In this document: piece by piece, positions 1 to 64,000 of the stretch | How the letters are laid out: each line of letters starts with the position of its first letter | Numbering within the stretch: position 1 is the stretch's first letter | Sequence record: DRR723986_6929 | Reading direction: 5' to 3' (one strand) | Length of the DNA stretch: 64,000 bases | The notes under the pieces: generated by a model | The model's database searches: none | What the model saw: the letters and a program-made list of their open reading frames with translations, nothing else | Told to the model about the DNA's origin: nothing | Translations under genes and position numbers: made by a program

Positions 1-573
1 ATGCTTCTATTGGTTCAGGGCTTCGAGACCTCCCGGTATCTCTCGAACGGGTATTCTGCCGCTATCAGAGCCAGAAGCATGTTGCTCGCTCAGCTATTAT
101 CGAGCGTTATTTACGTCGCTTTCGTTGCTTTGCTGCTGCCGTTACTGCATCACCTGGAACAAGGCAGGCCAGATGAAACATCAATAATCTTCCTCTCTTC
201 ATTTGCTGCGAGCGTTCTTCCATTGATGTTGATTGTTGCGGCGGTGATGAGCCAGTTCAGTGCTGCCGTTGCTGATACCGTCGGTTCTGGTGGACTGATG
301 GAGGAGCAGACGTCGGGCCGCATAAGCGCTGCATGGACATATTTGATTGTTGCAGCGCTTGGTATACTTTTGGTCTGGACCGCTGATATCTTCGAAATCG
401 TGGCAATTGCCTCACGTGCCTTTGCCGCATATTATTTGCTGCAAACAGGGATTTCTTTTGTTTTGCGGGCTCGCAAGCCTACAAATGGTCTTAAGGTGTT
501 ACACCTTCTGAGTTTAACAGTGCTTGGCGCCATACTATTAGCAGTTTTCTTTTTTGCTTTGCCGGTTGGTTAG
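1..573 (+). CDS. Multi-pass membrane protein, APC/permease-like (probably 5' partial)
   Basis: Several hydrophobic helices; ORF starts at window edge. Confidence 0.5.
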   Translation: MLLLVQGFETSRYLSNGYSAAIRARSMLLAQLLSSVIYVAFVALLLPLLHHLEQGRPDETSIIFLSSFAASVLPLMLIVAAVMSQFSAAVADTVGSGGLMEEQTSGRISAAWTYLIVAALGILLVWTADIFEIVAIASRAFAAYYLLQTGISFVLRARKPTNGLKVLHLLSLTVLGAILLAVFFFALPVG

Positions 574-692
574 AGTGTTTTGCTCCGGCCAAAACGTTAA
601 TCAGATACCGTAAATCATGGATAAAGCAATCTCCGTTTCTGGGACTGCGCATGTGAGTTTCCCATTAGCTGGTGGCGACTATTAAAAAGTCT

Positions 693-723
693 TTGACCTT
701 CCATCGACTGGAACCTTTATAGT
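693..723 (+). promoter_or_regulatory. CueR-type MerR promoter/operator
   Basis: TTGACC-19bp-TATAGT with dyad ACCTTCC-N7-GGAACCT. Confidence 0.8.
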
Positions 724-834
724 TCCGCTTATATGGTCGAGTAAGGCGATGCTAACGAAACTATCTGAATTCACTCAACACAAGATAAGTTCCTGTTAGC
801 ACACAATAGTCAGGGTGAAACATAGGTTGTTCAG

Positions 835-1326
835 ATGAAAGCAAGGAATGCAGTTGTTTTGGTACTTGCGTTGGCGGGCATCCTGATTGCGGCACAATAT
901 TACGCTGATGATCCTGTTTCCGAATCTGCTGAACTGGTCATTTCGTTTGAACCTAACAACATTGGTGTCGTTTCGCTCGGCCGCCAAATTTATGACCAAA
1001 ATTGCGCTTCCTGTCATGGTTTAGACCTTGAGGGAGAGCTGTCATGGCGGCAGCGGAAAAAAAATGGACGATTTCCGGCACCACCTCACGATGCATTTGG
1101 TCACACATGGCACCATACAGAAAATGTTTTGTTCAACATCACCAAATATGGCCCAGCAGCTCTCATAGGTGATCCTACATATCAAAGTGATATGCCAGCC
1201 TATAATGATATTCTTAGTGATACAGAAATTGTTGCTGCACTTTCATACATAAAAAGCCGTTGGCCGGACAACATTAGAAAGAAACATGACGCCATAACCG
1301 CTGCAAATGAAAAGCAAAACCAATAA
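835..1326 (+). CDS. Exported monoheme cytochrome c (copper-island type)
   Basis: N-terminal signal/anchor, CASCH, PAPPH..GHTWHH, distal MPAY. Confidence 0.85.
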   Translation: MKARNAVVLVLALAGILIAAQYYADDPVSESAELVISFEPNNIGVVSLGRQIYDQNCASCHGLDLEGELSWRQRKKNGRFPAPPHDAFGHTWHHTENVLFNITKYGPAALIGDPTYQSDMPAYNDILSDTEIVAALSYIKSRWPDNIRKKHDAITAANEKQNQ

Positions 1327-1385
1327 CCAACTAACTAATTTTAATACAAACTTCTTTTGAAAAAAAAAAGAAAAGGACCAAGATT

Positions 1386-1676
1386 ATGCAAGACAACCAA
1401 CCTGACCCTCCCATGATAAGAATTTCGGCGCTAGGCAATAGCATGAGCCTTTTCCTTGCAATAACTTTCATCCTCTGCGTGTCATTTGATCTCTTGATGC
1501 CCGAGATGGCAATGCACACGGCATGGGAAATATTTTTGCCTGGATTTGAGTGGTTAACTTTGACGAGTTTTGTGCTCGGCCTCGTCGAAACCTATGCCTA
1601 TGGCTGGTATATCGCCTTATTATGGGGCGCCCTCTACAATCTCTTTAACCAGCAAAAGGTAGCTCCCCCAAGTTGA
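1386..1676 (+). CDS. Small two-TM membrane protein (DUF5676-like)
   Basis: LCVSFDLL..LPGFEWLT..GLVETYAYGWY pattern; AAGGA RBS. Confidence 0.6.
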   Translation: MQDNQPDPPMIRISALGNSMSLFLAITFILCVSFDLLMPEMAMHTAWEIFLPGFEWLTLTSFVLGLVETYAYGWYIALLWGALYNLFNQQKVAPPS

Positions 1677-1735
1677 TACCAAGCGAGCGTCGCATAGCGC
1701 CAGCTTGGTATCAATGCGGAAGCCTTCGGAGACAG

Positions 1736-2155
1736 CTATTGGTACCGAACCAAGAAATCCAGTATGGGGCAATCCGGCTCTTCGTTGCCTCGACATTGAT
1801 CCGTCAGATGCTTCAGTTTTTCTTCGAGAGATCGAAGCTGTGCGATCTTCTCTCGCGTTTCTTCCAGTTGCTTTGTCGCCAGAAGCTTGACGTCCGCGCT
1901 TGTGCGGTCTTGGTTTTTATAAAGTGTCAACAACGATCTGCTGTCTTCTATAGAAAAACCCAGGCCACGAGCACCTTTAACGACAATAAGCGATTGAATG
2001 TCTTGTTTCCGAAACAGTCGGAATCCGTTTTCCGCCCTCAACGGCGAAACGAGTCCTATGCCTTCATAATATCGGATGGTTTTTTCGGGCAGGCCAACCC
2101 ATTCGGCTGCCTGGCCAATTTGCATAAGTGCGTCCATAACAATACCTCTATCCAA
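1736..2155 (-). CDS. cueR: Cu(I)-responsive MerR-family regulator
   Basis: KTIRYYEGIGL HTH, ARGLGFSIED, C-terminal C-x7-CPIL. Confidence 0.8.
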   Translation of the reverse strand: MDRGIVMDALMQIGQAAEWVGLPEKTIRYYEGIGLVSPLRAENGFRLFRKQDIQSLIVVKGARGLGFSIEDSRSLLTLYKNQDRTSADVKLLATKQLEETREKIAQLRSLEEKLKHLTDQCRGNEEPDCPILDFLVRYQ

Positions 2156-2277
2156 GCATTGAATTACATGAACCCTTTTGCAACTTTACTAACTTACCCG
2201 CTCCTGAGTGTATTTGACCAAAATCAAGGAAGGTCTTTTATATCCGGCTATAATTTGATGCTTGAAAGGCTTGGCAT

Positions 2278-2667
2278 ATGAAAGGCTGGCGTAAAATACT
2301 CTTACCGCTCCTTGCTTTTGCAGTGGCTGTTTGGCCAGTTGCGAGCCTGTCGGCGTATGCTGTCGAGACCGAGAGCAATTACGATACCTGTATCACCTCT
2401 TGGGACGGGATGTTGTCCAACCTTTCGTCACTTGCCACAAACGTTGGAGCCTCCGAGGAGGTTTTCTGCGGCCATTTTATGAGCGTTGAAGATATACCTT
2501 TGGAGAATACCGCGGCAGATTTTGTACCTGCTCCTCCTGTATTTACCCTGCAAAACCTTCGTTTTTTCGTACCTGATTTGAATTCACACATCGTGTTCAT
2601 CAATGCTGAGCATGCCCCCCACTCTCTAAATCCAGAAGTTGCTCCACACCCGCCCAAACACTGTTGA
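2278..2667 (+). CDS. Exported leader protein, CutF/DUF2946-like
   Basis: Signal peptide, Cys/His residues, ends PEVAPHPPKHC. Confidence 0.55.
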   Translation: MKGWRKILLPLLAFAVAVWPVASLSAYAVETESNYDTCITSWDGMLSNLSSLATNVGASEEVFCGHFMSVEDIPLENTAADFVPAPPVFTLQNLRFFVPDLNSHIVFINAEHAPHSLNPEVAPHPPKHC

Positions 2668-2779
2668 ACCCCATCGCACGCTCTCGACCTTTTTTTGAAT
2701 GAACCCTTTTAAGGGTCATGGCGTCTGGTTTGCCCGGCAATCGGGATCTTACATCAATTTACAGTTTTGGAGAGTTGCC

Positions 2780-4117
2780 ATGAGAGCAATTTCTTACTGG
2801 GGCGTGGCTACCAGCATGGCATGCGCTGTGTCGGCACTGGGCCTGACCCCCACATACGCTCAGAGCACGGAACAAGCTCAAATTCTGGAACGGCTAGATA
2901 CGCTCCAGGCAGAGTTGGATGCACTGAAAAAACAGCTTGCAGAAACAAAAACGCAAGCAGATCAATCAAAGAAACTTGCCGAAAAAGCGGATAACCGTGC
3001 CCAAAAGGCGGTGTTGGCCGCTGATCAAGTGCGACCAAATGCCTGGCACATGGCAGGTTACGCCGATGTGGGTATTGAGTTCAGCGACGGTGAAAACTCA
3101 GACACCTTCACCAGCGGCAAGTTCAACCCCGCATTCCATTTCCTCTATAAAGATCTGGTTCTGTTCGAATCAGAGTTTCAGGTCACCACAATGGACGGCG
3201 GCGAAACCGACCTTGAACTGGAATATAGTCAACTTGATTTTCTGCTGCACGACAACGCGGTTCTGGTAGCAGGGAAGTTTCTCAGCCCTGTCGGTCAGTT
3301 TCAGGAACGGTTACACCCGAGCTGGATCAACCGATTGACAAATGCACCCGTCGGTTTTGGTCACGGCGGTATTCAGCCGCTTAGCGATGTGGGGCTTATG
3401 CTCAGGGGCGGTATCCCTGTCGGTGAGCGATTATTCACCTACTCCGTGGCGGTCGGTAACGGTCCGCGTCTGGGGCATGACGGTGTGGAACTGGAGGGCT
3501 TTGGTCGTGACGACAATTCAAACAAAGCCATCAGTGGGCGTGCGGCCTTCTTCCCTATTGATAATCTTGAAATTGGTGGCTCCTTCCTGTTTGCCAAAGT
3601 GACAGCCGAGGGGGAAGAGGAGCCCGACGACGATCACGATGACGACGAAGTCCTAGCGAGCGTGGTAGCTGATTCCGGCGACCTACAAGACCTGCCTCTG
3701 CGAGATTACGACCTGTGGGGGTTTGACGCCGCTTTTACTAAAGGCAATTGGGACATCCGCGCGGAGTATCTTAACGCCAATCTGAAGGGCCTTGGCGACC
3801 CAGACGATGATCATGGAGATGTGATCGAACCGCTCTCGTGGGAAGCCTGGTATGCCCAGGTCGCCTATCGTATGTCGGGTGTTTCAGACTCATCGTTTTT
3901 CCAGAAGCTTGAACCCGTTGTTCGCTACGGACGGTTCACAGTGGAAGGAGACCATGACCTGGAGGACGAACTCAACGAGAAAAGGTTTAACATTGGCCTT
4001 AACTATTGGGTTTCCCCGTCTGTAGTGGTCAAGAGCGCGATTGAATTCCGCAATTATATGGCCAGCGAGCGTGAAGACGATACCCGCCTTCAGCTTCAGT
4101 TGTCCTACGGTTTCTAA
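2780..4117 (+). CDS. Outer-membrane beta-barrel porin with N-terminal coiled coil
   Basis: Signal peptide, coiled coil, C-terminal LQLQLSYGF, acidic/His loops; GGAGAG RBS before ATG 2780. Confidence 0.75.
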   Translation: MRAISYWGVATSMACAVSALGLTPTYAQSTEQAQILERLDTLQAELDALKKQLAETKTQADQSKKLAEKADNRAQKAVLAADQVRPNAWHMAGYADVGIEFSDGENSDTFTSGKFNPAFHFLYKDLVLFESEFQVTTMDGGETDLELEYSQLDFLLHDNAVLVAGKFLSPVGQFQERLHPSWINRLTNAPVGFGHGGIQPLSDVGLMLRGGIPVGERLFTYSVAVGNGPRLGHDGVELEGFGRDDNSNKAISGRAAFFPIDNLEIGGSFLFAKVTAEGEEEPDDDHDDDEVLASVVADSGDLQDLPLRDYDLWGFDAAFTKGNWDIRAEYLNANLKGLGDPDDDHGDVIEPLSWEAWYAQVAYRMSGVSDSSFFQKLEPVVRYGRFTVEGDHDLEDELNEKRFNIGLNYWVSPSVVVKSAIEFRNYMASEREDDTRLQLQLSYGF

Positions 4118-4138
4118 GAAATGAAAGGAGATATTCCG

Positions 4139-4432
4139 ATGACACGGAAAAGAGATTTTATTCCGCTTATGTTTGTAGCAGCAACGGTTGCGTTACTGGG
4201 TTTGGGCGCCGCACTTGCCCAAGCTGACAAACCTAAAGCAGATCCAATGCAATTTGCCCGCGGGGCCAAGGCCTGGGCCAAGAACTGCGCCCGCTGCCAC
4301 AATATGAGAAGCGCGCAAGACAACTCCGATGAGGAATGGCAGGTGGACATCGCCCATATGCGGGTGCGCGCCAACATTCCCGGTGATGTCGCGCGCGACA
4401 TCAGAGCCTTCTTGCAGGCGAGCAACAACTAG
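4139..4432 (+). CDS. Small monoheme cytochrome c
   Basis: Signal peptide, CARCH, HM motif; AAAGGAG RBS. Confidence 0.8.
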   Translation: MTRKRDFIPLMFVAATVALLGLGAALAQADKPKADPMQFARGAKAWAKNCARCHNMRSAQDNSDEEWQVDIAHMRVRANIPGDVARDIRAFLQASNN

Positions 4433-4442
4433 GACAACAGCC

Positions 4443-4799
4443 ATGAAAAAACGAACGATATTCAGAGTGCTCGCCACATCGACTTCCATCATACTTTTGT
4501 CTGGTGTTGCCGGTGCGCAGTTCATCGACATCGCCAACGGCAAGGAAAGATACGAGGAAACCTGCATTGCCTGTCATGGCGGAAACGGCAAAGGGGCCTT
4601 TGCCGGCATGCCCGACTTGACTAGAAAAAATGGTCCCTTTTCAAAAAGTGATGCCGAGTTGTTGCAAACCGTGACAGACGGCCTTGACCGGCCGGAGGCC
4701 GAGATGGCGATGCCACCACAAGGCGGCAATCCCGACCTAACGGAAAGCGACATAAAAGACATCCTTGCCTATATGCGCAGGTCATTTAAATGGAAGTAA
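4443..4799 (+). CDS. Monoheme cytochrome c
   Basis: Signal peptide, CIACH, MPPQGG. Confidence 0.85.
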   Translation: MKKRTIFRVLATSTSIILLSGVAGAQFIDIANGKERYEETCIACHGGNGKGAFAGMPDLTRKNGPFSKSDAELLQTVTDGLDRPEAEMAMPPQGGNPDLTESDIKDILAYMRRSFKWK

Positions 4800-4812
4800 A
4801 ATAACGCACAAA

Positions 4813-4850
4813 CAGTCGGAGTGTTGGCCTCCGAGCAAGCATTCCGACTG
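4813..4850 (+). terminator. Hairpin after cytochrome cluster
   Basis: CAGTCGGAGTG...CATTCCGACTG inverted repeat. Confidence 0.45.
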
Positions 4851-5052
4851 AAATATTATTGAAAGAGAGCCGACCAGGTGCCGGTTAGCCCGCGGACATA
4901 AAGCAAAGCAGGAACACTGAGGCAAACTTCTGTGAAAATTGGCTGTTGTCACCGGTGGATTTTGAACAGCAAACTGAAATGAAATCGTTAGGTGTCTAAC
5001 AAATCAGAGGTGGCTCGATACTCAACTATAGTGCAAACATAAGGAGCAAAGC

Positions 5053-5616
5053 ATGAAAACTAATCTTCTCTCAAAACCATTGTCAGCGGCGCTGGCGATA
5101 CTAATCACTCCAACAAAGGCATTCCCCTCCATTGTCCATGACGGCAAAAAAGAACATTCGTCCATGAAGGAACAAACGGCCGAGTACATGAAATTAAAAG
5201 GCCGCAAAGACCATATGTGCAGCATGCAAATGCATGAAAAAATGATCAAGTATATAACGAGGAGTATGACCAGCATTCTTATTGTATTCGTTGCATCAAT
5301 AAGCGTATCAGCCGATGGTGACGCCGTAAAAGGTCAAAAGGTTTTTAACAAGTGCCGTGCCTGTCACACGCTGAAGCCTGGTCGTAATATGGTAGGCCCG
5401 AGCCTTGCCGGCATTATGGGAAAGGAAGCAGGAAAAACGGAAAAGTTCAGATATTCAAAAGTGATGCTCGAATCGGGCTGGACTTGGGATGAGGCCACAA
5501 TGACCAACTACCTTGCCCAACCACAAACAGCCCTTAAAGGCACAAAAATGGCCTTCGTTGGTCTAAAAAAGCCTGAGGATATTGAAAATTTGATCGCTTA
5601 CTTGAAAGAAAACTAG
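5053..5616 (+). CDS. Cytochrome c2 (class I); true start uncertain
   Basis: GDAVKGQKVFNKCRACH, VGPSL, GTKMAFVGLK. Confidence 0.85.
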   Translation: MKTNLLSKPLSAALAILITPTKAFPSIVHDGKKEHSSMKEQTAEYMKLKGRKDHMCSMQMHEKMIKYITRSMTSILIVFVASISVSADGDAVKGQKVFNKCRACHTLKPGRNMVGPSLAGIMGKEAGKTEKFRYSKVMLESGWTWDEATMTNYLAQPQTALKGTKMAFVGLKKPEDIENLIAYLKEN

Positions 5617-5699
5617 GAATTTGTACACTGGGATATAGATTCCAGTTCTTTTAATCTCATCAATAAAGATCATCCACACTCGAAACATGCCGGCAAAGA

Positions 5700-5945
5700 G
5701 CCTAGGTCGCGTTGGCCGCCAGCACCATATAGAGGTCCCCCCTTTACCCGTAAGCGGATTAGACAAATGCACGCTCAGTGCCGCAGGTTCGCCAGTTCCC
5801 ATCGCCATCTGGTTCAGACTGATTTTCGGACCACCCGTCTCATCGACTACAATTTTCCAATTGTCATCGTCGGGGCTACGGCCCAGTGCCTGTATTTCGT
5901 CGGTATTCAAAAGAATATCGCCGAAACCTCCTCGCTTTAAACTCC
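5700..5945 (-). pseudogene. ApbE/NosX-like flavin transferase fragment
   Basis: LKRGGFGDILLNTDEIQALGRSPD..W..HLSNPLTG resembles ApbE; no intact start or end. Confidence 0.4.
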
Positions 5946-6079
5946 AGTTTATACATCAGCTTTTGGAAACCACCCACCTAGTGTAAGCGCATTTAGAAGG
6001 ACACTGATAGAACTGGGTGCCATAGTGCCACCCGCAATCATGGGGCAAGGATACATCGGAACATCTTGGGCGCAAACAT

Positions 6080-6430
6080 ATAGCCGCACAGGCATACAAG
6101 GTGGCTGAGAAACGACCATTCCGTCCTTCGGCACTGTTGACAGAACAGGTGATGGCGGCACCAGTTGAGACTCTGGAGCCCGGAGCGATGATGTCAGAAA
6201 CGTTGCGGCAATTTGGGAAAATGCCTTCCGTCATCTGCCGATAGTTTCAACCGCGGGCAGGCTAGTCGGCATTGTTTCTGAGCGCGACATCCTGCGACAT
6301 CGGGCTTAACCGCGAATTTTCAATCCAAAGCACCGACCAACCGAGACGACGTGCAGATAGAGCATATAATGACGCCAAAGGTGTTAACTGCCAGTGTGAA
6401 TACCGATGTTCGGTATATGGCGCGCTTAGT
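6080..6430 (+). pseudogene. Frameshifted CBS-domain protein
   Basis: QVMAAPVETL / FRHLPIVSTAGRLVGIVSERDIL / IEHIMTPKVLTA lie in shifting frames. Confidence 0.6.
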
Positions 6431-6653
6431 ATTACCGAAAGATGCGCTACTCTAATCTTGGCCTAATTCGCTATGTACTCGCACTCTCCCCCGTGCAGCA
6501 TATTCGTCAAATAGGATAGCCGACTATAGGTGACGTAAACTTCGGCCTTTTTACAACCATCTGGAACCGCCTGCTTTGGGCACCGTCTAATAGCTTGTGC
6601 TTAAATACTTATTTCCTATTATAGATACTTTAAAATACCAAAGGGGAGAGAAA

Positions 6654-7139
6654 ATGACGAAGCAACTGAAAAAATTTATTTGGGCAGCTATGATCATATT
6701 AACGCCTGGTCCAGCCTTCGCGGATACAGAAGGTGAGAAAGCCATCAAAGAAATTATCACGGCTATTGAATATGGCTGGGAAAATGGCGATGGCACACCC
6801 TTTAGAAAGCATTTTCTGGATTTTGATGGTGCGCGCTATATTGAGTCTGGAGGCCAGAACGAAGGGCTTGACGACCTTGTGACCCATCACGTGGAACCGG
6901 AAAAGGATGCGCTCGAATATCTAAGTATCGATTTCTCAGATATTGATATCTATTTCGAAGAAGGTTTTGCCTGGGCTATTGCCGATACACGCGTCAAAGG
7001 CAAAGTCCGCAAAAGTGGCGAGGAATTTGATAAAGCAGGCCGAGAAACATTTTTGTTCCGTATGGTGGATGGTGCATGGAAGGTAGTTCACACCCATTCG
7101 TCCAGTCGCGATTATAAACCAAAGAAGCCAGCAAACTGA
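6654..7139 (+). CDS. Exported NTF2/SnoaL-like (DUF4440-like) protein
   Basis: Signal peptide; C-terminal [12 protein letters not shown]. Confidence 0.75.
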
Positions 7140-7249
7140 TATTATGTTGCGCAAACCCGCTACGTGGTTACGGTCATCTTGATATTGAGCAAACTACATG
7201 TGGGGAGACGCCAAATGTCTCTTTCATGGTTTGCGAGAAGTGACCAGGT

Positions 7250-7520
7250 TCTGAAGTGGCCGCTTTAAGGGAGGCACTGGTCACATCTGCGCCGGCGACC
7301 ATATCTCCGCAAGTGAAAAACCGAGTGACTGCGCTTCACGAAAAAAACGCACCTTGTTTATTGTCTCGCTGCCATAGCCCCGGCAGCCGGGGGCAGCCTA
7401 TCTGGTGCAGGCAGAAAGTCGTGGCGCTCATAATAGCGAATGGTTTCGACACCGACGCCAGTTCGGGCTGCCAGCTTACCAATCGTCAAATATTTCCTGT
7501 ATTTTCTCCTACAGCCATTT
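7250..7520 (-). pseudogene. Frameshifted MerR-family regulator
   Basis: LTIGKLAARTGVGVETIRYYERH out of frame with upstream ATG and stopping early. Confidence 0.7.
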
Positions 7521-7634
7521 TTTGTAAATAGACTGCAATCTCTTTGATTCGCCTCAACTTAAGCCCTAGCGTTTACTATAAGGTCATGGCTTTAAAAGCA
7601 TAAAGAGTAGGAGACAAAGTTAAGATATTGGCCT

Positions 7635-8372
7635 TCAACGTTTTTTTCTGCCCAAGATAAAGTTGAAATCTCGGCGATAGAACCGGTAAAATAGCAGGAA
7701 AAGGCCAGATAAGGCAAAAACCAGCGCTGAAATGGAGAATGTTATCAAAAGTGGATTATTAAAATCTTGGCGTTCTTCATAATCCATAATGTGTAGCATC
7801 CAGAAAAAGTCGAAAAGACGCCAGTCGGATGAACGTCGGGCTACCACACGCGCCTGAACGGGCGAAACATATATTGATGTCTTCTCATCGTCCGCAAAAT
7901 TCACGCGCCACACCGGAAGCGGTCCACGGTAATCAATATTGTTTTCCATCATTTCAATAACGGCAGAAACAGGATAGTCAGGCGCATAATCTGCCTCTGC
8001 AATTGTTTGCGCAAGCTCCTTGGAAATTGGCGTGATCAATTGCCCCGTAATGGCATCACGAATCTCTTGCCCATCTTCGAAACGGATCTTGGCAATGGTT
8101 TTTCCAAGTAGAGTGTCATAACCAAGCTGAATTATAGGTCTTCCCGCAAGTTCAGATAGCGCTTGGAAGGAAAGTAGGTCGAGCTGGTTATCAATTGCGG
8201 GCGGTACCTTGAGTGCTACCTTATGTTCGCCCCGGACTTCTTCGATTGGAATCCAAGACATGACAACACCGCCCATGACCCAGAATACAATCTGGAGGCC
8301 AACGAACAATCCAATCCATTTGTGAGTAGTGGCCATATATTTATGGAGCTTTTGTTTCTGACTAAAAGCCAT
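7635..8372 (-). CDS. PepSY-associated TM protein
   Basis: HKWIGLFVGLQ..W and WRLFDFFWMLHIMDY motifs. Confidence 0.8.
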   Translation of the reverse strand: MAFSQKQKLHKYMATTHKWIGLFVGLQIVFWVMGGVVMSWIPIEEVRGEHKVALKVPPAIDNQLDLLSFQALSELAGRPIIQLGYDTLLGKTIAKIRFEDGQEIRDAITGQLITPISKELAQTIAEADYAPDYPVSAVIEMMENNIDYRGPLPVWRVNFADDEKTSIYVSPVQARVVARRSSDWRLFDFFWMLHIMDYEERQDFNNPLLITFSISALVFALSGLFLLFYRFYRRDFNFILGRKKR

Positions 8373-8870
8373 ACTTCCCCTTTCTATGCGTTTCCCAAGG
8401 GGATCATTTTCGTCCCCGCAATTAGTAGGCAGTATAAAGGTTGGAGTAAGAACAGGGTCAAGATCATCAATAAGAAATATTGATCCTGATATATTGTCAA
8501 AAGATCCCGGCCGCTTCTCAAGGCATGGCGATCACGCATGCTAGCGGTCTGTCATGTAATGCATATGAATATTCTTAAGTGCAATCAAGGTTTACTAGTT
8601 ACTCGCGTGTTATTGAGGTCACCACCGCTTGGCTGGTTTTCGCATGACTAACGGCATTTTAACCATATCAAGTGTACAGTTTACTCAACCCATAACTGAT
8701 AACATCGACGCCGCAGGCTCACCTTTGGCTAATTCAGAATTTGCAAAGGTGACAATCACATGGGATTGTTGAAAGGGAAAAATTCAGTAAATCATTCGAT
8801 TATCTAACCGTTTCTTGTTGTCAAAGGCGACCAGCCAGCCAGCTCTCCCGATTGATCTCGTAGTTACTCT

Positions 8871-9191
8871 TTAACGCCACCTTTCTGCAATATCATTTTT
8901 CTGAATGTCACCTGAAAGTACCTTTACGCGCGCAAAATGCTCGTTGATAACGTCCACAACTTCAATCGTACCGATTTCTTCGCGTAGCAAGTCCTCATCA
9001 GCGAACTCATCAGGAATAGAAATACGGAAAACATTCAAAACCTGCCCGGGCTGGGCGCCGTCTGCGGCTCCTATACATATGACGGTATCCGATTGAGTAG
9101 CAGAAACAACTAGACACCGCATAAAGACTCCATGAACCAAGCCGCCCCCGTAACCAAGCTTTGCGCAGCTTGCAATTGAGATTGCAAGCAC
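8871..9191 (-). CDS. Hypothetical lipoprotein-like protein
   Basis: IASC lipobox-like; small beta domain; start uncertain. Confidence 0.45.
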   Translation of the reverse strand: MLAISIASCAKLGYGGGLVHGVFMRCLVVSATQSDTVICIGAADGAQPGQVLNVFRISIPDEFADEDLLREEIGTIEVVDVINEHFARVKVLSGDIQKNDIAERWR

Positions 9192-9280
9192 AAGAGCAAC
9201 GGCGAAACCGAATTGTATTCGACTAGGTTACGCCAAATTTGACACAGTACTGTTTGCTCGAATGCCTAGAGCAGCTTCTG

Positions 9281-9715
9281 CTATGCAGTTAATTTGCTGT
9301 GCTCTTCGCATAGATTGTGATCCGCCAGCACCTTGATAATACGGCAGTCGGAAACTGTGCCGCCAGCACAGTGACTGATCATGCGCCTGAGTTCATTTTC
9401 CATAACTTTCAGCGAGGCGATTTTGCGTTCCACTTCATTCAGATGATTGCACGCGATTTCGTCCACCTCATCGCACGGCCTGTCGGGCTGGTCTGCAAGT
9501 GCCAGCAAACTCCTGATGTCATCGAGCGAAAACCCCAGCTCACGGCTATGCCGGATAAAAGTCAGACGTTCCAAATGAGTGTCGTCATACATTCGCCGAT
9601 TGTTGGCAGCACGGACGGCGGGCGGCATCACGCCGATCTCTTCATAATACCGGATTGTCTGCACCTTGCAGCCGGTACGCGCCGCGAGTTCGCCAATCAT
9701 AAAATCCTGCGACAT
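9281..9715 (-). CDS. MerR-family Cd/Zn/Pb regulator (CadR-like)
   Basis: QTIRYYEEIG, DRPCDEVD, C-x6-CRII; divergent from CDF gene. Confidence 0.85.
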   Translation of the reverse strand: MSQDFMIGELAARTGCKVQTIRYYEEIGVMPPAVRAANNRRMYDDTHLERLTFIRHSRELGFSLDDIRSLLALADQPDRPCDEVDEIACNHLNEVERKIASLKVMENELRRMISHCAGGTVSDCRIIKVLADHNLCEEHSKLTA

Positions 9716-9726
9716 GCATTTTTTCC

Positions 9727-9757
9727 TTGCTCCTACAGCAACTGTAGCATGTAGGTT
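9727..9757 (+). promoter_or_regulatory. MerR-type promoter/operator for CDF gene
   Basis: TTGCTC-19bp-TAGGTT with dyad CTACAG-CAA-CTGTAG. Confidence 0.8.
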
Positions 9758-9794
9758 CTGAGTTGTGAAACTAACAATGATTCGGAAATGACAA

Positions 9795-10445
9795 ATGTCT
9801 GACGACTGTGGCTGCAGCTCAACTCAAAATTTTGATGGTTCATCACCTGCTTATAAGCGCATCCTGATAATTATCATCGCAATCAATTTCGGTATGTTTG
9901 TGGTTGAACTTTTAGGCGGACTGTCGTCTGGCTCCATGGCTCTTCTGGCAGACTCGCTCGATTTTCTCGGTGACAGCGCGACCTATACAATTTCGTTAAT
10001 TGTCATTGGAATGCCAATCGCAACGCGGGCGAAAGCTGGTTTATTTAAAGGCCTGTCGCTTTTTATCATAGCGGCATGGGTGCTTGGAAGTACAATTTAC
10101 CGGGTATTTGTCGAAGGTGTGCCCGAGGCTTTGACTATGGGCGCAATTGGTTTTGCAGCCCTTGCCGCCAATGTGATCAGCGTGATTCTACTCCTGAAAT
10201 ATAAAGATGGAGACAGCAATGTACGCTCAGTCTGGCTTTGCAGCAGAAATGATGCGGTCGGCAATATTGCTGTGATACTCGCAGCTTCCGGGATTGCAGC
10301 TACAGATACAGCGTGGCCAGACCTTGCAGTTGCAGGCGTCATGGCGAGCTTGTTCATCCATTCTGCAACCAAAATTGTTCGGCAGTCGTGGAGTGAGCTT
10401 GAAGCTGAAAAGATACACCCGTCAACGACAACGAGCAAAAATTAA
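9795..10445 (+). CDS. Short cation diffusion facilitator (Cd/Zn/Co efflux)
   Basis: ALLADSLDFLGD, VRSVWLCSRND, N-terminal CGC. Confidence 0.85.
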   Translation: MSDDCGCSSTQNFDGSSPAYKRILIIIIAINFGMFVVELLGGLSSGSMALLADSLDFLGDSATYTISLIVIGMPIATRAKAGLFKGLSLFIIAAWVLGSTIYRVFVEGVPEALTMGAIGFAALAANVISVILLLKYKDGDSNVRSVWLCSRNDAVGNIAVILAASGIAATDTAWPDLAVAGVMASLFIHSATKIVRQSWSELEAEKIHPSTTTSKN

Positions 10446-10516
10446 TGACAGCACATGTTTCAGTCGGTACAAGTGCCGTGTTCGGCATAAACTCGAAAGT
10501 GATTTTGAAAACATAA

Positions 10517-10831
10517 ATGGCAAGTTACCTTAAAATATTACTGCTCTTTATTTTTGTCGCAGCGCCTGCTCTGGATATTGCGTTTCTGGACTCTAAGGAG
10601 CCGCCAAATCATATTGCTGAATCATTCCATGATACAGAAAACCAAACTCCGTCCGGCGATACCGATTTGCACTGTATTTGTCATGTGATCCATCACGGCA
10701 TGGCCTTTGGCAAAGCCGTGAACCGTGATATTGTCGCCCTATCAGGAGTGACATGGCCTATCGCCGATGACATTTTGCTTGGCTTACATCCAAAGCCAGG
10801 CCTGCATCCCCCTTCAACCCAACTCTCATAA
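10517..10831 (+). CDS. Exported leader protein, CzcI/CutF/DUF2946-like
   Basis: Signal peptide, HCICHVIHH, ends PKPGLHPPSTQLS. Confidence 0.6.
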   Translation: MASYLKILLLFIFVAAPALDIAFLDSKEPPNHIAESFHDTENQTPSGDTDLHCICHVIHHGMAFGKAVNRDIVALSGVTWPIADDILLGLHPKPGLHPPSTQLS

Positions 10832-10914
10832 GACCAGTAAGTTTCAACGCGCACCGCGGCAATCAATACACAGTCGCGCGCGCCTAAAACATCTATTTTT
10901 GAGAGTAATCAATC

Positions 10915-12162
10915 ATGAAAAAAATGCGCCGTACCCTTGTGGGTATTGCAGCCGTCGGCTATTGCACAGCATTTGTGCCCTGGTCCACTGCAGCATTGGC
11001 GGACGACCAAAAGCGTCCAGTCCTCTATGAGTTTATCCAACAAACAGTTGGAGACCATCCATCCCTGAAAGCTTCAGAGGCCGCATTGTCTGCGGCTCGG
11101 GCTAGAGCCCGCGGTCAGGCTCAACCCGTCTATAACCCCGCATTGGCAGTTGGGTATGAAAATGCGGAACTAACCACCAAAGAGATTGGTATCTCTCAGG
11201 CCTTTGACTGGTCCGGTAAACGCGGGGCTCGGGCGGGCGTTGGCAGGGCTGAAATTGAGGCAGCGGAAGCAGCTTATGCTTTAGCCCGTAAAACACTTTT
11301 GACGGAAATTCTCACGGCGCTGGCAAATTATCGTACCGAGTTTCAGAAACACAGCGTGGCTGCTGAAAAAGAAGCGCTCAGTGTAAAATTTTTGGCCCTT
11401 GCAAAACGATTAAGCAGCGCCGGGGAAATGCCGCGCGCAGAATTACTAACCGCGCAACTGGCGCTGGCGGAATCTCGGGCAGCCAAAAACGAAGTAGCCG
11501 CGGCACTCTCCAATGCAAACGAACGGCTGATAGCGACGGTTGGTGAAGACCGTGGCTTCTGGCCAAGACTAGACGGTGTCCCAAGCATTTCCAGCATAGG
11601 TGCAGACGGCAGTAAATTTATCGTTGAAAAACTACCTGAAATGCGGCTGGCAATTGCTAAAACAGAGATATCCCGGGCCCGTATCAAGGTGGCTAAAACT
11701 GATCGCATGCCAGACCCGACGGTTGGCTTGAGAGTTGGGGAAGAAGGAAACAGTAATCTCATCGGTCTCTCGGTTTCCATGCCCATTCCAATCCGCAATA
11801 ACTACAAGGCTGAGGTTCAGGCCGCTGGCTCAGACCTTATAGTCGCCCAGCAAGACTATTATTCGGTAAACCGACAAGTCAGGGCCCGCTTCGATGCGAA
11901 CTTGAGACGCTACATATCCGCGTCCGACGCCTGGCGTGCTTGGGAAGAGAATGGGGCCGAACCACTTGGCGAGCAAAGAGCGCTTCTTGGTCAACTATTA
12001 GAAGCCCGAGAAATAAGCGCAATTAACTATCTCGTACAACTTAATCAAACTTTCACCACAGAAACTGCATCAATAGAGCTGAACGGTCGGCTCTGGAGCG
12101 CCTGGTTCGAGTGGCTAAATGCTGGTGCCAATATCAGCACCTGGCTGGAGACAATACAATGA
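10915..12162 (+). CDS. czcC: TolC-family outer membrane factor of heavy-metal RND
   Basis: OEP-like repeats; first gene of CBA operon. Confidence 0.8.
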   Translation: MKKMRRTLVGIAAVGYCTAFVPWSTAALADDQKRPVLYEFIQQTVGDHPSLKASEAALSAARARARGQAQPVYNPALAVGYENAELTTKEIGISQAFDWSGKRGARAGVGRAEIEAAEAAYALARKTLLTEILTALANYRTEFQKHSVAAEKEALSVKFLALAKRLSSAGEMPRAELLTAQLALAESRAAKNEVAAALSNANERLIATVGEDRGFWPRLDGVPSISSIGADGSKFIVEKLPEMRLAIAKTEISRARIKVAKTDRMPDPTVGLRVGEEGNSNLIGLSVSMPIPIRNNYKAEVQAAGSDLIVAQQDYYSVNRQVRARFDANLRRYISASDAWRAWEENGAEPLGEQRALLGQLLEAREISAINYLVQLNQTFTTETASIELNGRLWSAWFEWLNAGANISTWLETIQ

Positions 12163-13301
12163 ATAAATCCTTGAAATTTTCCCTCACGCTCTTTGCCTCA
12201 GGACTTGCGCTAAATGCAGGGTCCATAGAGCTGGGCTATATGAACTCGCCGGTTTATGCCGCTGAGCAAGAAGATCACGGTGAGGAAAACGTCGTCGAGA
12301 TGACAGCAGCCCAGAGGCGAGCGAACGGCGTCGTCACTGCTCTCGTTGCACGCCAGAAACTAGTGGAAACAATTGACGCTCCAGGAGAGGTTACGCTCAA
12401 TCAATATGCCACATCACAAGTAACGCCTCGCATAACAGCGCAAGTTGTCGCGCGCCATGTCCGCATGGGCGATACGGTGCGAAAAGGCCAGCCTATTATA
12501 ACGTTGACCAGTGTCGAGATGGCGGAAGCTCAGGGCGAATTGATCCTTGCGGAGAATGAATGGAAGCGTACTTCCAGGCTAGGTAGGGATGTTGTTTCTG
12601 AACAACGTTTCATTGAAGCGCAGGTTGCAGCCCAGCAGGCACGAGCTAAAGTCCTTGCCTACGGCATGACAGAAAATGGTCTCGTCAAATTCTCCAAGAA
12701 TGGCAGCGCGTTAGCAGCAATAGGACAATTCGACCTGGTTGCACCGCAGGACGGCACGATTATTAACGATAACTTTATTGTCGGACAGTTCATTGAGCCT
12801 GGCGACCTTCTGTTTGAAGTAAGCGATGAAAGGAAGATATGGGTCGAAGCCAAACTATCTCCGGACAAAGCATCAAATATTGAGATTGGATCACTCGCTT
12901 GGATATCCGAGGATGGTAACCGAACTGCGGGACAGGTGGTGCAAGTTTTTCATCAGGTTGACGAGGTAACCCGGACGCTTGCGGTGCGAGTGCAAGTGGA
13001 CAATGAAGCAGACGATTTTCATCCTGGCGAGTTTGTTGATGTCGCTATTTCGACGGGCGAAAGCGTGCCGACGATCGCAGTTCCAAACCAAGCAATTGTA
13101 CTGATGGCCGGGAAGCAGGTTGTCTTCAAAGTCGAAGGCAATGAATTGCACCCCACACCGATTGTTGTTGGTGCCACCCTCGGCGATTGGACCTCGGTTT
13201 TATCGGGCGTTTCTTTAGACGACGAAATTGTCATCAAGAACGCCTTCTTAGTTAAATCTCTTATCTTGAAATCCGAGATGGGCGAAGGCCACGGGCATTA
13301 A
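12159..13301 (+). CDS. czcB: RND membrane fusion protein
   Basis: Lipoyl-like halves, APQDG, ends GHGH; ATGA overlap with czcC. Confidence 0.85.
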   Translation: MNKSLKFSLTLFASGLALNAGSIELGYMNSPVYAAEQEDHGEENVVEMTAAQRRANGVVTALVARQKLVETIDAPGEVTLNQYATSQVTPRITAQVVARHVRMGDTVRKGQPIITLTSVEMAEAQGELILAENEWKRTSRLGRDVVSEQRFIEAQVAAQQARAKVLAYGMTENGLVKFSKNGSALAAIGQFDLVAPQDGTIINDNFIVGQFIEPGDLLFEVSDERKIWVEAKLSPDKASNIEIGSLAWISEDGNRTAGQVVQVFHQVDEVTRTLAVRVQVDNEADDFHPGEFVDVAISTGESVPTIAVPNQAIVLMAGKQVVFKVEGNELHPTPIVVGATLGDWTSVLSGVSLDDEIVIKNAFLVKSLILKSEMGEGHGH

Positions 13302-13312
13302 AGGAGGCTATC

Positions 13313-16300
13313 ATGTTAAATAAACTTGTTGAACTTTCCCTCCAGTATAAATTTCTGGTGGTCATCGGATTTGTTGTGGTCGCACTCCTTGGCGTGCGGG
13401 CAGTTAACAATATCCCAATTGATGCCTTTCCCGATGTAACGCCTATTCAGGTGAATATTTATACGGAATCACCCGGTCTGGCAGCGGAAGACGTGGAACA
13501 GCTGCTAACCTTTCCTGTCGAATCCGGCATGGCGGGCTTGCCTGCGGTGCAAGAGATACGCTCCGTCAGTCTTTTTGGCCTTTCCTATGTCGCCGTCTAT
13601 TTTGAAGACGATATGGACATATATTTTGCCCGCCGTCTGGTGATGGAGCGGCTAGCTGAGGTGGGAGACCGTATTCCGGAAGGCTACGGCACGCCTGAGA
13701 TGGGCCCTAACACTTCGGGTCTTGGTCAGGTGTTTTGGTACACCGTTGAGCGAGCAGACGAGGAGCTCAATGCTGCTGTTACCGATATGGATTTGCGCAC
13801 GCTGCAGGACTGGACAGTACGGTTGATACTGCGCACGGCCCCTGGAGTTGACGATGTGATGTCTTGGGGCGGCCAGGAACGGCAATATCAGGTTCAGATC
13901 GACCCGCAAAGGCTTATCAAATACGGCCTTGGTTACAAGGATATTATGGAGACGATTGAGGCCAATAACCGGCAGGTTGGCGGTCAATATATCGATCAGG
14001 GGCCAGAGCAATATCTGGTGCGCGGCCTAGGTCTCGTAAAAGGTGAAACTGATATTGGTAATATTGTTGTCAAGGTCAGTGACGGTACGCCCGTCTATCT
14101 GAAAGATGTTGCTGAGGTCAAGCAAGCTGGCGGACTGCGTTTTGGCGCCGTGACGCGAGACGGCAAGGAAGTTGTGCTCGGCATGGCATTGTCCCGGGTT
14201 GGTGAGAACGCCAAAAATGTGGTGGATGCCGTGAAGGTAAAAATCGCGATCACCGAACAGGCTTTGCCTGAAGGTGTTGTGCTCAAACCAATTTATGATC
14301 GGACTGATCTTGTCGAAAAAGCGATCTCTACAGCTGAAAATGCACTTATAGAAGGCTCTATTCTCGTGGCGATTGTCTTGTTCCTGTTTCTCGGGGAAAT
14401 TCGTTCTGCAATAGTTGTGATCACAGCCTTGCCGCTGGCGATGTTAATTGCCTTTATCTTTATGGACTACGCGGGACTTTCCGCAAACCTGATGTCGCTT
14501 GCCGGACTGGCGATTGGCATCGGCATGATGGTCGACGGCGCGGTTGTCATGGTTGAAAATTCTTTCCGGGTAATGGCAGAACGCCGAGAAGCCGGTGAGA
14601 AAGTGAACCGCACAGCGGCGGTGCTGGAGGCAGCAAGAGAAGTGGCTAATCCCATATCCTTCGCCATTCTGGTAATTATCGTTGTATTCATCCCGCTCTT
14701 CTCGCTGGAGGGGCTGGAAGGCAAGCTCTTCAAACCTATGGCCTTCAATATCAGTTTTGCCATGGCGGGTTCGCTTGTGCTGACCCTCACAATCATCCCG
14801 GTGTCGGCAGCGCTGATCCTGAAACCAAAGGCAGAGCGTGATACCTTTCTGGTAGCCTCAATCAAGAAGGCCTATTTGCCGTTCCTGGCGTGGTCGCTTG
14901 ACCATAAAAAGGTAGTTGTAAGCAGTGCAGCGGCACTGTTGATTGCTAGTCTCGCGCTGTTTCCACTGTTGGGTAAAGAATTCATGCCCCAGCTTCAGGA
15001 AGGTTCGATTATGTGGAGGGTTACATCGATCCCATCTGCGTCCCTCGATCAGTCAATAAAAATATCCAAGGATATTGAAGCTGCACTAGGTGAGTTTCCG
15101 GAGGTGGAAACAACACTTGCCATGATCGGGCGCGCCGAAAAGGGTGAAACCGCCGATGTTAATTACATGGAGATATACACAGCCCTAAAACCCGATAATG
15201 AATGGACCAGTGATCGCTCAATCGAAGAACTCGCTGATGCCATGCGAGAGAAACTAGAGGTCGTTGTACCGACAGCTGTGATTGCTTTTACCCAGCCTAT
15301 CCAGATGCGGGTCGAAGAGTTGATTTCAGGTGTGCGCGCAACGCTCGCGATCAAGCTTTACGGCGAAGATCTCGGAGAGCTTGATCGTATCAGTAGCGAG
15401 TTGAAAGACGCTGTCGCAAGTGTGCCGGGCGTCGCGGATCTCTCGCTGGAAGCAAACCTGGGTAAACCCCAGGTTCGCATCGAAGTGGACCGTATGGCAC
15501 TCGCGCGGTTCGGTATGAATGCTGATGATGTGCTCACGATTGTGCGTACTGGTATTGGCAATGAGCCTGTTAGCACCTTGATATCTGGCGTGAAGCGTTT
15601 TGATATCACTGCGCGGTTGCAGGATGCCTCCAAAACTTCAGTTGCAGCCATTAAGGCAATACCGCTCTCGACCTCATCTGGGGCAATTATTACGCTTGCG
15701 GATGTGGCCGATGTCACTGTGGCAGAAGGCTATAGCTTTGTCAGACGGGAACAACTCCAGCGCTACGCGGTTATCCAGATGGATGTGCGCGGCCGTGACG
15801 TGGACGGTTTCGTTCAGGAAGCAAACGAAATCATCGAGGCAACTGTGGATATGCCTCCCGGTTACTGGGTCGAATGGGGCGGTGCCTTTGAAAACCAGCA
15901 ACGGGCGCTTACCAGGCTTTCGGTGATCGTACCGTTAACGATCTTCTTCATCTTCGTCTTGCTCTACACGGCTTTCAACTCGGTACGTTTTGCAACTCTG
16001 ATCATTGCCAATGTGCCCTTTGCAACCGCCGGTGGCCTGATTGGCTTGTTCGTTACTGGGCAATATGTGTCGGTGCCGTCGGCAATTGGGTTCATTGCCG
16101 TGTTCGGGGTGGCGATGCTCAACGGCATCGTGCTGGTGAACTTTATCAACGAGCTGCGCGCAAAGGGCATGAGCGTGCATGATGCTGTTCGCAAAGGCAC
16201 TGAACTCAGGCTCAGGCCCGTACTGATGACTGCAAGTGTCGCAATCCTCGGGCTTGTGCCCATGCTCTTGTCTAGCGGGGTCGGTGCAGAAACACAGCGC

Positions 16301-16441
16301 CCGCTAGCAACCGTGGTGGTTGGCGGACTACTCACATCCACCCTGCTAACGCTTGTCCTTCTCCCCGTCATTTACGAGTGGATGGAAACTAGAGGCAATA
16401 CTCCAATGGAAAAAACATCAAAAACCGAGGTGCTCTCATGA
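13313..16441 (+). CDS. czcA: CusA/CzcA heavy-metal RND pump
   Basis: IDAFPDVTP, GMMVDGAVVMVEN, RLRPVLMTA. Confidence 0.9.
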   Translation: MLNKLVELSLQYKFLVVIGFVVVALLGVRAVNNIPIDAFPDVTPIQVNIYTESPGLAAEDVEQLLTFPVESGMAGLPAVQEIRSVSLFGLSYVAVYFEDDMDIYFARRLVMERLAEVGDRIPEGYGTPEMGPNTSGLGQVFWYTVERADEELNAAVTDMDLRTLQDWTVRLILRTAPGVDDVMSWGGQERQYQVQIDPQRLIKYGLGYKDIMETIEANNRQVGGQYIDQGPEQYLVRGLGLVKGETDIGNIVVKVSDGTPVYLKDVAEVKQAGGLRFGAVTRDGKEVVLGMALSRVGENAKNVVDAVKVKIAITEQALPEGVVLKPIYDRTDLVEKAISTAENALIEGSILVAIVLFLFLGEIRSAIVVITALPLAMLIAFIFMDYAGLSANLMSLAGLAIGIGMMVDGAVVMVENSFRVMAERREAGEKVNRTAAVLEAAREVANPISFAILVIIVVFIPLFSLEGLEGKLFKPMAFNISFAMAGSLVLTLTIIPVSAALILKPKAERDTFLVASIKKAYLPFLAWSLDHKKVVVSSAAALLIASLALFPLLGKEFMPQLQEGSIMWRVTSIPSASLDQSIKISKDIEAALGEFPEVETTLAMIGRAEKGETADVNYMEIYTALKPDNEWTSDRSIEELADAMREKLEVVVPTAVIAFTQPIQMRVEELISGVRATLAIKLYGEDLGELDRISSELKDAVASVPGVADLSLEANLGKPQVRIEVDRMALARFGMNADDVLTIVRTGIGNEPVSTLISGVKRFDITARLQDASKTSVAAIKAIPLSTSSGAIITLADVADVTVAEGYSFVRREQLQRYAVIQMDVRGRDVDGFVQEANEIIEATVDMPPGYWVEWGGAFENQQRALTRLSVIVPLTIFFIFVLLYTAFNSVRFATLIIANVPFATAGGLIGLFVTGQYVSVPSAIGFIAVFGVAMLNGIVLVNFINELRAKGMSVHDAVRKGTELRLRPVLMTASVAILGLVPMLLSSGVGAETQRPLATVVVGGLLTSTLLTLVLLPVIYEWMETRGNTPMEKTSKTEVLS

Positions 16442-16755
16442 AGGAAATCAAAGCATTCATTCATCGCAACAGAATATCGGACGTTGTCCACGAGTTGAAA
16501 CAGGCTGGATACAAATATATCTCGGTCGTTGATGTGTTGGGGCTTCTGAGGGCACTGGATAGCCCGGAGCAGCAATATTCGGTCGAGATTGGGGACAAGG
16601 TCGTCTCCGAGGTCAAGCTGGAACTTGTCTGCGACAATGAAAAATTAAACCAGGCGATTAAGATCATTGTCGAGAATGCGCGGACCGGGCAGAAGACGGC
16701 GGGCTGGATTTACGTGACAGATATCGAGCAAACCATCAAGATTGACGGTAGTTAA
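16438..16755 (+). CDS. P-II-like protein coupled to czcA
   Basis: MKEIKAFI, KLELVC, ARTGQ..GWIYV; ATGA overlap. Confidence 0.8.
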   Translation: MKEIKAFIHRNRISDVVHELKQAGYKYISVVDVLGLLRALDSPEQQYSVEIGDKVVSEVKLELVCDNEKLNQAIKIIVENARTGQKTAGWIYVTDIEQTIKIDGS

Positions 16756-16767
16756 CTGCAGGAAACA

Positions 16768-16798
16768 CCTTGGGCCAAACATGCGTTTTGGCCCAAGG
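16768..16798 (+). terminator. Hairpin ending czc operon
   Basis: CCTTGGGCCAAA...TTTGGCCCAAGG. Confidence 0.6.
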
Positions 16799-16912
16799 CT
16801 ATTCTCGTGTTCTTCACGCCCATCCTAATGACCAAAATCAATGCGGAATGGAACCGGTGTATACTAAAATTCGACGAAGACTGGAATTATCCAGACTTAT
16901 TTATGAGGAGAC

Positions 16913-17263
16913 ATGAAAATGAATAGCTACATGGCAACGGGAGCAGGTTTGTTGGTCACCCTAGGGCTGGGCTCTCCCGCCTGGGCACAACCGGTAGACC
17001 CTCTGTGCAGGCCGTCCATGATGTGGAGTGAAGGTTGGCACGGCTGGTTTGTTGGTCCGGTTATGATGGTCCTGTTTCTCGCAATTGCAGTTGCAGTCAT
17101 CTTGCTCATTGTCCGGTGGCTCGGAGGGAGCGCTCATGGCCACTCGGCGACACCTTCAGCGCCTCCACGGCAACACGCCATCGATATTCTCAAGGATCGT
17201 TTCGCACGCGGCGAGATCGATAAAGAAGAATATGAGGAAAAGCGTCGGCTTATCGAGAAATGA
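16913..17263 (+). CDS. SHOCT-domain membrane protein
   Basis: TM helix plus AIDILKDRFARGEIDKEEYEEKR. Confidence 0.85.
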   Translation: MKMNSYMATGAGLLVTLGLGSPAWAQPVDPLCRPSMMWSEGWHGWFVGPVMMVLFLAIAVAVILLIVRWLGGSAHGHSATPSAPPRQHAIDILKDRFARGEIDKEEYEEKRRLIEK

Positions 17264-17624
17264 CTGTTTAACCACTCCAAAGTGATAAGTATTTTGGGGT
17301 GGATTAGTCAAGTCGTGCATGGCGGCGTACCTTCGGTGCCCCGGTTGACTATGTCGGTACGGCGAAATCTGATGTTTTTATAACACCAGTGTGGCCATCG
17401 GCTCTAGGTGAGCAATAAACTTGCAAAGCTTATTGTTCCGGAAATTCTTGCCGCGCTAGAAACACGGCAATTGGACAATGCCAATTGATTGTTCCAAAAC
17501 GATCAGCCTTTCGCTGGTAAATGTCAGGTTATGACCGCTCTACGTCTCATATCGTCCAAAATTCGGTCCGTACATGTCCAGCAAGATGTAGCCAATAGCG
17601 GAAAATTAAAAAGCGAGCAATGAA

Positions 17625-18227
17625 ATGAGAGATCAAGAGAAACTATTCCCTGCAACGGTCATGCCTGATCCGAACTGGTGGCAAGCTTTATGGCCTGACC
17701 CTATCGGCGTTCTCAAGAATGTTGGGCTCAAAGAGGGATTAACAGCAATTGATCTATGTTGTGGTGACGGATTATTCACAACACCAATGTCTGTCTTGCT
17801 CGACGGTAAGGTTTATGCGGTTGATCTCGACCCCGATATGCTTGCTCTTGCGGAGCAAGCTATTAAGAAGGCGGGTGCTCCTTCCTGCACTTTTATCGAA
17901 GGTGATGCTCGGGATATGACTCAGCTTATTCCAGTTCAAGTCGATATCATCCTGATAGCAAATACATTCCATGGCGTTCCGGAGCAGACGGAGCTAGCTC
18001 GCAATGCCTCAGAAGTCTTAAACAGCGACGGGAAATTTATCATTATCAATTGGCATAAGCTGCCACGCGAAAAAACGACGGTTTTAGGCGAACCAAGAGG
18101 TCCTCGTACTGAACTTCGCATGTCACCCGAAGATGTCCGCACCGTTGTCGAACCGGCAGGGTTTCAATTGGCTGACCTAGTTGAAATTCCTCCTTACCAC
18201 TATGGGGCTGTGTTTAAAAGATCATGA
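17625..18227 (+). CDS. Class I SAM-dependent methyltransferase
   Basis: IDLCCGDG motif I, YAVDLD, ANTFHG. Confidence 0.85.
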   Translation: MRDQEKLFPATVMPDPNWWQALWPDPIGVLKNVGLKEGLTAIDLCCGDGLFTTPMSVLLDGKVYAVDLDPDMLALAEQAIKKAGAPSCTFIEGDARDMTQLIPVQVDIILIANTFHGVPEQTELARNASEVLNSDGKFIIINWHKLPREKTTVLGEPRGPRTELRMSPEDVRTVVEPAGFQLADLVEIPPYHYGAVFKRS

Positions 18228-18381
18228 ATATTCGAACCAATACCAGCGATTAGCATAGTTCGAAAGGAATAAAAGCAAATGGGTATGATGGATAAGACGA
18301 TGGAAGGCTGGACGGATACTTTCGCTGAAAAGTCGGTGCAATATTAAAACCATATATTTCATGGAAACTGTTGCGAGCATT

Positions 18382-18400
18382 AATAATAATGATTATTATT
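18382..18400. promoter_or_regulatory. Fur-like box
   Basis: Perfect 9-1-9 dyad AATAATAAT-G-ATTATTATT upstream of FTR1 gene. Confidence 0.6.
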
Positions 18401-18433
18401 TGCATAAATAAAATAAAGAATGGCCGAGTATAT

Positions 18434-20347
18434 ATGAACCGCATATTCCCTTTCATTTTCCCGCTGACATTTTTGTTAGCCATCGCGACGGCAATTCAGG
18501 CAGACACCGGCGACCAGTTGGTGCAACTCGTCGACTATGTTGGTGTGGACTATTCTGAAGCTGTTTCAGAAGGCATTATCGTCAATCCGGGTGAATATGC
18601 GGAAATGGTGGAGTTCACTGCCATAATCGAAACCACTGTGGCAAGTATCGCGGATTCTCCAATCGCGAGCGAATTGATGCAGCAAGCCCGTGAATTGAGT
18701 GAACTGATTAAAAATAAAGCCCCGGCTGGTGAAGTTCGGGCACTTGCGCATACCATGCGAACTGCCATCATCCACCTTTATGACTTGAAAGTGGCCCCTG
18801 ACCAGGTGCCCGATCTGCTGCAAGGCCAGACGTTATACCAAAAAACATGTGCGGCATGTCACGGAGCCTATGGCAACGGCAATGGGGAGCTGGGGAAAGA
18901 CCTGGACCCACAACCAACTGACTTCACAGAGGTAGCCCGCTTCCGGCAACGGTCATTGTATGCATTGTTTAATACAATCACTTACGGCGTTGAAGGGACT
19001 GGAATGTCAGATTATTCACAGCTTTCGACGGTAGATCGTTGGAATTTGGCTGCCTATGTAGGCAGTATTGGTGTCGATAAAGAGCTTGCGGCTAACGGCA
19101 AAAGGGCGTGGCAACAGCTTAACGGTAACGATACCGGAGTAGATGTGAAAGCCTATGCGGGCCTTTCGCCTGATGAGGCTATCGATCAATGGACCAATGG
19201 CTATGGGTTGATGGCATATTTGAGAACAGAACCTGAAGTTCTGTTTGATTTCAAAACGCCGCCGCTCACTGTGGCAATGAATTCGCTTCAAACCAGTTTG
19301 AACGCTTATGAGCAAGGCGAGACAAAAAAGGCCTACGAGTTCGCGCTCACCGCTTACCTTGATGGATTTGAGCTTGTGGAGGCAAATCTCGCCGCATTGG
19401 ATGCCAGTCTCATGCGGGAAATTGAGAGTGAGATGCTGCTGCTGCGCAATGATATCACCACTCAAAGCCCTTTAAACAGTGTCACTGCGCGCATCCAAAA
19501 ACTCCAGTCGTTGCTGCAACAAGCGCAATCAAAAATGGCTGAAAAGGGGAGCTTGACACCAGCTGCTGCATTCGTAACCAGCCTTATCATTTTACTCCGG
19601 GAAGGCCTGGAGGCTTTACTCGTTATTGTGGCGCTTTCGGCTTTCCTGTTGAAAACCGGCCGCCGGGACGCCATGCCCTACTTGCATGCTGGCTGGATCG
19701 CAGCGTTGATTTTAGGTCTGCTTACTTGGGTTGCGTCTGAATATTTTGTGCAAATCAGCGGAGCGACGCGAGAGGTTGCTGAAGGAGTTGCAGCACTCGT
19801 AGCGTCGGGTATGCTGTTATTCGTTGGCTATTGGCTTCATAGCAAAACAAGCGCGTCTGGATGGCAGGCATTCATTCAAAAAAGTCTTAAAGCTGCTCTC
19901 AATAAACGGACCCTATGGGGGCTCGCCGGACTTTCCTTCATATCCGTCTACAGGGAAGTTTTTGAGACAATTCTCTTTTATCAGGCACTATGGGCCCAGG
20001 CGGCGTCCGGTAGTGCTGACTGGGTGATGGGCGGTTTTCTGGTTGCCACACTTATACTGGTGCTTGTCGCGGGACTGGTTATAAAATTTAGTGTGAAGCT
20101 TCCACTACGACAGTTTTTTGCAAGTACGGGCATTCTTCTCCTGATTTTGTCTTTTATTTTTGCCGGCAAAGGCATTGCAGCCCTTCAGGAAGCGGGCGAA
20201 ATACCGCAAACGATGCTGCCGTTTGACGCTGTAGAGTGGTTGGGGATATTCCCCAGCCAGGAAGGCCTGCTTTTACAGGCTACCATTCTTGTTGCATCCG
20301 CAGCTTTTTTGACCAGAGGATTTTTCGCCAGACGGCAAAAAGAGTGA
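18434..20347 (+). CDS. Cytochrome c / FTR1 iron(lead) permease, PbrT/EfeU-like
   Basis: CAACH; REGLE and REVFE motifs. Confidence 0.9.
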   Translation: MNRIFPFIFPLTFLLAIATAIQADTGDQLVQLVDYVGVDYSEAVSEGIIVNPGEYAEMVEFTAIIETTVASIADSPIASELMQQARELSELIKNKAPAGEVRALAHTMRTAIIHLYDLKVAPDQVPDLLQGQTLYQKTCAACHGAYGNGNGELGKDLDPQPTDFTEVARFRQRSLYALFNTITYGVEGTGMSDYSQLSTVDRWNLAAYVGSIGVDKELAANGKRAWQQLNGNDTGVDVKAYAGLSPDEAIDQWTNGYGLMAYLRTEPEVLFDFKTPPLTVAMNSLQTSLNAYEQGETKKAYEFALTAYLDGFELVEANLAALDASLMREIESEMLLLRNDITTQSPLNSVTARIQKLQSLLQQAQSKMAEKGSLTPAAAFVTSLIILLREGLEALLVIVALSAFLLKTGRRDAMPYLHAGWIAALILGLLTWVASEYFVQISGATREVAEGVAALVASGMLLFVGYWLHSKTSASGWQAFIQKSLKAALNKRTLWGLAGLSFISVYREVFETILFYQALWAQAASGSADWVMGGFLVATLILVLVAGLVIKFSVKLPLRQFFASTGILLLILSFIFAGKGIAALQEAGEIPQTMLPFDAVEWLGIFPSQEGLLLQATILVASAAFLTRGFFARRQKE

Positions 20348-20549
20348 CAGATTTTCTTCCCGTCCACCGATTACTATAATGAATCTACCTTGGGTCAAGG
20401 ATATTTAATTTGTTGAAATTGGGCATTCAATTAAAGTTGACGGCGCTTAGGAATTAAAGAAACCCAAGGCCGCGGACACCCGCTTCCCGGGGGTTGAGCA
20501 CAAAAAAGTGACTTATACGAGAGCGGGTAGCTTGATACCGTGTGCTGGC

Positions 20550-20888
20550 ATGACAAACTTATCCCAACATATCTCAGCACTGGTTCTTATTGCATTCGTA
20601 GCAATGATCATCGATGTGATTGGCGTTTATGAAGCTGTCGCCCATGAAGACGCAACAGCCTCTATCGTCATGGGATGTCACGGTACGGAATCGCCAAGCG
20701 ATTGGGAACATGAAGAACCCTGTACCAGTGCCAGTGTTGTGCCCTGTCACTTCTGCGCCATTCTCATCACACTATCTGTTGAAAGCTCTGCCGGAGAATT
20801 TCAAGCTTTGAACCAAGGGCACCCTCAATATTTCACTGATACCATCGCTGAGCTTGACCCTGACCCACCCAAAACACTCCTCCTCTGA
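20550..20888 (+). CDS. Exported leader protein, CutF/DUF2946-like
   Basis: N-terminal hydrophobic segment, CHFC, ends ELDPDPPKTLLL. Confidence 0.65.
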   Translation: MTNLSQHISALVLIAFVAMIIDVIGVYEAVAHEDATASIVMGCHGTESPSDWEHEEPCTSASVVPCHFCAILITLSVESSAGEFQALNQGHPQYFTDTIAELDPDPPKTLLL

Positions 20889-20949
20889 TTTTAGATATTC
20901 ACGCGGCTTAGGTGCCGCAACGTTACAATAATCAATGGAGGAAAGGCGA

Positions 20950-21630
20950 ATGAAGCCTGTTTCCAACATATGCACCTCGTTATATGAGGCCAGAGACCAC
21001 GCTGTGATTGGTGTGAGCCCTTTCAATAGCTATTTTTCCGAAGCTCGACTTACGGACCTGTTTTCATGGGCGAAGCAGCACTTCAATAGTTTCCACGTGT
21101 TCGTGCCCGACGAAGCGACCCGCTACACGCTTGAAGCTGCGGGTTATAGCCAAGCACGGGCAAAGAAAAAAGCCAGACGGCAAGCAAACTATCTTCTGAA
21201 CAAGATCAAGCGGGCGCTATTGAAAACATCTCCCAAACTTGATCTCTCGTTTGTGCTCACAAATGGAGTGCTCAGAAACAATGGCCGCTATAATGCGCTT
21301 CTGGCAAAGGTTGAGCAGCGTTTTGCAACTGACAGGGTGTTCAGGCAGCAATGTCTGGAATGTACCCGCTGGGTCCTTGAAAATCAGGTCGAAGAAATCG
21401 ACACAATTGATGAGGCTGCGTTGTTACATGCTGTTCAGTATTTCCTCGAGGAAATGCCGCTCTTTATGGACAGTGCCAGCATCGTCAGCGCGCACACATC
21501 GGTGTTCTGCTATCATCAATGTCCTGCAGTCTTGCAAGGACTTTATGAGGACCGCTCAGACGGCCTCATAGATGAGCAACAGGGCTTCTTAATAGTCAAA
21601 AAGCCCATGCTGGCAACAAAAGTAACCTAA
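20950..21630 (+). CDS. tRNA-dependent cyclodipeptide synthase (NYH subfamily)
   Basis: HAVIGVSPFNSYF, YFLEEMPLF, CYHQ, QGFLIV; GGAGG RBS. Confidence 0.9.
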   Translation: MKPVSNICTSLYEARDHAVIGVSPFNSYFSEARLTDLFSWAKQHFNSFHVFVPDEATRYTLEAAGYSQARAKKKARRQANYLLNKIKRALLKTSPKLDLSFVLTNGVLRNNGRYNALLAKVEQRFATDRVFRQQCLECTRWVLENQVEEIDTIDEAALLHAVQYFLEEMPLFMDSASIVSAHTSVFCYHQCPAVLQGLYEDRSDGLIDEQQGFLIVKKPMLATKVT

Positions 21631-21664
21631 CACCCATAATATGTAGGGGCGTCTCCGGACGTCT

Positions 21665-22075
21665 CTATTCTTCCAACAAACGATCAATAATAGCGCAGTC
21701 CGGGGTTTCACCGCCGCTGCATTCAGCAGCCATGCCTTCCAGTGCAGCTTGCATTTTGGCGAGGTCGTTGATTTTGCCAGCAATGACACCGGCATTGACG
21801 AGAGCAATATCTCTTACTTCATCGCAAGCGTATGACCCATCAACCATTTCCAATAGCCCTGTCACTTCCTGATTGGTAAAACCGAGTTCGCGCGACCTGC
21901 GGATAAACTTCAATCGCTTCAGATGATCCATTGAATAGCACCGATAGCCAGCTTCTGAGCGCGGCGGATCAGGCATAAGGCCAATTTTCTCATAAAAACG
22001 TATGGTCTCCAAGTTTACGCCAGCCTCTTTCGCCAGCTTGCCTCTCGTGTATTCACGTTTTTGAGATATGGTCAT
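21665..22075 (-). CDS. merR: Mercury-responsive regulator
   Basis: MerR HTH, three Cys, divergent from merTPA. Confidence 0.8.
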   Translation of the reverse strand: MTISQKREYTRGKLAKEAGVNLETIRFYEKIGLMPDPPRSEAGYRCYSMDHLKRLKFIRRSRELGFTNQEVTGLLEMVDGSYACDEVRDIALVNAGVIAGKINDLAKMQAALEGMAAECSGGETPDCAIIDRLLEE

Positions 22076-22082
22076 TTTTCTC

Positions 22083-22113
22083 TTTACCCTGTATTTAATA
22101 CAGGGTGTAGGCT
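22083..22113 (+). promoter_or_regulatory. mer promoter/operator
   Basis: TTTACC-19bp-TAGGCT; perfect dyad ACCCTGTATT-T-AATACAGGGT. Confidence 0.85.
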
Positions 22114-22199
22114 ACATGAAATTCAGCCGTAACGCAAATAGCATTTTGAACGAACACATAGACAAGAATGAAGTTAGTAATCAAAGAAAGACGACAGTA

Positions 22200-22574
22200 A
22201 TGAGTGATGTTAAACAGCCGGTGGACAGTAGCAAAAACTGGAGCACCAGCCTTGGTGCCGTTGGTGCAATATTGGCTTCGTCATGCTGTATTTTACCGTT
22301 TGTCTTCCTGATGCTGGGTGTTAGCGGCTCATGGATTGGCAACCTTACAGTTATGGAGCCTTATAAGGATTATTTTGCATTGATTGCGCTTGGGTTTTTG
22401 GGCGTCGGTTTTTGGCAGGTTTACTTCAAGCCAAAGAAACAATGCGATGAAGGCTACTGTGCAACGCCGAAGTCTGAGCGTGTCATCAAATCGGTTTTAT
22501 GGGTTTCCACAGTGCTGGTTTTGCTGGCGCTGACGGTTGATTTTTGGGCACCGATCCTCGGTGAATATATTTAA
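22200..22574 (+). CDS. merT: Mercuric transport protein
   Basis: ASSCCILP, WIGNLT, C-x4-CA, three TMs. Confidence 0.9.
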   Translation: MSDVKQPVDSSKNWSTSLGAVGAILASSCCILPFVFLMLGVSGSWIGNLTVMEPYKDYFALIALGFLGVGFWQVYFKPKKQCDEGYCATPKSERVIKSVLWVSTVLVLLALTVDFWAPILGEYI

Positions 22575-22589
22575 ACGTAAACAAGGAGA

Positions 22590-22931
22590 ATGAAGATGAA
22601 ACGATTGATCAAAGCATGTGCTATCGCCGTTGTACTCGGCGTGGCTATGCCGGTTACCGCTGTTATGGCGGATGATGCCAGCACGACGACACAGCAAGTT
22701 GCCGAAAAGAAAGTAACTTTCGATATTGAAAAAATGACCTGCGCCATGTGCCCGATCACAGTGCGCAAAGCGATGGAGAAGGTTGACGGTGTTTTATCTG
22801 TTGTAACTGATTATGACGCCAGAACAGCAGTTGTGACTTTTGACCCGGCAAAGGCAAATGTTGAAGCTATTGCCAAGGCCTCTGAAAATGCCGGTTACCC
22901 TGCTATTCTCGATGATAGCCAAGGCTCATAA
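22590..22931 (+). CDS. merP: Periplasmic mercury-binding protein
   Basis: Signal peptide, MTCAMCPITV. Confidence 0.9.
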   Translation: MKMKRLIKACAIAVVLGVAMPVTAVMADDASTTTQQVAEKKVTFDIEKMTCAMCPITVRKAMEKVDGVLSVVTDYDARTAVVTFDPAKANVEAIAKASENAGYPAILDDSQGS

Positions 22932-22933
22932 AT

Positions 22934-24379
22934 ATGGCGTTTGACAGACCAGAGAGCAGTTGCTGCTCACCGGAAAACACCGAAACCAAAACAAGTGTTA
23001 TGGTGATTGGTGCTGGCTCGGCAGGATTCTCAGCCGCAATTACGGCTGCAGAAGCAGGTGCAGTGGTAACACTTGTCGGCGCGGGCACCATTGGCGGCAC
23101 CTGCGTTAACGTTGGCTGTGTGCCGTCTAAAACCATGATCCGGGCTGTTGAAGCGCTTTATCAGGCCCCTCATGCCGCACGGTTTAATGGCATCACCTCC
23201 ACGGCTAAGGTGCTCGACTGGCAGGCCGTTGTCGCGCACAAGCAACAGCTTGTGGAAGAGTTACGCCAAGCCAAATATATTGACGTTCTGCCTGCCCATC
23301 CAGACGTGCATTATATAGAAGGTCGCGCACAGCTTACTGAAGACGGCGTTATGGTCGACGGCAAGCTTCATACGCCTGACAAGATTATCATAGCCACGGG
23401 TTCATCAAACATGGTGCCTCCGATCCCCGGTATTGAAACGGTTGATCATCTGGACAGTACGTCGGCCCTCGACCTTGAAACCCTCCCGAGTTCCATGATC
23501 ATCATTGGCGGCGGTGTAATCGGATGCGAACTTGGTCAAATGTTTGCCCGTGCTGGCGTTAAGGTCACAATATGCTGTCGCAGTCGTTTGGTGCCAGATA
23601 TGGAGCCCGAGATTAGCCAAGCTCTGCAAACCTATCTGGAGGCTGAAGGCATCACTGTATGCGCTGGCATTGGCTACCAAGCGATTGAACAGCACGGCGA
23701 CGGCATTAGGCTTCACTGTGAAAACAAAGGTCAGGCCAATATACTTGAGGCGGAAAAAGTTTTACTGGCCGCTGGGCGCAAACCAAACACGGCTGGCCTT
23801 GGACTTGAAGACGCGAGCGTTTCACTTGCCAGGAACGGCGGTATTGAAGTTGACGCTTTGATGCGCTCGACCAATCCCAATATTTATGCCGCTGGCGATG
23901 TTACGGGCACGGATATGTTTGTTTATATGGCGGCCTACGGAGCAAAGCTCGCCGCCCAGAATGCAACAGGCAGTGACACGCGGCCCTATAATAATGCTGC
24001 CATGCCTTCGGTTGTTTTTACTGACCCGCAAGTCAGCAGCGTTGGCCTGACGGAATCTCAGACTAAAGAGCAAGGCCACAGTGTGAAAACAAGCGTGATC
24101 ACGCTTGACCATGTACCGCGCTATCTGGCGGCGCGCGATACACGTGGTTTGATCAAGCTTATAGCTGACAGGGAGACGGACAAACTGCTGGGAGCCCATA
24201 TATTGGCACCCGAAGGCGGCGAACTCATTCAAACCGCTGTGATTGCCTTAAAGGCTAACATGACCGCAACAGAGCTGGGACAGACCATATTCCCGTACCT
24301 TACAGGGGTTGAAGGGCTCAAACTGGCCGCACAAACCTTCGATAAGGATGTCAGTACGCTATCTTGCTGCGCCGGATAA
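22934..24379 (+). CDS. merA: Mercuric reductase (no NmerA domain)
   Basis: GGTCVNVGCVPSK, C-terminal LSCCAG. Confidence 0.95.
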   Translation: MAFDRPESSCCSPENTETKTSVMVIGAGSAGFSAAITAAEAGAVVTLVGAGTIGGTCVNVGCVPSKTMIRAVEALYQAPHAARFNGITSTAKVLDWQAVVAHKQQLVEELRQAKYIDVLPAHPDVHYIEGRAQLTEDGVMVDGKLHTPDKIIIATGSSNMVPPIPGIETVDHLDSTSALDLETLPSSMIIIGGGVIGCELGQMFARAGVKVTICCRSRLVPDMEPEISQALQTYLEAEGITVCAGIGYQAIEQHGDGIRLHCENKGQANILEAEKVLLAAGRKPNTAGLGLEDASVSLARNGGIEVDALMRSTNPNIYAAGDVTGTDMFVYMAAYGAKLAAQNATGSDTRPYNNAAMPSVVFTDPQVSSVGLTESQTKEQGHSVKTSVITLDHVPRYLAARDTRGLIKLIADRETDKLLGAHILAPEGGELIQTAVIALKANMTATELGQTIFPYLTGVEGLKLAAQTFDKDVSTLSCCAG

Positions 24380-24422
24380 AAGCTGAACCTAAATAACAAA
24401 ACCTCAAACCGAGAAGAAACTG

Positions 24423-24965
24423 ATGGCGACCACCGACCTTAAACTTGAAGAGCAAGGAAGCCTGGCCAAGCCGGGACCGATTGGCCGTCTTGTCAGGCTT
24501 GCATTGGGGTTGCTTTGCATCTCGTATGTTTATGGGCTTTGGCAACTGCAGGGTGATTTCTTAACAGAAGCTGGTTCGATCAGGCCGCTCGTGTGGAACG
24601 GTATTTTACCAAGCTTGTTTTTGATCAGCTATGCTATCAACATCGGCTTTTCCCGCGCATGGAAAAAGTGGCCTGCAATCATAAGTCTTTTATTCCTCAC
24701 AGGCATCGCTGTGTTGGGATACATGCAGTCCGGCTCAATTGGAACAGTGTTATTGGCAAAGACAATTCACTGGTGGGAGCTATATCTCTACACGCATCTT
24801 GGTCTGGCTTTCGTTCTGTCAGCAACAATCGCGACTCCCGGCTGTGAGATGCGGGCGTTTCATCACCTGTATTCGCTAATAACCGGCACTTCCACCAAAG
24901 AGCACCACTGTCCGGTTGGGCCGCTCCAGCCTATTGATCGGTGGGAGGCAACACGGCTGAGCTAA
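24423..24965 (+). CDS. Membrane protein downstream of merA
   Basis: About four TMs; TPGCEMRA and HHCPVG. Confidence 0.65.
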   Translation: MATTDLKLEEQGSLAKPGPIGRLVRLALGLLCISYVYGLWQLQGDFLTEAGSIRPLVWNGILPSLFLISYAINIGFSRAWKKWPAIISLLFLTGIAVLGYMQSGSIGTVLLAKTIHWWELYLYTHLGLAFVLSATIATPGCEMRAFHHLYSLITGTSTKEHHCPVGPLQPIDRWEATRLS

Positions 24966-25453
24966 TCTTTTATCATTGAGGTCGAACAAGTTTGACATTT
25001 GGTTCGCGGGAACCATCTACGGCTTGATTGGTCGCGTTAGCATCATAAGGCTAAATACAACCAAACGGGGTGATTGGACAAACTGCGTCGACTATTTTCG
25101 AGTTTGTTTCGACGTTCATGCAATCGCTCCAGCATTTTTTCAATACATGAGGACATAAGCTCAAACAGTGCAATTAGCGATTGCTTGAGCTGAGGTAAAT
25201 GCATCGACACCTGGCACCAAAACAGGCTTGATTTTTCTCGTCGTCTCAAGCGAAAAAAGCGAAACAGCGCTCAAAACTCTTTCATAAAATTTCCAATAGG
25301 GGAAAAGCCTTTCCCCTGACCTCAGTCAGCGCAAATGCGCAGTCTTCGCTACCCCTTTCGAGCGGGGACACCCCGCAACGCCCCGCGAAGCTTCCCAAGT
25401 TCATATGACGATCGCTACCGGTCATCGCAGTCCCTGCGATGTCTTTGTTTGAA

Positions 25454-25632
25454 TTCTTTCCCACGGCGGAGCGGGCTTCACCTCCCTTGTAGGGGCAAGC
25501 GGCCCTGCAGCAACCGTCAAGGGTCAACAAGGTTCAACAATACGCTACCCCGCAACCCAGACAATTGCAGCAGTTCCTGATGCTTGCCCCTCCGAGGAGG
25601 TTTCAAGAAGCCCCCTCCGCAGGGGGAAAGAA
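25454..25632. promoter_or_regulatory. Long imperfect hairpin upstream of ardC (ssDNA promoter/ssi-like)
   Basis: 25454-25500 pairs with 25582-25632. Confidence 0.5.
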
Positions 25633-25661
25633 CGGCGGTTTTTTGGACGGAGGGTTAGGCT

Positions 25662-26380
25662 ATGCCAGAGATAATCAGGAAAGAGATAAACAATAAAGAG
25701 ATAAACCCGAGAGAGCAAAACGGGAAAGAAAAAAGTCGAAAAGACGCAAGCCAATCAGATACGTCAAAGCTGACGGTTTATAGCGAGGTCACGGGCCGGA
25801 TTATCGCTGAACTGGAAGCCGGTCGGGTGCCATGGGTTCAACCGTGGTCGAGCACCTCGCACGGGGCACGCGTGGGCTTGCCGGTCAATGCCCAGACGGG
25901 CAAAACCTATAGCGGCATCAATATTTTGCTGCTTTGGGGTCAAGTGCTGAAGCGCGATTTTTCGGCACAAAGCTGGCTCACCTACAGGCAAGCCCAAACG
26001 CTCGGCGGCAATGTGCGCAAGGGCGAAACATCAACAACCATTGTATATGCCGACAGCTTTACCCCCAAAGATGAACGTAAAGCCGCATGGGAAGAAGGTC
26101 GCGATCCGCAGCGCATCCCGTTCCTCAAGCGCTACCGGGTTTTCAATCTCGATCAATGCGACGGTCTGCCCCGCGATCTCTACGCCCAAGCACCCGACCT
26201 GCCCCCATGCGAGCAACTGCCCATCGCTGAAAAGCTGATCAAGGCAACCGCCGCAGATTTCAGGATTGGCGGCAACCGCGCCTTTTATGTACCGAGCGAA
26301 GACTATATCCAAGTGCCGCCGCAACCACTTTTCCACGCCCAAATCGACTATTACCGCACCTGTTTTCACGAATTGGGCCA
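25662..26380 (+). pseudogene. ardC: ArdC antirestriction protein, 5' part (interrupted)
   Basis: PWVQPW, YSGINILLL, WLTYRQA, VFNLDQ, ends FHELGH at insertion. Confidence 0.9.
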
Positions 26381-26405
26381 TAATGCCGCGCTTCGGATTA
26401 TGCCG
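26379..26405. repeat. RIT left inverted repeat
   Basis: CATAATGCCGCGCTTCGGATTATGCCG. Confidence 0.9.
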
Positions 26406-26463
26406 CGCTGACCCATCAATCTTTCGGTAACATAGATCTTTCAGCGCGGCACATCGGCATAAT

Positions 26464-27462
26464 CTACAGGGCCTCCAAGAACGACAACAGCTCGTCGCCG
26501 GGTCGATAACGCCCATTTGGAGCATTGACAGGTTTCGTCAAAGCCATCGCTTTTTCCTTCAGTTCGATATCAGCGTGGATATAGACCTGCGTCGTCTCGA
26601 CGGATTCATGGCCCAGCCAAAGGGCGATGATGGTTCGATCTACACCGCTTTGTAGAAGCTGCATTGCAGCAGTGTGGCGCAGAACATGTGGTGTGACGCG
26701 CTTCAATCTAAGGGTCGTGCTATTCAGCGCTGCCTTGGCCGCATTTTTCCGAACAATTCGCTCAATCGCGTCCCTGCTCAAAGGCGTGCCTCGGATCGTC
26801 GCAAACAGCGGATCGTTGGATGCCGCACAGGTTTCGGCCAACCACACTTTCAATGCGTTTCGGCTGTCTGTCCTTAGAGGTGTTGCGCGCTCCTTTCGGC
26901 CTTTGCCCACGCATCTGACATGAGACCCCGTTCCGAGTTCAACATCAGCCACGCGCAGGCCGATCAATTCCGAGACACGCAAGCCCGTCTGGAGCGTGGT
27001 CAGCAGTAGGACCCGATCACGCCGACCGAACCAAGTCGACTGATCGGGTGCCTTCAGCAATGCCTCCATCTCATCGCGTGTCAGAAAGTCCACAACACGT
27101 TTTTCGTGCCGCTTGGACGGCATCGCCAGCACCCTTTGGCAATGATGCAACAATTGAGGTTCACAACCTGCCACATATTTGAAGAATGACCGAATGGCGG
27201 CAAGGCGCGTGTTTCGACTTCGTGCGCTATTGCCTCGTTCTTCTTCGCAAAAAGTTAAAAAATCCCCGATGATGTCGGCGTCGATATGTGCAACATGTAG
27301 GTCTGTTGGGGGCCGCTTGGTTTGCGCTTCCGCGTATTTGAGCAAGAGCCTGAAGGTGTCACGATAGCTGGCAATCGTGTTCGGGCTTGCCTGCATTTGC
27401 GTCAAGAGCCGCTCGGTAAAGAACCGTTGCACGAACACTGGCAATGGATAGGTCGCAATCAT
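26464..27462 (-). CDS. ritC: RIT tyrosine recombinase C
   Basis: TGLRVSE, HVLRH, LGH..TTQVY. Confidence 0.9.
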   Translation of the reverse strand: MIATYPLPVFVQRFFTERLLTQMQASPNTIASYRDTFRLLLKYAEAQTKRPPTDLHVAHIDADIIGDFLTFCEEERGNSARSRNTRLAAIRSFFKYVAGCEPQLLHHCQRVLAMPSKRHEKRVVDFLTRDEMEALLKAPDQSTWFGRRDRVLLLTTLQTGLRVSELIGLRVADVELGTGSHVRCVGKGRKERATPLRTDSRNALKVWLAETCAASNDPLFATIRGTPLSRDAIERIVRKNAAKAALNSTTLRLKRVTPHVLRHTAAMQLLQSGVDRTIIALWLGHESVETTQVYIHADIELKEKAMALTKPVNAPNGRYRPGDELLSFLEAL

Positions 27463-28403
27463 GATGCATCCTCCAAAACCCGCTGTTCGGCCCGCGCGGC
27501 GGCGAGCTGCATGAGTTCTGGCACGGCTTCGATGTACCAGAATGTGTGCTCCGGCTTAGAGTGTCCGAGATACGTGCTGAGCTTGTACATTTCGCATTCA
27601 ATGTCCCTGCCATCGCGGAACCAATCCAGAATGGTGTGGACGGCAAAGCTATGTCTCAAATCGTGAATGCGAGGTCCGTGACCGTGGCGGTTGAAGGATT
27701 GAGGGGATCGCAACCCGATATTTTGGCTAACTTGCGCGAAGTTGTAACGCGCCCCGCAATCGCCAGCCGGTTCACCATCTTCCTTGATGAAGAACCGTCG
27801 CGACTGATCGTCGACCAACCGATCTCTCAAATTGGCATAGGATGCTAGCCGCGTGGCGGTATCCTTGTTGATCGGAAGCTGTCGATCTTTTCCGTTCTTG
27901 GTGTTCCTGACGACCAGAACAGCGTTGTCCAGATCAATATCATGTTGATCCAAAGACAGTGCTTCATTGACCCGCATTCCTGTCACAGCGATCAATCCGA
28001 AGAGGGTTTGCCACAATGCAGCCCGCAGGCCATACGGTGACGTTAGTCGACCGGCCTCAGCGACGATATCTGCAATTTGCTTGGGTGCATATATGTACGG
28101 GACACGCCTTCTATAGCGGCCTGCAACAAGCTGGCTGGGCGGGATCTCGGTCTCATCGTCGTGTTCCGCAAGCCAGAAGGCAAATCTACGAACCATGCCG
28201 AGGCGACCAAACCACGTGTTGTTGTCCGCACTGCCATAGTTCTCTTTCCAGTCGAGGAACAAGGTTGTTGAGATCAGATGACGCCCGCTCTCATCGCCGT
28301 AAGTCGCGAACTTGCGTAGGACTCGTTCTTCGAAAGATAGGTCAAAACCCATCGCGCGGCGCAGTGCCAGATATTCGTCAAGCCGTTGTGAGAGCGTCTT
28401 CAT
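27459..28403 (-). CDS. ritB: RIT tyrosine recombinase B
   Basis: TGMRVNE, HDLRH, LSTYLGH..TFWY. Confidence 0.9.
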   Translation of the reverse strand: MKTLSQRLDEYLALRRAMGFDLSFEERVLRKFATYGDESGRHLISTTLFLDWKENYGSADNNTWFGRLGMVRRFAFWLAEHDDETEIPPSQLVAGRYRRRVPYIYAPKQIADIVAEAGRLTSPYGLRAALWQTLFGLIAVTGMRVNEALSLDQHDIDLDNAVLVVRNTKNGKDRQLPINKDTATRLASYANLRDRLVDDQSRRFFIKEDGEPAGDCGARYNFAQVSQNIGLRSPQSFNRHGHGPRIHDLRHSFAVHTILDWFRDGRDIECEMYKLSTYLGHSKPEHTFWYIEAVPELMQLAAARAEQRVLEDAS

Positions 28404-29647
28404 TGCACGTCCCCCGCAGTTGGCCAAGGGCGCGAGATTGAGCCCAGGGCATCCACATCGTGTTGCGCATAAATCGTCGTGGTCAGCGGAGACCGGTGAC
28501 GCAGCACGTCCCCAATGTCAGAGAGCGATGCACCCTTACGCAACATGTCAGTGGCAAGGCTGTGTCGTAGAATATGGGTGCCGATATAGGCTTGTGGCGG
28601 GCTGATTCCTGTTGCGTCATAAGCGTCACGCAAAATCCAGCGCAGGATTTGAGCATCCTTAAACCTCTTGAATGGCGGTTTTACCGAGACAAACAACGCA
28701 CGGGCCTGCCCCCGGCGTTCGTTCTGAATGTAATCCACAATCGCTTCGCCAACCTCTGCGGACATCGGCATCCGGTCTTGCAACTGTCCTTTGCCCCGGA
28801 TCAGTATCTCACCCGCACGCCAATCGATGTCATCTAACTCTATCGCTGTCACCTCTGGGGCTCGAAGGCCCAGACGGGCGATAAGCATCAGCATTGCATA
28901 GTTGCGTCGGCCTGTTTTCTTGTGACCTCGAACCACATCTAACAGGCGGTTGACTTGGTCTGGCTCGAGATATCGGGGGATGCCGGTCGGCTTTGGTTGC
29001 CGCGCCTTTGGCACCGATTTGCTCAGGTTCCGTTCTGTTTTTCCGCTCCAAAACAAGAATTGGAAGAGATTGCGAAGATGTGACGGACCAGTTTTGTCGC
29101 GCGGCGCATTTTGCTCTTCGCGTAGTCGGAGAATGAAGCCCGATATGTCGTCGGGTTTGATCGCATTCAAATCACCCAAACCCATACCGAATTTTGCAGT
29201 CAAAAAACGCTCGTAGAAGCGAAGGCAATGATAGATCGTATCGCTGGACAGCCCACGCTGAACGCGGAGATAGGTCTCGTACTCGCGTTTAAGGCAGGCT
29301 CTAGGGGTCATGTCCAACGGAGGGGGCAGACGTGTAGGGGCATCTGCGTTCTCAATCAAATAGTCCCTGAACCGATTCAGGCGGTATCGACAATGTTTTT
29401 GGTCTTTCGGAGAAGCGGCGTTGATGATCGGCAAGGCAAGTTGGTCCATGCGGTCATTGGTCAAATCAGCGGGACCAAGCTTGGCCGCATCCATTACAGA
29501 CCAAAGGGTCCCGGCTGTGGTGCCGTATTTGGCAACGGAACCCTGACTGTAACCCTCAGCCTCAATCTGTGACGCGAAGCGCTCCGAGTGGTTGCCCGTG
29601 TGCTTACTTGTCTTCGTCGGGCGATCTGATTGCGTGTCGTTTTCCAT
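28400..29647 (-). CDS. ritA: RIT tyrosine recombinase A
   Basis: LGLRAPE, HILRH, LRH..TTIY. Confidence 0.9.
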   Translation of the reverse strand: MENDTQSDRPTKTSKHTGNHSERFASQIEAEGYSQGSVAKYGTTAGTLWSVMDAAKLGPADLTNDRMDQLALPIINAASPKDQKHCRYRLNRFRDYLIENADAPTRLPPPLDMTPRACLKREYETYLRVQRGLSSDTIYHCLRFYERFLTAKFGMGLGDLNAIKPDDISGFILRLREEQNAPRDKTGPSHLRNLFQFLFWSGKTERNLSKSVPKARQPKPTGIPRYLEPDQVNRLLDVVRGHKKTGRRNYAMLMLIARLGLRAPEVTAIELDDIDWRAGEILIRGKGQLQDRMPMSAEVGEAIVDYIQNERRGQARALFVSVKPPFKRFKDAQILRWILRDAYDATGISPPQAYIGTHILRHSLATDMLRKGASLSDIGDVLRHRSPLTTTIYAQHDVDALGSISRPWPTAGDVQ

Positions 29648-29992
29648 AGGTATTTCCTTCATTTGGTTGAAGGGTAAACTTATCACAGATCACGAATGCA
29701 GACGCTCAGCGCGTGAACTTGGAGGTGCACACTGCGGACGAAGCGGACATCCTCAGTTCATACTTGAACGTCTGGATTTCGCCAGAAGCGGAAGGTCATC
29801 GGAGTCAAAATCACGACAGTTGAAAGGCTCGAACCGACCCAACGCGGACAGTTTTAATCCCCGGTATAAGGGTGTGTGTGGGCAAAAACATTTAACCCAT
29901 GTGCCAAATAAAAAAGCCACCGCTCGTCTGTGCTTATTTGTTTAGGCATTCCTTGGATTTCAAACCTATCAATACCAGGATTTGCTTAAATA

Positions 29993-30424
29993 TCAGTAAG
30001 GATTTGCTTTGTGGCAACTGATACAGGCACCAGTAACGCGGCCTGCCATATAGTAACGTTCTCTCTGAGCATACCGTATAGCCATATCCACATCAGAAAG
30101 GAATTCATCCATTCCGTCTGCCAAGAACTCATGCCTGGAACGGATGTCACCGTATCTTAGGTTCCTTCCGATACGCTCAATTCTATTAAGGCTATCAATA
30201 ACGGATTGCTGAAAAAATGGGGTCTCATCATATTCGTCTGAAAGAGCGCCATCGAGCCTTTGTAGTGCATATGCAAGCTGGTGCATACCCGAGCGTAATT
30301 CCTCGCCGTCCTCGTAATCAAAAGCAGGAGGGTTTGCGACCTGAGGAAAACTGCCATTATTGCTTGCGCACCCCGCTAAGGTTAGACACATGCAAGCGCC
30401 TATGGATAAAGACAAATATTTCAT
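29993..30424 (-). CDS. Lipoprotein cytochrome c'-like (four-helix) protein
   Basis: LAGC lipobox; C-terminal CISCH. Confidence 0.7.
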   Translation of the reverse strand: MKYLSLSIGACMCLTLAGCASNNGSFPQVANPPAFDYEDGEELRSGMHQLAYALQRLDGALSDEYDETPFFQQSVIDSLNRIERIGRNLRYGDIRSRHEFLADGMDEFLSDVDMAIRYAQRERYYMAGRVTGACISCHKANPY

Positions 30425-30712
30425 ATCAAACGCTCTACCTGTTTATGTTGAACTCCAAGCCTATTAAAACACAAATGGTGTGAAATTACTGCTCGATAAA
30501 AGGTTTAGGGGCGCCTTACGGCCTGCATGAACACTCTACCCACCAACCTTACTGTCCGCTCATGGCGAGAAGCGCATTTAGTACGGGTGGTAGTGTCGTT
30601 AACTCAAAAAAAAAGTGACCGGGCGCATCTGTGGGAAGGATGACCTGCTTACAGGAGAGAAAACGGGATTTTCTCGTCGCCCGATCACTAGCTGGGTAGA
30701 CTAACAAATAAT

Positions 30713-30728
30713 TGTTTCCATGGAAACA
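30713..30728. promoter_or_regulatory. Candidate MarR operator 1
   Basis: Perfect palindrome TGTTTCCATGGAAACA. Confidence 0.6.
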
Positions 30729-30780
30729 TATAATTGATATGACCATGTGGTGACGCATTTTTCCAAATATCGAGGTGTAA

Positions 30781-31668
30781 ATGACAAATTCAGGTCAGTT
30801 TGAGCAATCCTTCGACGACAACTCCCATTCTTTGTTTTCTCTGCTAAAGCTTCGCGATGTTAGCGCAGGCGGCGCACAGGTGTGCGCATGCCTTCCCTAT
30901 CAAGAGAGCTTCAGTGGCGGAGCGGACAGGGGACTAGCCAAAGGATGGTCGGTTATCACGCTGGATACACTTCTTGGCATGGCCGTCTATGGCCGATTGC
31001 AAGAAACCAGACCGATTGCGACCATCGATCTTGCTGTAGATTATCTGGAGCCTGCCGGTAAAGGGGCAGATTTAATTTGTGAGGCAAATTGCCACGACAT
31101 CAAAGGCAATATTGCCTTTGTCAGCGGCTGTATCAGCGATGCACGGGATGGTTATCAAATCGCCAAAGTCAACGCCAAATTCATCATTAAAAACTCTCCA
31201 AAACCGCAAGGAGAGCGGGGTTCATCGCAGTATATATCGCAGCCATGGGAATTGCCGCAGGCAGAGCTGTGCCCTGGCTTCGAAAAACTGAAGTCCACTG
31301 TCCCTTTTGCCAGCTGGCTCAACCCAGAGCGATACACTTTCGACGGTAAATCTGTTTTCGCTCTTGAATTCAACGACAGCCATATCGGCGACCCTTACGC
31401 TCGTACCGTCCATGGCGGCATCTTGACAAGCCTGATGGAAACGGCCGCGGTAGGTACTCTTGCGATTGATAAGAACGCCGAGGAACTTGCTGATCCTCTG
31501 TCGCTAAAAGTACAGTTCCTGCGTCCGACTGGAGCGCGGAACACCTATGCATCTGCCTCCATCATACGCGCCGGGAAAAATATTATTATAGTTGATGCGC
31601 ACGCATGGCAGGAAAGTCCCGACAAACCGGCAGCCAGAGCCACATTTCTGTTCAAGGCGGGCACTTGA
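30781..31668 (+). CDS. Tandem PaaI/hotdog thioesterase
   Basis: ATIDLAVDY and VHGGILTSLME in two hotdog domains. Confidence 0.8.
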   Translation: MTNSGQFEQSFDDNSHSLFSLLKLRDVSAGGAQVCACLPYQESFSGGADRGLAKGWSVITLDTLLGMAVYGRLQETRPIATIDLAVDYLEPAGKGADLICEANCHDIKGNIAFVSGCISDARDGYQIAKVNAKFIIKNSPKPQGERGSSQYISQPWELPQAELCPGFEKLKSTVPFASWLNPERYTFDGKSVFALEFNDSHIGDPYARTVHGGILTSLMETAAVGTLAIDKNAEELADPLSLKVQFLRPTGARNTYASASIIRAGKNIIIVDAHAWQESPDKPAARATFLFKAGT

Positions 31669-31686
31669 AACTGGATTCGGTCCTGT

Positions 31687-32133
31687 TTAACCCTTCTCAA
31701 CTTCACTCAATAGCCGCATTTTGGCGTCTGCCAGAAAATCAATGATTTCTTCTCTTTTTTCTTCTGCCAAGTCGCCCCAAATATAAGCGAACAAATCCTC
31801 TGCTTCGTTCTGTAATGTGGGCAGGATATGCTGGATTTTGTCTGTTAGATAAATTCGATTTGCTCGCTTGTCGATGGCATCAGGCAAGCGTTTTACCCAG
31901 TCACCTTTTTCAAGTCGCGACAGCATTTTTGAAAGTGGTGCACGGGCCATGTCCATCTGATCAGCCAGCTGCTGCTGGGTCAATCCATCACACCGGCGCA
32001 GGTTCGCCAGCGCAAACCACTGTGCCGGTGTCAACCCAGCATCTTTAATGCGGCGGTCAAAGGCACATTTCATCAGACGGGCGACATCCTGGATAAGGAA
32101 GCCCAAATTTCTGTCATAATTTTCCATAATCAA
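31687..32133 (-). CDS. MarR-family regulator
   Basis: LTPAQW, LTQQQLA, DKRANRIYLT. Confidence 0.9.
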   Translation of the reverse strand: MIMENYDRNLGFLIQDVARLMKCAFDRRIKDAGLTPAQWFALANLRRCDGLTQQQLADQMDMARAPLSKMLSRLEKGDWVKRLPDAIDKRANRIYLTDKIQHILPTLQNEAEDLFAYIWGDLAEEKREEIIDFLADAKMRLLSEVEKG

Positions 32134-32152
32134 TCTATATCATTAAACATAT

Positions 32153-32168
32153 TGTATCCATGGAAACA
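32153..32168. promoter_or_regulatory. Candidate MarR operator 2
   Basis: TGTATCCATGGAAACA, one mismatch to operator 1. Confidence 0.6.
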
Positions 32169-32216
32169 GTATTATAGTCTGCTAACAAAATAAACACATA
32201 TCAGGAACGACAGCCA

Positions 32217-33080
32217 ATGTACCCCTTTTCCCGACTAGCGCTTGCTTTGCTGATCTCCGGGGCCTTTATTATATTGCCTTATGGTCCCATAACTGCCGTA
32301 GCGAGCCAAGCTCAAGACGCCTTTAACTCTGTGCAGAGCGAAGAAATAATCGTCGCGACCGGCGTCATGAAATCCAGGCGTACAAGTATGCTTGGCCCGG
32401 TTGTGCCCGGTGTACTGGAACAAACCTTTGTGAAGGTCGGCGACATTGTTACAAAAGGCCAAGCCCTGTTCCGCATCAGGCCGGTCGACTATGAAATTGC
32501 GGTTCGAAAGGCAAAAGCCGCACTGGACCTGGCGCGAGCTCGTGTCGAGCTGCAAAACAAACGTTTTGACCGCGTATCAGAGCTATTTAAAGATAAAAAC
32601 GTGAGTGAAAGTGCGCTCGAAGAAGCTAGAGCCAGCCTTGATGTCGCTTTGGCCGAGCAAGCGCTTGCCCAGACTGATCTGGATAATGCAGAGCAAATAT
32701 TGTCCGACACCACCATTCGAGCTCCTTACGACGGCGTGATTACGAAAAAAGTAGCGGACGAAGGCGTTTTCAAGACGGTACAGGCCTTCTCCGGCAACGG
32801 CGGCGTTGTTGAGCTTCAGGAAGCCGGGATTATGGTAGCTATTCTATTTGTACCCGTCAGCCAGACCGCGCGCATTGAACTAGGTCAGAAAACATTGCTT
32901 TCCATCGACGGCCTGGATCAGAGATTTGCAGGTGAGATTGCCGTTATCAACCATCAGGCCCACGTGAGCTCCAATATGCTTGAGGTTCGGGTAGCTGTCA
33001 TCAATGACGGTCTCGCCATCAAAGACGGCCAAACGGTGATTGCTCGTATTTATGCGGCGGAAAAGGTGAGCCAGCAATGA
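32217..33080 (+). CDS. RND efflux membrane fusion protein
   Basis: VKVGDIV.KGQ, IRAPYDGVI. Confidence 0.85.
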   Translation: MYPFSRLALALLISGAFIILPYGPITAVASQAQDAFNSVQSEEIIVATGVMKSRRTSMLGPVVPGVLEQTFVKVGDIVTKGQALFRIRPVDYEIAVRKAKAALDLARARVELQNKRFDRVSELFKDKNVSESALEEARASLDVALAEQALAQTDLDNAEQILSDTTIRAPYDGVITKKVADEGVFKTVQAFSGNGGVVELQEAGIMVAILFVPVSQTARIELGQKTLLSIDGLDQRFAGEIAVINHQAHVSSNMLEVRVAVINDGLAIKDGQTVIARIYAAEKVSQQ

Positions 33081-36000
33081 GTCTTTCCGATGTTTCAATT
33101 AAAAGGCCTGTGCTCGCCGTTATGCTGATCGGTGCGCTTGTTGTTTTGGGCTGGCTTTCCTTACCCCGGCTCGGTGTTGATCTGTTTCCGGATGTGGAGT
33201 TTCCCTACATTTCTGTAACCACAACCCTTGAAGGGGCATCACCGGATACGATTGAGAGCGAAGTTACCGATGTCATCGAGGAATATGTTAGTACAATCTC
33301 AGGGCTGCGCCAGGTGCGCTCGACCAGCACGGAAGGCGTTTCGCAGGTCGTACTTGAGTTTGAACTTGATGAAGATATCGGCGAGAAGTCGGAAGACGTA
33401 AGGGATAAAATCGCGCGCGCCGTTTCTGACTTACCGGCGGATGCAAACGCACCGATAGTAGAAAAAGTTGATCCCGATTCCGCCCCTATCATGACACTGA
33501 TTATCTCTGGCGACGCCGATGTCGGCGCTTTGACAACCTACGTTGACGAGAAAATTGTTGCCGATCTGGAACGGCTGCCCGGTGTTGGCTCCGCCAAAAT
33601 CCTCGGAGGCCGCTTGCGGGAAATGCGAATCTGGCTTGACCTTTACCGCATGCGTGCCTTTGGTGTTACCTCTTCCGACATCAGAAATGCGCTGAACCAA
33701 GAACATGTAGAGCTGCCCGGCGGCAGGCTTGAGGTAGGCGGAGGCGAGCGCGAATATATCGTAAAAACTGACGCAGAGGCCAGCACGACCAAAGAATTTG
33801 CTGATTTAGTTGTCTCCTTCCGTACCGGCACAAGGCCAGTGAAGCTGGGGGATATAGCAACAATTGAGGACGGGCTGGAAGATGAAAGAAGTGTAGCGTT
33901 TCTCAATGGCCGTCCGAGTATTGCCGTTGAACTACGCCGCCAATCCGGTAAAAACACCGTTGCTGTCGCCAATCTTGTCAAAGACTATATCACCCAGAGC
34001 AGTGAGCGGCTCCCGGACGGCATGTCAATTGAAGTTTCGAGGGACGTATCCCGTTTTATTGAGTCCTCAATCGAAGACGTGCAAAAAGACCTGGTTATCG
34101 CCATCCTGCTAGTGGTGGCGGTTACATTCTTCTTTGTGCTCAATCTAAAGGCTACTTTGATCGTGGCCCTCGCCATTCCAACATCGCTCATCGCAACATT
34201 TTTTGCGCTGTATGTCTCAGATTTCACATTGAATACTCTGACATTGCTGGCATTGACGGTTGCGATTGGTCTCTTGGTAGATGATGCGATTGTAGTGGTT
34301 GAATCTATTCAGAAAGAACTGGACAAGGGCCTAGAGCCACACGAGGCCGCTTCGGGGGGCACCAGGAAAGTTTGGCTTGCGGTTATGGCGGGCACAGCAG
34401 CGACGCTCGCTGTTTTTCTGCCTATCGCTTTCATGTCCGGGATCGTAGGGCGGTTTTTCATGCAATATGGGCTCGCGATTGTATTTTCCGTTTCGGTTTC
34501 ACTTTTGGTTGCGCTTACCCTCACACCCATGCTCGCGTCCCGGTTTATGGCGAAAGCTTCGATTGGCGGCGGTCTGCTACATCCTATCGAGCGGTTTCAT
34601 GAATGGCTTGTCCGCAGTTACGCATCCGCTCTCAAAACAGCTATTCGCTTCCGCTATATTGTCATGGTTATTGCGTTTCTATCGTTTGCTGGCGGTATAT
34701 TGATCGCCCAGCAAATACCGACCGGATTTTCTCCTCTAGCCGACCGTTCCGAATTCCTCGGGCAGGTCGAACTACCGCTCGGTATTGGTATTGAAGAAGT
34801 GAAGCGAGCCGCAAACACGCTCAACGAGGCTCTTCATACTGTCGATGAGGTGACGTATGTGCTGATTACCGCTGGCGGGGGTGCGCAGCAAAAAATCAAC
34901 CTGCTTGATTTCTATGTCGCGCTGACCCCCAAACAAAGCCGCGAACTTACCCAGCTTACCCTGATGTCCGATGCGCGAAAGGCGATTGCGAGCGCTATGC
35001 CGTCTGCCCTGAAAACATCCGTGTCCGAGGTGCCGTGGGTTTCAGGTGGCGGGGTATCGAGCAGTAAGATGGAATACGTTATTCAAGGGCCAGTGCTTGA
35101 GCAAACAAATGCCTATGCGAATACGCTGGTTGAGAAAATGAGAGCCTCCCCCTTGTTCGCTGATGTGCGCACCAGCTATGAAGCTGGAAAACCAGAGTTG
35201 AAACTGCGGCTCAACCGTCGCTTGTCAGGGGAACTGGGGATCAGTGCGCGCGCTATCGCTCAGGATAGTCAATTGATGATTGGTGGTTCCGATGTGGGCA
35301 CGTTCGAAGCGGGAGGACGCAGGTATGACGTGCGGGCCCGGCTGCGCGCGGATCACCGCGACGAGCCTGGTGACTTGCAATTGATGCAGTTTCGCGGTGC
35401 TTCGGGTGACCTGTTGGATGCTGGTGTTTTGCTTACCTTTGAAACGGGGACTGGCCCGTCTCAGATTGACCGCGTTGACCGCGGGCGTAAAATTTCCCTT
35501 TTCGCAAACCCAGCTGGCGGCGTTTCACTGGGCACGGCATCCGATGCCTTTGCTCAGGAGATGCTGGAAACACCTTTACCAGATGGCATGACGCTTATTG
35601 TTGAGGGAGAAGCACGCCGCCTTACGGAAACCGTTGAGGCAATCAGCTTTGCGTTCATTTTGGCAATCATCGCGCTTTACATGGTTCTTGCCGTTCAGTT
35701 CGACAGCTTTGGCCAGCCCATTATAGTTATGCTGACGGCGCCTCTGTGTTTTTCAGGTGCTTTCGCCGGTCTTTATCTCGCGGATTTGGAAATATCACTT
35801 TTTTCCCAGATCGGCCTAATCGCCCTGATGGGGATTGTGATGAAAAACGGTATTCTTCTGGTAGACCGGGCAAACCAATTGCGTGCAGACGGCCTGACAC
35901 GGCTTGAAGCCATCAAACTTGCCGGTCCGGAGCGACTAAGGCCGGTATTGATGACGGCCCTGTCTGCGGTGTTTGGCATGATGCCAATTGCTTTCGCCAC

Positions 36001-36184
36001 CTCTGACGGTGCTGAATGGCGCAACAGTATGGGCTTCATTATTATGGGTGGGTTGTCATCCTCGACAATCCTCACCCTGTTTGTGATCCCTGCGGCATAC
36101 GGAATCATCACCGATGCCGACAAGGCCGTAGGTAAAGTACGTATGTATTTCGCGGGCAAAAAAAGCATGCCCATAGGTGACTAA
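33077..36184 (+). CDS. AcrB/MdtC-family RND permease
   Basis: GLLVDDAIVVVE, RLRPVLMT. Confidence 0.9.
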   Translation: MSLSDVSIKRPVLAVMLIGALVVLGWLSLPRLGVDLFPDVEFPYISVTTTLEGASPDTIESEVTDVIEEYVSTISGLRQVRSTSTEGVSQVVLEFELDEDIGEKSEDVRDKIARAVSDLPADANAPIVEKVDPDSAPIMTLIISGDADVGALTTYVDEKIVADLERLPGVGSAKILGGRLREMRIWLDLYRMRAFGVTSSDIRNALNQEHVELPGGRLEVGGGEREYIVKTDAEASTTKEFADLVVSFRTGTRPVKLGDIATIEDGLEDERSVAFLNGRPSIAVELRRQSGKNTVAVANLVKDYITQSSERLPDGMSIEVSRDVSRFIESSIEDVQKDLVIAILLVVAVTFFFVLNLKATLIVALAIPTSLIATFFALYVSDFTLNTLTLLALTVAIGLLVDDAIVVVESIQKELDKGLEPHEAASGGTRKVWLAVMAGTAATLAVFLPIAFMSGIVGRFFMQYGLAIVFSVSVSLLVALTLTPMLASRFMAKASIGGGLLHPIERFHEWLVRSYASALKTAIRFRYIVMVIAFLSFAGGILIAQQIPTGFSPLADRSEFLGQVELPLGIGIEEVKRAANTLNEALHTVDEVTYVLITAGGGAQQKINLLDFYVALTPKQSRELTQLTLMSDARKAIASAMPSALKTSVSEVPWVSGGGVSSSKMEYVIQGPVLEQTNAYANTLVEKMRASPLFADVRTSYEAGKPELKLRLNRRLSGELGISARAIAQDSQLMIGGSDVGTFEAGGRRYDVRARLRADHRDEPGDLQLMQFRGASGDLLDAGVLLTFETGTGPSQIDRVDRGRKISLFANPAGGVSLGTASDAFAQEMLETPLPDGMTLIVEGEARRLTETVEAISFAFILAIIALYMVLAVQFDSFGQPIIVMLTAPLCFSGAFAGLYLADLEISLFSQIGLIALMGIVMKNGILLVDRANQLRADGLTRLEAIKLAGPERLRPVLMTALSAVFGMMPIAFATSDGAEWRNSMGFIIMGGLSSSTILTLFVIPAAYGIITDADKAVGKVRMYFAGKKSMPIGD

Positions 36185-36219
36185 ATCCCTCACGCCACCC
36201 AAAGACTGAGGTTTTTTAT

Positions 36220-36297
36220 TGGTTGCGAGAGTAGGATTTACCACTGCGGGGCTTCGCCTCCTCGTGATGACCTACGACCTTCAGGTTATGGGCCTGA
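36220..36297 (-). pseudogene. 3' half of tRNA-Met(CAT) with a 29-nt insertion in the T-loop
   Basis: Minus strand TCAGG-CCCATAA-CCTGAAGGTCGTAGGTC[insert]AAATCCTACTCTCGCAACCA; 5' half absent. Confidence 0.75.
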
Positions 36298-36614
36298 ATG
36301 GCGCCATCAAAGGGTCTGATGTGTAATTACAAGAGCGGAACGCGTGGTGTTCGCTCTTGGCCGAAGGTTGCCCTCTCTATCCGGTCGGGCTGAATGACCG
36401 CAAAGGGTCAGGGAACGACCGTTAGCCTATAAGCCGAGACTGGTGGGTCTCTCGCCACAAGCGGACATTCGCTGCGCCGCAGAAGTCTGGTGAATTGGGC
36501 TCTGAGTCAGCTTTCGCTGCTTTCTGTTTGAATGACTGCTGTTGCCGAATTTCAATCTTATGCAGTTACGGATTTGCGAAAACCTAGTCAAACAAGCCCC
36601 CTACAGCCAAGGCA

Positions 36615-36665
36615 CGGCATAATCCGAAGCGCGGCATTATGAATATTATGCCGACATCGGCATAA
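36615..36665. repeat. RIT right inverted repeat plus terminal palindrome
   Basis: CGGCATAATCCGAAGCGCGGCATTATG then TTATGCCGA-CA-TCGGCATAA. Confidence 0.9.
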
Positions 36666-36978
36666 GGGCCACTGGACCGGAGCCAAGCACCGGCTTGACC
36701 GCCCTATGGAGACCAGCAAAGGCAGCAAACTCTACGCCCGCGAAGAACTGGTTGCCGAAATGACCAGCGCCTTTGTCTGCGCCTCCCTCGGCATTGTCCC
36801 AACCGTGCGCCACGCCGATTATATCGGCGCGTGGCTCGACGTCCTGCGCGCAGACGATAAAGCCATTTTTCGCGCCGCCAGCAAAGCCTCCAAAGCCGCC
36901 GATTATATCCTTGCGTTTCACCTTGAGGCTGGCCCGAAAAACGACCCAGAAAGCACCCCGGAACGGGGGCCAGCATGA
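36666..36978 (+). pseudogene. ardC: ArdC 3' part
   Basis: GHWTG..RLDR, YAREELVAE, HADYIGAW, AIFRAASKA. Confidence 0.9.
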
Positions 36979-37181
36979 GCAAGCAAGCCATGAAAAAACC
37001 CATGACTTACGAACAAACCGATCAGGGCGCGCAAGCGCTCATGCCCATCCTCAAGCCGATCTCGCAGCGGCAGCGTCTGGAAGCTCTGGCCAGTGGTCCT
37101 CTCAGGCCGCGCCGCCAGCAAAAACCACTCACCATTGGCCTCTTTAATGAGGACGCCAGAAACCAGTTGGCACTTTTTTAA
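36975..37181 (+). CDS. Small hypothetical protein
   Basis: ATGA overlap with ardC; YEQTDQGAQ..GLF..NQLALF. Confidence 0.55.
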   Translation: MSKQAMKKPMTYEQTDQGAQALMPILKPISQRQRLEALASGPLRPRRQQKPLTIGLFNEDARNQLALF

Positions 37182-37197
37182 CCTTAAGGAATAGCCG

Positions 37198-37635
37198 ATG
37201 AAACTCATACCCCAAGAACTGGAGGCCCGACTGATCGCCAATTGGCGCAAAGGCGAAAGCTTGGACGAAAACCAAGCCAACAGAGCCGCGCATGACCCGG
37301 TGCCGGTGATTAAATTCTTCGACCCGACCGGCCCTGCCACATGGCTGGTCACCGAGATGGTGGCACACAACCGTGACATTCTCTTTGGCTTGTGTGATCT
37401 GGGTCTGGGCATGCCCGAACTTGGTTATGTGAGCGTGAGCGAGCTTGAGAGCATCCGGGTCGCTGGTGGCAGGCTCGGTATCGAGCGCGATATCCATTTC
37501 ACCGCCAGCTATCCCATCTCGGTTTACGCCCACGCGGCCCGCTCTCATGGGGCCATTACCTTCGATGCACAAACATTGGCGCAAGCCCAAGCCGCGCTCG
37601 AACGCGAAAAACGCTCAAAAGGCGGACACCCGTGA
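37198..37635 (+). CDS. DUF2958 protein
   Basis: PVIKFFDP.GPATWL, LFGLCDLGLG.PELGYVS, IERD. Confidence 0.85.
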   Translation: MKLIPQELEARLIANWRKGESLDENQANRAAHDPVPVIKFFDPTGPATWLVTEMVAHNRDILFGLCDLGLGMPELGYVSVSELESIRVAGGRLGIERDIHFTASYPISVYAHAARSHGAITFDAQTLAQAQAALEREKRSKGGHP

Positions 37636-37744
37636 AGGTTTCGCCGCTCCGGCGAAACCGGCCCCGCCTTCCCCATCGAGCAAAAAGGCGGGGCCACCCC
37701 CAAACAAGACCCAGACAACCCCAAACACCAAAAGGAGAGACACC

Positions 37745-39472
37745 ATGCACTTAGAGCATATCAAACTGGAACAACTCACACCCTGCGCCGTTAACATGCG
37801 CCACACCGGCAAAACCCCCGATGTCAGCGACATCCTGCCCAGTATCCGCGCACGCGGGGTGATCGTGCCCCTGATTGTGCGCGCGGGTACCGATCCCGAC
37901 AGCTATGAGGTAGTGGCCGGTGAGCGCCGGATGAGCGCTGCCAAGATTATCGCCGAGGAAGCCGGCGGGATCGAGCCCCTGCCCTGCGCGGTGATGGAAA
38001 AAGGCGATGATGCTGCCGCGCTGGAGATTTCCATTCTGGAAAACTGCGCCCGGCTCGATCCCGACCCCATGACCCAGTATGAAGCCTTCGCGGCGCTCAA
38101 AGAGCAAGGCCGGACACTCGCTGATATTGCTGACACCTTCGGCGTCACCGAGCTCACCGTCAAACGCCGCCTTGCGCTCGGTAGCCTCATCCCGGCCATA
38201 CGGAGGGCCTACAGGCTTGAGAAAATCGACAATGAAAGCATCAAATCTCTGACCATGGCGACAACCAAGCAGCAACGGGACTGGATCAAGCTTTTTAACG
38301 ACAAAGACGCCTTCACCCCAACAGGTATGCGGCTGAAAAGCTGGCTCTTTGGCGGCAAAGAAATTGAGGTGGGCGTCGCGCTCTTTGACCTCAACAAATA
38401 CCAAGGAACGCGGGTCAGCACCCTGTTCGGCGACGATGAATATTTCTCCGATACCGACCAGTTCTGGGCGCTGCAAAATCAAGCCATTGCTTCACTAAGC
38501 GAGACCTATAAGAAAACCGGCTGGCAAGAAGTGCATGTCTTGGATCTAGGCAAAAGCTTCTATGATTGGGAGCATGTGGCGACCAGCAAACAAGACGGCG
38601 GCCATGTCTATATTGCTGTGGCGCAGTCGGGTGCAGTCAAAGCCTATGAAGGCTATATCACCGAGAAGGAAGCCAAGGCCCGGCTCAGAGCCAAAGCGAC
38701 CATGGACGGCGGCGTTGCAGCGAAAACCCTGCGGCCCGAGATAAGCCAAGTGATGCAAAATTATCTTGCCCTGCACCGGCACGCCGCCGTGCAAGTCGAA
38801 CTGGCCGCCGCGCCCAAACTGGCGCTCAGGGTCGCGGTGGCCCATATGATCATCGGCACCGACAAATGGCGCACCGAGGCCGATGCACCCCGCCCGAAAA
38901 ATGATGCCATCGCCGCTTCTCTGAAAAATGCTGCCGCACGCAAGGTGTTTGCCGTCCAGCGCAAGGCCGTCCTGAAAGCGGCGAAACTGCCCGAACACCA
39001 GCACACGTTGATCAGCCGCACGCCAGATGCCGTTGCCACCACCCAAATCCTGGCACATCTACTGACGCTCTCTGACGCTGCAGTAATTAAGATCATGGCC
39101 TTCGCCATGGCGGAAACCCTCGCTGCCGACACGCCGATGGTCGAAGCCATCGGTAATCACCTATCCGTCGATATGAGCAAATACTGGAAGCCCGAGCAAA
39201 CCTTCTTTGATCTGATCCGCGAGAAAGCAACTGTCAACGCGATCTTGCGCGAGGTTGGTGGCAAGGCCGCAGCAGACGGTAATGTCTCGTCCACCGCCAA
39301 AGCGCAAAAAGCGATCATCGGTGACTTTCTTGAAGGCCGACAGGGTCGCAAACAGGTCAGCCCGTGGATGCCCCGCTTCCTGCAGTTTCCGTTTAAAAGC
39401 TACACCAAAAACGGCGGCATTGGCATCCAAGAGGGCTGGGAGCAAGTGAAGGGATATTTTAAAGGCAAATGA
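37745..39472 (+). CDS. ParB/RepB/Spo0J-family long protein
   Basis: SIRARGV, VVAGERR, ILEN; AAGGAG RBS. Confidence 0.85.
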   Translation: MHLEHIKLEQLTPCAVNMRHTGKTPDVSDILPSIRARGVIVPLIVRAGTDPDSYEVVAGERRMSAAKIIAEEAGGIEPLPCAVMEKGDDAAALEISILENCARLDPDPMTQYEAFAALKEQGRTLADIADTFGVTELTVKRRLALGSLIPAIRRAYRLEKIDNESIKSLTMATTKQQRDWIKLFNDKDAFTPTGMRLKSWLFGGKEIEVGVALFDLNKYQGTRVSTLFGDDEYFSDTDQFWALQNQAIASLSETYKKTGWQEVHVLDLGKSFYDWEHVATSKQDGGHVYIAVAQSGAVKAYEGYITEKEAKARLRAKATMDGGVAAKTLRPEISQVMQNYLALHRHAAVQVELAAAPKLALRVAVAHMIIGTDKWRTEADAPRPKNDAIAASLKNAAARKVFAVQRKAVLKAAKLPEHQHTLISRTPDAVATTQILAHLLTLSDAAVIKIMAFAMAETLAADTPMVEAIGNHLSVDMSKYWKPEQTFFDLIREKATVNAILREVGGKAAADGNVSSTAKAQKAIIGDFLEGRQGRKQVSPWMPRFLQFPFKSYTKNGGIGIQEGWEQVKGYFKGK

Positions 39473-39680
39473 GCAAAAAACCGCGTGAGGCGGTCCCAAA
39501 AATCGCCTCATAGTATCTTTTCGACTTAGGCGGCGGGCGCATGCTCAACAATGATGAGGTTTTGAAGTAGCCTGCCCTTAGCATTTGTGGGTAGGTTTTC
39601 TATGTCTCTGGCTTTTAACGTGGCTTTTAATCTGGAATTTGATCTGGATTTCTTGACAAAATACGGGTATCCCGTATACC

Positions 39681-39965
39681 ATGATAGGTGATGACTTTGA
39701 ATGGGATGATGAGAAAGCCACGTCAAATGCTGAAAAGCATGGCGTTACTTTTGAACAAGCCCTTTCGGTATTTAGTGATCCGTTTGCAATTGAACTCTTG
39801 GATGATAGGGAGAATTATAACGAGGATCGTTATATCCTTATTGGGATGGCAGCGGTCACTTTACTCGTCATTGTCTATACAGAACGGAACGACAAAAATC
39901 GAATAATATCTGCTCGAAGCGCAGAAGCTAACGAACGGCGATTTTACCATGAACAAAACAAGTGA
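39681..39965 (+). CDS. brnT: BrnT-family toxin
   Basis: FEWDDEK..N.EKHGVTF, EDRY, RIISAR. Confidence 0.9.
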   Translation: MIGDDFEWDDEKATSNAEKHGVTFEQALSVFSDPFAIELLDDRENYNEDRYILIGMAAVTLLVIVYTERNDKNRIISARSAEANERRFYHEQNK

Positions 39966-40215
39966 TCTTGACAATATGCCATTAAGTGATGGTGATTTGA
40001 AACGGATGAAAAGAACACCGCAAGCTAAAATTATCCGCAGAGCATTAAAGCTTAACCAGCACGAATTTGCAGCCCAGTTTCATATAGCTATAGGTACGTT
40101 GCGGGACTGGGAACAAAATCGCGCAGAACCGGACGGTGCAGCGAAAGCATATCTTAGAGTGATAGCCCGTGAACCAGATATGGTTCGTAGAGCTTTATCC
40201 AAACCATACAGCTAA
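39949..40215 (+). CDS. XRE/HTH antitoxin
   Basis: LNQHEFA, TLRDWEQNR.EP; overlaps toxin. Confidence 0.8.
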   Translation: MNKTSDLDNMPLSDGDLKRMKRTPQAKIIRRALKLNQHEFAAQFHIAIGTLRDWEQNRAEPDGAAKAYLRVIAREPDMVRRALSKPYS

Positions 40216-40782
40216 AGATAAGAATACACGACGCAGAAGAAATGCCCGCCACCACTCTATCGACCATTAGTCGCTAGAGGGCAGTTTTGGCTTCCGTAAC
40301 ACCCTCCTGCCTATTTCATGCAGGGCCCGTTCAACAACCTGCAATCATCAGCACCCCAACAATATAGACGGTACCAAGGTCCATTGCTCCGGGCGTTGGC
40401 TTTGCTTTCAATTGGCGCGCCTTCATTCACACGGTACCTTATAGCCTGTCTTTGTCGCAGCTACCTTGATGGGTGGCACAAGCCCAAATACAGTCTATTC
40501 ATCCAATCTTATATTTAGCCCTGAGCGCCACTTCCTCTGCCCCGCCTTGATGACCTATCACTGACGAACACGGGCCGAAACTCGTCGCCGTGATTATTTT
40601 CCCCGTCGCTAGCGCGCCTCCTCGCGCAGCAAAATAACCCCGCCTCAGGGTCATGCACCGCCCTGAACAATCGTGTCTTTTTTTTCACTACGGCGTTCAG
40701 GGCGCTGTTCAGCCCGCAACCCTCCGCAATTGGTCAGGCTTGCCGAGAGGGATTGGCCCTCCGGACAACAATAAGGAGATGA

Positions 40783-41106
40783 ATGATGACTGCTATTGGA
40801 TATGTGAAACGTCAGGGAAACGGCTACAAAGGCCAGCTCAAAACCCTGTCAATTGAGGCCGACATTGAAGTTGTGCCAAACAGCGACAAAAGCCACGACA
40901 ACCAACCTGATTACCGCGTGTTTGCGGGCCGCGCCGAAATCGGTGCAGGCTGGATCAGGAAAGGTGAACGTTCCGGCAAGGAAGGGGTTTCGCTTTCGTT
41001 TGCCGCCCCTGAGTTTGGCCAGCGCAAGCTTTATGCAAACCTGGGTCAAGCTGCGGGTCAGGATGACCCTGATGTCTTCGCCGTAATCTGGAATCCGGCT
41101 GACTAA
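40783..41106 (+). CDS. DUF736 protein
   Basis: PDYRV..EIGAGW, APEFG..LYANL, IWN. Confidence 0.85.
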   Translation: MMTAIGYVKRQGNGYKGQLKTLSIEADIEVVPNSDKSHDNQPDYRVFAGRAEIGAGWIRKGERSGKEGVSLSFAAPEFGQRKLYANLGQAAGQDDPDVFAVIWNPAD

Positions 41107-41211
41107 ACCCAGCATCAAAACCCTCGCCTCGGCACTGCGGTGCCGGGGCATCAATCCCAACAAACAAGGCCCCCTATCGCCTCCCGGGGCATACTATTGT
41201 ATAGTGACCTG

Positions 41212-41610
41212 ATGGAACGCTTTTATCTGACATCCATCAAAACCTGCATCAAAAGCGGCGGTCTTTTGTTTATCGCCGGGGTTTTGATTGTAGTGGCGGT
41301 CCGGGCCGCCGAGTGGTCGGTAATTGGCGGCGTGGTTGCTATCGTCATCGGCGCGGTTGTTTACGGCCGTTCCCTTGCCCGCGCGGGCTTTGACGCCCTT
41401 TTGGTGCGGCTGAGCCAATATAGCCGCACCAGATCCCTGCTCATCCTGTTAGGCGCACTCTTGCTCAATGGTTTTGGCTATATCGCCCTATCGGTTATCG
41501 GCTATCTGGGCTTGGGGCTGGCGCTTGATCTGTCCCGCATCATCGCGCTGATTGCCGCTATCGTTTTTTTGCCAATGTCGGTGTTGATCATCACCACTTC
41601 CCGCGACTGA
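41212..41610 (+). CDS. Hypothetical four-TM protein
   Basis: Hydrophobic helices. Confidence 0.5.
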   Translation: MERFYLTSIKTCIKSGGLLFIAGVLIVVAVRAAEWSVIGGVVAIVIGAVVYGRSLARAGFDALLVRLSQYSRTRSLLILLGALLLNGFGYIALSVIGYLGLGLALDLSRIIALIAAIVFLPMSVLIITTSRD

Positions 41611-41612
41611 TA

Positions 41613-42251
41613 TTACGGATTGGCGAACCAATCTTCAGCGTTATCGATCACATGAAGACGGACCAGATAGCACAGGCGAGTGAGATCGCCGGTCTCCAAG
41701 GCATCGATGATGGCGGCATGTTCCCCGTATGATTTGAAAACCTGTTCCTCATCCTGAAAGTTGGCCACATCGTAGAAACCTTTAAGCTGGTAAAGCTGGC
41801 CCAGCTGCCGCGACAAGGGCCCCTCGTCGACGGACTCCACCATACTTTGGTGGAACTCCCGGTTAAGCCGTGCCACACGGTCGTATTCGCCGTCGAGACA
41901 GGCCTGCCACATCTGACGATTGAGGGTGTGCAGGCGCTTGAGGAAAGGCGCTGTAATCATCGGAACCAGCTTCTTGACCGCATACACTTCAAGCAGCGCC
42001 CGCAGTTCCACAGCCTGCATCAACGTGCCTGCGCTCGTCTCCGCAACCGTCCGGGTGCCGTCCTCCGCCAGATCGAGCCAGCCGCTTGCTTCCAGTTCTT
42101 CGAGGACCTTCATCGCTACCCAGCGACCACAGCCATAAAGGGCGTGAAGGCGGCGCTGGGATAGTTGTTCTCCGGGCTTGAAGATACCTTTGTTAATGTC
42201 GGCAATGATAGCCTCAACAAAGTGCTTTTTCTGGTCGGAACCGGCACCCAT
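41613..42251 (-). CDS. GntR-family regulator (FCD)
   Basis: wHTH FKPGEQLSQ; NREFH; EHAAIIDAL. Confidence 0.8.
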   Translation of the reverse strand: MGAGSDQKKHFVEAIIADINKGIFKPGEQLSQRRLHALYGCGRWVAMKVLEELEASGWLDLAEDGTRTVAETSAGTLMQAVELRALLEVYAVKKLVPMITAPFLKRLHTLNRQMWQACLDGEYDRVARLNREFHQSMVESVDEGPLSRQLGQLYQLKGFYDVANFQDEEQVFKSYGEHAAIIDALETGDLTRLCYLVRLHVIDNAEDWFANP

Positions 42252-42258
42252 ACTCACC

Positions 42259-42477
42259 CTAACGGGAGAGCAAAGAGATAGATTTTTCCGGCCCGTGCAG
42301 GGCCACCAAATCAGCGAGCGGGGCCGCATCTTCTAGCGTAAAACTATCCTCGATCTTGGCAATAAACGGCACACCAACAGAACTGGTATGCGCCTCTTTG
42401 CGGTAAACAATATCGGCGACTGGTTTGCAGTGTTTTTCCAGAAGGGTGGTGAGGCTTTGGGTGCGGTTGCGCGGCAT
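42259..42477 (-). CDS. Small hypothetical protein upstream of GntR
   Basis: GAAAGGA RBS; abuts gntR. Confidence 0.4.
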   Translation of the reverse strand: MPRNRTQSLTTLLEKHCKPVADIVYRKEAHTSSVGVPFIAKIEDSFTLEDAAPLADLVALHGPEKSISLLSR

Positions 42478-42529
42478 GATTATTCCTTTCTCTGTTTTGC
42501 GCAATACACGGTATAGAAGATTAGATGTA

Positions 42530-42780
42530 CAGTGTGTGAACGCCGCCCTTTTGTGAGCAGGTAGCGCAAGCGTCAAGCCGCCTGCGAAAAAAGTGAACAC
42601 ACCTGATGCACAAACTGCGTTCTTTTTTAGCTATATATTTCATGTAGTTATGGAACAAAAAAAAATCCATGTTCAGTAAACCGGGCATACTTGGAATACC
42701 GAAATAAAAAAGAATCCAGTATCTTCAATGCACTAAGAACGGCATACAGAATACCGAGAACAAAAAATTTGAACTCAGGC
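42530..42780 (-). other. Candidate oriT
   Basis: Non-coding region upstream of mob operon; minus-strand TTTGTGCATCAGGTGT/GTTC resembles F-type nic; GGCATAC..GAATACCGA direct repeats. Confidence 0.4.
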
Positions 42781-42844
42781 AATGGTTGTGTTTTAATGAT
42801 CTTGCTCGAAAAGAACGGCATGGACCTTCGAAAGAAGGATAAAC

Positions 42845-43165
42845 ATGTTAGTGCCGCTCTCTACCAAAGTGACCGCAGAGTGCCGCGACGAGTTCACCGC
42901 ACTCGCCGAAGCGCAGAACACAAATCCGTCAGCCCTTGTTCGCTCGCTTATCAACCGCTACATCGACGGAGTTGATAATGCTGACACCACTCTCCTGCCC
43001 CTGATTCAAGCCAGTTTTGAAGATGTAACCCGCGCCCTCGTCCTGATCCGTTTCCTCGCTGAAGGCGTCGATAAGGACACAACCGACCTTCTCCTCGAGC
43101 GTACCGACGCCTATCTGGCCTCCCGCATCCCGTCAGCCGGCAGGCAAATTGACGGGAGCGTGTGA
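42845..43165 (+). CDS. Relaxosome accessory RHH protein (TrwA-like)
   Basis: LSTKVT beta strand plus two helices; first gene before T4CP. Confidence 0.55.
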   Translation: MLVPLSTKVTAECRDEFTALAEAQNTNPSALVRSLINRYIDGVDNADTTLLPLIQASFEDVTRALVLIRFLAEGVDKDTTDLLLERTDAYLASRIPSAGRQIDGSV

Positions 43166-45270
43166 TGGCGAACTTCTTCAACACGCCCCTGTCCACCTTC
43201 ATCCGCGGCGCGCAAACCACAATCCACGAATGGCAAATGATGCTGCAAAGCCTGAAGCAAACCGTACTCGCCGGGCTGATCATTGTCGCAATGCTCGCCG
43301 GCTGGCAAGTCTACACCAAAACGTCCGTGCATGACCGCTATGTGCTAGAGCGCTGGGTCACCGCAGGCGCTAAAGCCGCTTTTTTTGGCCCCGAAAGCGC
43401 TATCGACTTTGTCGACAAAAACGGCAAGACCTACAAGCTTTATACTGGCAAATATCTGCGCTCAACCATGGCAAAGAAGGTCTGGTTGAAGGCGGGCCGG
43501 GCGAGCCTGGTTGGGGTCAAAGTGGGCTCAGCTTTAAGTTCGCTCATTCTTCTGTTTGTGCTCCTGTTCTTTTACCTGAATGGCCGCCGCCAGGGCCGCG
43601 ACTTTCATGTGCGCGGCGCACAGCTCGGGACTACCGGTGATCTTGCGGGAGCACTCAAGAAAGTCGGCAAGCCCGGCACAATTTCGCTGGGAGGTATCCG
43701 GCTTCCTGCCGAGATGGAGCCCACCAATATCGCCATGATCGGGGCACCGCGCACCGGCAAGTCTGTTCAGATCAGCGCCATCCTCGAGGAAGTCCGGGCC
43801 GTCGGTCAGCGCGCGATTGTCTATGATTACGGCGGTCTCTTCACGCGGCATTTTTACCGCGAGGGGATCGACACCATCCTCAACCCGATGGATGAACGAT
43901 CTGCCGAATGGCGGCCCTGGTATGATGCATACGAGCCCGCCCATTTTGAACAGCAGGCGGTAAGCTTGATCCCGGACGATAAGTCCATGGAAGACTTTTG
44001 GCCGAAGGCAGCCCGCACCGTTTATGTAGCCCTCACTCGCAAGATTGCAGCAACGGTCGACAATCCCGATCTGAGCGATCTTCTCTTCTGGGGCCTGCAA
44101 CAAAACGCCAACGAGGTTGCAAAGTTTCTGGCGGGCACCGAGGCCACCAGTGCTTTCGGTCAGGATAAAACCGCAGCCTCTATCATGTCGCATCTGGCAA
44201 CCTACCTGAAAGCCTTCAACTATCTGCGAACCAGCGGTACGCCCTTCTCGATCCGCCAGTGGGTTGCCGGTGAAAGTGATGATAGCTGGCTGTTTATTGC
44301 CACCAACGAAGCGCACATTGACACAGTGCGTCCCCTGATTAGCTTATGGGTCGACATTGCGGTTTCGGCGATCCTGTCCTTGCCGGAAAATCTCAATCGA
44401 CGCATATGGTATGCCGTTGATGAACTGACCTCAATGCAGGCGGTTCCCTCGCTCGCCAAAGCTCTCACCCATGCGCCCAAATACGGTGGCTGCGGTCTGA
44501 TCGGCTATCAGTCGAAACCTATCCTTGAGAAGATTTATGATGACCGAACGGCCGCGGCACTTTCAGGTGGCTGCGCCATCCACTGTATTTTCCGGGCCAA
44601 CGATGTGGAAACAGCAGAATGGGCCGAACGGGCTCTGGGTAAAACCGAAGTGGCGGAAACCAATGAAGGCATCTCTTACGGTGTGACCCAGCTCCGCGAC
44701 GGGCGGACGGCCAACATCAACCGCACCCTCAGACCGCTGGTATTGGCGAGCGAAATACGCGCATTGGAGAAGTTCCAATATTTCCTGTCCATGGGTTCAG
44801 GCTTGCCGACAGTCCCGGTCCAGCTCAGCTACAAACCCCGCCCCGAAATCGCGGCTGCTTACATCCCTCACGTGTCGCAGCAACTGGTCATCGAACAGTC
44901 TGCAGAGCGGTTCCCGCCTGACACTATTGTGCCGCTCACCATTGAGCCCAATGACCCTCAAAGAAATCACCCAACCGCGCCGCGACAACCAGCAGGTCCG
45001 GCAGCAACCAGCGGCGAGTTGGCGCTTGAAGGTGGGTCCGGTAAAAAACCGCCAAAACAACATCTGCGCCGACGCCGTAGTCCCCAAAAAAGCCGCTCAA
45101 AGAGCAATACAGCCGCCAACCGACTGAACCGGTCGTCTGCCAACGGAAACAACAAAATCGAATTTGAACAGATTTTTGACCCAGCGGCGAAACCAGCCAA
45201 CGCCCCTCCCTCCAGCGCCCAACCTGCAAAAAAAGGTGAAGGCGGGCACCCAAAGCGCGAAGGGTCCTAA
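43162..45270 (+). CDS. traD: Type IV coupling protein (TraD/TrwB)
   Basis: Two TMs, GAPRTGKS, WYAVDEL, KYGGC. Confidence 0.9.
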   Translation: MMANFFNTPLSTFIRGAQTTIHEWQMMLQSLKQTVLAGLIIVAMLAGWQVYTKTSVHDRYVLERWVTAGAKAAFFGPESAIDFVDKNGKTYKLYTGKYLRSTMAKKVWLKAGRASLVGVKVGSALSSLILLFVLLFFYLNGRRQGRDFHVRGAQLGTTGDLAGALKKVGKPGTISLGGIRLPAEMEPTNIAMIGAPRTGKSVQISAILEEVRAVGQRAIVYDYGGLFTRHFYREGIDTILNPMDERSAEWRPWYDAYEPAHFEQQAVSLIPDDKSMEDFWPKAARTVYVALTRKIAATVDNPDLSDLLFWGLQQNANEVAKFLAGTEATSAFGQDKTAASIMSHLATYLKAFNYLRTSGTPFSIRQWVAGESDDSWLFIATNEAHIDTVRPLISLWVDIAVSAILSLPENLNRRIWYAVDELTSMQAVPSLAKALTHAPKYGGCGLIGYQSKPILEKIYDDRTAAALSGGCAIHCIFRANDVETAEWAERALGKTEVAETNEGISYGVTQLRDGRTANINRTLRPLVLASEIRALEKFQYFLSMGSGLPTVPVQLSYKPRPEIAAAYIPHVSQQLVIEQSAERFPPDTIVPLTIEPNDPQRNHPTAPRQPAGPAATSGELALEGGSGKKPPKQHLRRRRSPQKSRSKSNTAANRLNRSSANGNNKIEFEQIFDPAAKPANAPPSSAQPAKKGEGGHPKREGS

Positions 45271-45273
45271 GCG

Positions 45274-48168
45274 ATGCTATCCATGAGCCCCATCAAAGCC
45301 TCGCCGACCATTGCTACCCGCTATTATGTCAAAGGCGATTATTACACCAAAGGCGGAGACGAGCCCAGCGCCTGGGCGGGCTCGGGCGCTGCCGCACTCA
45401 GCCTTGAAGGCAAAATCGACGCCGATGATTTTAAGGCAATACTCGAAGGCAACTTGCCGAGCGGGCACCGGGCGGGATGGCGCGAGGCAAAGGCCGATCA
45501 TCATCCCGGTTGGGACCTAACCTTCAATGCCCCCAAAACTGTCAGCGTTCTGGCAGCACTCGGCGCTGACACCCGGCTTGTGAATGCGCATATGGAAGCT
45601 GTCGGGGACGCCCTCGGTTTTATGGAAAGCTATGCGCATGTGCGCGTACGAGCCGAAGACGGGACACTTCAACACCGCGCCACCGGTAACCTTGTGGCGG
45701 CACAGTTCACCGAGTTTTTCTCCCGCTCTCTCGATCCGCATCTGCACACCCACTGCCCGGTTGCCAACATGACGTATGACAAGGAACGCAGCGCCTGGTA
45801 TGCGCTCGACAGCTACCCGCTGTTTCGCATGAAGATGGCGGCCGGCCAGATTTACCGGAGTGCGCTTGCAGCAAGCGTCAAGGGACTGGGCTATGAAATC
45901 AATTCCGCCGCCGACACAGGCCTCTTTGATATCAAGGGCCTGCCCGACGAGCTCTTGAGTATCTTCTCGCAGCGCCGGGAGCAAATCGAAGACTATGCCA
46001 AGGAAAATGGCTGGGCGTCCGCTGCCGACTATGCCCTCGCGACACTTCTTACCCGACCAAACAAACAGATCACCAACCACCAGCAGGTCGTCGAGGATTT
46101 GGGCGAACGCGCCGGCCCGCATATGCAAAGCGTTTTTCGGCTGATTGAGCGCGCGCGCGAGCAAGCATCACCGCACAAACCGGATCCAAAACAAGCCATT
46201 GAGGCCATGCGGCACGGTCTGTATCATCTCTCGACCCGAGAAGCCGTCTTTGAACACGGCCACCTCCTCCTGGAAGCGCTCAAGGTCAGCGTCGGCGAGG
46301 TGACCGGGGATGATATTGAGAAGACACTGGTGGCCACAGAGGGCGCGGAAACCTACCATAGGACCGCGCTGCAGACTGGCGGCAGACGATTGTATCACGG
46401 ACGGACAATCGACCGATCGGTGGGCTGGGAACTGCGCCTGGCGGAGCAACTGCTCGAACACAGAGCCCGGGTTCGCCCCCTTGCGAGCCCGGATAAAATA
46501 ACAAATATTCTAAAATCCCGTTCGCTCACCGACGAGCAGGCAAAAGCGGCCAGCCATGTGCTGAGAACCCGCGACCGTATTGTCTCGGTGGTCGGTGTTG
46601 CAGGTGCTGGCAAATCCCATCTGGTCAAAAGTATCGTCGCCGCAACGCCGAGCCGGGACCATTTGGCGCTTGCGCCCACATCAACCGCCGCCATTGATCT
46701 AGGACGCAGTGCTGACATTAGAGCGCAAACACTGACGGGTTTTCTGCAAACCGGCGGCCATCATGTCTCCAGAAACTCGCTCCTGTTTGTCGACGAATCG
46801 TCCATGACCAGCACACGCCAGGCAAGCCGCCTGATGGATATTGCCCGAGAGAGGAAAATCCGCGTGATTATGATCGGCGACACCCGGCAGGCGGAAGCGA
46901 TTAATCAGGGTAAACCCTTCGCCCTGATGGTCAGGCAAGGCCTGCGCGGTCCCTTCATCATGAAAAGCTTCCGGCAAAAAAACACCAATATGCGCGAGCT
47001 CGTAGGCGCCGTTCGCAGCGGCAACATGCGGGCTGCCTTTACCATTCTTGGCAGGCGGCTTGTTTCATACGGTGCCGACGAGCTGGTGGCCAGGGTCGCC
47101 GACCACTGGATAGGTCACCCAAACCGAGACACGATACAGATAGCCGCTCTCGATAACGCCAGCAGGATTGCGCTCAACGCTGAGATACGCAGCCACCTGC
47201 AAGCTGAGGGCGTGATAGGAAAGGCGGAAAACGACTTTCATATTCTATCGTCAAAAGCACTGACACCGCACCAGCTGCGCTATCCAGACTATTATAAAAA
47301 AGGCGACGCGCTGGTTTTCCATAGTGGCAACAAAGCGCTCGGCATTGAGCGGGACAGCCGGTGGTATGTGGAAAAAACCAGCAAGCAGTCGGTCTTCCTG
47401 CTCGCCGCCGGATCGAAGATGCAACTGGCATTTAACCCTGCGAGAATCCGCAAAGACGGCATGACCCTCTATGATGTGCAGGAGCGCAGGCTTGCTATCG
47501 GTGACAAAATTCAATGGCGGCAGAATCTCAAAGGCGAAGAGGCTGTTAAAAATGGCCACACTGGCACCGTTGAAGGCCTTAAAGGCAAGCGTGCAACCAT
47601 CGCCTTCGACCACGGCGTAAAGCGTAACCTGGATCTGGCAAAGCACCCTTACTGGGATCATGGCTACGCCCTGACCGTTTACAAGCAGCAAGGCAAAACC
47701 ACACCGGTTAACTGGGTCATTGCCAATACCAGAAAAGCGGGTGAAATTACCCAGACATCCCTCTATGTAGCGCTCACCCGCGCCCAGCGGTCTGTGAAGA
47801 TTTTCACTGAAGACCGGGAGAAATTTCAGCGGGCGGTACAAATGAACCCGGGCGGCAAAACATCCGCTTTGGAGGGGCGCGGCGTCACCCCGAACTTGCA
47901 GGATGCTGAAAAACACCGCACGCCGTCAACCATCGAGTTGCTCGCCGACCGTCTGCCTGAAAACCTGCGCGCTAAAGTGCTCAATATCCTCGATTGGCGC
48001 GACGACCGGCGACGCGACCGAGAGGCTTACGAGCGTGATCCGCGGATCGAAGCAGCGGTCCATCTACACGCTGCACAAAGCAAAACCCAAGAACACGCGG
48101 GCCAAACACGCGCGGCTGATGCTGCCAAGGAAGCTGTCAAAGATATGGCAAGAGAGGCGTCACGGTGA
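45274..48168 (+). CDS. trwC: MOBF relaxase-helicase (TrwC/TraI)
   Basis: YY..DYY, DLTFNAPK, PHLHTH, GVAGAGKS, YVALTRA. Confidence 0.92.
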   Translation: MLSMSPIKASPTIATRYYVKGDYYTKGGDEPSAWAGSGAAALSLEGKIDADDFKAILEGNLPSGHRAGWREAKADHHPGWDLTFNAPKTVSVLAALGADTRLVNAHMEAVGDALGFMESYAHVRVRAEDGTLQHRATGNLVAAQFTEFFSRSLDPHLHTHCPVANMTYDKERSAWYALDSYPLFRMKMAAGQIYRSALAASVKGLGYEINSAADTGLFDIKGLPDELLSIFSQRREQIEDYAKENGWASAADYALATLLTRPNKQITNHQQVVEDLGERAGPHMQSVFRLIERAREQASPHKPDPKQAIEAMRHGLYHLSTREAVFEHGHLLLEALKVSVGEVTGDDIEKTLVATEGAETYHRTALQTGGRRLYHGRTIDRSVGWELRLAEQLLEHRARVRPLASPDKITNILKSRSLTDEQAKAASHVLRTRDRIVSVVGVAGAGKSHLVKSIVAATPSRDHLALAPTSTAAIDLGRSADIRAQTLTGFLQTGGHHVSRNSLLFVDESSMTSTRQASRLMDIARERKIRVIMIGDTRQAEAINQGKPFALMVRQGLRGPFIMKSFRQKNTNMRELVGAVRSGNMRAAFTILGRRLVSYGADELVARVADHWIGHPNRDTIQIAALDNASRIALNAEIRSHLQAEGVIGKAENDFHILSSKALTPHQLRYPDYYKKGDALVFHSGNKALGIERDSRWYVEKTSKQSVFLLAAGSKMQLAFNPARIRKDGMTLYDVQERRLAIGDKIQWRQNLKGEEAVKNGHTGTVEGLKGKRATIAFDHGVKRNLDLAKHPYWDHGYALTVYKQQGKTTPVNWVIANTRKAGEITQTSLYVALTRAQRSVKIFTEDREKFQRAVQMNPGGKTSALEGRGVTPNLQDAEKHRTPSTIELLADRLPENLRAKVLNILDWRDDRRRDREAYERDPRIEAAVHLHAAQSKTQEHAGQTRAADAAKEAVKDMAREASR

Positions 48169-48593
48169 GCGGCAAGGGGCAAAAATGTATCTCTGTCACT
48201 GAAGTGGCCGGGCTCGGCATCTGTGAGCAGCAAGTCCTCCTCGACCAGCGGTTCGGCAAGGCACGAAGTGCATGCCTTCGGGAAAAGGCAAAGAGAGGTA
48301 TCAAAGCCCATACTCAATTTGACCGGCAAGTACGGGGGATAAGCGACCCCCGCTGTTTCATTGCCAGCGCGCTGTATGGGCCCAATGCCGCCGAGACCCG
48401 GTGCTTGCGCGAGTTTAGAGACCAGTATCTCCTCGCCTACCCTGCTGGGCGCTGCTTCTGCAATCTCTATTACCGGGTGAGCCCAACCCTGATCCCGGCG
48501 CTCAGGCGCTGTCCGCATCTGGCGGGCCTGCTGCGGGCAAGCCTGAATATTGCCGTCAGCTGGATCGAGCGCAGACCCAAGGGAGGCCGCTGA
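48165..48593 (+). CDS. CFI-box-CTERM protein with Cas4-like N-terminal segment
   Basis: RCFIASALYG..LREFRDQYL; ISVTEVAGLGICEQQ. Confidence 0.75.
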   Translation: MSGKGQKCISVTEVAGLGICEQQVLLDQRFGKARSACLREKAKRGIKAHTQFDRQVRGISDPRCFIASALYGPNAAETRCLREFRDQYLLAYPAGRCFCNLYYRVSPTLIPALRRCPHLAGLLRASLNIAVSWIERRPKGGR

Positions 48594-49159
48594 TGATGGG
48601 TAACCTTTCAAGCGTCAGCGGCTATCTGCTGACTGCTCTAGTTATAGCCGTGCTTATTGTTGCCGCCCATCAAATCCGCTTGGGACGGCTACAAACCATA
48701 GTGGACGAACTGCCGCGCCAGCTTGAACGAGCGATCCTCCTCTATAGCGAACGGCTGTTGGTGATTGAGCGTCCTTTTGAACTCTTTGGCCGGGTGGATC
48801 AGGTATGGGCACGCGAGGGCGGTCAACTCATTATCGCAGATACCAAAACCCGCGAGGTTGTTCGCTATTATTACTCAGACCGGCTCCAACTCACCGGCTA
48901 TGCGTTTTTGCTAAAATATCACCCTGACACCAGAGCAGGCCGTATCGCCTCCTACGGCTTCCTGCGCATCCCGAAAGGCCAGAAAGCCATCTATATCAAA
49001 GTGCCGCTCTTGAGCGAACGGGCATACCGTGCCCACCTGCAGCATCACCGTGCGCTCACCCTCGGCAGGGCACGCCCGCGTCCTGCCACGTCGCCGCTCA
49101 TTTGTCGGAGCTGCGGCCATGTGAAGCGTTGCCCCGTTTCTCTCATCAACCCCCAATAG
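48593..49159 (+). CDS. Membrane-anchored PD-(D/E)XK Cas4-like nuclease
   Basis: GRVD, ADTK, QLTGY, CRSC-x5-C. Confidence 0.8.
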   Translation: MMGNLSSVSGYLLTALVIAVLIVAAHQIRLGRLQTIVDELPRQLERAILLYSERLLVIERPFELFGRVDQVWAREGGQLIIADTKTREVVRYYYSDRLQLTGYAFLLKYHPDTRAGRIASYGFLRIPKGQKAIYIKVPLLSERAYRAHLQHHRALTLGRARPRPATSPLICRSCGHVKRCPVSLINPQ

Positions 49160-49169
49160 GAGATCGTCC

Positions 49170-50072
49170 ATGTCCCCCTTATCCAAATCCTTCCTCGCCG
49201 CTACCCTTTACCTAAGCAACGTTACAAATCTGGCGCTTGCGTCCGAAGGAGGCGCACAAGTAACATTTTTTGACGTTGGCAATGATATTTGCGCACTGGC
49301 TGAGACGCCGAGCGTCAGCGTTATCTATACCGATACGCTTGACCCCAAAGGGCTATGCTTCAAAAGCCTGACCGCGCATGGCGGCCAAGTGAGCAACCCT
49401 ATTTTGGTGAACCTGTCCGGGCAGACGGGCGATAGCAAAGCCTGGGATAAAGCCTTTAACCTTAGCCGTGTGGTCGATGTGAAAAGTGTCACTGAAGCTA
49501 TGGTTGATGAAGAGCTGACGCTCTTCGGGAACACCCGGCTTCTCACCGTGCCGCTCGCTAAATTGCACCAGAGGGGTACCGGTTTTATCAGCAAACTCAC
49601 TTTCGCTCATTTGAGCCTTTTGTTTGCCAGCAACAATGCCGGTGACGGCGCCTCTGACATCAATGCTGGCTGCGCGCAGTCCAGGCATGCCTACGACGCG
49701 GATACGGCTCACGATCTGGATTCAGACCTGATGCTTGTGCCAAACTCAGGCCGCGCACCCTTGCTTTCCCGCTGTTTTCTTGAGACCGTTTCGCCGCATT
49801 TTGCCGTATTCAGTGCCGGCAGTGGTCACAGCCTGCCTACAGCCAGCGTTGCCAACCATTATCTTCAGCTTGGCCTGCAGCGCTATAATATGCTGCGCAC
49901 CGACCGGGGCGACGATGAAAGTGGCGAAGAGTGGAAAGACGATCATACTGTTAGCGGTTGCATTGATAAGCCGGGCGACGACACCATCATTGCAACCCTC
50001 AGCCCGTCTGGATCACTTGCAGTGGCATATGCAACGCCGGAGCGGGCGTGCGGGGGCCCGTCAGATGGATAG
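49170..50072 (+). CDS. Exported ComEC-like MBL-fold protein with degenerate metal site
   Basis: VTFFDVG, AVFSAG..H.LP, LRTD; lacks HxDxDH and HHG. Confidence 0.55.
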   Translation: MSPLSKSFLAATLYLSNVTNLALASEGGAQVTFFDVGNDICALAETPSVSVIYTDTLDPKGLCFKSLTAHGGQVSNPILVNLSGQTGDSKAWDKAFNLSRVVDVKSVTEAMVDEELTLFGNTRLLTVPLAKLHQRGTGFISKLTFAHLSLLFASNNAGDGASDINAGCAQSRHAYDADTAHDLDSDLMLVPNSGRAPLLSRCFLETVSPHFAVFSAGSGHSLPTASVANHYLQLGLQRYNMLRTDRGDDESGEEWKDDHTVSGCIDKPGDDTIIATLSPSGSLAVAYATPERACGGPSDG

Positions 50073-50766
50073 AGCCGAGCGTGCTGCTTATATCCTGTGC
50101 AAACTCGGCGACGCCTATCTCTGGCAACCACGGATAAAATGGGCACAGCAAATCACGCCCGGCACAAACCTATATTTCCGTGTGGGGCGTGGGAGACGGA
50201 CGTGCCACAGCGTGCGCGGCGTTGCCCATAGCATCACGATTGGCACTGAGTGCTTGGCTGAGGCTATGCATAGCCTGCGCAGGGCGAGCAGTTGGCTCAG
50301 CTATGATGAAATCAAGCAAAGAGGGTATTTTAACCATCGTATCCGCCCCGCAGAATTGATGGTACACACCCTTTGTCATGAGTATGGGCACTTTGTTCAG
50401 TCCGTCTTGGGGCGCCGCGCGCCCGGCCAGCAACATGACGATGTGTTTTATGCCATTCTTGACCGCATTCACAGCGGCGGCCATGCAGGCGCGCTTTTGA
50501 ACCAATTCCAAAAACAATGTCAAACTGCAGGCCTATCCCTCGCCTTTGAAGACACAACACGCAACCTCATTCAGGGGAGGATCGGCGAGCGCATTCTTGC
50601 GCGAACTGCCAATCACATTCTCACCGGGCGAGTGATCAAACGAAACAGGAAATCAGTGACGGTTAGCATCACCCACCGGGGAGGTCAGCACAAAATCAGG
50701 GTCAGCCGCTGCCTAATCGAGCCAGACAGTGGCAGCACGCCCTTAGAGCAATCTGAGTGGCATTGA
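50065..50766 (+). CDS. Zincin (SprT-like) metalloprotein
   Basis: HTLCHEYGH..QHDDVF. Confidence 0.6.
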   Translation: MDRAERAAYILCKLGDAYLWQPRIKWAQQITPGTNLYFRVGRGRRTCHSVRGVAHSITIGTECLAEAMHSLRRASSWLSYDEIKQRGYFNHRIRPAELMVHTLCHEYGHFVQSVLGRRAPGQQHDDVFYAILDRIHSGGHAGALLNQFQKQCQTAGLSLAFEDTTRNLIQGRIGERILARTANHILTGRVIKRNRKSVTVSITHRGGQHKIRVSRCLIEPDSGSTPLEQSEWH

Positions 50767-50774
50767 AATTATAT

Positions 50775-51107
50775 CTAATCTTCGGTCGCAAGCTTGATTT
50801 GATCGCGCATCCGCTTGACTTCCCGCGGTGGGAGCTTTTTCAACATGGTGACAATTTCAAAGATAAGCGCGTGGGTCTCAGGTGATCGGTCATCACCGTC
50901 CACACCGTCAAACAGCTCGGAAACAGGATAGTCCAGCGCCATACAGAGCTCTTCCAGCATATCGAGCGCCGCGCCTGTAAGGCCGCGTTCAAGTTCGGAA
51001 ATAGTATCATGCGAGCGGTCCATGCTTTGCGCCAGCTGCTCTTGCGTAAGCTTGCGCTCGGTTCGCAATACTTTGATCCGACTACCAATTTTCGATTTCA
51101 AATCCAT
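50775..51107 (-). CDS. XRE-family regulator
   Basis: LTQEQLA..ISELERG. Confidence 0.85.
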   Translation of the reverse strand: MDLKSKIGSRIKVLRTERKLTQEQLAQSMDRSHDTISELERGLTGAALDMLEELCMALDYPVSELFDGVDGDDRSPETHALIFEIVTMLKKLPPREVKRMRDQIKLATED

Positions 51108-51222
51108 GAGAGATTTGTACTGGTATTCGCAATCTCTTTACATAGGATTAATCCCGATTATAATATATTATTCGGCTTATTACCGATTTATGTTCATAAC
51201 TTCACCAGTTACCATATATACA

Positions 51223-51651
51223 ATGGAAGAGTTGAGATTGGCGGGCACCAAAGGACATCAGAAAAATAACAATGTTCAGGGCGAAACAAGGATTAGTCCC
51301 GACCCTATAGATATCTATGTCGGGCTACGTGTTCGCGAAAGACGCAAGGTACTCAGCATGTCCCAGTCTTCACTTGGCGGCATAGTTGGTGTTACGTTTC
51401 AGCAAATACAAAAATATGAGCGCGGTACAAACAGGATAGGCTCAAGCAGATTGTTCCGCCTCGCAAACGCGCTCGACGTTCCCGTTTCTTACTTTTTTGA
51501 AGGCGCTGCAAATCACCTGCAAGAACCAATGGAGTCGAACTCATCGCTCTACGACCTAAAAGAAACACAAGAATTAATCGGTGTATATTATGGAATCCAG
51601 GATACTTTTGTCCGGCAGAAGGTGATGAAAGTTATTGAACTGTTGGGCTAG
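51223..51651 (+). CDS. XRE-family regulator
   Basis: VGVTFQQIQKYERGTNRI. Confidence 0.85.
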   Translation: MEELRLAGTKGHQKNNNVQGETRISPDPIDIYVGLRVRERRKVLSMSQSSLGGIVGVTFQQIQKYERGTNRIGSSRLFRLANALDVPVSYFFEGAANHLQEPMESNSSLYDLKETQELIGVYYGIQDTFVRQKVMKVIELLG

Positions 51652-51958
51652 CCTACGTCAAGTTAAGCGCGTCAGCCTGATATTAGCTATAATGTATAAT
51701 GATCAGGATCTAATCTGAATGACGGTGTCAAATATTCCCTGAAGCAGGCGTTCGAGGTACGGGGCACCACTGCCGCAGTCGACTGTGATCTCAACCGATA
51801 ATTATAAGATAACGAGGTCACCACATGCTTTGCTAAACTTTTTCTATTTGCAGCATCAGCGGAGGCAGCGACAGTTGGTGCCCCTTTTGTTTAGCGCTTA
51901 CAGTTTCAATACTTCCACTAAACTTCAATGCAACCTTTGCGGAAGAGAACAATATTGT

Positions 51959-53131
51959 TCATAGCCCTGGGTAGTATGTCTCAAGTAAGTTTCTTGTCAG
52001 CTGTTCGCCGCGAAGAGAAATTCTATCTACATCTTTTTCACTCATGGGATTAAAGTCCGTGGGATAATCGAAAGTCTCTTTACGTGGAACTAAATCGGGG
52101 GGCGGGCATGGGAGACTCTCATCTTGTTGGCCCAGGTATGGCAGAACAAATCCTTTGATCTCGCCCGCCCTTGCAAGCCTGTGCAGCAAATCAAATGACA
52201 TGGAGTGCGTCCGCCGATGAGTTGTGGATACTGTCGCTAGCATACGGGAATCCCAGTGGTAGGGGATTTGGGAGGCGTCTGGAAGTCCTTGCCCAGCCAC
52301 ACAACAGATAATAAAATCGACATCTGAGACGTTGGCGCTGAATTTAGCGTCGCGTCCAGGTAGCAAACAACTTATCCCAAGATTGTCGTATACGCCGCCA
52401 TCCGTAATAACTGTGCGATGTGAGGTTGTTTTGCCATGTTTTGAGAAGAGTTGGAATTCGTCGAATGCCGGCAAAAATACAGGGAATGCCGCTGATGCCG
52501 CTACAGCTTTGGCGACAGAAACTGGTTCCACAAGCTTCCCGAAACGCCATGATCCGCATTCTTTTGTACCATACCGAAAAGCAGTTCCTGTTCTTAGTTC
52601 AGTTGCATTAATCACGACTTCGAGATTGCGTCGCTTAACTTCTGGAATCAACTTCTTATGAAAAACGATCTCATTCAAATACTTGGCGAAGGCCGTCGTT
52701 CTGCTTGCATACCTTGGCAATGGCGCCTGCATTGCAAGAGTGGCTTTTTTGATGAGAGCGCTCTTGATACCTAACAATCCCAACAATGCAAAAAACACTG
52801 AAAGTAATTTCCCTGCCAACGCCAGCACGCCCGATGTCAAAATAGTACCAACTATCTTCGGTGTTTCAGAAGAATACAAAGTTTTTTGCGCTATACCGAT
52901 AAGCAGACCTTTTTTTAAAAGTGCTTCGGTTCGTTTTTCGAACTGATCAAAGGGTTCGTCAAAATATGCATAAAGTGCGGCAATTACGCTTCCACCAGAA
53001 ATTGAAGAGATTAGATTTACGCGGTCAAGGACTCCCTGATCATGCAGCGCTCTCATACACCCCAAGTGGAATGCAATAGCACGTGCCCCACCACCTGAAA
53101 GAGCCAATCCAATTTTAAGTTTCCTTGCCAC
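51959..53131 (-). CDS. Patatin-like phospholipase
   Basis: LSGGGARA, SISGG, ASAAFP, DGGVYDN; GTG start 1 nt after upstream stop. Confidence 0.9.
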   Translation of the reverse strand: MARKLKIGLALSGGGARAIAFHLGCMRALHDQGVLDRVNLISSISGGSVIAALYAYFDEPFDQFEKRTEALLKKGLLIGIAQKTLYSSETPKIVGTILTSGVLALAGKLLSVFFALLGLLGIKSALIKKATLAMQAPLPRYASRTTAFAKYLNEIVFHKKLIPEVKRRNLEVVINATELRTGTAFRYGTKECGSWRFGKLVEPVSVAKAVAASAAFPVFLPAFDEFQLFSKHGKTTSHRTVITDGGVYDNLGISCLLPGRDAKFSANVSDVDFIICCVAGQGLPDASQIPYHWDSRMLATVSTTHRRTHSMSFDLLHRLARAGEIKGFVLPYLGQQDESLPCPPPDLVPRKETFDYPTDFNPMSEKDVDRISLRGEQLTRNLLETYYPGL

Positions 53132-53132
53132 T

Positions 53133-55418
53133 TTACTCTTCCGATTCCTCGACACTAACCTCGCGAAATGTAAATTCTTTTCGACGAAATAGATAGTATT
53201 TCCAAACGGGTTTCGTTGCAGCATAACCAATAATCAGCATCACGACATGCCTCGGCGTGCTCTCTTGAAAATGAAGAATGTTTAGCATGGCACCAAGATC
53301 GACTTGGCTCGGTCTCGGAGGAGAAACTGGGTGTGTATGCCAGACTCCAACAAATCCAGACGAACCTTGTGTTTTTATTTTATGATGTTTTGATATTTCT
53401 GCAGTGCCTACCATTCCACACTCAAACAGTTCTGGGCTTTTCAAACTATCCGGTGGTGGCCCGCTTGCAGCATCGATCCAAATCCTTTCGATACTGTCGT
53501 CTATGGTACCAAAAAGTAGCCCACCAGTTTCATTTAGTTCACTGCCCGTTCTTCTATTTCGTGCAATTTCGCTATTGATACTAACAATTGCGCTGGGGGC
53601 AGTCAGAGCACTATAGCGATACCTAACTTCTTTAAGGCGCTTTACTGCGCCGACGGTGAAGGAAAAACTTGTGTCGCAATCTTTTGCACTAGAATACGGT
53701 GGCATGGAAACAAAGTCTGCGCTCGCTTCATTTTGCTTTAATTCTGACATTCGCACCAAGGAAATATTTAGGAGAGCTGAAGAATAAAAGGCCACATCGG
53801 AAGCCGACGCAATGAATGTTGGTTCAGAACAACCCGGTTCTGGCTGAAACAGGTTAAAGTTTTTTGAGGGCGGCCAAAAATCTTTGACAAAATGGGCCGC
53901 GCCTTCAGACTGAAGCGCTGCGATTTTCGCGCGCCGTCCGATGTCGATTGGACCACCGACAAACTTTGGCATTCGCACAGTTAACATTCCATTCTTGGCC
54001 TTTGCGCTAATCGAAAAAGACGCAATTGGCGGTGCGTTTTTTGTTTTGGAAAGCTCTTTTTCGAGTATGCTTGAAACCGTTCGTGACGCTGTGGCATCTA
54101 TAATAAAATCATACTCATCTGGTGCAAATGCATCCAACACACCGCGATGTAAGCTTTTGAATTCAGGAATAATTTCTGTTCCAAGAGCTAGTTCATCCAG
54201 CCGGAGTTTGAGGGCGCTCACCTTGGTATAGCCGATGCTATGGTCACGAAATAACTGCCGAACTAAAATGCCTGGACTAACCGTGTCATTGTCGACAAGG
54301 ACTAATTTACTTGCCCCAGCCCGTACAATGTATTCTGCCAAGAACGAACCAAGAGCTCCGCAGCCAAGCAATAGAATTCGTTTACCTTGTAGCCAGCTCG
54401 CGCCAGTATCGACGTCGCGTCGAATTGTTGTTTCATTTCTATTTTCGAATATTCGGCACCATTCAGTTTTAGCAGTAGCCGCCCATGCAATAAATTTTTT
54501 CCTTGATTTTGCAGCGTCTTCCGGACTGGAAAGGGCTTCGAATGTAGACCGCAAATCTGCCGCAGAATCTGCTGAAATTCGCCACGAAGCTAAATGCTGA
54601 TTTAGCTGCCCACCTGGTTCAACCCTGCGCATTGGCGCACCGATTATCACGAAAAGATCTTTGGCCTCTTTTAAGAAAAGAGCGTACAGACGTACAAGGC
54701 GGTAGAGCAGAGAAAATGGCATTCCTCTCTCCTCAAATTCGGTTATTAGTTTGAAAACCGTATCAGGATATTCCATTGGTAGCGGTTGGTTCAGAAGGAT
54801 TGCAATCCCACACTGAACGTCTGGTGGTAGTTCCTGGTAAAGTTCGGTCCAGCCTGTCAATTCAAAACAGTGTTGGTTCTTTTGAACTAGATGCGCTGCG
54901 CCCACCCAACTGATTTCACCTTTGGCAATATCTGGTGCATTGGCACTTGCAACAATTTTGAAATCCGAACTTGTGTATGCGATGGGCGGGTGAAGTGGAG
55001 CATTATCTGGGTCCAACTCCCCCAATGCCGCTCGGCCAAACCATTCATTTAGCCGTTGAACAAAACCATACATTCCATCCGAGGCTACCCATTCGATTTC
55101 GGACGATTGATAAAGGCAGATACTTTTACCCCACTGAACGTGAGGGAAGCCAGCAAAGCGAGAATGCGCAAAGTGTACTAAGGGTGGGGTGAGTGGAAAG
55201 TTAGGTGGCAAGTAAACCAATAGAGGCTCGCGCGCGTTAAACCGAAACCCTTTTCTCGCTCTTTTCAAATGCCCTGTTCCAACTGAGAGTCTAACTGTTA
55301 AGTATCCACTTTCATCGGCAGGGGGCTGCGAACTCACAATATCTAGGTCGCCGCCAGAGGCTTTAGAAATCTCCGTTATCTGTTCAAACGCAAGACGTTG
55401 ACCATCCGAGCATTTCAC
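53133..55418 (-). CDS. E2-E1(ThiF)-JAB fusion (Cap2/Cap3-like)
   Basis: E2 FPHV..ICLY; E1 GCGALGS, IIDATA, EPGCSEPTF; JAB ETGG..WHTHP..PSQVD. Confidence 0.9.
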   Translation of the reverse strand: MKCSDGQRLAFEQITEISKASGGDLDIVSSQPPADESGYLTVRLSVGTGHLKRARKGFRFNAREPLLVYLPPNFPLTPPLVHFAHSRFAGFPHVQWGKSICLYQSSEIEWVASDGMYGFVQRLNEWFGRAALGELDPDNAPLHPPIAYTSSDFKIVASANAPDIAKGEISWVGAAHLVQKNQHCFELTGWTELYQELPPDVQCGIAILLNQPLPMEYPDTVFKLITEFEERGMPFSLLYRLVRLYALFLKEAKDLFVIIGAPMRRVEPGGQLNQHLASWRISADSAADLRSTFEALSSPEDAAKSRKKFIAWAATAKTEWCRIFENRNETTIRRDVDTGASWLQGKRILLLGCGALGSFLAEYIVRAGASKLVLVDNDTVSPGILVRQLFRDHSIGYTKVSALKLRLDELALGTEIIPEFKSLHRGVLDAFAPDEYDFIIDATASRTVSSILEKELSKTKNAPPIASFSISAKAKNGMLTVRMPKFVGGPIDIGRRAKIAALQSEGAAHFVKDFWPPSKNFNLFQPEPGCSEPTFIASASDVAFYSSALLNISLVRMSELKQNEASADFVSMPPYSSAKDCDTSFSFTVGAVKRLKEVRYRYSALTAPSAIVSINSEIARNRRTGSELNETGGLLFGTIDDSIERIWIDAASGPPPDSLKSPELFECGMVGTAEISKHHKIKTQGSSGFVGVWHTHPVSPPRPSQVDLGAMLNILHFQESTPRHVVMLIIGYAATKPVWKYYLFRRKEFTFREVSVEESEE

Positions 55419-56560
55419 TGGCCAAAGCCGACTTTTTCGCTGGGCGGTTCGTCCGAACCACGTGATGCCGCGACAGCTGCTGCAATCTTGTCGACTGAAA
55501 CGTCGGCAGCAGCTTCTTCACCAACAAATGTGATTCCGTTTTCATCAACGTCAAAAACTAGTGGTTCGCTATCTTGACTATTCTCATGCGTACATAAGAA
55601 TTGACCCTCAGCGACTTCTTCGTAACGCCGCTTGGCTTTTGCATGCGGGGGGTTGTCGCCTTTTTTATTCTGGGCAGGTACTGCCTCACTGCTAGAAACA
55701 ATGCAACCTGCGCCAACCTGAAACTCCGCTAGGTCGTCCAACATATCCTGTTTTAACACCTCCGAACCATCTTCGTCCTGGTACATTGCCGATTTGCTAC
55801 AATGGTGGGGCGCCAAGAAAATCTTCCACGCAAGAAACTGCTCGTTTCCGGCCTCTTTAGTGAAATCGAAAATTTTTCGTATACGCGGATACGCTATGTC
55901 GCCAAAAAGCAATGCACCACCGGCGCTTGGATCATCGCCCAGCACCACCTGCATCGCGAGGCTGGTATTATTCCTATCCCCATCGCCCTCGTCCTTAAAC
56001 GGAGCATGAATAAAGGCGTTAAACTCTCCGTCGTGATCTTCACCATCAAGTTCCGTGATCGAATTTCCGGGAATTGTGAGTTTGTCTTCGGGAAACCCGT
56101 TAAACTCATCCTCTTCGAGAATACTATCGTGGCCGATCACGCGTACCTTGTCGCCTGAGTCCACTGTGCCATCTTGGTCTATCATTGCTTTGATCCGTCG
56201 TTCGGCTTCTTCTTTGAAAGCTATAGCGTCATCACAAAGATCAATATCAGATTCGAGAAAAACTCTAGGCGTGAACCAAAGTTCACCAATCATCACTCGA
56301 TCAAGGAGATCAGCAAATCCAAGGATATGATCTTGATCTGGATGAGTTAGTGCAAAGCCAGCCAAATAGGGATTTCCATCTATTTCAGGCAGCTCTTCAA
56401 CAAGCTTATCAACTAGAGAAACATGATCATCACCTGCATCGTCTGACTTGCTCAAGTCACGGAGGTCAACCTGCAAAACAACTCCATCTTTTATTACAAC
56501 TGATGTACTGTCTCCGGTGCCAACGGGCCAAAATAGAAACTGCGGGTGTTCAAACATCAT
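55415..56560 (-). CDS. ComEC-like metallo-beta-lactamase-fold hydrolase
   Basis: VGTGDS, THPDQDH, FGD, PHHCS; tail KVGFGQ. Confidence 0.85.
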   Translation of the reverse strand: MMFEHPQFLFWPVGTGDSTSVVIKDGVVLQVDLRDLSKSDDAGDDHVSLVDKLVEELPEIDGNPYLAGFALTHPDQDHILGFADLLDRVMIGELWFTPRVFLESDIDLCDDAIAFKEEAERRIKAMIDQDGTVDSGDKVRVIGHDSILEEDEFNGFPEDKLTIPGNSITELDGEDHDGEFNAFIHAPFKDEGDGDRNNTSLAMQVVLGDDPSAGGALLFGDIAYPRIRKIFDFTKEAGNEQFLAWKIFLAPHHCSKSAMYQDEDGSEVLKQDMLDDLAEFQVGAGCIVSSSEAVPAQNKKGDNPPHAKAKRRYEEVAEGQFLCTHENSQDSEPLVFDVDENGITFVGEEAAADVSVDKIAAAVAASRGSDEPPSEKVGFGQ

Positions 56561-57159
56561 AAATTCCTCATTACAGTTTACGCCATCGAAGCCTTCATGC
56601 CGTTTGGCATTGGTTTCACAACTCCAATAAACAAAGAGGCTAGAGCAGTTATATGGGTTGATAATAAAAGATGTGGGGTTAAGTAGCAAGGATTCGTCGG
56701 AATCTAACAACAAATGAAGTCACAGAGAGAATTCAAATTTTTTGGTGTTCGCAAAAGCTCAAGGCAGGTGACCATGGTAGGTTTTCATAAGTAAGCCAAG
56801 TTTCGTAAGACATCTTTTACCCGTTCCCCAAAACGACAATGTTGCTCTATTTTTCATTGCTGTAAATTTTAAAAGACGAGCGGAGCGAGGGCAACAGGTT
56901 GAATACTTTTATGCATTAGTGTTGCCGAAAATAGTTCCGCTGTTTCCGAATAATTCAGAAAATCTATATTGATTTCATTGTCCGACCACATAATTTTAAT
57001 CTACCGTTTCGACCGCGCCGCGCCGATAGTAAATTGTGTTGCTTAGAACTTAACCCAAGCCCATTTGCTGAAAACGAAACCTGTTGGAGACAATTTTTAT
57101 GTTAACCCAAATTCAGAACCCTCTCAAATTATCTCGCCGTGTAACCTATATGAACACCG

Positions 57160-57993
57160 CTAAAAATTTACTCCAGGCAAAGTACGCAGATCATCAAGGG
57201 ATACTTCGCAGGCATCAATATCTGCTTTCGGCAAGCACCCGAATGAATAACCAAACATGCTCTCTTGGAAAAACAAGTATGCCGTTGTTTTGTTGCCGTC
57301 ATACATGACTTTAAAAAGAGCGTCCGGAACGGCAATCTCCAGTCCTCCGTTTTGAATACGTTTCGGGCTTTCACTCAAAAATAGATTACCAGCTATAACC
57401 TGGAAAGCCGCTCCTTGATCAACCTCTCCTCTTGTCCTGGTTTCTAGGTCATACCATGCTCCGCCTTGGCTGTTGAAATGGGGCAACTGAGGGCTCATAT
57501 TGGTCATATAATTAATTTCAAAAACGGTGCAGGCGTCATCAATGTCTTCAATCGGCAAGCCGGGCTTATCTTCAAACTCTGCATCCAGTCCGTCGCCGTC
57601 TCGGTCACCACCAGAAACAAAGAAGGGAGCAATGTGGCCACGATGGTAGCCGCTATTCGTATAGTCACTGGTTACCACGCGCTGGCCTTCAGGGACGCTA
57701 GGGTCAGGGCGAAATCGAGACCATTTTCCAGTTCTTTTAGGTGTGTCCCTAAAATCCGGCTCAACACGCCATGCGACCCAGTTTGGTACCAACTTGTCTG
57801 AATTGAAATTAAATGCGTAAGGCCGATGAACAATAACGCTACCCGATGGTGAAAATGGGCCCAGGTGTTGCTTTGAAAGTGCCGCCTGCTCGCTAACGCT
57901 CAAGACTGGGCAATCTTGAGAATTTGCCGCTTGGCAAAAGCCCAAGGCTAATAAAGAAAATGAAATACCTATTGGCCGTATTCTTTTAAACAT
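57160..57993 (-). CDS. Exported DNA/RNA non-specific endonuclease (NucA-like)
   Basis: Signal peptide, YHRGHIAP, NMSPQ..FN..W..LE. Confidence 0.9.
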   Translation of the reverse strand: MFKRIRPIGISFSLLALGFCQAANSQDCPVLSVSEQAALSKQHLGPFSPSGSVIVHRPYAFNFNSDKLVPNWVAWRVEPDFRDTPKRTGKWSRFRPDPSVPEGQRVVTSDYTNSGYHRGHIAPFFVSGGDRDGDGLDAEFEDKPGLPIEDIDDACTVFEINYMTNMSPQLPHFNSQGGAWYDLETRTRGEVDQGAAFQVIAGNLFLSESPKRIQNGGLEIAVPDALFKVMYDGNKTTAYLFFQESMFGYSFGCLPKADIDACEVSLDDLRTLPGVNF

Positions 57994-58103
57994 AAAATTT
58001 ACCTCAGCTGCAACTAATGTCGTTTACTATACACTTATCATTATAAAAACTCAAACGTGTTGTGTATAGTTAGACGTGAGCTATTCTTGTAATCGGAGGA
58101 TCT

Positions 58104-59213
58104 ATGTCTAGAAATATAATAATTTGCTGTGATGGTACAGGTAATGAGATAGAAGCAGACCTTTCGAATGTCCTTAAACTCTATCAAATTGCTGATCGCA
58201 ATGATGGTCAGATTATTTTTTATGATTCTGGTGTGGGCACTATTGGTCGCCAGAACGGCTGGACCAAGTTCAGAGATAAAATAAAAGAAACAGTCACTGG
58301 CGCTACAGGGCAAGGGTTGGACCAAAATGTCCTTGATGCCTATAAGTTTCTCGCCAAAATCTACCAAGATGGTGACAAGATATTTCTCTTTGGGTTTAGT
58401 CGCGGAGCATATACAGCGCGCGTATTAGCCGGTTTTATTAGAGCCTTAGGCCTATTACACCCTGAGCAAATGAACTTGGCGAATTACGCCCTAAAATGGT
58501 ATAAACAGATTTCCATTACTGGTAATTTTGAAAATATCGGGCGCTTTTCGGAAGTGACAAGAGCACGAGATGTTACCATACACTTTCTGGGTGTGTGGGA
58601 TACAGTGAGTTCGGTCTTTCGACCTAGCGGCAAGCTGTTCTCATTAGGCCTCACCAGTAAAAAGTATCCGTTCACGTTGAACAATGATGCAATCAAAATT
58701 GTCCGTCATGCTGTTGCCATAGATGAAAAACGACGTGTCTTTCCCGCTGATTTGTGGGGTCCTACCCGGAAGTTTAAATCCCATCGGTTCGATAAAACAG
58801 CTGAAGTCCAGGATGTTAAAGAAGTTTGGTTTGCTGGTGTACATAGTGATATTGGTGGAGGTTACCCTGAAGCTGAGAGTGGCCTCGCGAAGCTGCCTTT
58901 GAAGTGGATGGTAGTTGAGGCTGTCTCCGCAGGCTTAGAAATATCGAAGCGACGCTACAACAGATTGGTGCTCGGGACCTCCAGTAGTCGCAGTAAAAGA
59001 GTATATATGGCACCCGACCCGCATGGGATGCAACACAACTCATTTAAGCTTCCAACTAGTGCTTTCGGCTCTCGACTAAGGGTTATTCCTGAAAATACAA
59101 TGGTTCATGAGTCTGTAAAAACAAGACTGGGTGAAAACAAAAACGATTACAATCCAAAAAATCTCAACACGGATCAAGTCGAGTGGGAGTCGGACATAGA
59201 CTTGACTGGCTAA
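58104..59213 (+). CDS. DUF2235 (Tle1-like) alpha/beta hydrolase
   Basis: CCDGTGN, GFSRG, GVWDTV, WFAGVHSDIGG. Confidence 0.9.
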   Translation: MSRNIIICCDGTGNEIEADLSNVLKLYQIADRNDGQIIFYDSGVGTIGRQNGWTKFRDKIKETVTGATGQGLDQNVLDAYKFLAKIYQDGDKIFLFGFSRGAYTARVLAGFIRALGLLHPEQMNLANYALKWYKQISITGNFENIGRFSEVTRARDVTIHFLGVWDTVSSVFRPSGKLFSLGLTSKKYPFTLNNDAIKIVRHAVAIDEKRRVFPADLWGPTRKFKSHRFDKTAEVQDVKEVWFAGVHSDIGGGYPEAESGLAKLPLKWMVVEAVSAGLEISKRRYNRLVLGTSSSRSKRVYMAPDPHGMQHNSFKLPTSAFGSRLRVIPENTMVHESVKTRLGENKNDYNPKNLNTDQVEWESDIDLTG

Positions 59214-59525
59214 TCACTTCTGTTATTCAAAAGCAACACATTTGGAACGTAAAACTGCAATTAACAAAAGCCAAAAAATTCTAATAGCACAGGATTTTCT
59301 TTGTAAATATTTGCAATATATATTTCGCATACTTCGATTGGTGTTTTCCCTTCAAACAACGGTTGCCATGTGAGTCTATAAATTATTATATATAGCGCTG
59401 GGCCTATATTTGTGCCGAGGCAAATACATATTTGACTAACATCACACTTTTGCGACTACTTGTTTTTCTAGCTATCGGCACTTAAAAAGACCTACAATAG
59501 TCGTAGAAAAAGTTGGATTAAGAGT

Positions 59526-59672
59526 ATGGCTGCAAAAAAAGATGTCGTTCAGGTAAAAAACCCTCGAACAGGGCGCTATGTTAAGATTGACCGCGCCCAA
59601 GGTAAAATCGTGACATCTAAGAAATCGCCAGGACCTTACAAAAATATCCCGGTAGCCCGTAAGAAAAAATGA
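59526..59672 (+). CDS. 48-aa basic protein missed by ORF track
   Basis: MAAKKDVVQVKNPRTGRYVKIDRAQGKIVTSKKSPGPYKNIPVARKKK; ATGA overlap with next gene. Confidence 0.7.
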   Translation: MAAKKDVVQVKNPRTGRYVKIDRAQGKIVTSKKSPGPYKNIPVARKKK

Positions 59673-60319
59673 TTATTTACAATCCAACGGATGGGCTTTC
59701 ACTTCAGGGGAATGTCGATTATCAGCCTCGTCACTGCTTCCTTATGACACGATTGGGAGCCCCAATTCATCCCGAAGTTCAGGCCGTTCGAGAATGTGTT
59801 ACGCACCTTTCAGACAATTTGGATTACGGCGTAATTGATGCGAGTGCGCGAGTAACAGGCCGGGACTTGCTGATTAAGATTTGGAAATTAATAGCCGCAA
59901 CTCCGGTCTCAATTGGTGTAGTGCATAGCGAAATCCCGGCGAAAACGCAGGCGAATATTTATTACGAACTTGGGATAGCCCAGGCTTTAGGAAAAGAAAC
60001 TTTAATTATTAAATGTCCAAACTCAGAGATACCCTCCGACTTTGTCAGAACTGAATATGTGAGTTTCGACGATAATTTTGATGAACAATTTAATCGCTAT
60101 ATGGAAGGTTTGGTTGATCAAGCGTATTCCTATGAAACGATAGCAGATCAGTTAGATCGTAATCCTGTTTTGGCAATTGACTATCTTAAAAGAGCATATT
60201 TGATCACCGGTGACGAAAACATGAAGAACAAAGCACGCCAGTTGCTAGTTGAAGCAGGGCTGGAAAATCGAGCAAAAAACAGTGTTGAATTATTGGCTGC
60301 TTCTTTCGCCGCTGAATAG
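59669..60319 (+). CDS. Nucleoside deoxyribosyltransferase/TIR-like domain protein
   Basis: CFLM, NIYYELGIAQALGKETLII, IPSD. Confidence 0.65.
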   Translation: MIIYNPTDGLSLQGNVDYQPRHCFLMTRLGAPIHPEVQAVRECVTHLSDNLDYGVIDASARVTGRDLLIKIWKLIAATPVSIGVVHSEIPAKTQANIYYELGIAQALGKETLIIKCPNSEIPSDFVRTEYVSFDDNFDEQFNRYMEGLVDQAYSYETIADQLDRNPVLAIDYLKRAYLITGDENMKNKARQLLVEAGLENRAKNSVELLAASFAAE

Positions 60320-60457
60320 ACCAGTTTTATTTCGCTACGCATGTATTTGTTAGACACATGGCCAAAGTTTCTGGTTGGTATAAAATCAGAACCTATCAGA
60401 TTGAAATCGCAGCCCGTAGCATGTGTAATTAACCTAACTAATGTCAGCTAGTTTTCG

Positions 60458-61204
60458 TTATATTAAGTTATCATCTGAGTTTAAACGTGGATCGCCAAAA
60501 TCACTCGCGAGGAATTCTAAAGACGCTTTTGGAAAATCGCGTACAGCAATCACACGGTCCTGGCGTGTATAGATGTTCCAGGATTGTCTCTGGTTCGAGC
60601 CTTTTGCCGCAAACGCTATTAATGACAGTACGTTCATATTGCTTCCGGCCTGAGGGCACCTCACTGAGCGACTAATAATGACATCCACTTCAACTTGCCG
60701 AGCAGCATCAGCAAGTGCCTGAGTTGCTGAATAATCTGACTTGTCGCTATATCGTGGATCATCTCCGAAAGGCGGTTTCGTGATATCCAGCGCTCTATCG
60801 GTTTCGATAGACGCTTGAAATGCCGTATGTTCACAAAGTGCTTCAGGATATATAACACCTTCAGCCTGATTGAAGAACAATAGCCTATAAAATGCTATTT
60901 CTGCCATAGCTGTATGAAGATCGCGCGAACTATAAAATACGCCTTCCCGTTGGCTCGCGCGCCTAAACCGCGATCCGTATGGGTACGGAAAATACCGGTA
61001 AGGTGTGGCAATAAGATAATCGAAGCCTGCCGCTTCCTCTGGGAAACTCGGTTTTACAGCCTCTAGCATATCCTCAAGGATTTCTTGATCTTCAAGGCTC
61101 CCTGCCAGTTTCATCGTTGAAGAGTTATATTGTCCTTCTACAACTCGCCAAACATTGCCCTTAAACCGAGTTAAGCTAGATTTTAGCTCTGTAAGTATCG
61201 ACAT
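60458..61204 (-). CDS. RES-domain toxin
   Basis: WRVVE, GSRF..GVFY, AEIAFY, SVR. Confidence 0.9.
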   Translation of the reverse strand: MSILTELKSSLTRFKGNVWRVVEGQYNSSTMKLAGSLEDQEILEDMLEAVKPSFPEEAAGFDYLIATPYRYFPYPYGSRFRRASQREGVFYSSRDLHTAMAEIAFYRLLFFNQAEGVIYPEALCEHTAFQASIETDRALDITKPPFGDDPRYSDKSDYSATQALADAARQVEVDVIISRSVRCPQAGSNMNVLSLIAFAAKGSNQRQSWNIYTRQDRVIAVRDFPKASLEFLASDFGDPRLNSDDNLI

Positions 61205-61559
61205 ACGCTACTGTATCGACTAGGCCTTTTATGCTCTTTATGAGTTCAATCGGTGTCTTCCTCAATACCTTATTGGGCACCCGAAGCCAGCTCCGACTGG
61301 TCCGATCATCACCGCCAGAAATCGCGTCGATACCGCGAAACAAACGCACAAATTCAAGGCCTAGTTCAAACTCCTTTTTATTCGACCGCAAGGTATAGCT
61401 CCCGCTATTCATCCTGCTGATCGTCGCCATTGACAAACCCAAGACTTCAGAAAGCTCGGACGCCTTGATATTTAGGTGGCCAGCAGCTCTACAAACAGCA
61501 TCGGTTAAGACCTGTTCCTGCTTAGTTGCTGAGACCTCAGTTTTCTCGTTCTGTTTCAT
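61176..61559 (-). CDS. Xre/MbcA/ParS antitoxin
   Basis: LGLSMATISR HTH; WL..PN..L..TP. Confidence 0.9.
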   Translation of the reverse strand: MKQNEKTEVSATKQEQVLTDAVCRAAGHLNIKASELSEVLGLSMATISRMNSGSYTLRSNKKEFELGLEFVRLFRGIDAISGGDDRTSRSWLRVPNKVLRKTPIELIKSIKGLVDTVAYVDTYRAKI

Positions 61560-61692
61560 TTTCTTTTGCGTTTTCGGTTTCTATATTTTGCGATTTCACG
61601 TTCTTTGGTTTTCAGATTTTTATACTTTGATATTTCGCATTCTTCGGTGTTTCAAATATTCTTTTTTTTAATTCTCTTTAATGCAGCAAGTC

Positions 61693-61733
61693 ATTTCTAT
61701 AGAAATAAAATTTAACATTATTTTCTGTAGAAA
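61693..61733. promoter_or_regulatory. Paired palindromes, probable Xre-RES operator
   Basis: ATTTCTATAGAAAT and TTTCTGTAGAAA. Confidence 0.5.
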
Positions 61734-61851
61734 TCAAGCATCACATACGACGCCGCCATTCTAGTCAAAACACGACCTCGCTACTGCATCAACTCCAACC
61801 TATTAATTTCCGATAATTTATGCTACTATAAATTGAAATCGGAGAAGAATT

Positions 61852-62151
61852 ATGGCACGTCAAAATCAAAGCTATGTGGAAGGCTTGGCGAAGATCACAA
61901 CCGAAGAAGGTCAACTGGCTTACGGCATTCAACGCTATATTCTTGGCGTGATTGCCGTCGCTCTCTGGGTAGTCTTTTTCGCCTATACATTTACGGATGC
62001 TCAAATGCCATTTAAATGGCAAGGTGAGACGTCCTTCGGAGCTATTACAGTATTCGCTTTACTCGCAGTCGGCTTTACAATCGGCAGCTGGTGGGCAAAT
62101 CGTATCCACGACAAACTCGCCGACTTGCGCGAGCGAAACACCAACCAATAA
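61852..62151 (+). CDS. Small two-TM protein convergent with traG (entry-exclusion candidate)
   Basis: GGAG RBS, two TMs, stop 3 nt from traG stop. Confidence 0.55.
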   Translation: MARQNQSYVEGLAKITTEEGQLAYGIQRYILGVIAVALWVVFFAYTFTDAQMPFKWQGETSFGAITVFALLAVGFTIGSWWANRIHDKLADLRERNTNQ

Positions 62152-62154
62152 CCC

Positions 62155-63999
62155 TCAATGGCGTCGGTATCCACTCCAGCGACTATCATAATACCCTTTA
62201 GGCGTCGCAGTCGGGTCTGACGGTTTTTCTTCCACCTGTTCTGCAGCCTTTTGTCCACTGACTTGATGATCGTCGGCACCCTGCTCCTTGACCCACTCCT
62301 TGATTTCATGCGCCTGACCGCGCAGATCGGACACGCCGGACAGGAAAGCGCCGACTTGATCGACACGATCACCTTCAAAATCTTTATTACCAATTGTTTC
62401 ATCCCAGATATCCCGGACTTCATCGTTCCAATAATCATAGCTATTTACACTTTGACTTGTATCCACATCAGATTCCGAAAGAGAACTCCTAGCACCAGCC
62501 TCGCCACTGACATCCACAAGGCCAAAGAACTTAAACCCACCACCTATCTTGGTTCCCGCATAAATCTCGCTACTTCCCGTATGCGAATCCGAGGAAAAAT
62601 AACTCACCTGTTTACCGGCAATTCCAGACAGATAGTTCGACGATTGCTGGGCTACGCTATCCAGGAAAGTTTCCGTTGACCCTTCATTCTGGTGTTTCTC
62701 GAGCAAACGCCCAAAGCTAGCTGTGCCGCTATTATTGCCTGCTTCTGCAAGGTCCGCATACCGGAAGATCGTTTGACCGCCTTCAGTACCTTGACGCGCA
62801 TCAACCCGGAGGCCGTCTGATACATACACACTGTCATCCTGCGAGCCGCTAAGCCCTGATCGCACGTCCACCCTGCCCACTTCATTGGTGATCGGATCGA
62901 AAGTGAAAGCAAGCGATGAACCTGGCCGTGCAATATCCGTTTGGTCCGGCGACAAATACTGTCCAAACGCCTCAAGCGTCCGGTCATTAATCGCTGTCTC
63001 AAGGTTAGCACCGCGCGCATTCTGAATATCAGAAACACTAATGCCGTGCGCATCAGCAAAATTGGCAAGCCGTTCATTCTCAATAAGCCTGCCTCCAGCA
63101 TCAATGCGTGCTGCTTGCAACGATAGGTCTTGCGGGCTCTCACCGGTGTAAGCACTTGCATCGCGCACCCCCGCAGCTTCACCAGACGCTCGCTCGCGTC
63201 TAAGCTCCCCGCCAAGAGTAAGATTATCAAAATCACCTTCGCTAGCTTTGCCGGCAAACCGCGTATCACCTGAACTATAGAGCGTATCCAAAAACGAGCC
63301 CGCCCGTGATATCTGCTCGGGCGATAACCCTGCCCTTGTCGCTGCGACCCGAATTCCTTCTGCTCCGCCGAGGCGCTGACTTTCCTCTTGCCGGGCGGCC
63401 CCGAAGGTTCTGCTCAAATCACCACCCGTGCCAGCCACACGTCCAGCTGCAAGCTGGTTACCGTATCCTGCGATCAATTCCTTCGCGGTCCCCGTATCAA
63501 CGCCGAGGTCGGACGCCAATGTTTGAGCGCCGGTCTCAAAAGTTTGCGCATCCAAAAAACCCCGCTCTGCGCCCGTTGCAGCAGCATCATGCGCGCCGGT
63601 CGCCAACCCCGCTTCAGAAAAACCAGTCCACTCCCCGAGACCACTTACGCGTCCCGCCGCTACACCGCCCGCAGTTGCTCCTGCAAACCGGTATATATCC
63701 GCGCCGTTAACGCCCGCATCTGCACCAGCTCCAGAAAATGCCCGATGATGGGAAAGGTTCTGAAGCCATTGCCCTGTTGATTGCTGAGCAATCCCGGAAA
63801 ACCCGCCTGAGCCCGTTGCCCCAAGGCCGCTTAATGCACCTGCCGCCTGGGCTCTCGACTGGGTATCACCTGCCAGCCGCGTCGGGTTGAGACGGCTTTC
63901 CGCTGCCTCAGAGCCAATGGCTTCACCCTGCCGCGCAAACGAACCAGTAAGCTGCGCGAAACTGGCACCAGAGAAGCGGAAGATAGCGACAACAGCAAT
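62155..63999 (-). CDS. traG: Probable F-type TraG C-terminal region (5' partial)
   Basis: Frame open to window edge; end of TM segment followed by long G/A/S-rich region; conjugative context. Confidence 0.55.
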   Translation of the reverse strand: MAVVAIFRFSGASFAQLTGSFARQGEAIGSEAAESRLNPTRLAGDTQSRAQAAGALSGLGATGSGGFSGIAQQSTGQWLQNLSHHRAFSGAGADAGVNGADIYRFAGATAGGVAAGRVSGLGEWTGFSEAGLATGAHDAAATGAERGFLDAQTFETGAQTLASDLGVDTGTAKELIAGYGNQLAAGRVAGTGGDLSRTFGAARQEESQRLGGAEGIRVAATRAGLSPEQISRAGSFLDTLYSSGDTRFAGKASEGDFDNLTLGGELRRERASGEAAGVRDASAYTGESPQDLSLQAARIDAGGRLIENERLANFADAHGISVSDIQNARGANLETAINDRTLEAFGQYLSPDQTDIARPGSSLAFTFDPITNEVGRVDVRSGLSGSQDDSVYVSDGLRVDARQGTEGGQTIFRYADLAEAGNNSGTASFGRLLEKHQNEGSTETFLDSVAQQSSNYLSGIAGKQVSYFSSDSHTGSSEIYAGTKIGGGFKFFGLVDVSGEAGARSSLSESDVDTSQSVNSYDYWNDEVRDIWDETIGNKDFEGDRVDQVGAFLSGVSDLRGQAHEIKEWVKEQGADDHQVSGQKAAEQVEEKPSDPTATPKGYYDSRWSGYRRH

Positions 64000-64000
64000 G

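Follow-up and report, generated by a model that had tools for sequence, protein, structure and literature searches.

In type II CBASS, ubiquitin-type machinery conjugates a whole enzyme and not a small Ubl. A rule for such tails, derived from 1,583 cGAS C-termini, is given in the available part of Jenson 2023 (PMC10097602): a terminal Gly or Ala, found only in operons with both Cap2 and Cap3. A second group of operons, type 6a, is described as "usually two genes" in the excerpted text of Iyer et al. 2006 (PMC1779556). It was named 6A-MBL and tested as an anti-phage system by van den Berg 2024, as stated in excerpts of two citing works (PMC13276650; 10.1101/2025.09.30.679545). In the excerpt of Ye et al. 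2024 (PMC11601596), "MBL pathways" conjugate their enzyme to unknown targets via the fused E2-E1; conjugation of the MBL enzyme by a fused E2-E1 is the existing working model of the field and is not new here. No demonstration of MBL conjugation, trimming or thioester formation was found in the literature surveyed, Ledvina 2023 (Nature) and van den Berg 2024 lying outside it, and the Ledvina 2022 bioRxiv preprint does not mention MBL, lactamase, hydrolase or non-CBASS systems. In this study, we describe the gene anatomy, family membership and protein folds of one such operon, the disorder of its MBL tail, the conservation of tail and catalytic residues, and the operon and fusion statistics of its relatives. 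The statistics on patatin adjacency and fusion, together with a 4-TM-like alternative to patatin, are what this analysis adds.

The operon lies in the cargo region of a conjugative element, within the window (the whole stretch of 64,000 nucleotides from record DRR723986_6929 that was analysed). It is a tight, translationally coupled operon of three genes on the minus strand, in the order MBL, E2-E1-JAB fusion and patatin, with the following genes and domains:

55415..56560, minus strand: gene of the MBL-fold enzyme, the 6A-MBL "enzyme" (open reading frame, start, ribosome-binding site; NF058524; fold model)
53133..55418, minus strand: E2-E1-JAB triple-module gene "cap2_3", 761 aa (Pfam Prok-E2_A, ThiF and Prok-JAB; NF058523)
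54954..55331, minus strand: E2 (UBC-like) domain, residues ~30-155, with H93 and catalytic Cys101 at 55116-55118 (Prok-E2_A, 2e-23)
53619..54461, minus strand: E1 adenylation domain, residues ~320-600 (ThiF, 2.2e-19, Pfam 343-453)
53169..53612, minus strand: JAB/JAMM peptidase domain, residues ~603-750 (Prok-JAB, 4.2e-09, Pfam 627-731; PADLOC JAB, 2.4e-20)
51959..53131, minus strand: patatin-like phospholipase gene, 390 aa (Pfam Patatin, 3.7e-18; likely GTG start)

The MBL stop and the GTG start of the ligase gene share 4 nt (GTGA), and the likely GTG start of the patatin gene, at 53131, lies 1 nt past the JAB stop. The ligase reached 365.7 bits against the NF058523 equivalog (cut-off 320). 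The MBL protein reached 280.8 bits against the NF058524 equivalog (cut-off 220), a model that spans MBL residues 10-342 only, so that 6A-MBL membership is uninformative on the tail. By these sequence assignments the operon is a 6A-MBL anti-phage system, type 6a of Iyer et al. 2006, and a relative of type II CBASS. As in 6A-MBL generally, an MBL-fold protein adjoins a single polypeptide with E2, E1 and JAB in that order, carried by a mobile element; in contrast to the two genes usual in the excerpted description (PMC1779556), a tightly coupled third gene, the patatin, is present here. A single-protein query gave no relatives, and an alignment-based scan recovered 80 related loci. The ligase gene is directly downstream of the MBL gene and co-oriented with it in 77 of these, the remaining three being contig ends. 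The family comprised 2,791 proteins with E <= 1e-3 among 8,000 candidates scored, and in an even sample of 401 genomes from one phylum, 10 had 6A-MBL.

The MBL protein probably starts at the ATG at 56560, which is preceded by a GAGGAA ribosome-binding site and gives 381 aa plus a stop; the open reading frame as listed reaches further up, to a TTG codon at 56713. The AlphaFold2 model, based on a 35-sequence alignment, had a mean pLDDT of 84.5, with the MBL fold confident to about residue 345, and the metal-site motifs T72-H-P-D-x-D-H78, H185, D221 and H252-H253 were invariant in the same alignment. The best fold match of the body was the ComEC MBL domain (9ic4, E 3.2e-13), and other matches were 2bib and 1wra (Pce/CbpE, 6e-10 to 4e-9). 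The ComEC nuclease domain and the Pce/CbpE esterase share the H-x-D-x-D-H-type metal motif with the MBL protein, whereas their sequence similarity to it is marginal and they lack a Gly-ended conjugation tail. No solved relative was recovered from the PDB by sequence, the best E values of the MBL profile being 0.18-0.4 (ComEC ~0.4). In PADLOC, the protein matched the defence-associated MBL models RTasMBL (3.6e-08) and PDC-M48B (4.7e-07) weakly. The MBL protein is predicted to be a ComEC/Pce-like binuclear-metal phosphodiesterase, with its predicted active site intact.

The C-terminus of this protein reads ...ARGSDEPPSEKVGFG-Q over its last ~35 residues, and the end of the open reading frame at 55415-55520 on the minus strand reads ...AAAVAASRGSDEPPSEKVGFGQ (approximately residues 347-381 plus the stop). 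A first-pass annotation of this DNA had proposed a flexible tail after the MBL fold that ends in FG-Q, and both the reading frame and the model bear this out, residues from about 347 onwards being modelled as disordered. Successive 10-residue blocks from residue 351 had mean pLDDT values of 41, 52, 45 and 33; the segments 350-359 and 376-381 were below 50, and a short helix was modelled at 358-366 only. The features of the tail are as follows:

55418..55522, minus strand: disordered C-terminal tail, residues 347-381 (low pLDDT)
55421..55462, minus strand: tail motif 367-380, R-G-S-D-E-P-P-S-E-K-V-G-F-G (conservation, codon usage)
55421-55423, minus strand: Gly380, the proposed conjugation residue (invariant in the 35-sequence alignment)
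55418..55420, minus strand: Gln381, the single residue past Gly380, proposed to be trimmed by JAB (extension variable in homologues)
55415-55417, minus strand: MBL stop codon (translation of the open reading frame)

R367, G368 and G380 are invariant in the 35-sequence alignment, and conservation is 90% or higher at P373, V377 and G378, while the stretch after G380 has 0-6 residues and varies in sequence across homologues. Tails were scored by the presence of [FYH][GA] within the last 8 residues. Such an end was found in 119 of 121 close homologues, the two misses being truncated proteins of 309 and 335 aa, in all 79 complete tails from the 80 related loci (the remaining one is cut by a contig end), and in 56 of the 71 distant representatives that are 340 aa or longer; in the control, non-MBL open reading frames of 200 aa or more on the same DNA, the frequency was 10.7% (76/712). 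Several of the 15 distant representatives without the motif in the last 8 residues have xG slightly further in or seem frameshifted. Six others end in [FY]A with zero extension, which matches the Gly/Ala rule for cGAS C-termini as worded in the available part of Jenson 2023 (PMC10097602). Additionally, eight more systems from the even sample of 401 genomes, at 27-29% identity, have HG or AG near the end, with 0-6 residues after it. The terminal Gly, sometimes Ala, is kept in relatives at 27-40% identity, and the residue before it is clade-dependent (F or Y here; H, Y or A further out). The first-pass annotation had named a lack of FG conservation as what would refute it, and this refutation did not come about: the Gly is invariant in the clade. 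The penultimate Phe is unconserved outside the clade. The likeness to Cap2-conjugated CD-NTases drawn there, a small Gly/Ala end after a flexible tail, was recovered here, with the rule taken from the excerpt of PMC10097602.

Among 67 distinct tail DNAs, the terminal Gly was encoded by GGA in 22, GGT in 18, GGG in 14 and GGC in 13, and positions -2 (Gly), -3 (Val) and -7 (Pro) also used all four codons. The use of all four codons at the terminal Gly indicates that selection acts on the protein. Among the 119 close homologues, 25 have a tail that stops at Gly itself, as do 15 of the 79 loci. Most tails carry 1-6 residues beyond it and would therefore need pre-processing; trimming is predicted from the sequences to be needed in about four-fifths of members, and the ragged extension of 0-6 residues fits trimming by a peptidase.

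The model of the ligase had a pLDDT of 87.4, and its top Foldseek match was the Cap2-CdnD02 complex 7to3 (E 5.4e-25, TM 0.72, target-normalised). The PADLOC E1-E2 model PDLC00857 matched at 8e-83, and against the NCBIfam Cap3 model the ligase was below the cut-off (26.8 vs 200 bits). By sequence, the solved relatives of the E1 were MoeB (2.8e-08, the best), MccB (2.5e-05) and ThiF (5e-04). Landmarks of the E1, taken from invariant columns, include G352-x-G-A-x-G357, D376, R387, Q388 and K399, together with the mobile loop E527-P-G-C530-S531 (Cys530 at 53829-53831), and the loop 522-533 has low pLDDT in the model. The JAMM residues are E630, H694-x-H696, S704 and D707. None of E2 His93 and Cys101, E1 Cys530, the ATP loop and the JAMM residues varies among the 40 ligases compared. 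Even in systems whose MBL protein already ends at Gly (e.g. L001, L028, L035, L041, L044 and L079), the JAMM residues are kept without change, which suggests that the JAB domain does more than trimming. A search for a natural MBL-E2-E1-JAB fusion gave three longer proteins, none usable, as one had a sigma-like N-terminal extension and two looked frameshifted or of low complexity. In locus L017, a second E2-E1-JAB-patatin set is preceded by a TIR protein, which was considered as an analogous conjugated enzyme and rejected; this protein ends in ...ERIMQN, not in Gly/Ala, and lies 289 nt from the ligase gene.

Judged from these sequences, the tail is most likely a handle for attaching the whole hydrolase to a target via the neighbouring ubiquitin-type enzyme. 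The JAB domain would clip Gln381 and expose Gly380, the E1 would adenylate Gly380 and take it as a thioester on Cys530, and transfer from E1 Cys530 to E2 Cys101 would follow; the whole hydrolase would then be ligated through Gly380 to an amine on a target, for which a phage protein, a lipid and the patatin are candidates. The JAB domain may also reverse the conjugates, as Cap3 does, and the last 14 tail residues would form a conserved recognition motif that ends in Gly380. The conserved tail end, the four Gly codons and the invariant catalytic residues of the ligase together make removal of Gln381 by the JAB domain and subsequent E1/E2 ligation through Gly380 well supported comparatively; the same course had been put forward in the first-pass annotation, and the Cap2 fold match also argues for it. 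We infer trimming, adenylation, the thioester and ligation, and likewise the patatin link and any effect of conjugation on the MBL activity. The explanation as a whole, namely a coupled 6A-MBL operon, Gln381 trimming and Gly380 ligation by homology with Cap2/Cap3 and a CD-NTase, and a patatin effector, is in our judgement probably correct.

The invariant ligase residues and the tails that end at Gly also bear on a reading without conjugation, in which the tail is a JAB-processed pro-sequence or a non-covalent docking peptide, and cleavage or binding activates the MBL nuclease. MBL-fold nucleases activated by a partner protease, the trypsin-MBL pairs, exist in other defence systems according to the excerpted texts of PMC12799240 and 10.1101/2025.09.03.673762; the weak matches to RTasMBL and PDC-M48B and the fusion of a JAB peptidase into the partner protein agree with such activation. 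However, the 25 close homologues and 15 loci that end at Gly leave nothing to cleave, the Gly/Ala end is a specific E1-substrate signature, and a protease-only mechanism would not need the E1 ATP loop, Cys530 and E2 Cys101 that are invariant in 40/40 ligases. We consider this reading unlikely, and we reject trimming alone as a mechanism for the family in general, since one member in five has nothing to trim. It is very unlikely that the E1 adenylates the tail Gly for non-conjugative chemistry, with the tail as carrier or modified product of thiocarboxylate formation (ThiS/MoaD) or nucleotidylation (MccA). The best solved sequence relatives of the E1, MoeB and also MccB and ThiF, would suit such chemistry, but every member carries a fused E2 in which His93 and Cys101 are invariant, the E2-E1 fold matches Cap2 7to3 at 5.4e-25 vs ~1e-10 for ThiF/MccB, and a rhodanese or sulfur-transfer gene was found neither in the operon nor among its neighbours.

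The protein bearing the activated C-terminus might also be another one, with the MBL protein serving as target or adaptor and not as modifier, since the patatin and the ligase have free C-termini as well. Those C-termini are unconserved, though, and without a Gly/Ala end (EE for the ligase and GL for the patatin in the window), so that the signature is found on the MBL tail only; furthermore, the operon has no beta-grasp Ubl gene, and none is listed for type 6a in the excerpt of Iyer et al. 2006 (PMC1779556). We regard such a role of the MBL protein as highly improbable. Conservation of the tail as DNA, on account of an overlap with the ligase gene's ribosome-binding site and start, has next to no chance of being the right account. 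The MBL stop does overlap or abut the ligase start in most loci (offset from the stop to the first aligned residue about -14 to +19 nt), as the GTGA of the window illustrates. Yet the Gly codon has no fixed spacing to the start of the next gene, loci with 76-92 nt between the two genes (L025 and L068) still have the motif, and the near-even use of the four Gly codons, with all four likewise used at -2, -3 and -7, effectively refutes this explanation.

Attachment of the whole hydrolase through Gly380 would make the 6A-MBL family the second large case of whole-enzyme conjugation, after type II CBASS. The two have in common a Cap2-like E2-E1 with a Cap3-like JAB, a patatin (such as CapV) or membrane protein as effector, and a disordered tail ending in Gly/Ala on an enzyme and not on a beta-grasp Ubl. 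They differ in that the CD-NTase is absent here and the tail-bearing enzyme is an MBL-fold hydrolase, in that E2-E1 and JAB form one polypeptide, and in that most tails have 1-6 residues after Gly; in addition, the 6A-MBL system is not known to have a cyclic-nucleotide signal. No nucleotidyltransferase was found among the three operon proteins (Pfam and PADLOC) or the 13 neighbouring open reading frames (Pfam only). The Bil system (BilABCD) likewise has a JAB that pre-processes the modifier to a C-terminal Gly and also cleaves conjugates, according to the available part of PMC10557695; there, however, a true beta-grasp Ubl is the modifier and the canonical E1 and E2 are proteins of their own, whereas the putative modifier here is a 381-aa enzyme with an MBL fold, and no beta-grasp reading frame occurs in the operon. 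Gly380 with the 14-residue motif, Cys101, Cys530 and Glu630/His694 provide the comparative handles.

The patatin has an invariant GGG-x-R (13-17), Ser45 and Asp244-Gly-Gly dyad in 26 of 26 sequences, and its matches to the PADLOC CBASS phospholipase models were weak and partial (1.2e-4). Of 70 related loci, 62 have a patatin after the ligase and 28 have the two fused, and a 4-TM-like protein takes the place of the patatin in other loci. The patatin would be a membrane-directed effector arm, for which sister systems have a version fused to the ligase or a 4-TM-like substitute. By sequence prediction, the core pair is nearly always accompanied by a membrane-directed third component, namely a 4-TM-like protein or a patatin, the latter as a gene of its own or fused to the ligase. 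The almost constant presence of this component argues that the MBL enzyme acts upstream and is regulated, and is not the sole killer, and the component points to the membrane as a place to seek the conjugation target.

A lipid was raised as a possible cGAS target in the excerpted text of Jenson 2023 (PMC10097602). The hydrolase may be lipidated in the manner of Atg8, with Gly380, once freed by JAB trimming, joined by the Atg7/Atg3-like E2-E1 to a membrane aminophospholipid, a DNA-degrading nuclease of ComEC type parked at the inner membrane where phage DNA enters, and the patatin creating, remodelling or releasing the anchor. We think this quite unlikely; if true, it would be the first case in bacteria of ubiquitin-type machinery lipidating a protein. 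The system shares with Atg8-Atg7-Atg3 the single C-terminal Gly after peptidase trimming, as predicted here, but its link to the membrane consists of the third gene only, a phospholipase or TM-like protein. The available part of PMC10557695 likens Cap2-type E2-E1 proteins to Atg7 with Atg3/Atg10, and the Atg7 structures 4gsk and 3vh1 were among the fold matches of the ligase.

The window carries an operon on the minus strand in which an MBL-fold protein gene is followed by genes for an E2-E1-JAB fusion (hereafter the ligase) and a patatin-like phospholipase:

56560 (-), ATG start of the MBL gene, with a GAGGAA ribosome-binding site in front; product 381 aa
55415-55417 (-), stop codon of the MBL gene; the ORF ends in ...KIAAAVAASRGSDEPPSEKVGFGQ
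53133-55418 (-), ligase ORF, 761 aa, GTG start, TAA stop; Pfam domains Prok-E2_A (residues 30-155), ThiF (residues 343-453) and Prok-JAB (residues 627-731)
51959-53131 (-), patatin-like phospholipase gene; GTG start at 53131, 1 nt past the ligase TAA stop

The MBL ORF as listed opens with a TTG at 56713 (-), and the 381-aa product of the shorter alternative, ATG 56560, agrees with homologues in length and N-terminus. The MBL stop and the ligase GTG overlap by 4 nt (GTGA) and, given the tight ligase/patatin junction, the three genes are translationally coupled. The MBL matched NCBIfam equivalog NF058524 ("anti-phage 6A-MBL system MBL-fold protein"; 280.8 bits, cut-off 220) and the ligase matched NF058523 ("anti-phage 6A-MBL system cap2_3 protein"; 365.7 bits, cut-off 320); the locus is a further member of this already named system. 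6A-MBL is cited as a validated anti-phage system in the portions consulted of PMC13276650 and 10.1101/2025.09.30.679545, and the reading of the first-pass annotation, in which JAB removes a terminal Gln and E1/E2 ligate the whole hydrolase via the preceding Gly, corresponds to the model with which the field already works. The NF058524 match spans MBL residues 10-342 only, so the C-terminal tail lies outside the model.

AlphaFold2 modelling with a 35-sequence alignment gave the MBL a mean pLDDT of 84.5 and a confident fold up to about residue 345, past which 10-residue blocks averaged 41, 52, 45 and 33 and only a single short helix (358-366) was modelled; the flexible tail claimed earlier beyond the fold was therefore borne out. 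In the same alignment R367, G368 and G380 were invariant, P373, V377 and G378 were at least 90% conserved, and G380 was followed by 0-6 residues of variable sequence. Scored as [FYH][GA] inside the last 8 residues, the tail motif was present in 119 of 121 close homologues (the two misses are truncated proteins of 309 and 335 aa), in 79/79 complete tails from 80 related loci (the remaining tail leaves its contig), and in 56 of 71 distant representatives (340 aa or longer) drawn from the 577 proteins that HMMER, run exhaustively, retrieved at E <= 1e-3; six of these 56 end in [FY]A without extension. By comparison, control ORFs with 200 aa or more, taken from the same DNA, contained it in 76 of 712 cases (10.7%). 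The extension past the motif was 0 residues in 25 close homologues, 1 in 66, 2 in 6, 3 in 20, 4 in 1 and 6 in 1, and among the 79 locus tails 0 in 15, 1 in 10, 2 in 14, 3 in 21, 4 in 18 and 6 in 1, where that of locus L046 was measured from its real FG since a later HA is a chance match. The family occurred above the curated cut-off in 10 of 401 genomes sampled evenly from one phylum, and eight of these 10 systems, only 27-29% identical to the window MBL, finish with HG or AG and a further 0-6 residues. The tail observation was confirmed, and its interpretation passed all the comparative tests that were run. A homologous protein of 975 aa (P0272), a 6A-MBL-type enzyme with an N-terminal extension of ~590 residues bearing sigma-70 region-4-type Pfam domains, still ends in ...PVGFGAR.

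The ligase was compared across 40 E2-E1-JAB sequences from related loci (mean column identity 43%). In all 40, E2 His93 and Cys101, the E1 nucleotide site (G352-x-G-A-x-G357, D376, R387, Q388, K399), the E1 cysteine loop (E527-P-G-C530-S531) and the JAMM residues (E630, H694-x-H696, S704, D707) were invariant. The model had a pLDDT of 87.4, and its single long low-confidence loop, 522-533 around Cys530, fits the expected mobility of an E1 cysteine loop. The top structural match was Cap2 as solved in complex with CdnD02 (7to3; 634 columns aligned at E 5.4e-25, target-normalised TM 0.72), followed by BubCD, UBA5, SUMO-E1 and Atg7 at about 1e-11 to 1e-10. The JAMM residues were unchanged even in loci whose MBL already ends at Gly (L001, L028, L035, L041, L044, L079), which means that JAB has a role beyond trimming, most simply deconjugation, like Cap3. 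A search for longer proteins found no natural MBL-ligase fusion.

We consider it likely that the tail is a conjugation handle. Beside the anatomy, family, folds, tail disorder, tail and catalytic-residue conservation, and operon and fusion statistics, which were established directly, the mechanism is drawn by homology with Cap2, Cap3 and the CD-NTase of CBASS, as described in the portion consulted of Jenson 2023 (PMC10097602). According to it, the C-terminal Gly of cGAS is joined to Cap2 as a thioester, conservation of Gly or Ala is confined to operons that have both Cap2 and Cap3, the penultimate residue is variable, and Cap3 cleaves at the cGAS C-terminus. By analogy, JAB would remove Gln381, E1 would adenylate Gly380, a thioester would form on Cys530 and then on Cys101, and the 381-aa hydrolase would be ligated onto an amine, a ligation that JAB would reverse. 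A phage protein, a lipid and the patatin, all named in the first-pass annotation, are the candidate targets. In contrast to CBASS, about four-fifths of 6A-MBL tails would require prior trimming, which parallels BilA of the Bil ubiquitination system, as far as the part consulted of PMC10557695 describes it. The quantified tail rule, trimming need included, is a modest addition here.

The conserved tail could alternatively be a pro-peptide or an element for docking only, which we regard as unlikely, and it is quite improbable either that it undergoes ThiS/MccA-like C-terminal chemistry or, to much the same degree, that the MBL is the target and not the modifier. Least credible is conservation at the DNA level, on the view that the tail sequence serves the overlapping downstream gene as its ribosome-binding site. 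Across 67 distinct DNA sequences of the tail, GGA (22), GGT (18), GGG (14) and GGC (13) all encode the terminal Gly, and all four codons are likewise in use for Gly at -2, Val at -3 and Pro at -7; this contradicts the ribosome-binding-site account, which was ruled out, and conservation therefore acts on the protein. This test of protein-level selection is a second modest addition.

With regard to the enzyme that would be conjugated, the metal ligands T72-H-P-D-x-D-H78, H185, D221 and H252-H253 were invariant in the 35-sequence alignment, and the MBL is therefore predicted to be an active hydrolase. Its nearest fold was the ComEC beta-lactamase-like nuclease domain (9ic4, E 3.2e-13), followed by pneumococcal phosphorylcholine esterase Pce/CbpE (2bib and 1wra, 6e-10 to 4e-9) and by ElaC/RNase Z-like and RNase J proteins; no sequence relative was found among solved structures. 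Our best guess is a phosphodiesterase, probably a nuclease.

The ligase gene lay directly 3' of the MBL gene in 77 of 80 loci, the other three reaching contig ends. Among the 70 loci in which the ligase is complete and 1 kb or more lies past it, a patatin directly followed in 62, and its GGG-x-R, Ser45 and Asp244-Gly-Gly were invariant (26/26 aligned sequences). In 28 of the 62, ligase and patatin form a single ORF of about 1,100-1,190 aa starting near locus position 7100 (L025, L039, L042, L043, L046-L049, L051-L053, L055, L057-L063, L070-L074, L076, L077, L079, L080); these Rosetta-stone fusions argue that phospholipase and ligase are directly and physically linked. In L023:9330-11830, counted among the 62, an IS110-family transposase gene splits the patatin in two. 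Of the eight loci with no adjacent patatin, four (L031, L038, L050, L068) encode a protein of 162-264 aa with 3-4 hydrophobic segments, one (L037:2315-5791) has a 1,158-aa ligase in which a C-terminal calcineurin-like phosphoesterase (Metallophos, 3.6e-06) replaces the patatin, and three had no recognisable partner. A similar TM-like protein was present in 6/6 distant-clade loci scanned downstream (L111, L113-L117; L081 and L112 were left out), and three of the six also carry a second MBL gene, an ordinary Pfam Lactamase_B, 3' of the ligase.

Partner genes 3' of the ligase (locus:positions)
L031:9412-10206, TM-like
L038:4047-4535, TM-like
L050:9464-10156, TM-like
L068:9390-10145, TM-like
L111:4863-5729, TM-like
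L113:3737-4534, TM-like
L114:3659-4294, TM-like
L115:3763-4509, TM-like
L116:1443-2237 (-), TM-like
L117:3616-4239, TM-like
L111:3802-4866, second Lactamase_B
L113:4568-5467, second Lactamase_B
L115:4400-5380, second Lactamase_B

The ten TM-like proteins (162-288 aa; 2-4 hydrophobic segments, all such counts being from a simple Kyte-Doolittle scan) matched no Pfam family, most share an N-terminal D-x-Y-x-x-x-A-R-L-x-P-A-L-L-like stretch, and they look like one family of 6A-MBL membrane partners. This near-constant third component, patatin (often fused) or TM-like protein, is our third modest addition. As CBASS combines a constant core (CD-NTase with Cap2/Cap3) with an exchangeable CapV or TM effector, so the 6A-MBL core is joined by a swappable membrane-directed partner, an analogy suggesting that the MBL enzyme may be the upstream regulated component and the patatin the killing arm.

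Tandem ligase sets occur in L017:1127-9454. The first comprises an E2-E1-JAB of 744 aa, preceded by a TIR-domain protein and followed by a patatin of 409 aa, and directly behind it come an MBL and another E2-E1-JAB; the TIR protein lacks a Gly/Ala end, and 289 nt separate its gene from that of its ligase. L119:1330-6018 is, like L023, broken by an insertion: about 2.4 kb, holding two ORFs of 185 and 526 aa on the opposite strand, lie within its ligase.

The operon in the window has the following neighbours:

45274-48168, TrwC relaxase(-helicase), mobile-element neighbour
48593-49159, PD-(D/E)XK (Cas4-like) nuclease, mobile-element neighbour
60458-61559, RES/Xre toxin-antitoxin pair, mobile-element neighbour
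57160-57993 (-), non-specific DNA/RNA endonuclease of secreted type (Endonuclease_NS 3.4e-29), signal-peptide-like N-terminus, mobile-element neighbour
58104-59213 (+), T6SS Tle1-like phospholipase domain protein (1e-82), mobile-element neighbour

The first three, on its flanks, mark the locus as the cargo region of a conjugative element. The Endonuclease_NS and Tle1-like genes are divergently arranged upstream of the operon. Just 3' of the patatin gene, two Xre-type helix-turn-helix ORFs (50775-51651) lie on opposite strands, overlapping at 51022-51107, and may regulate either the operon or the mobile element.
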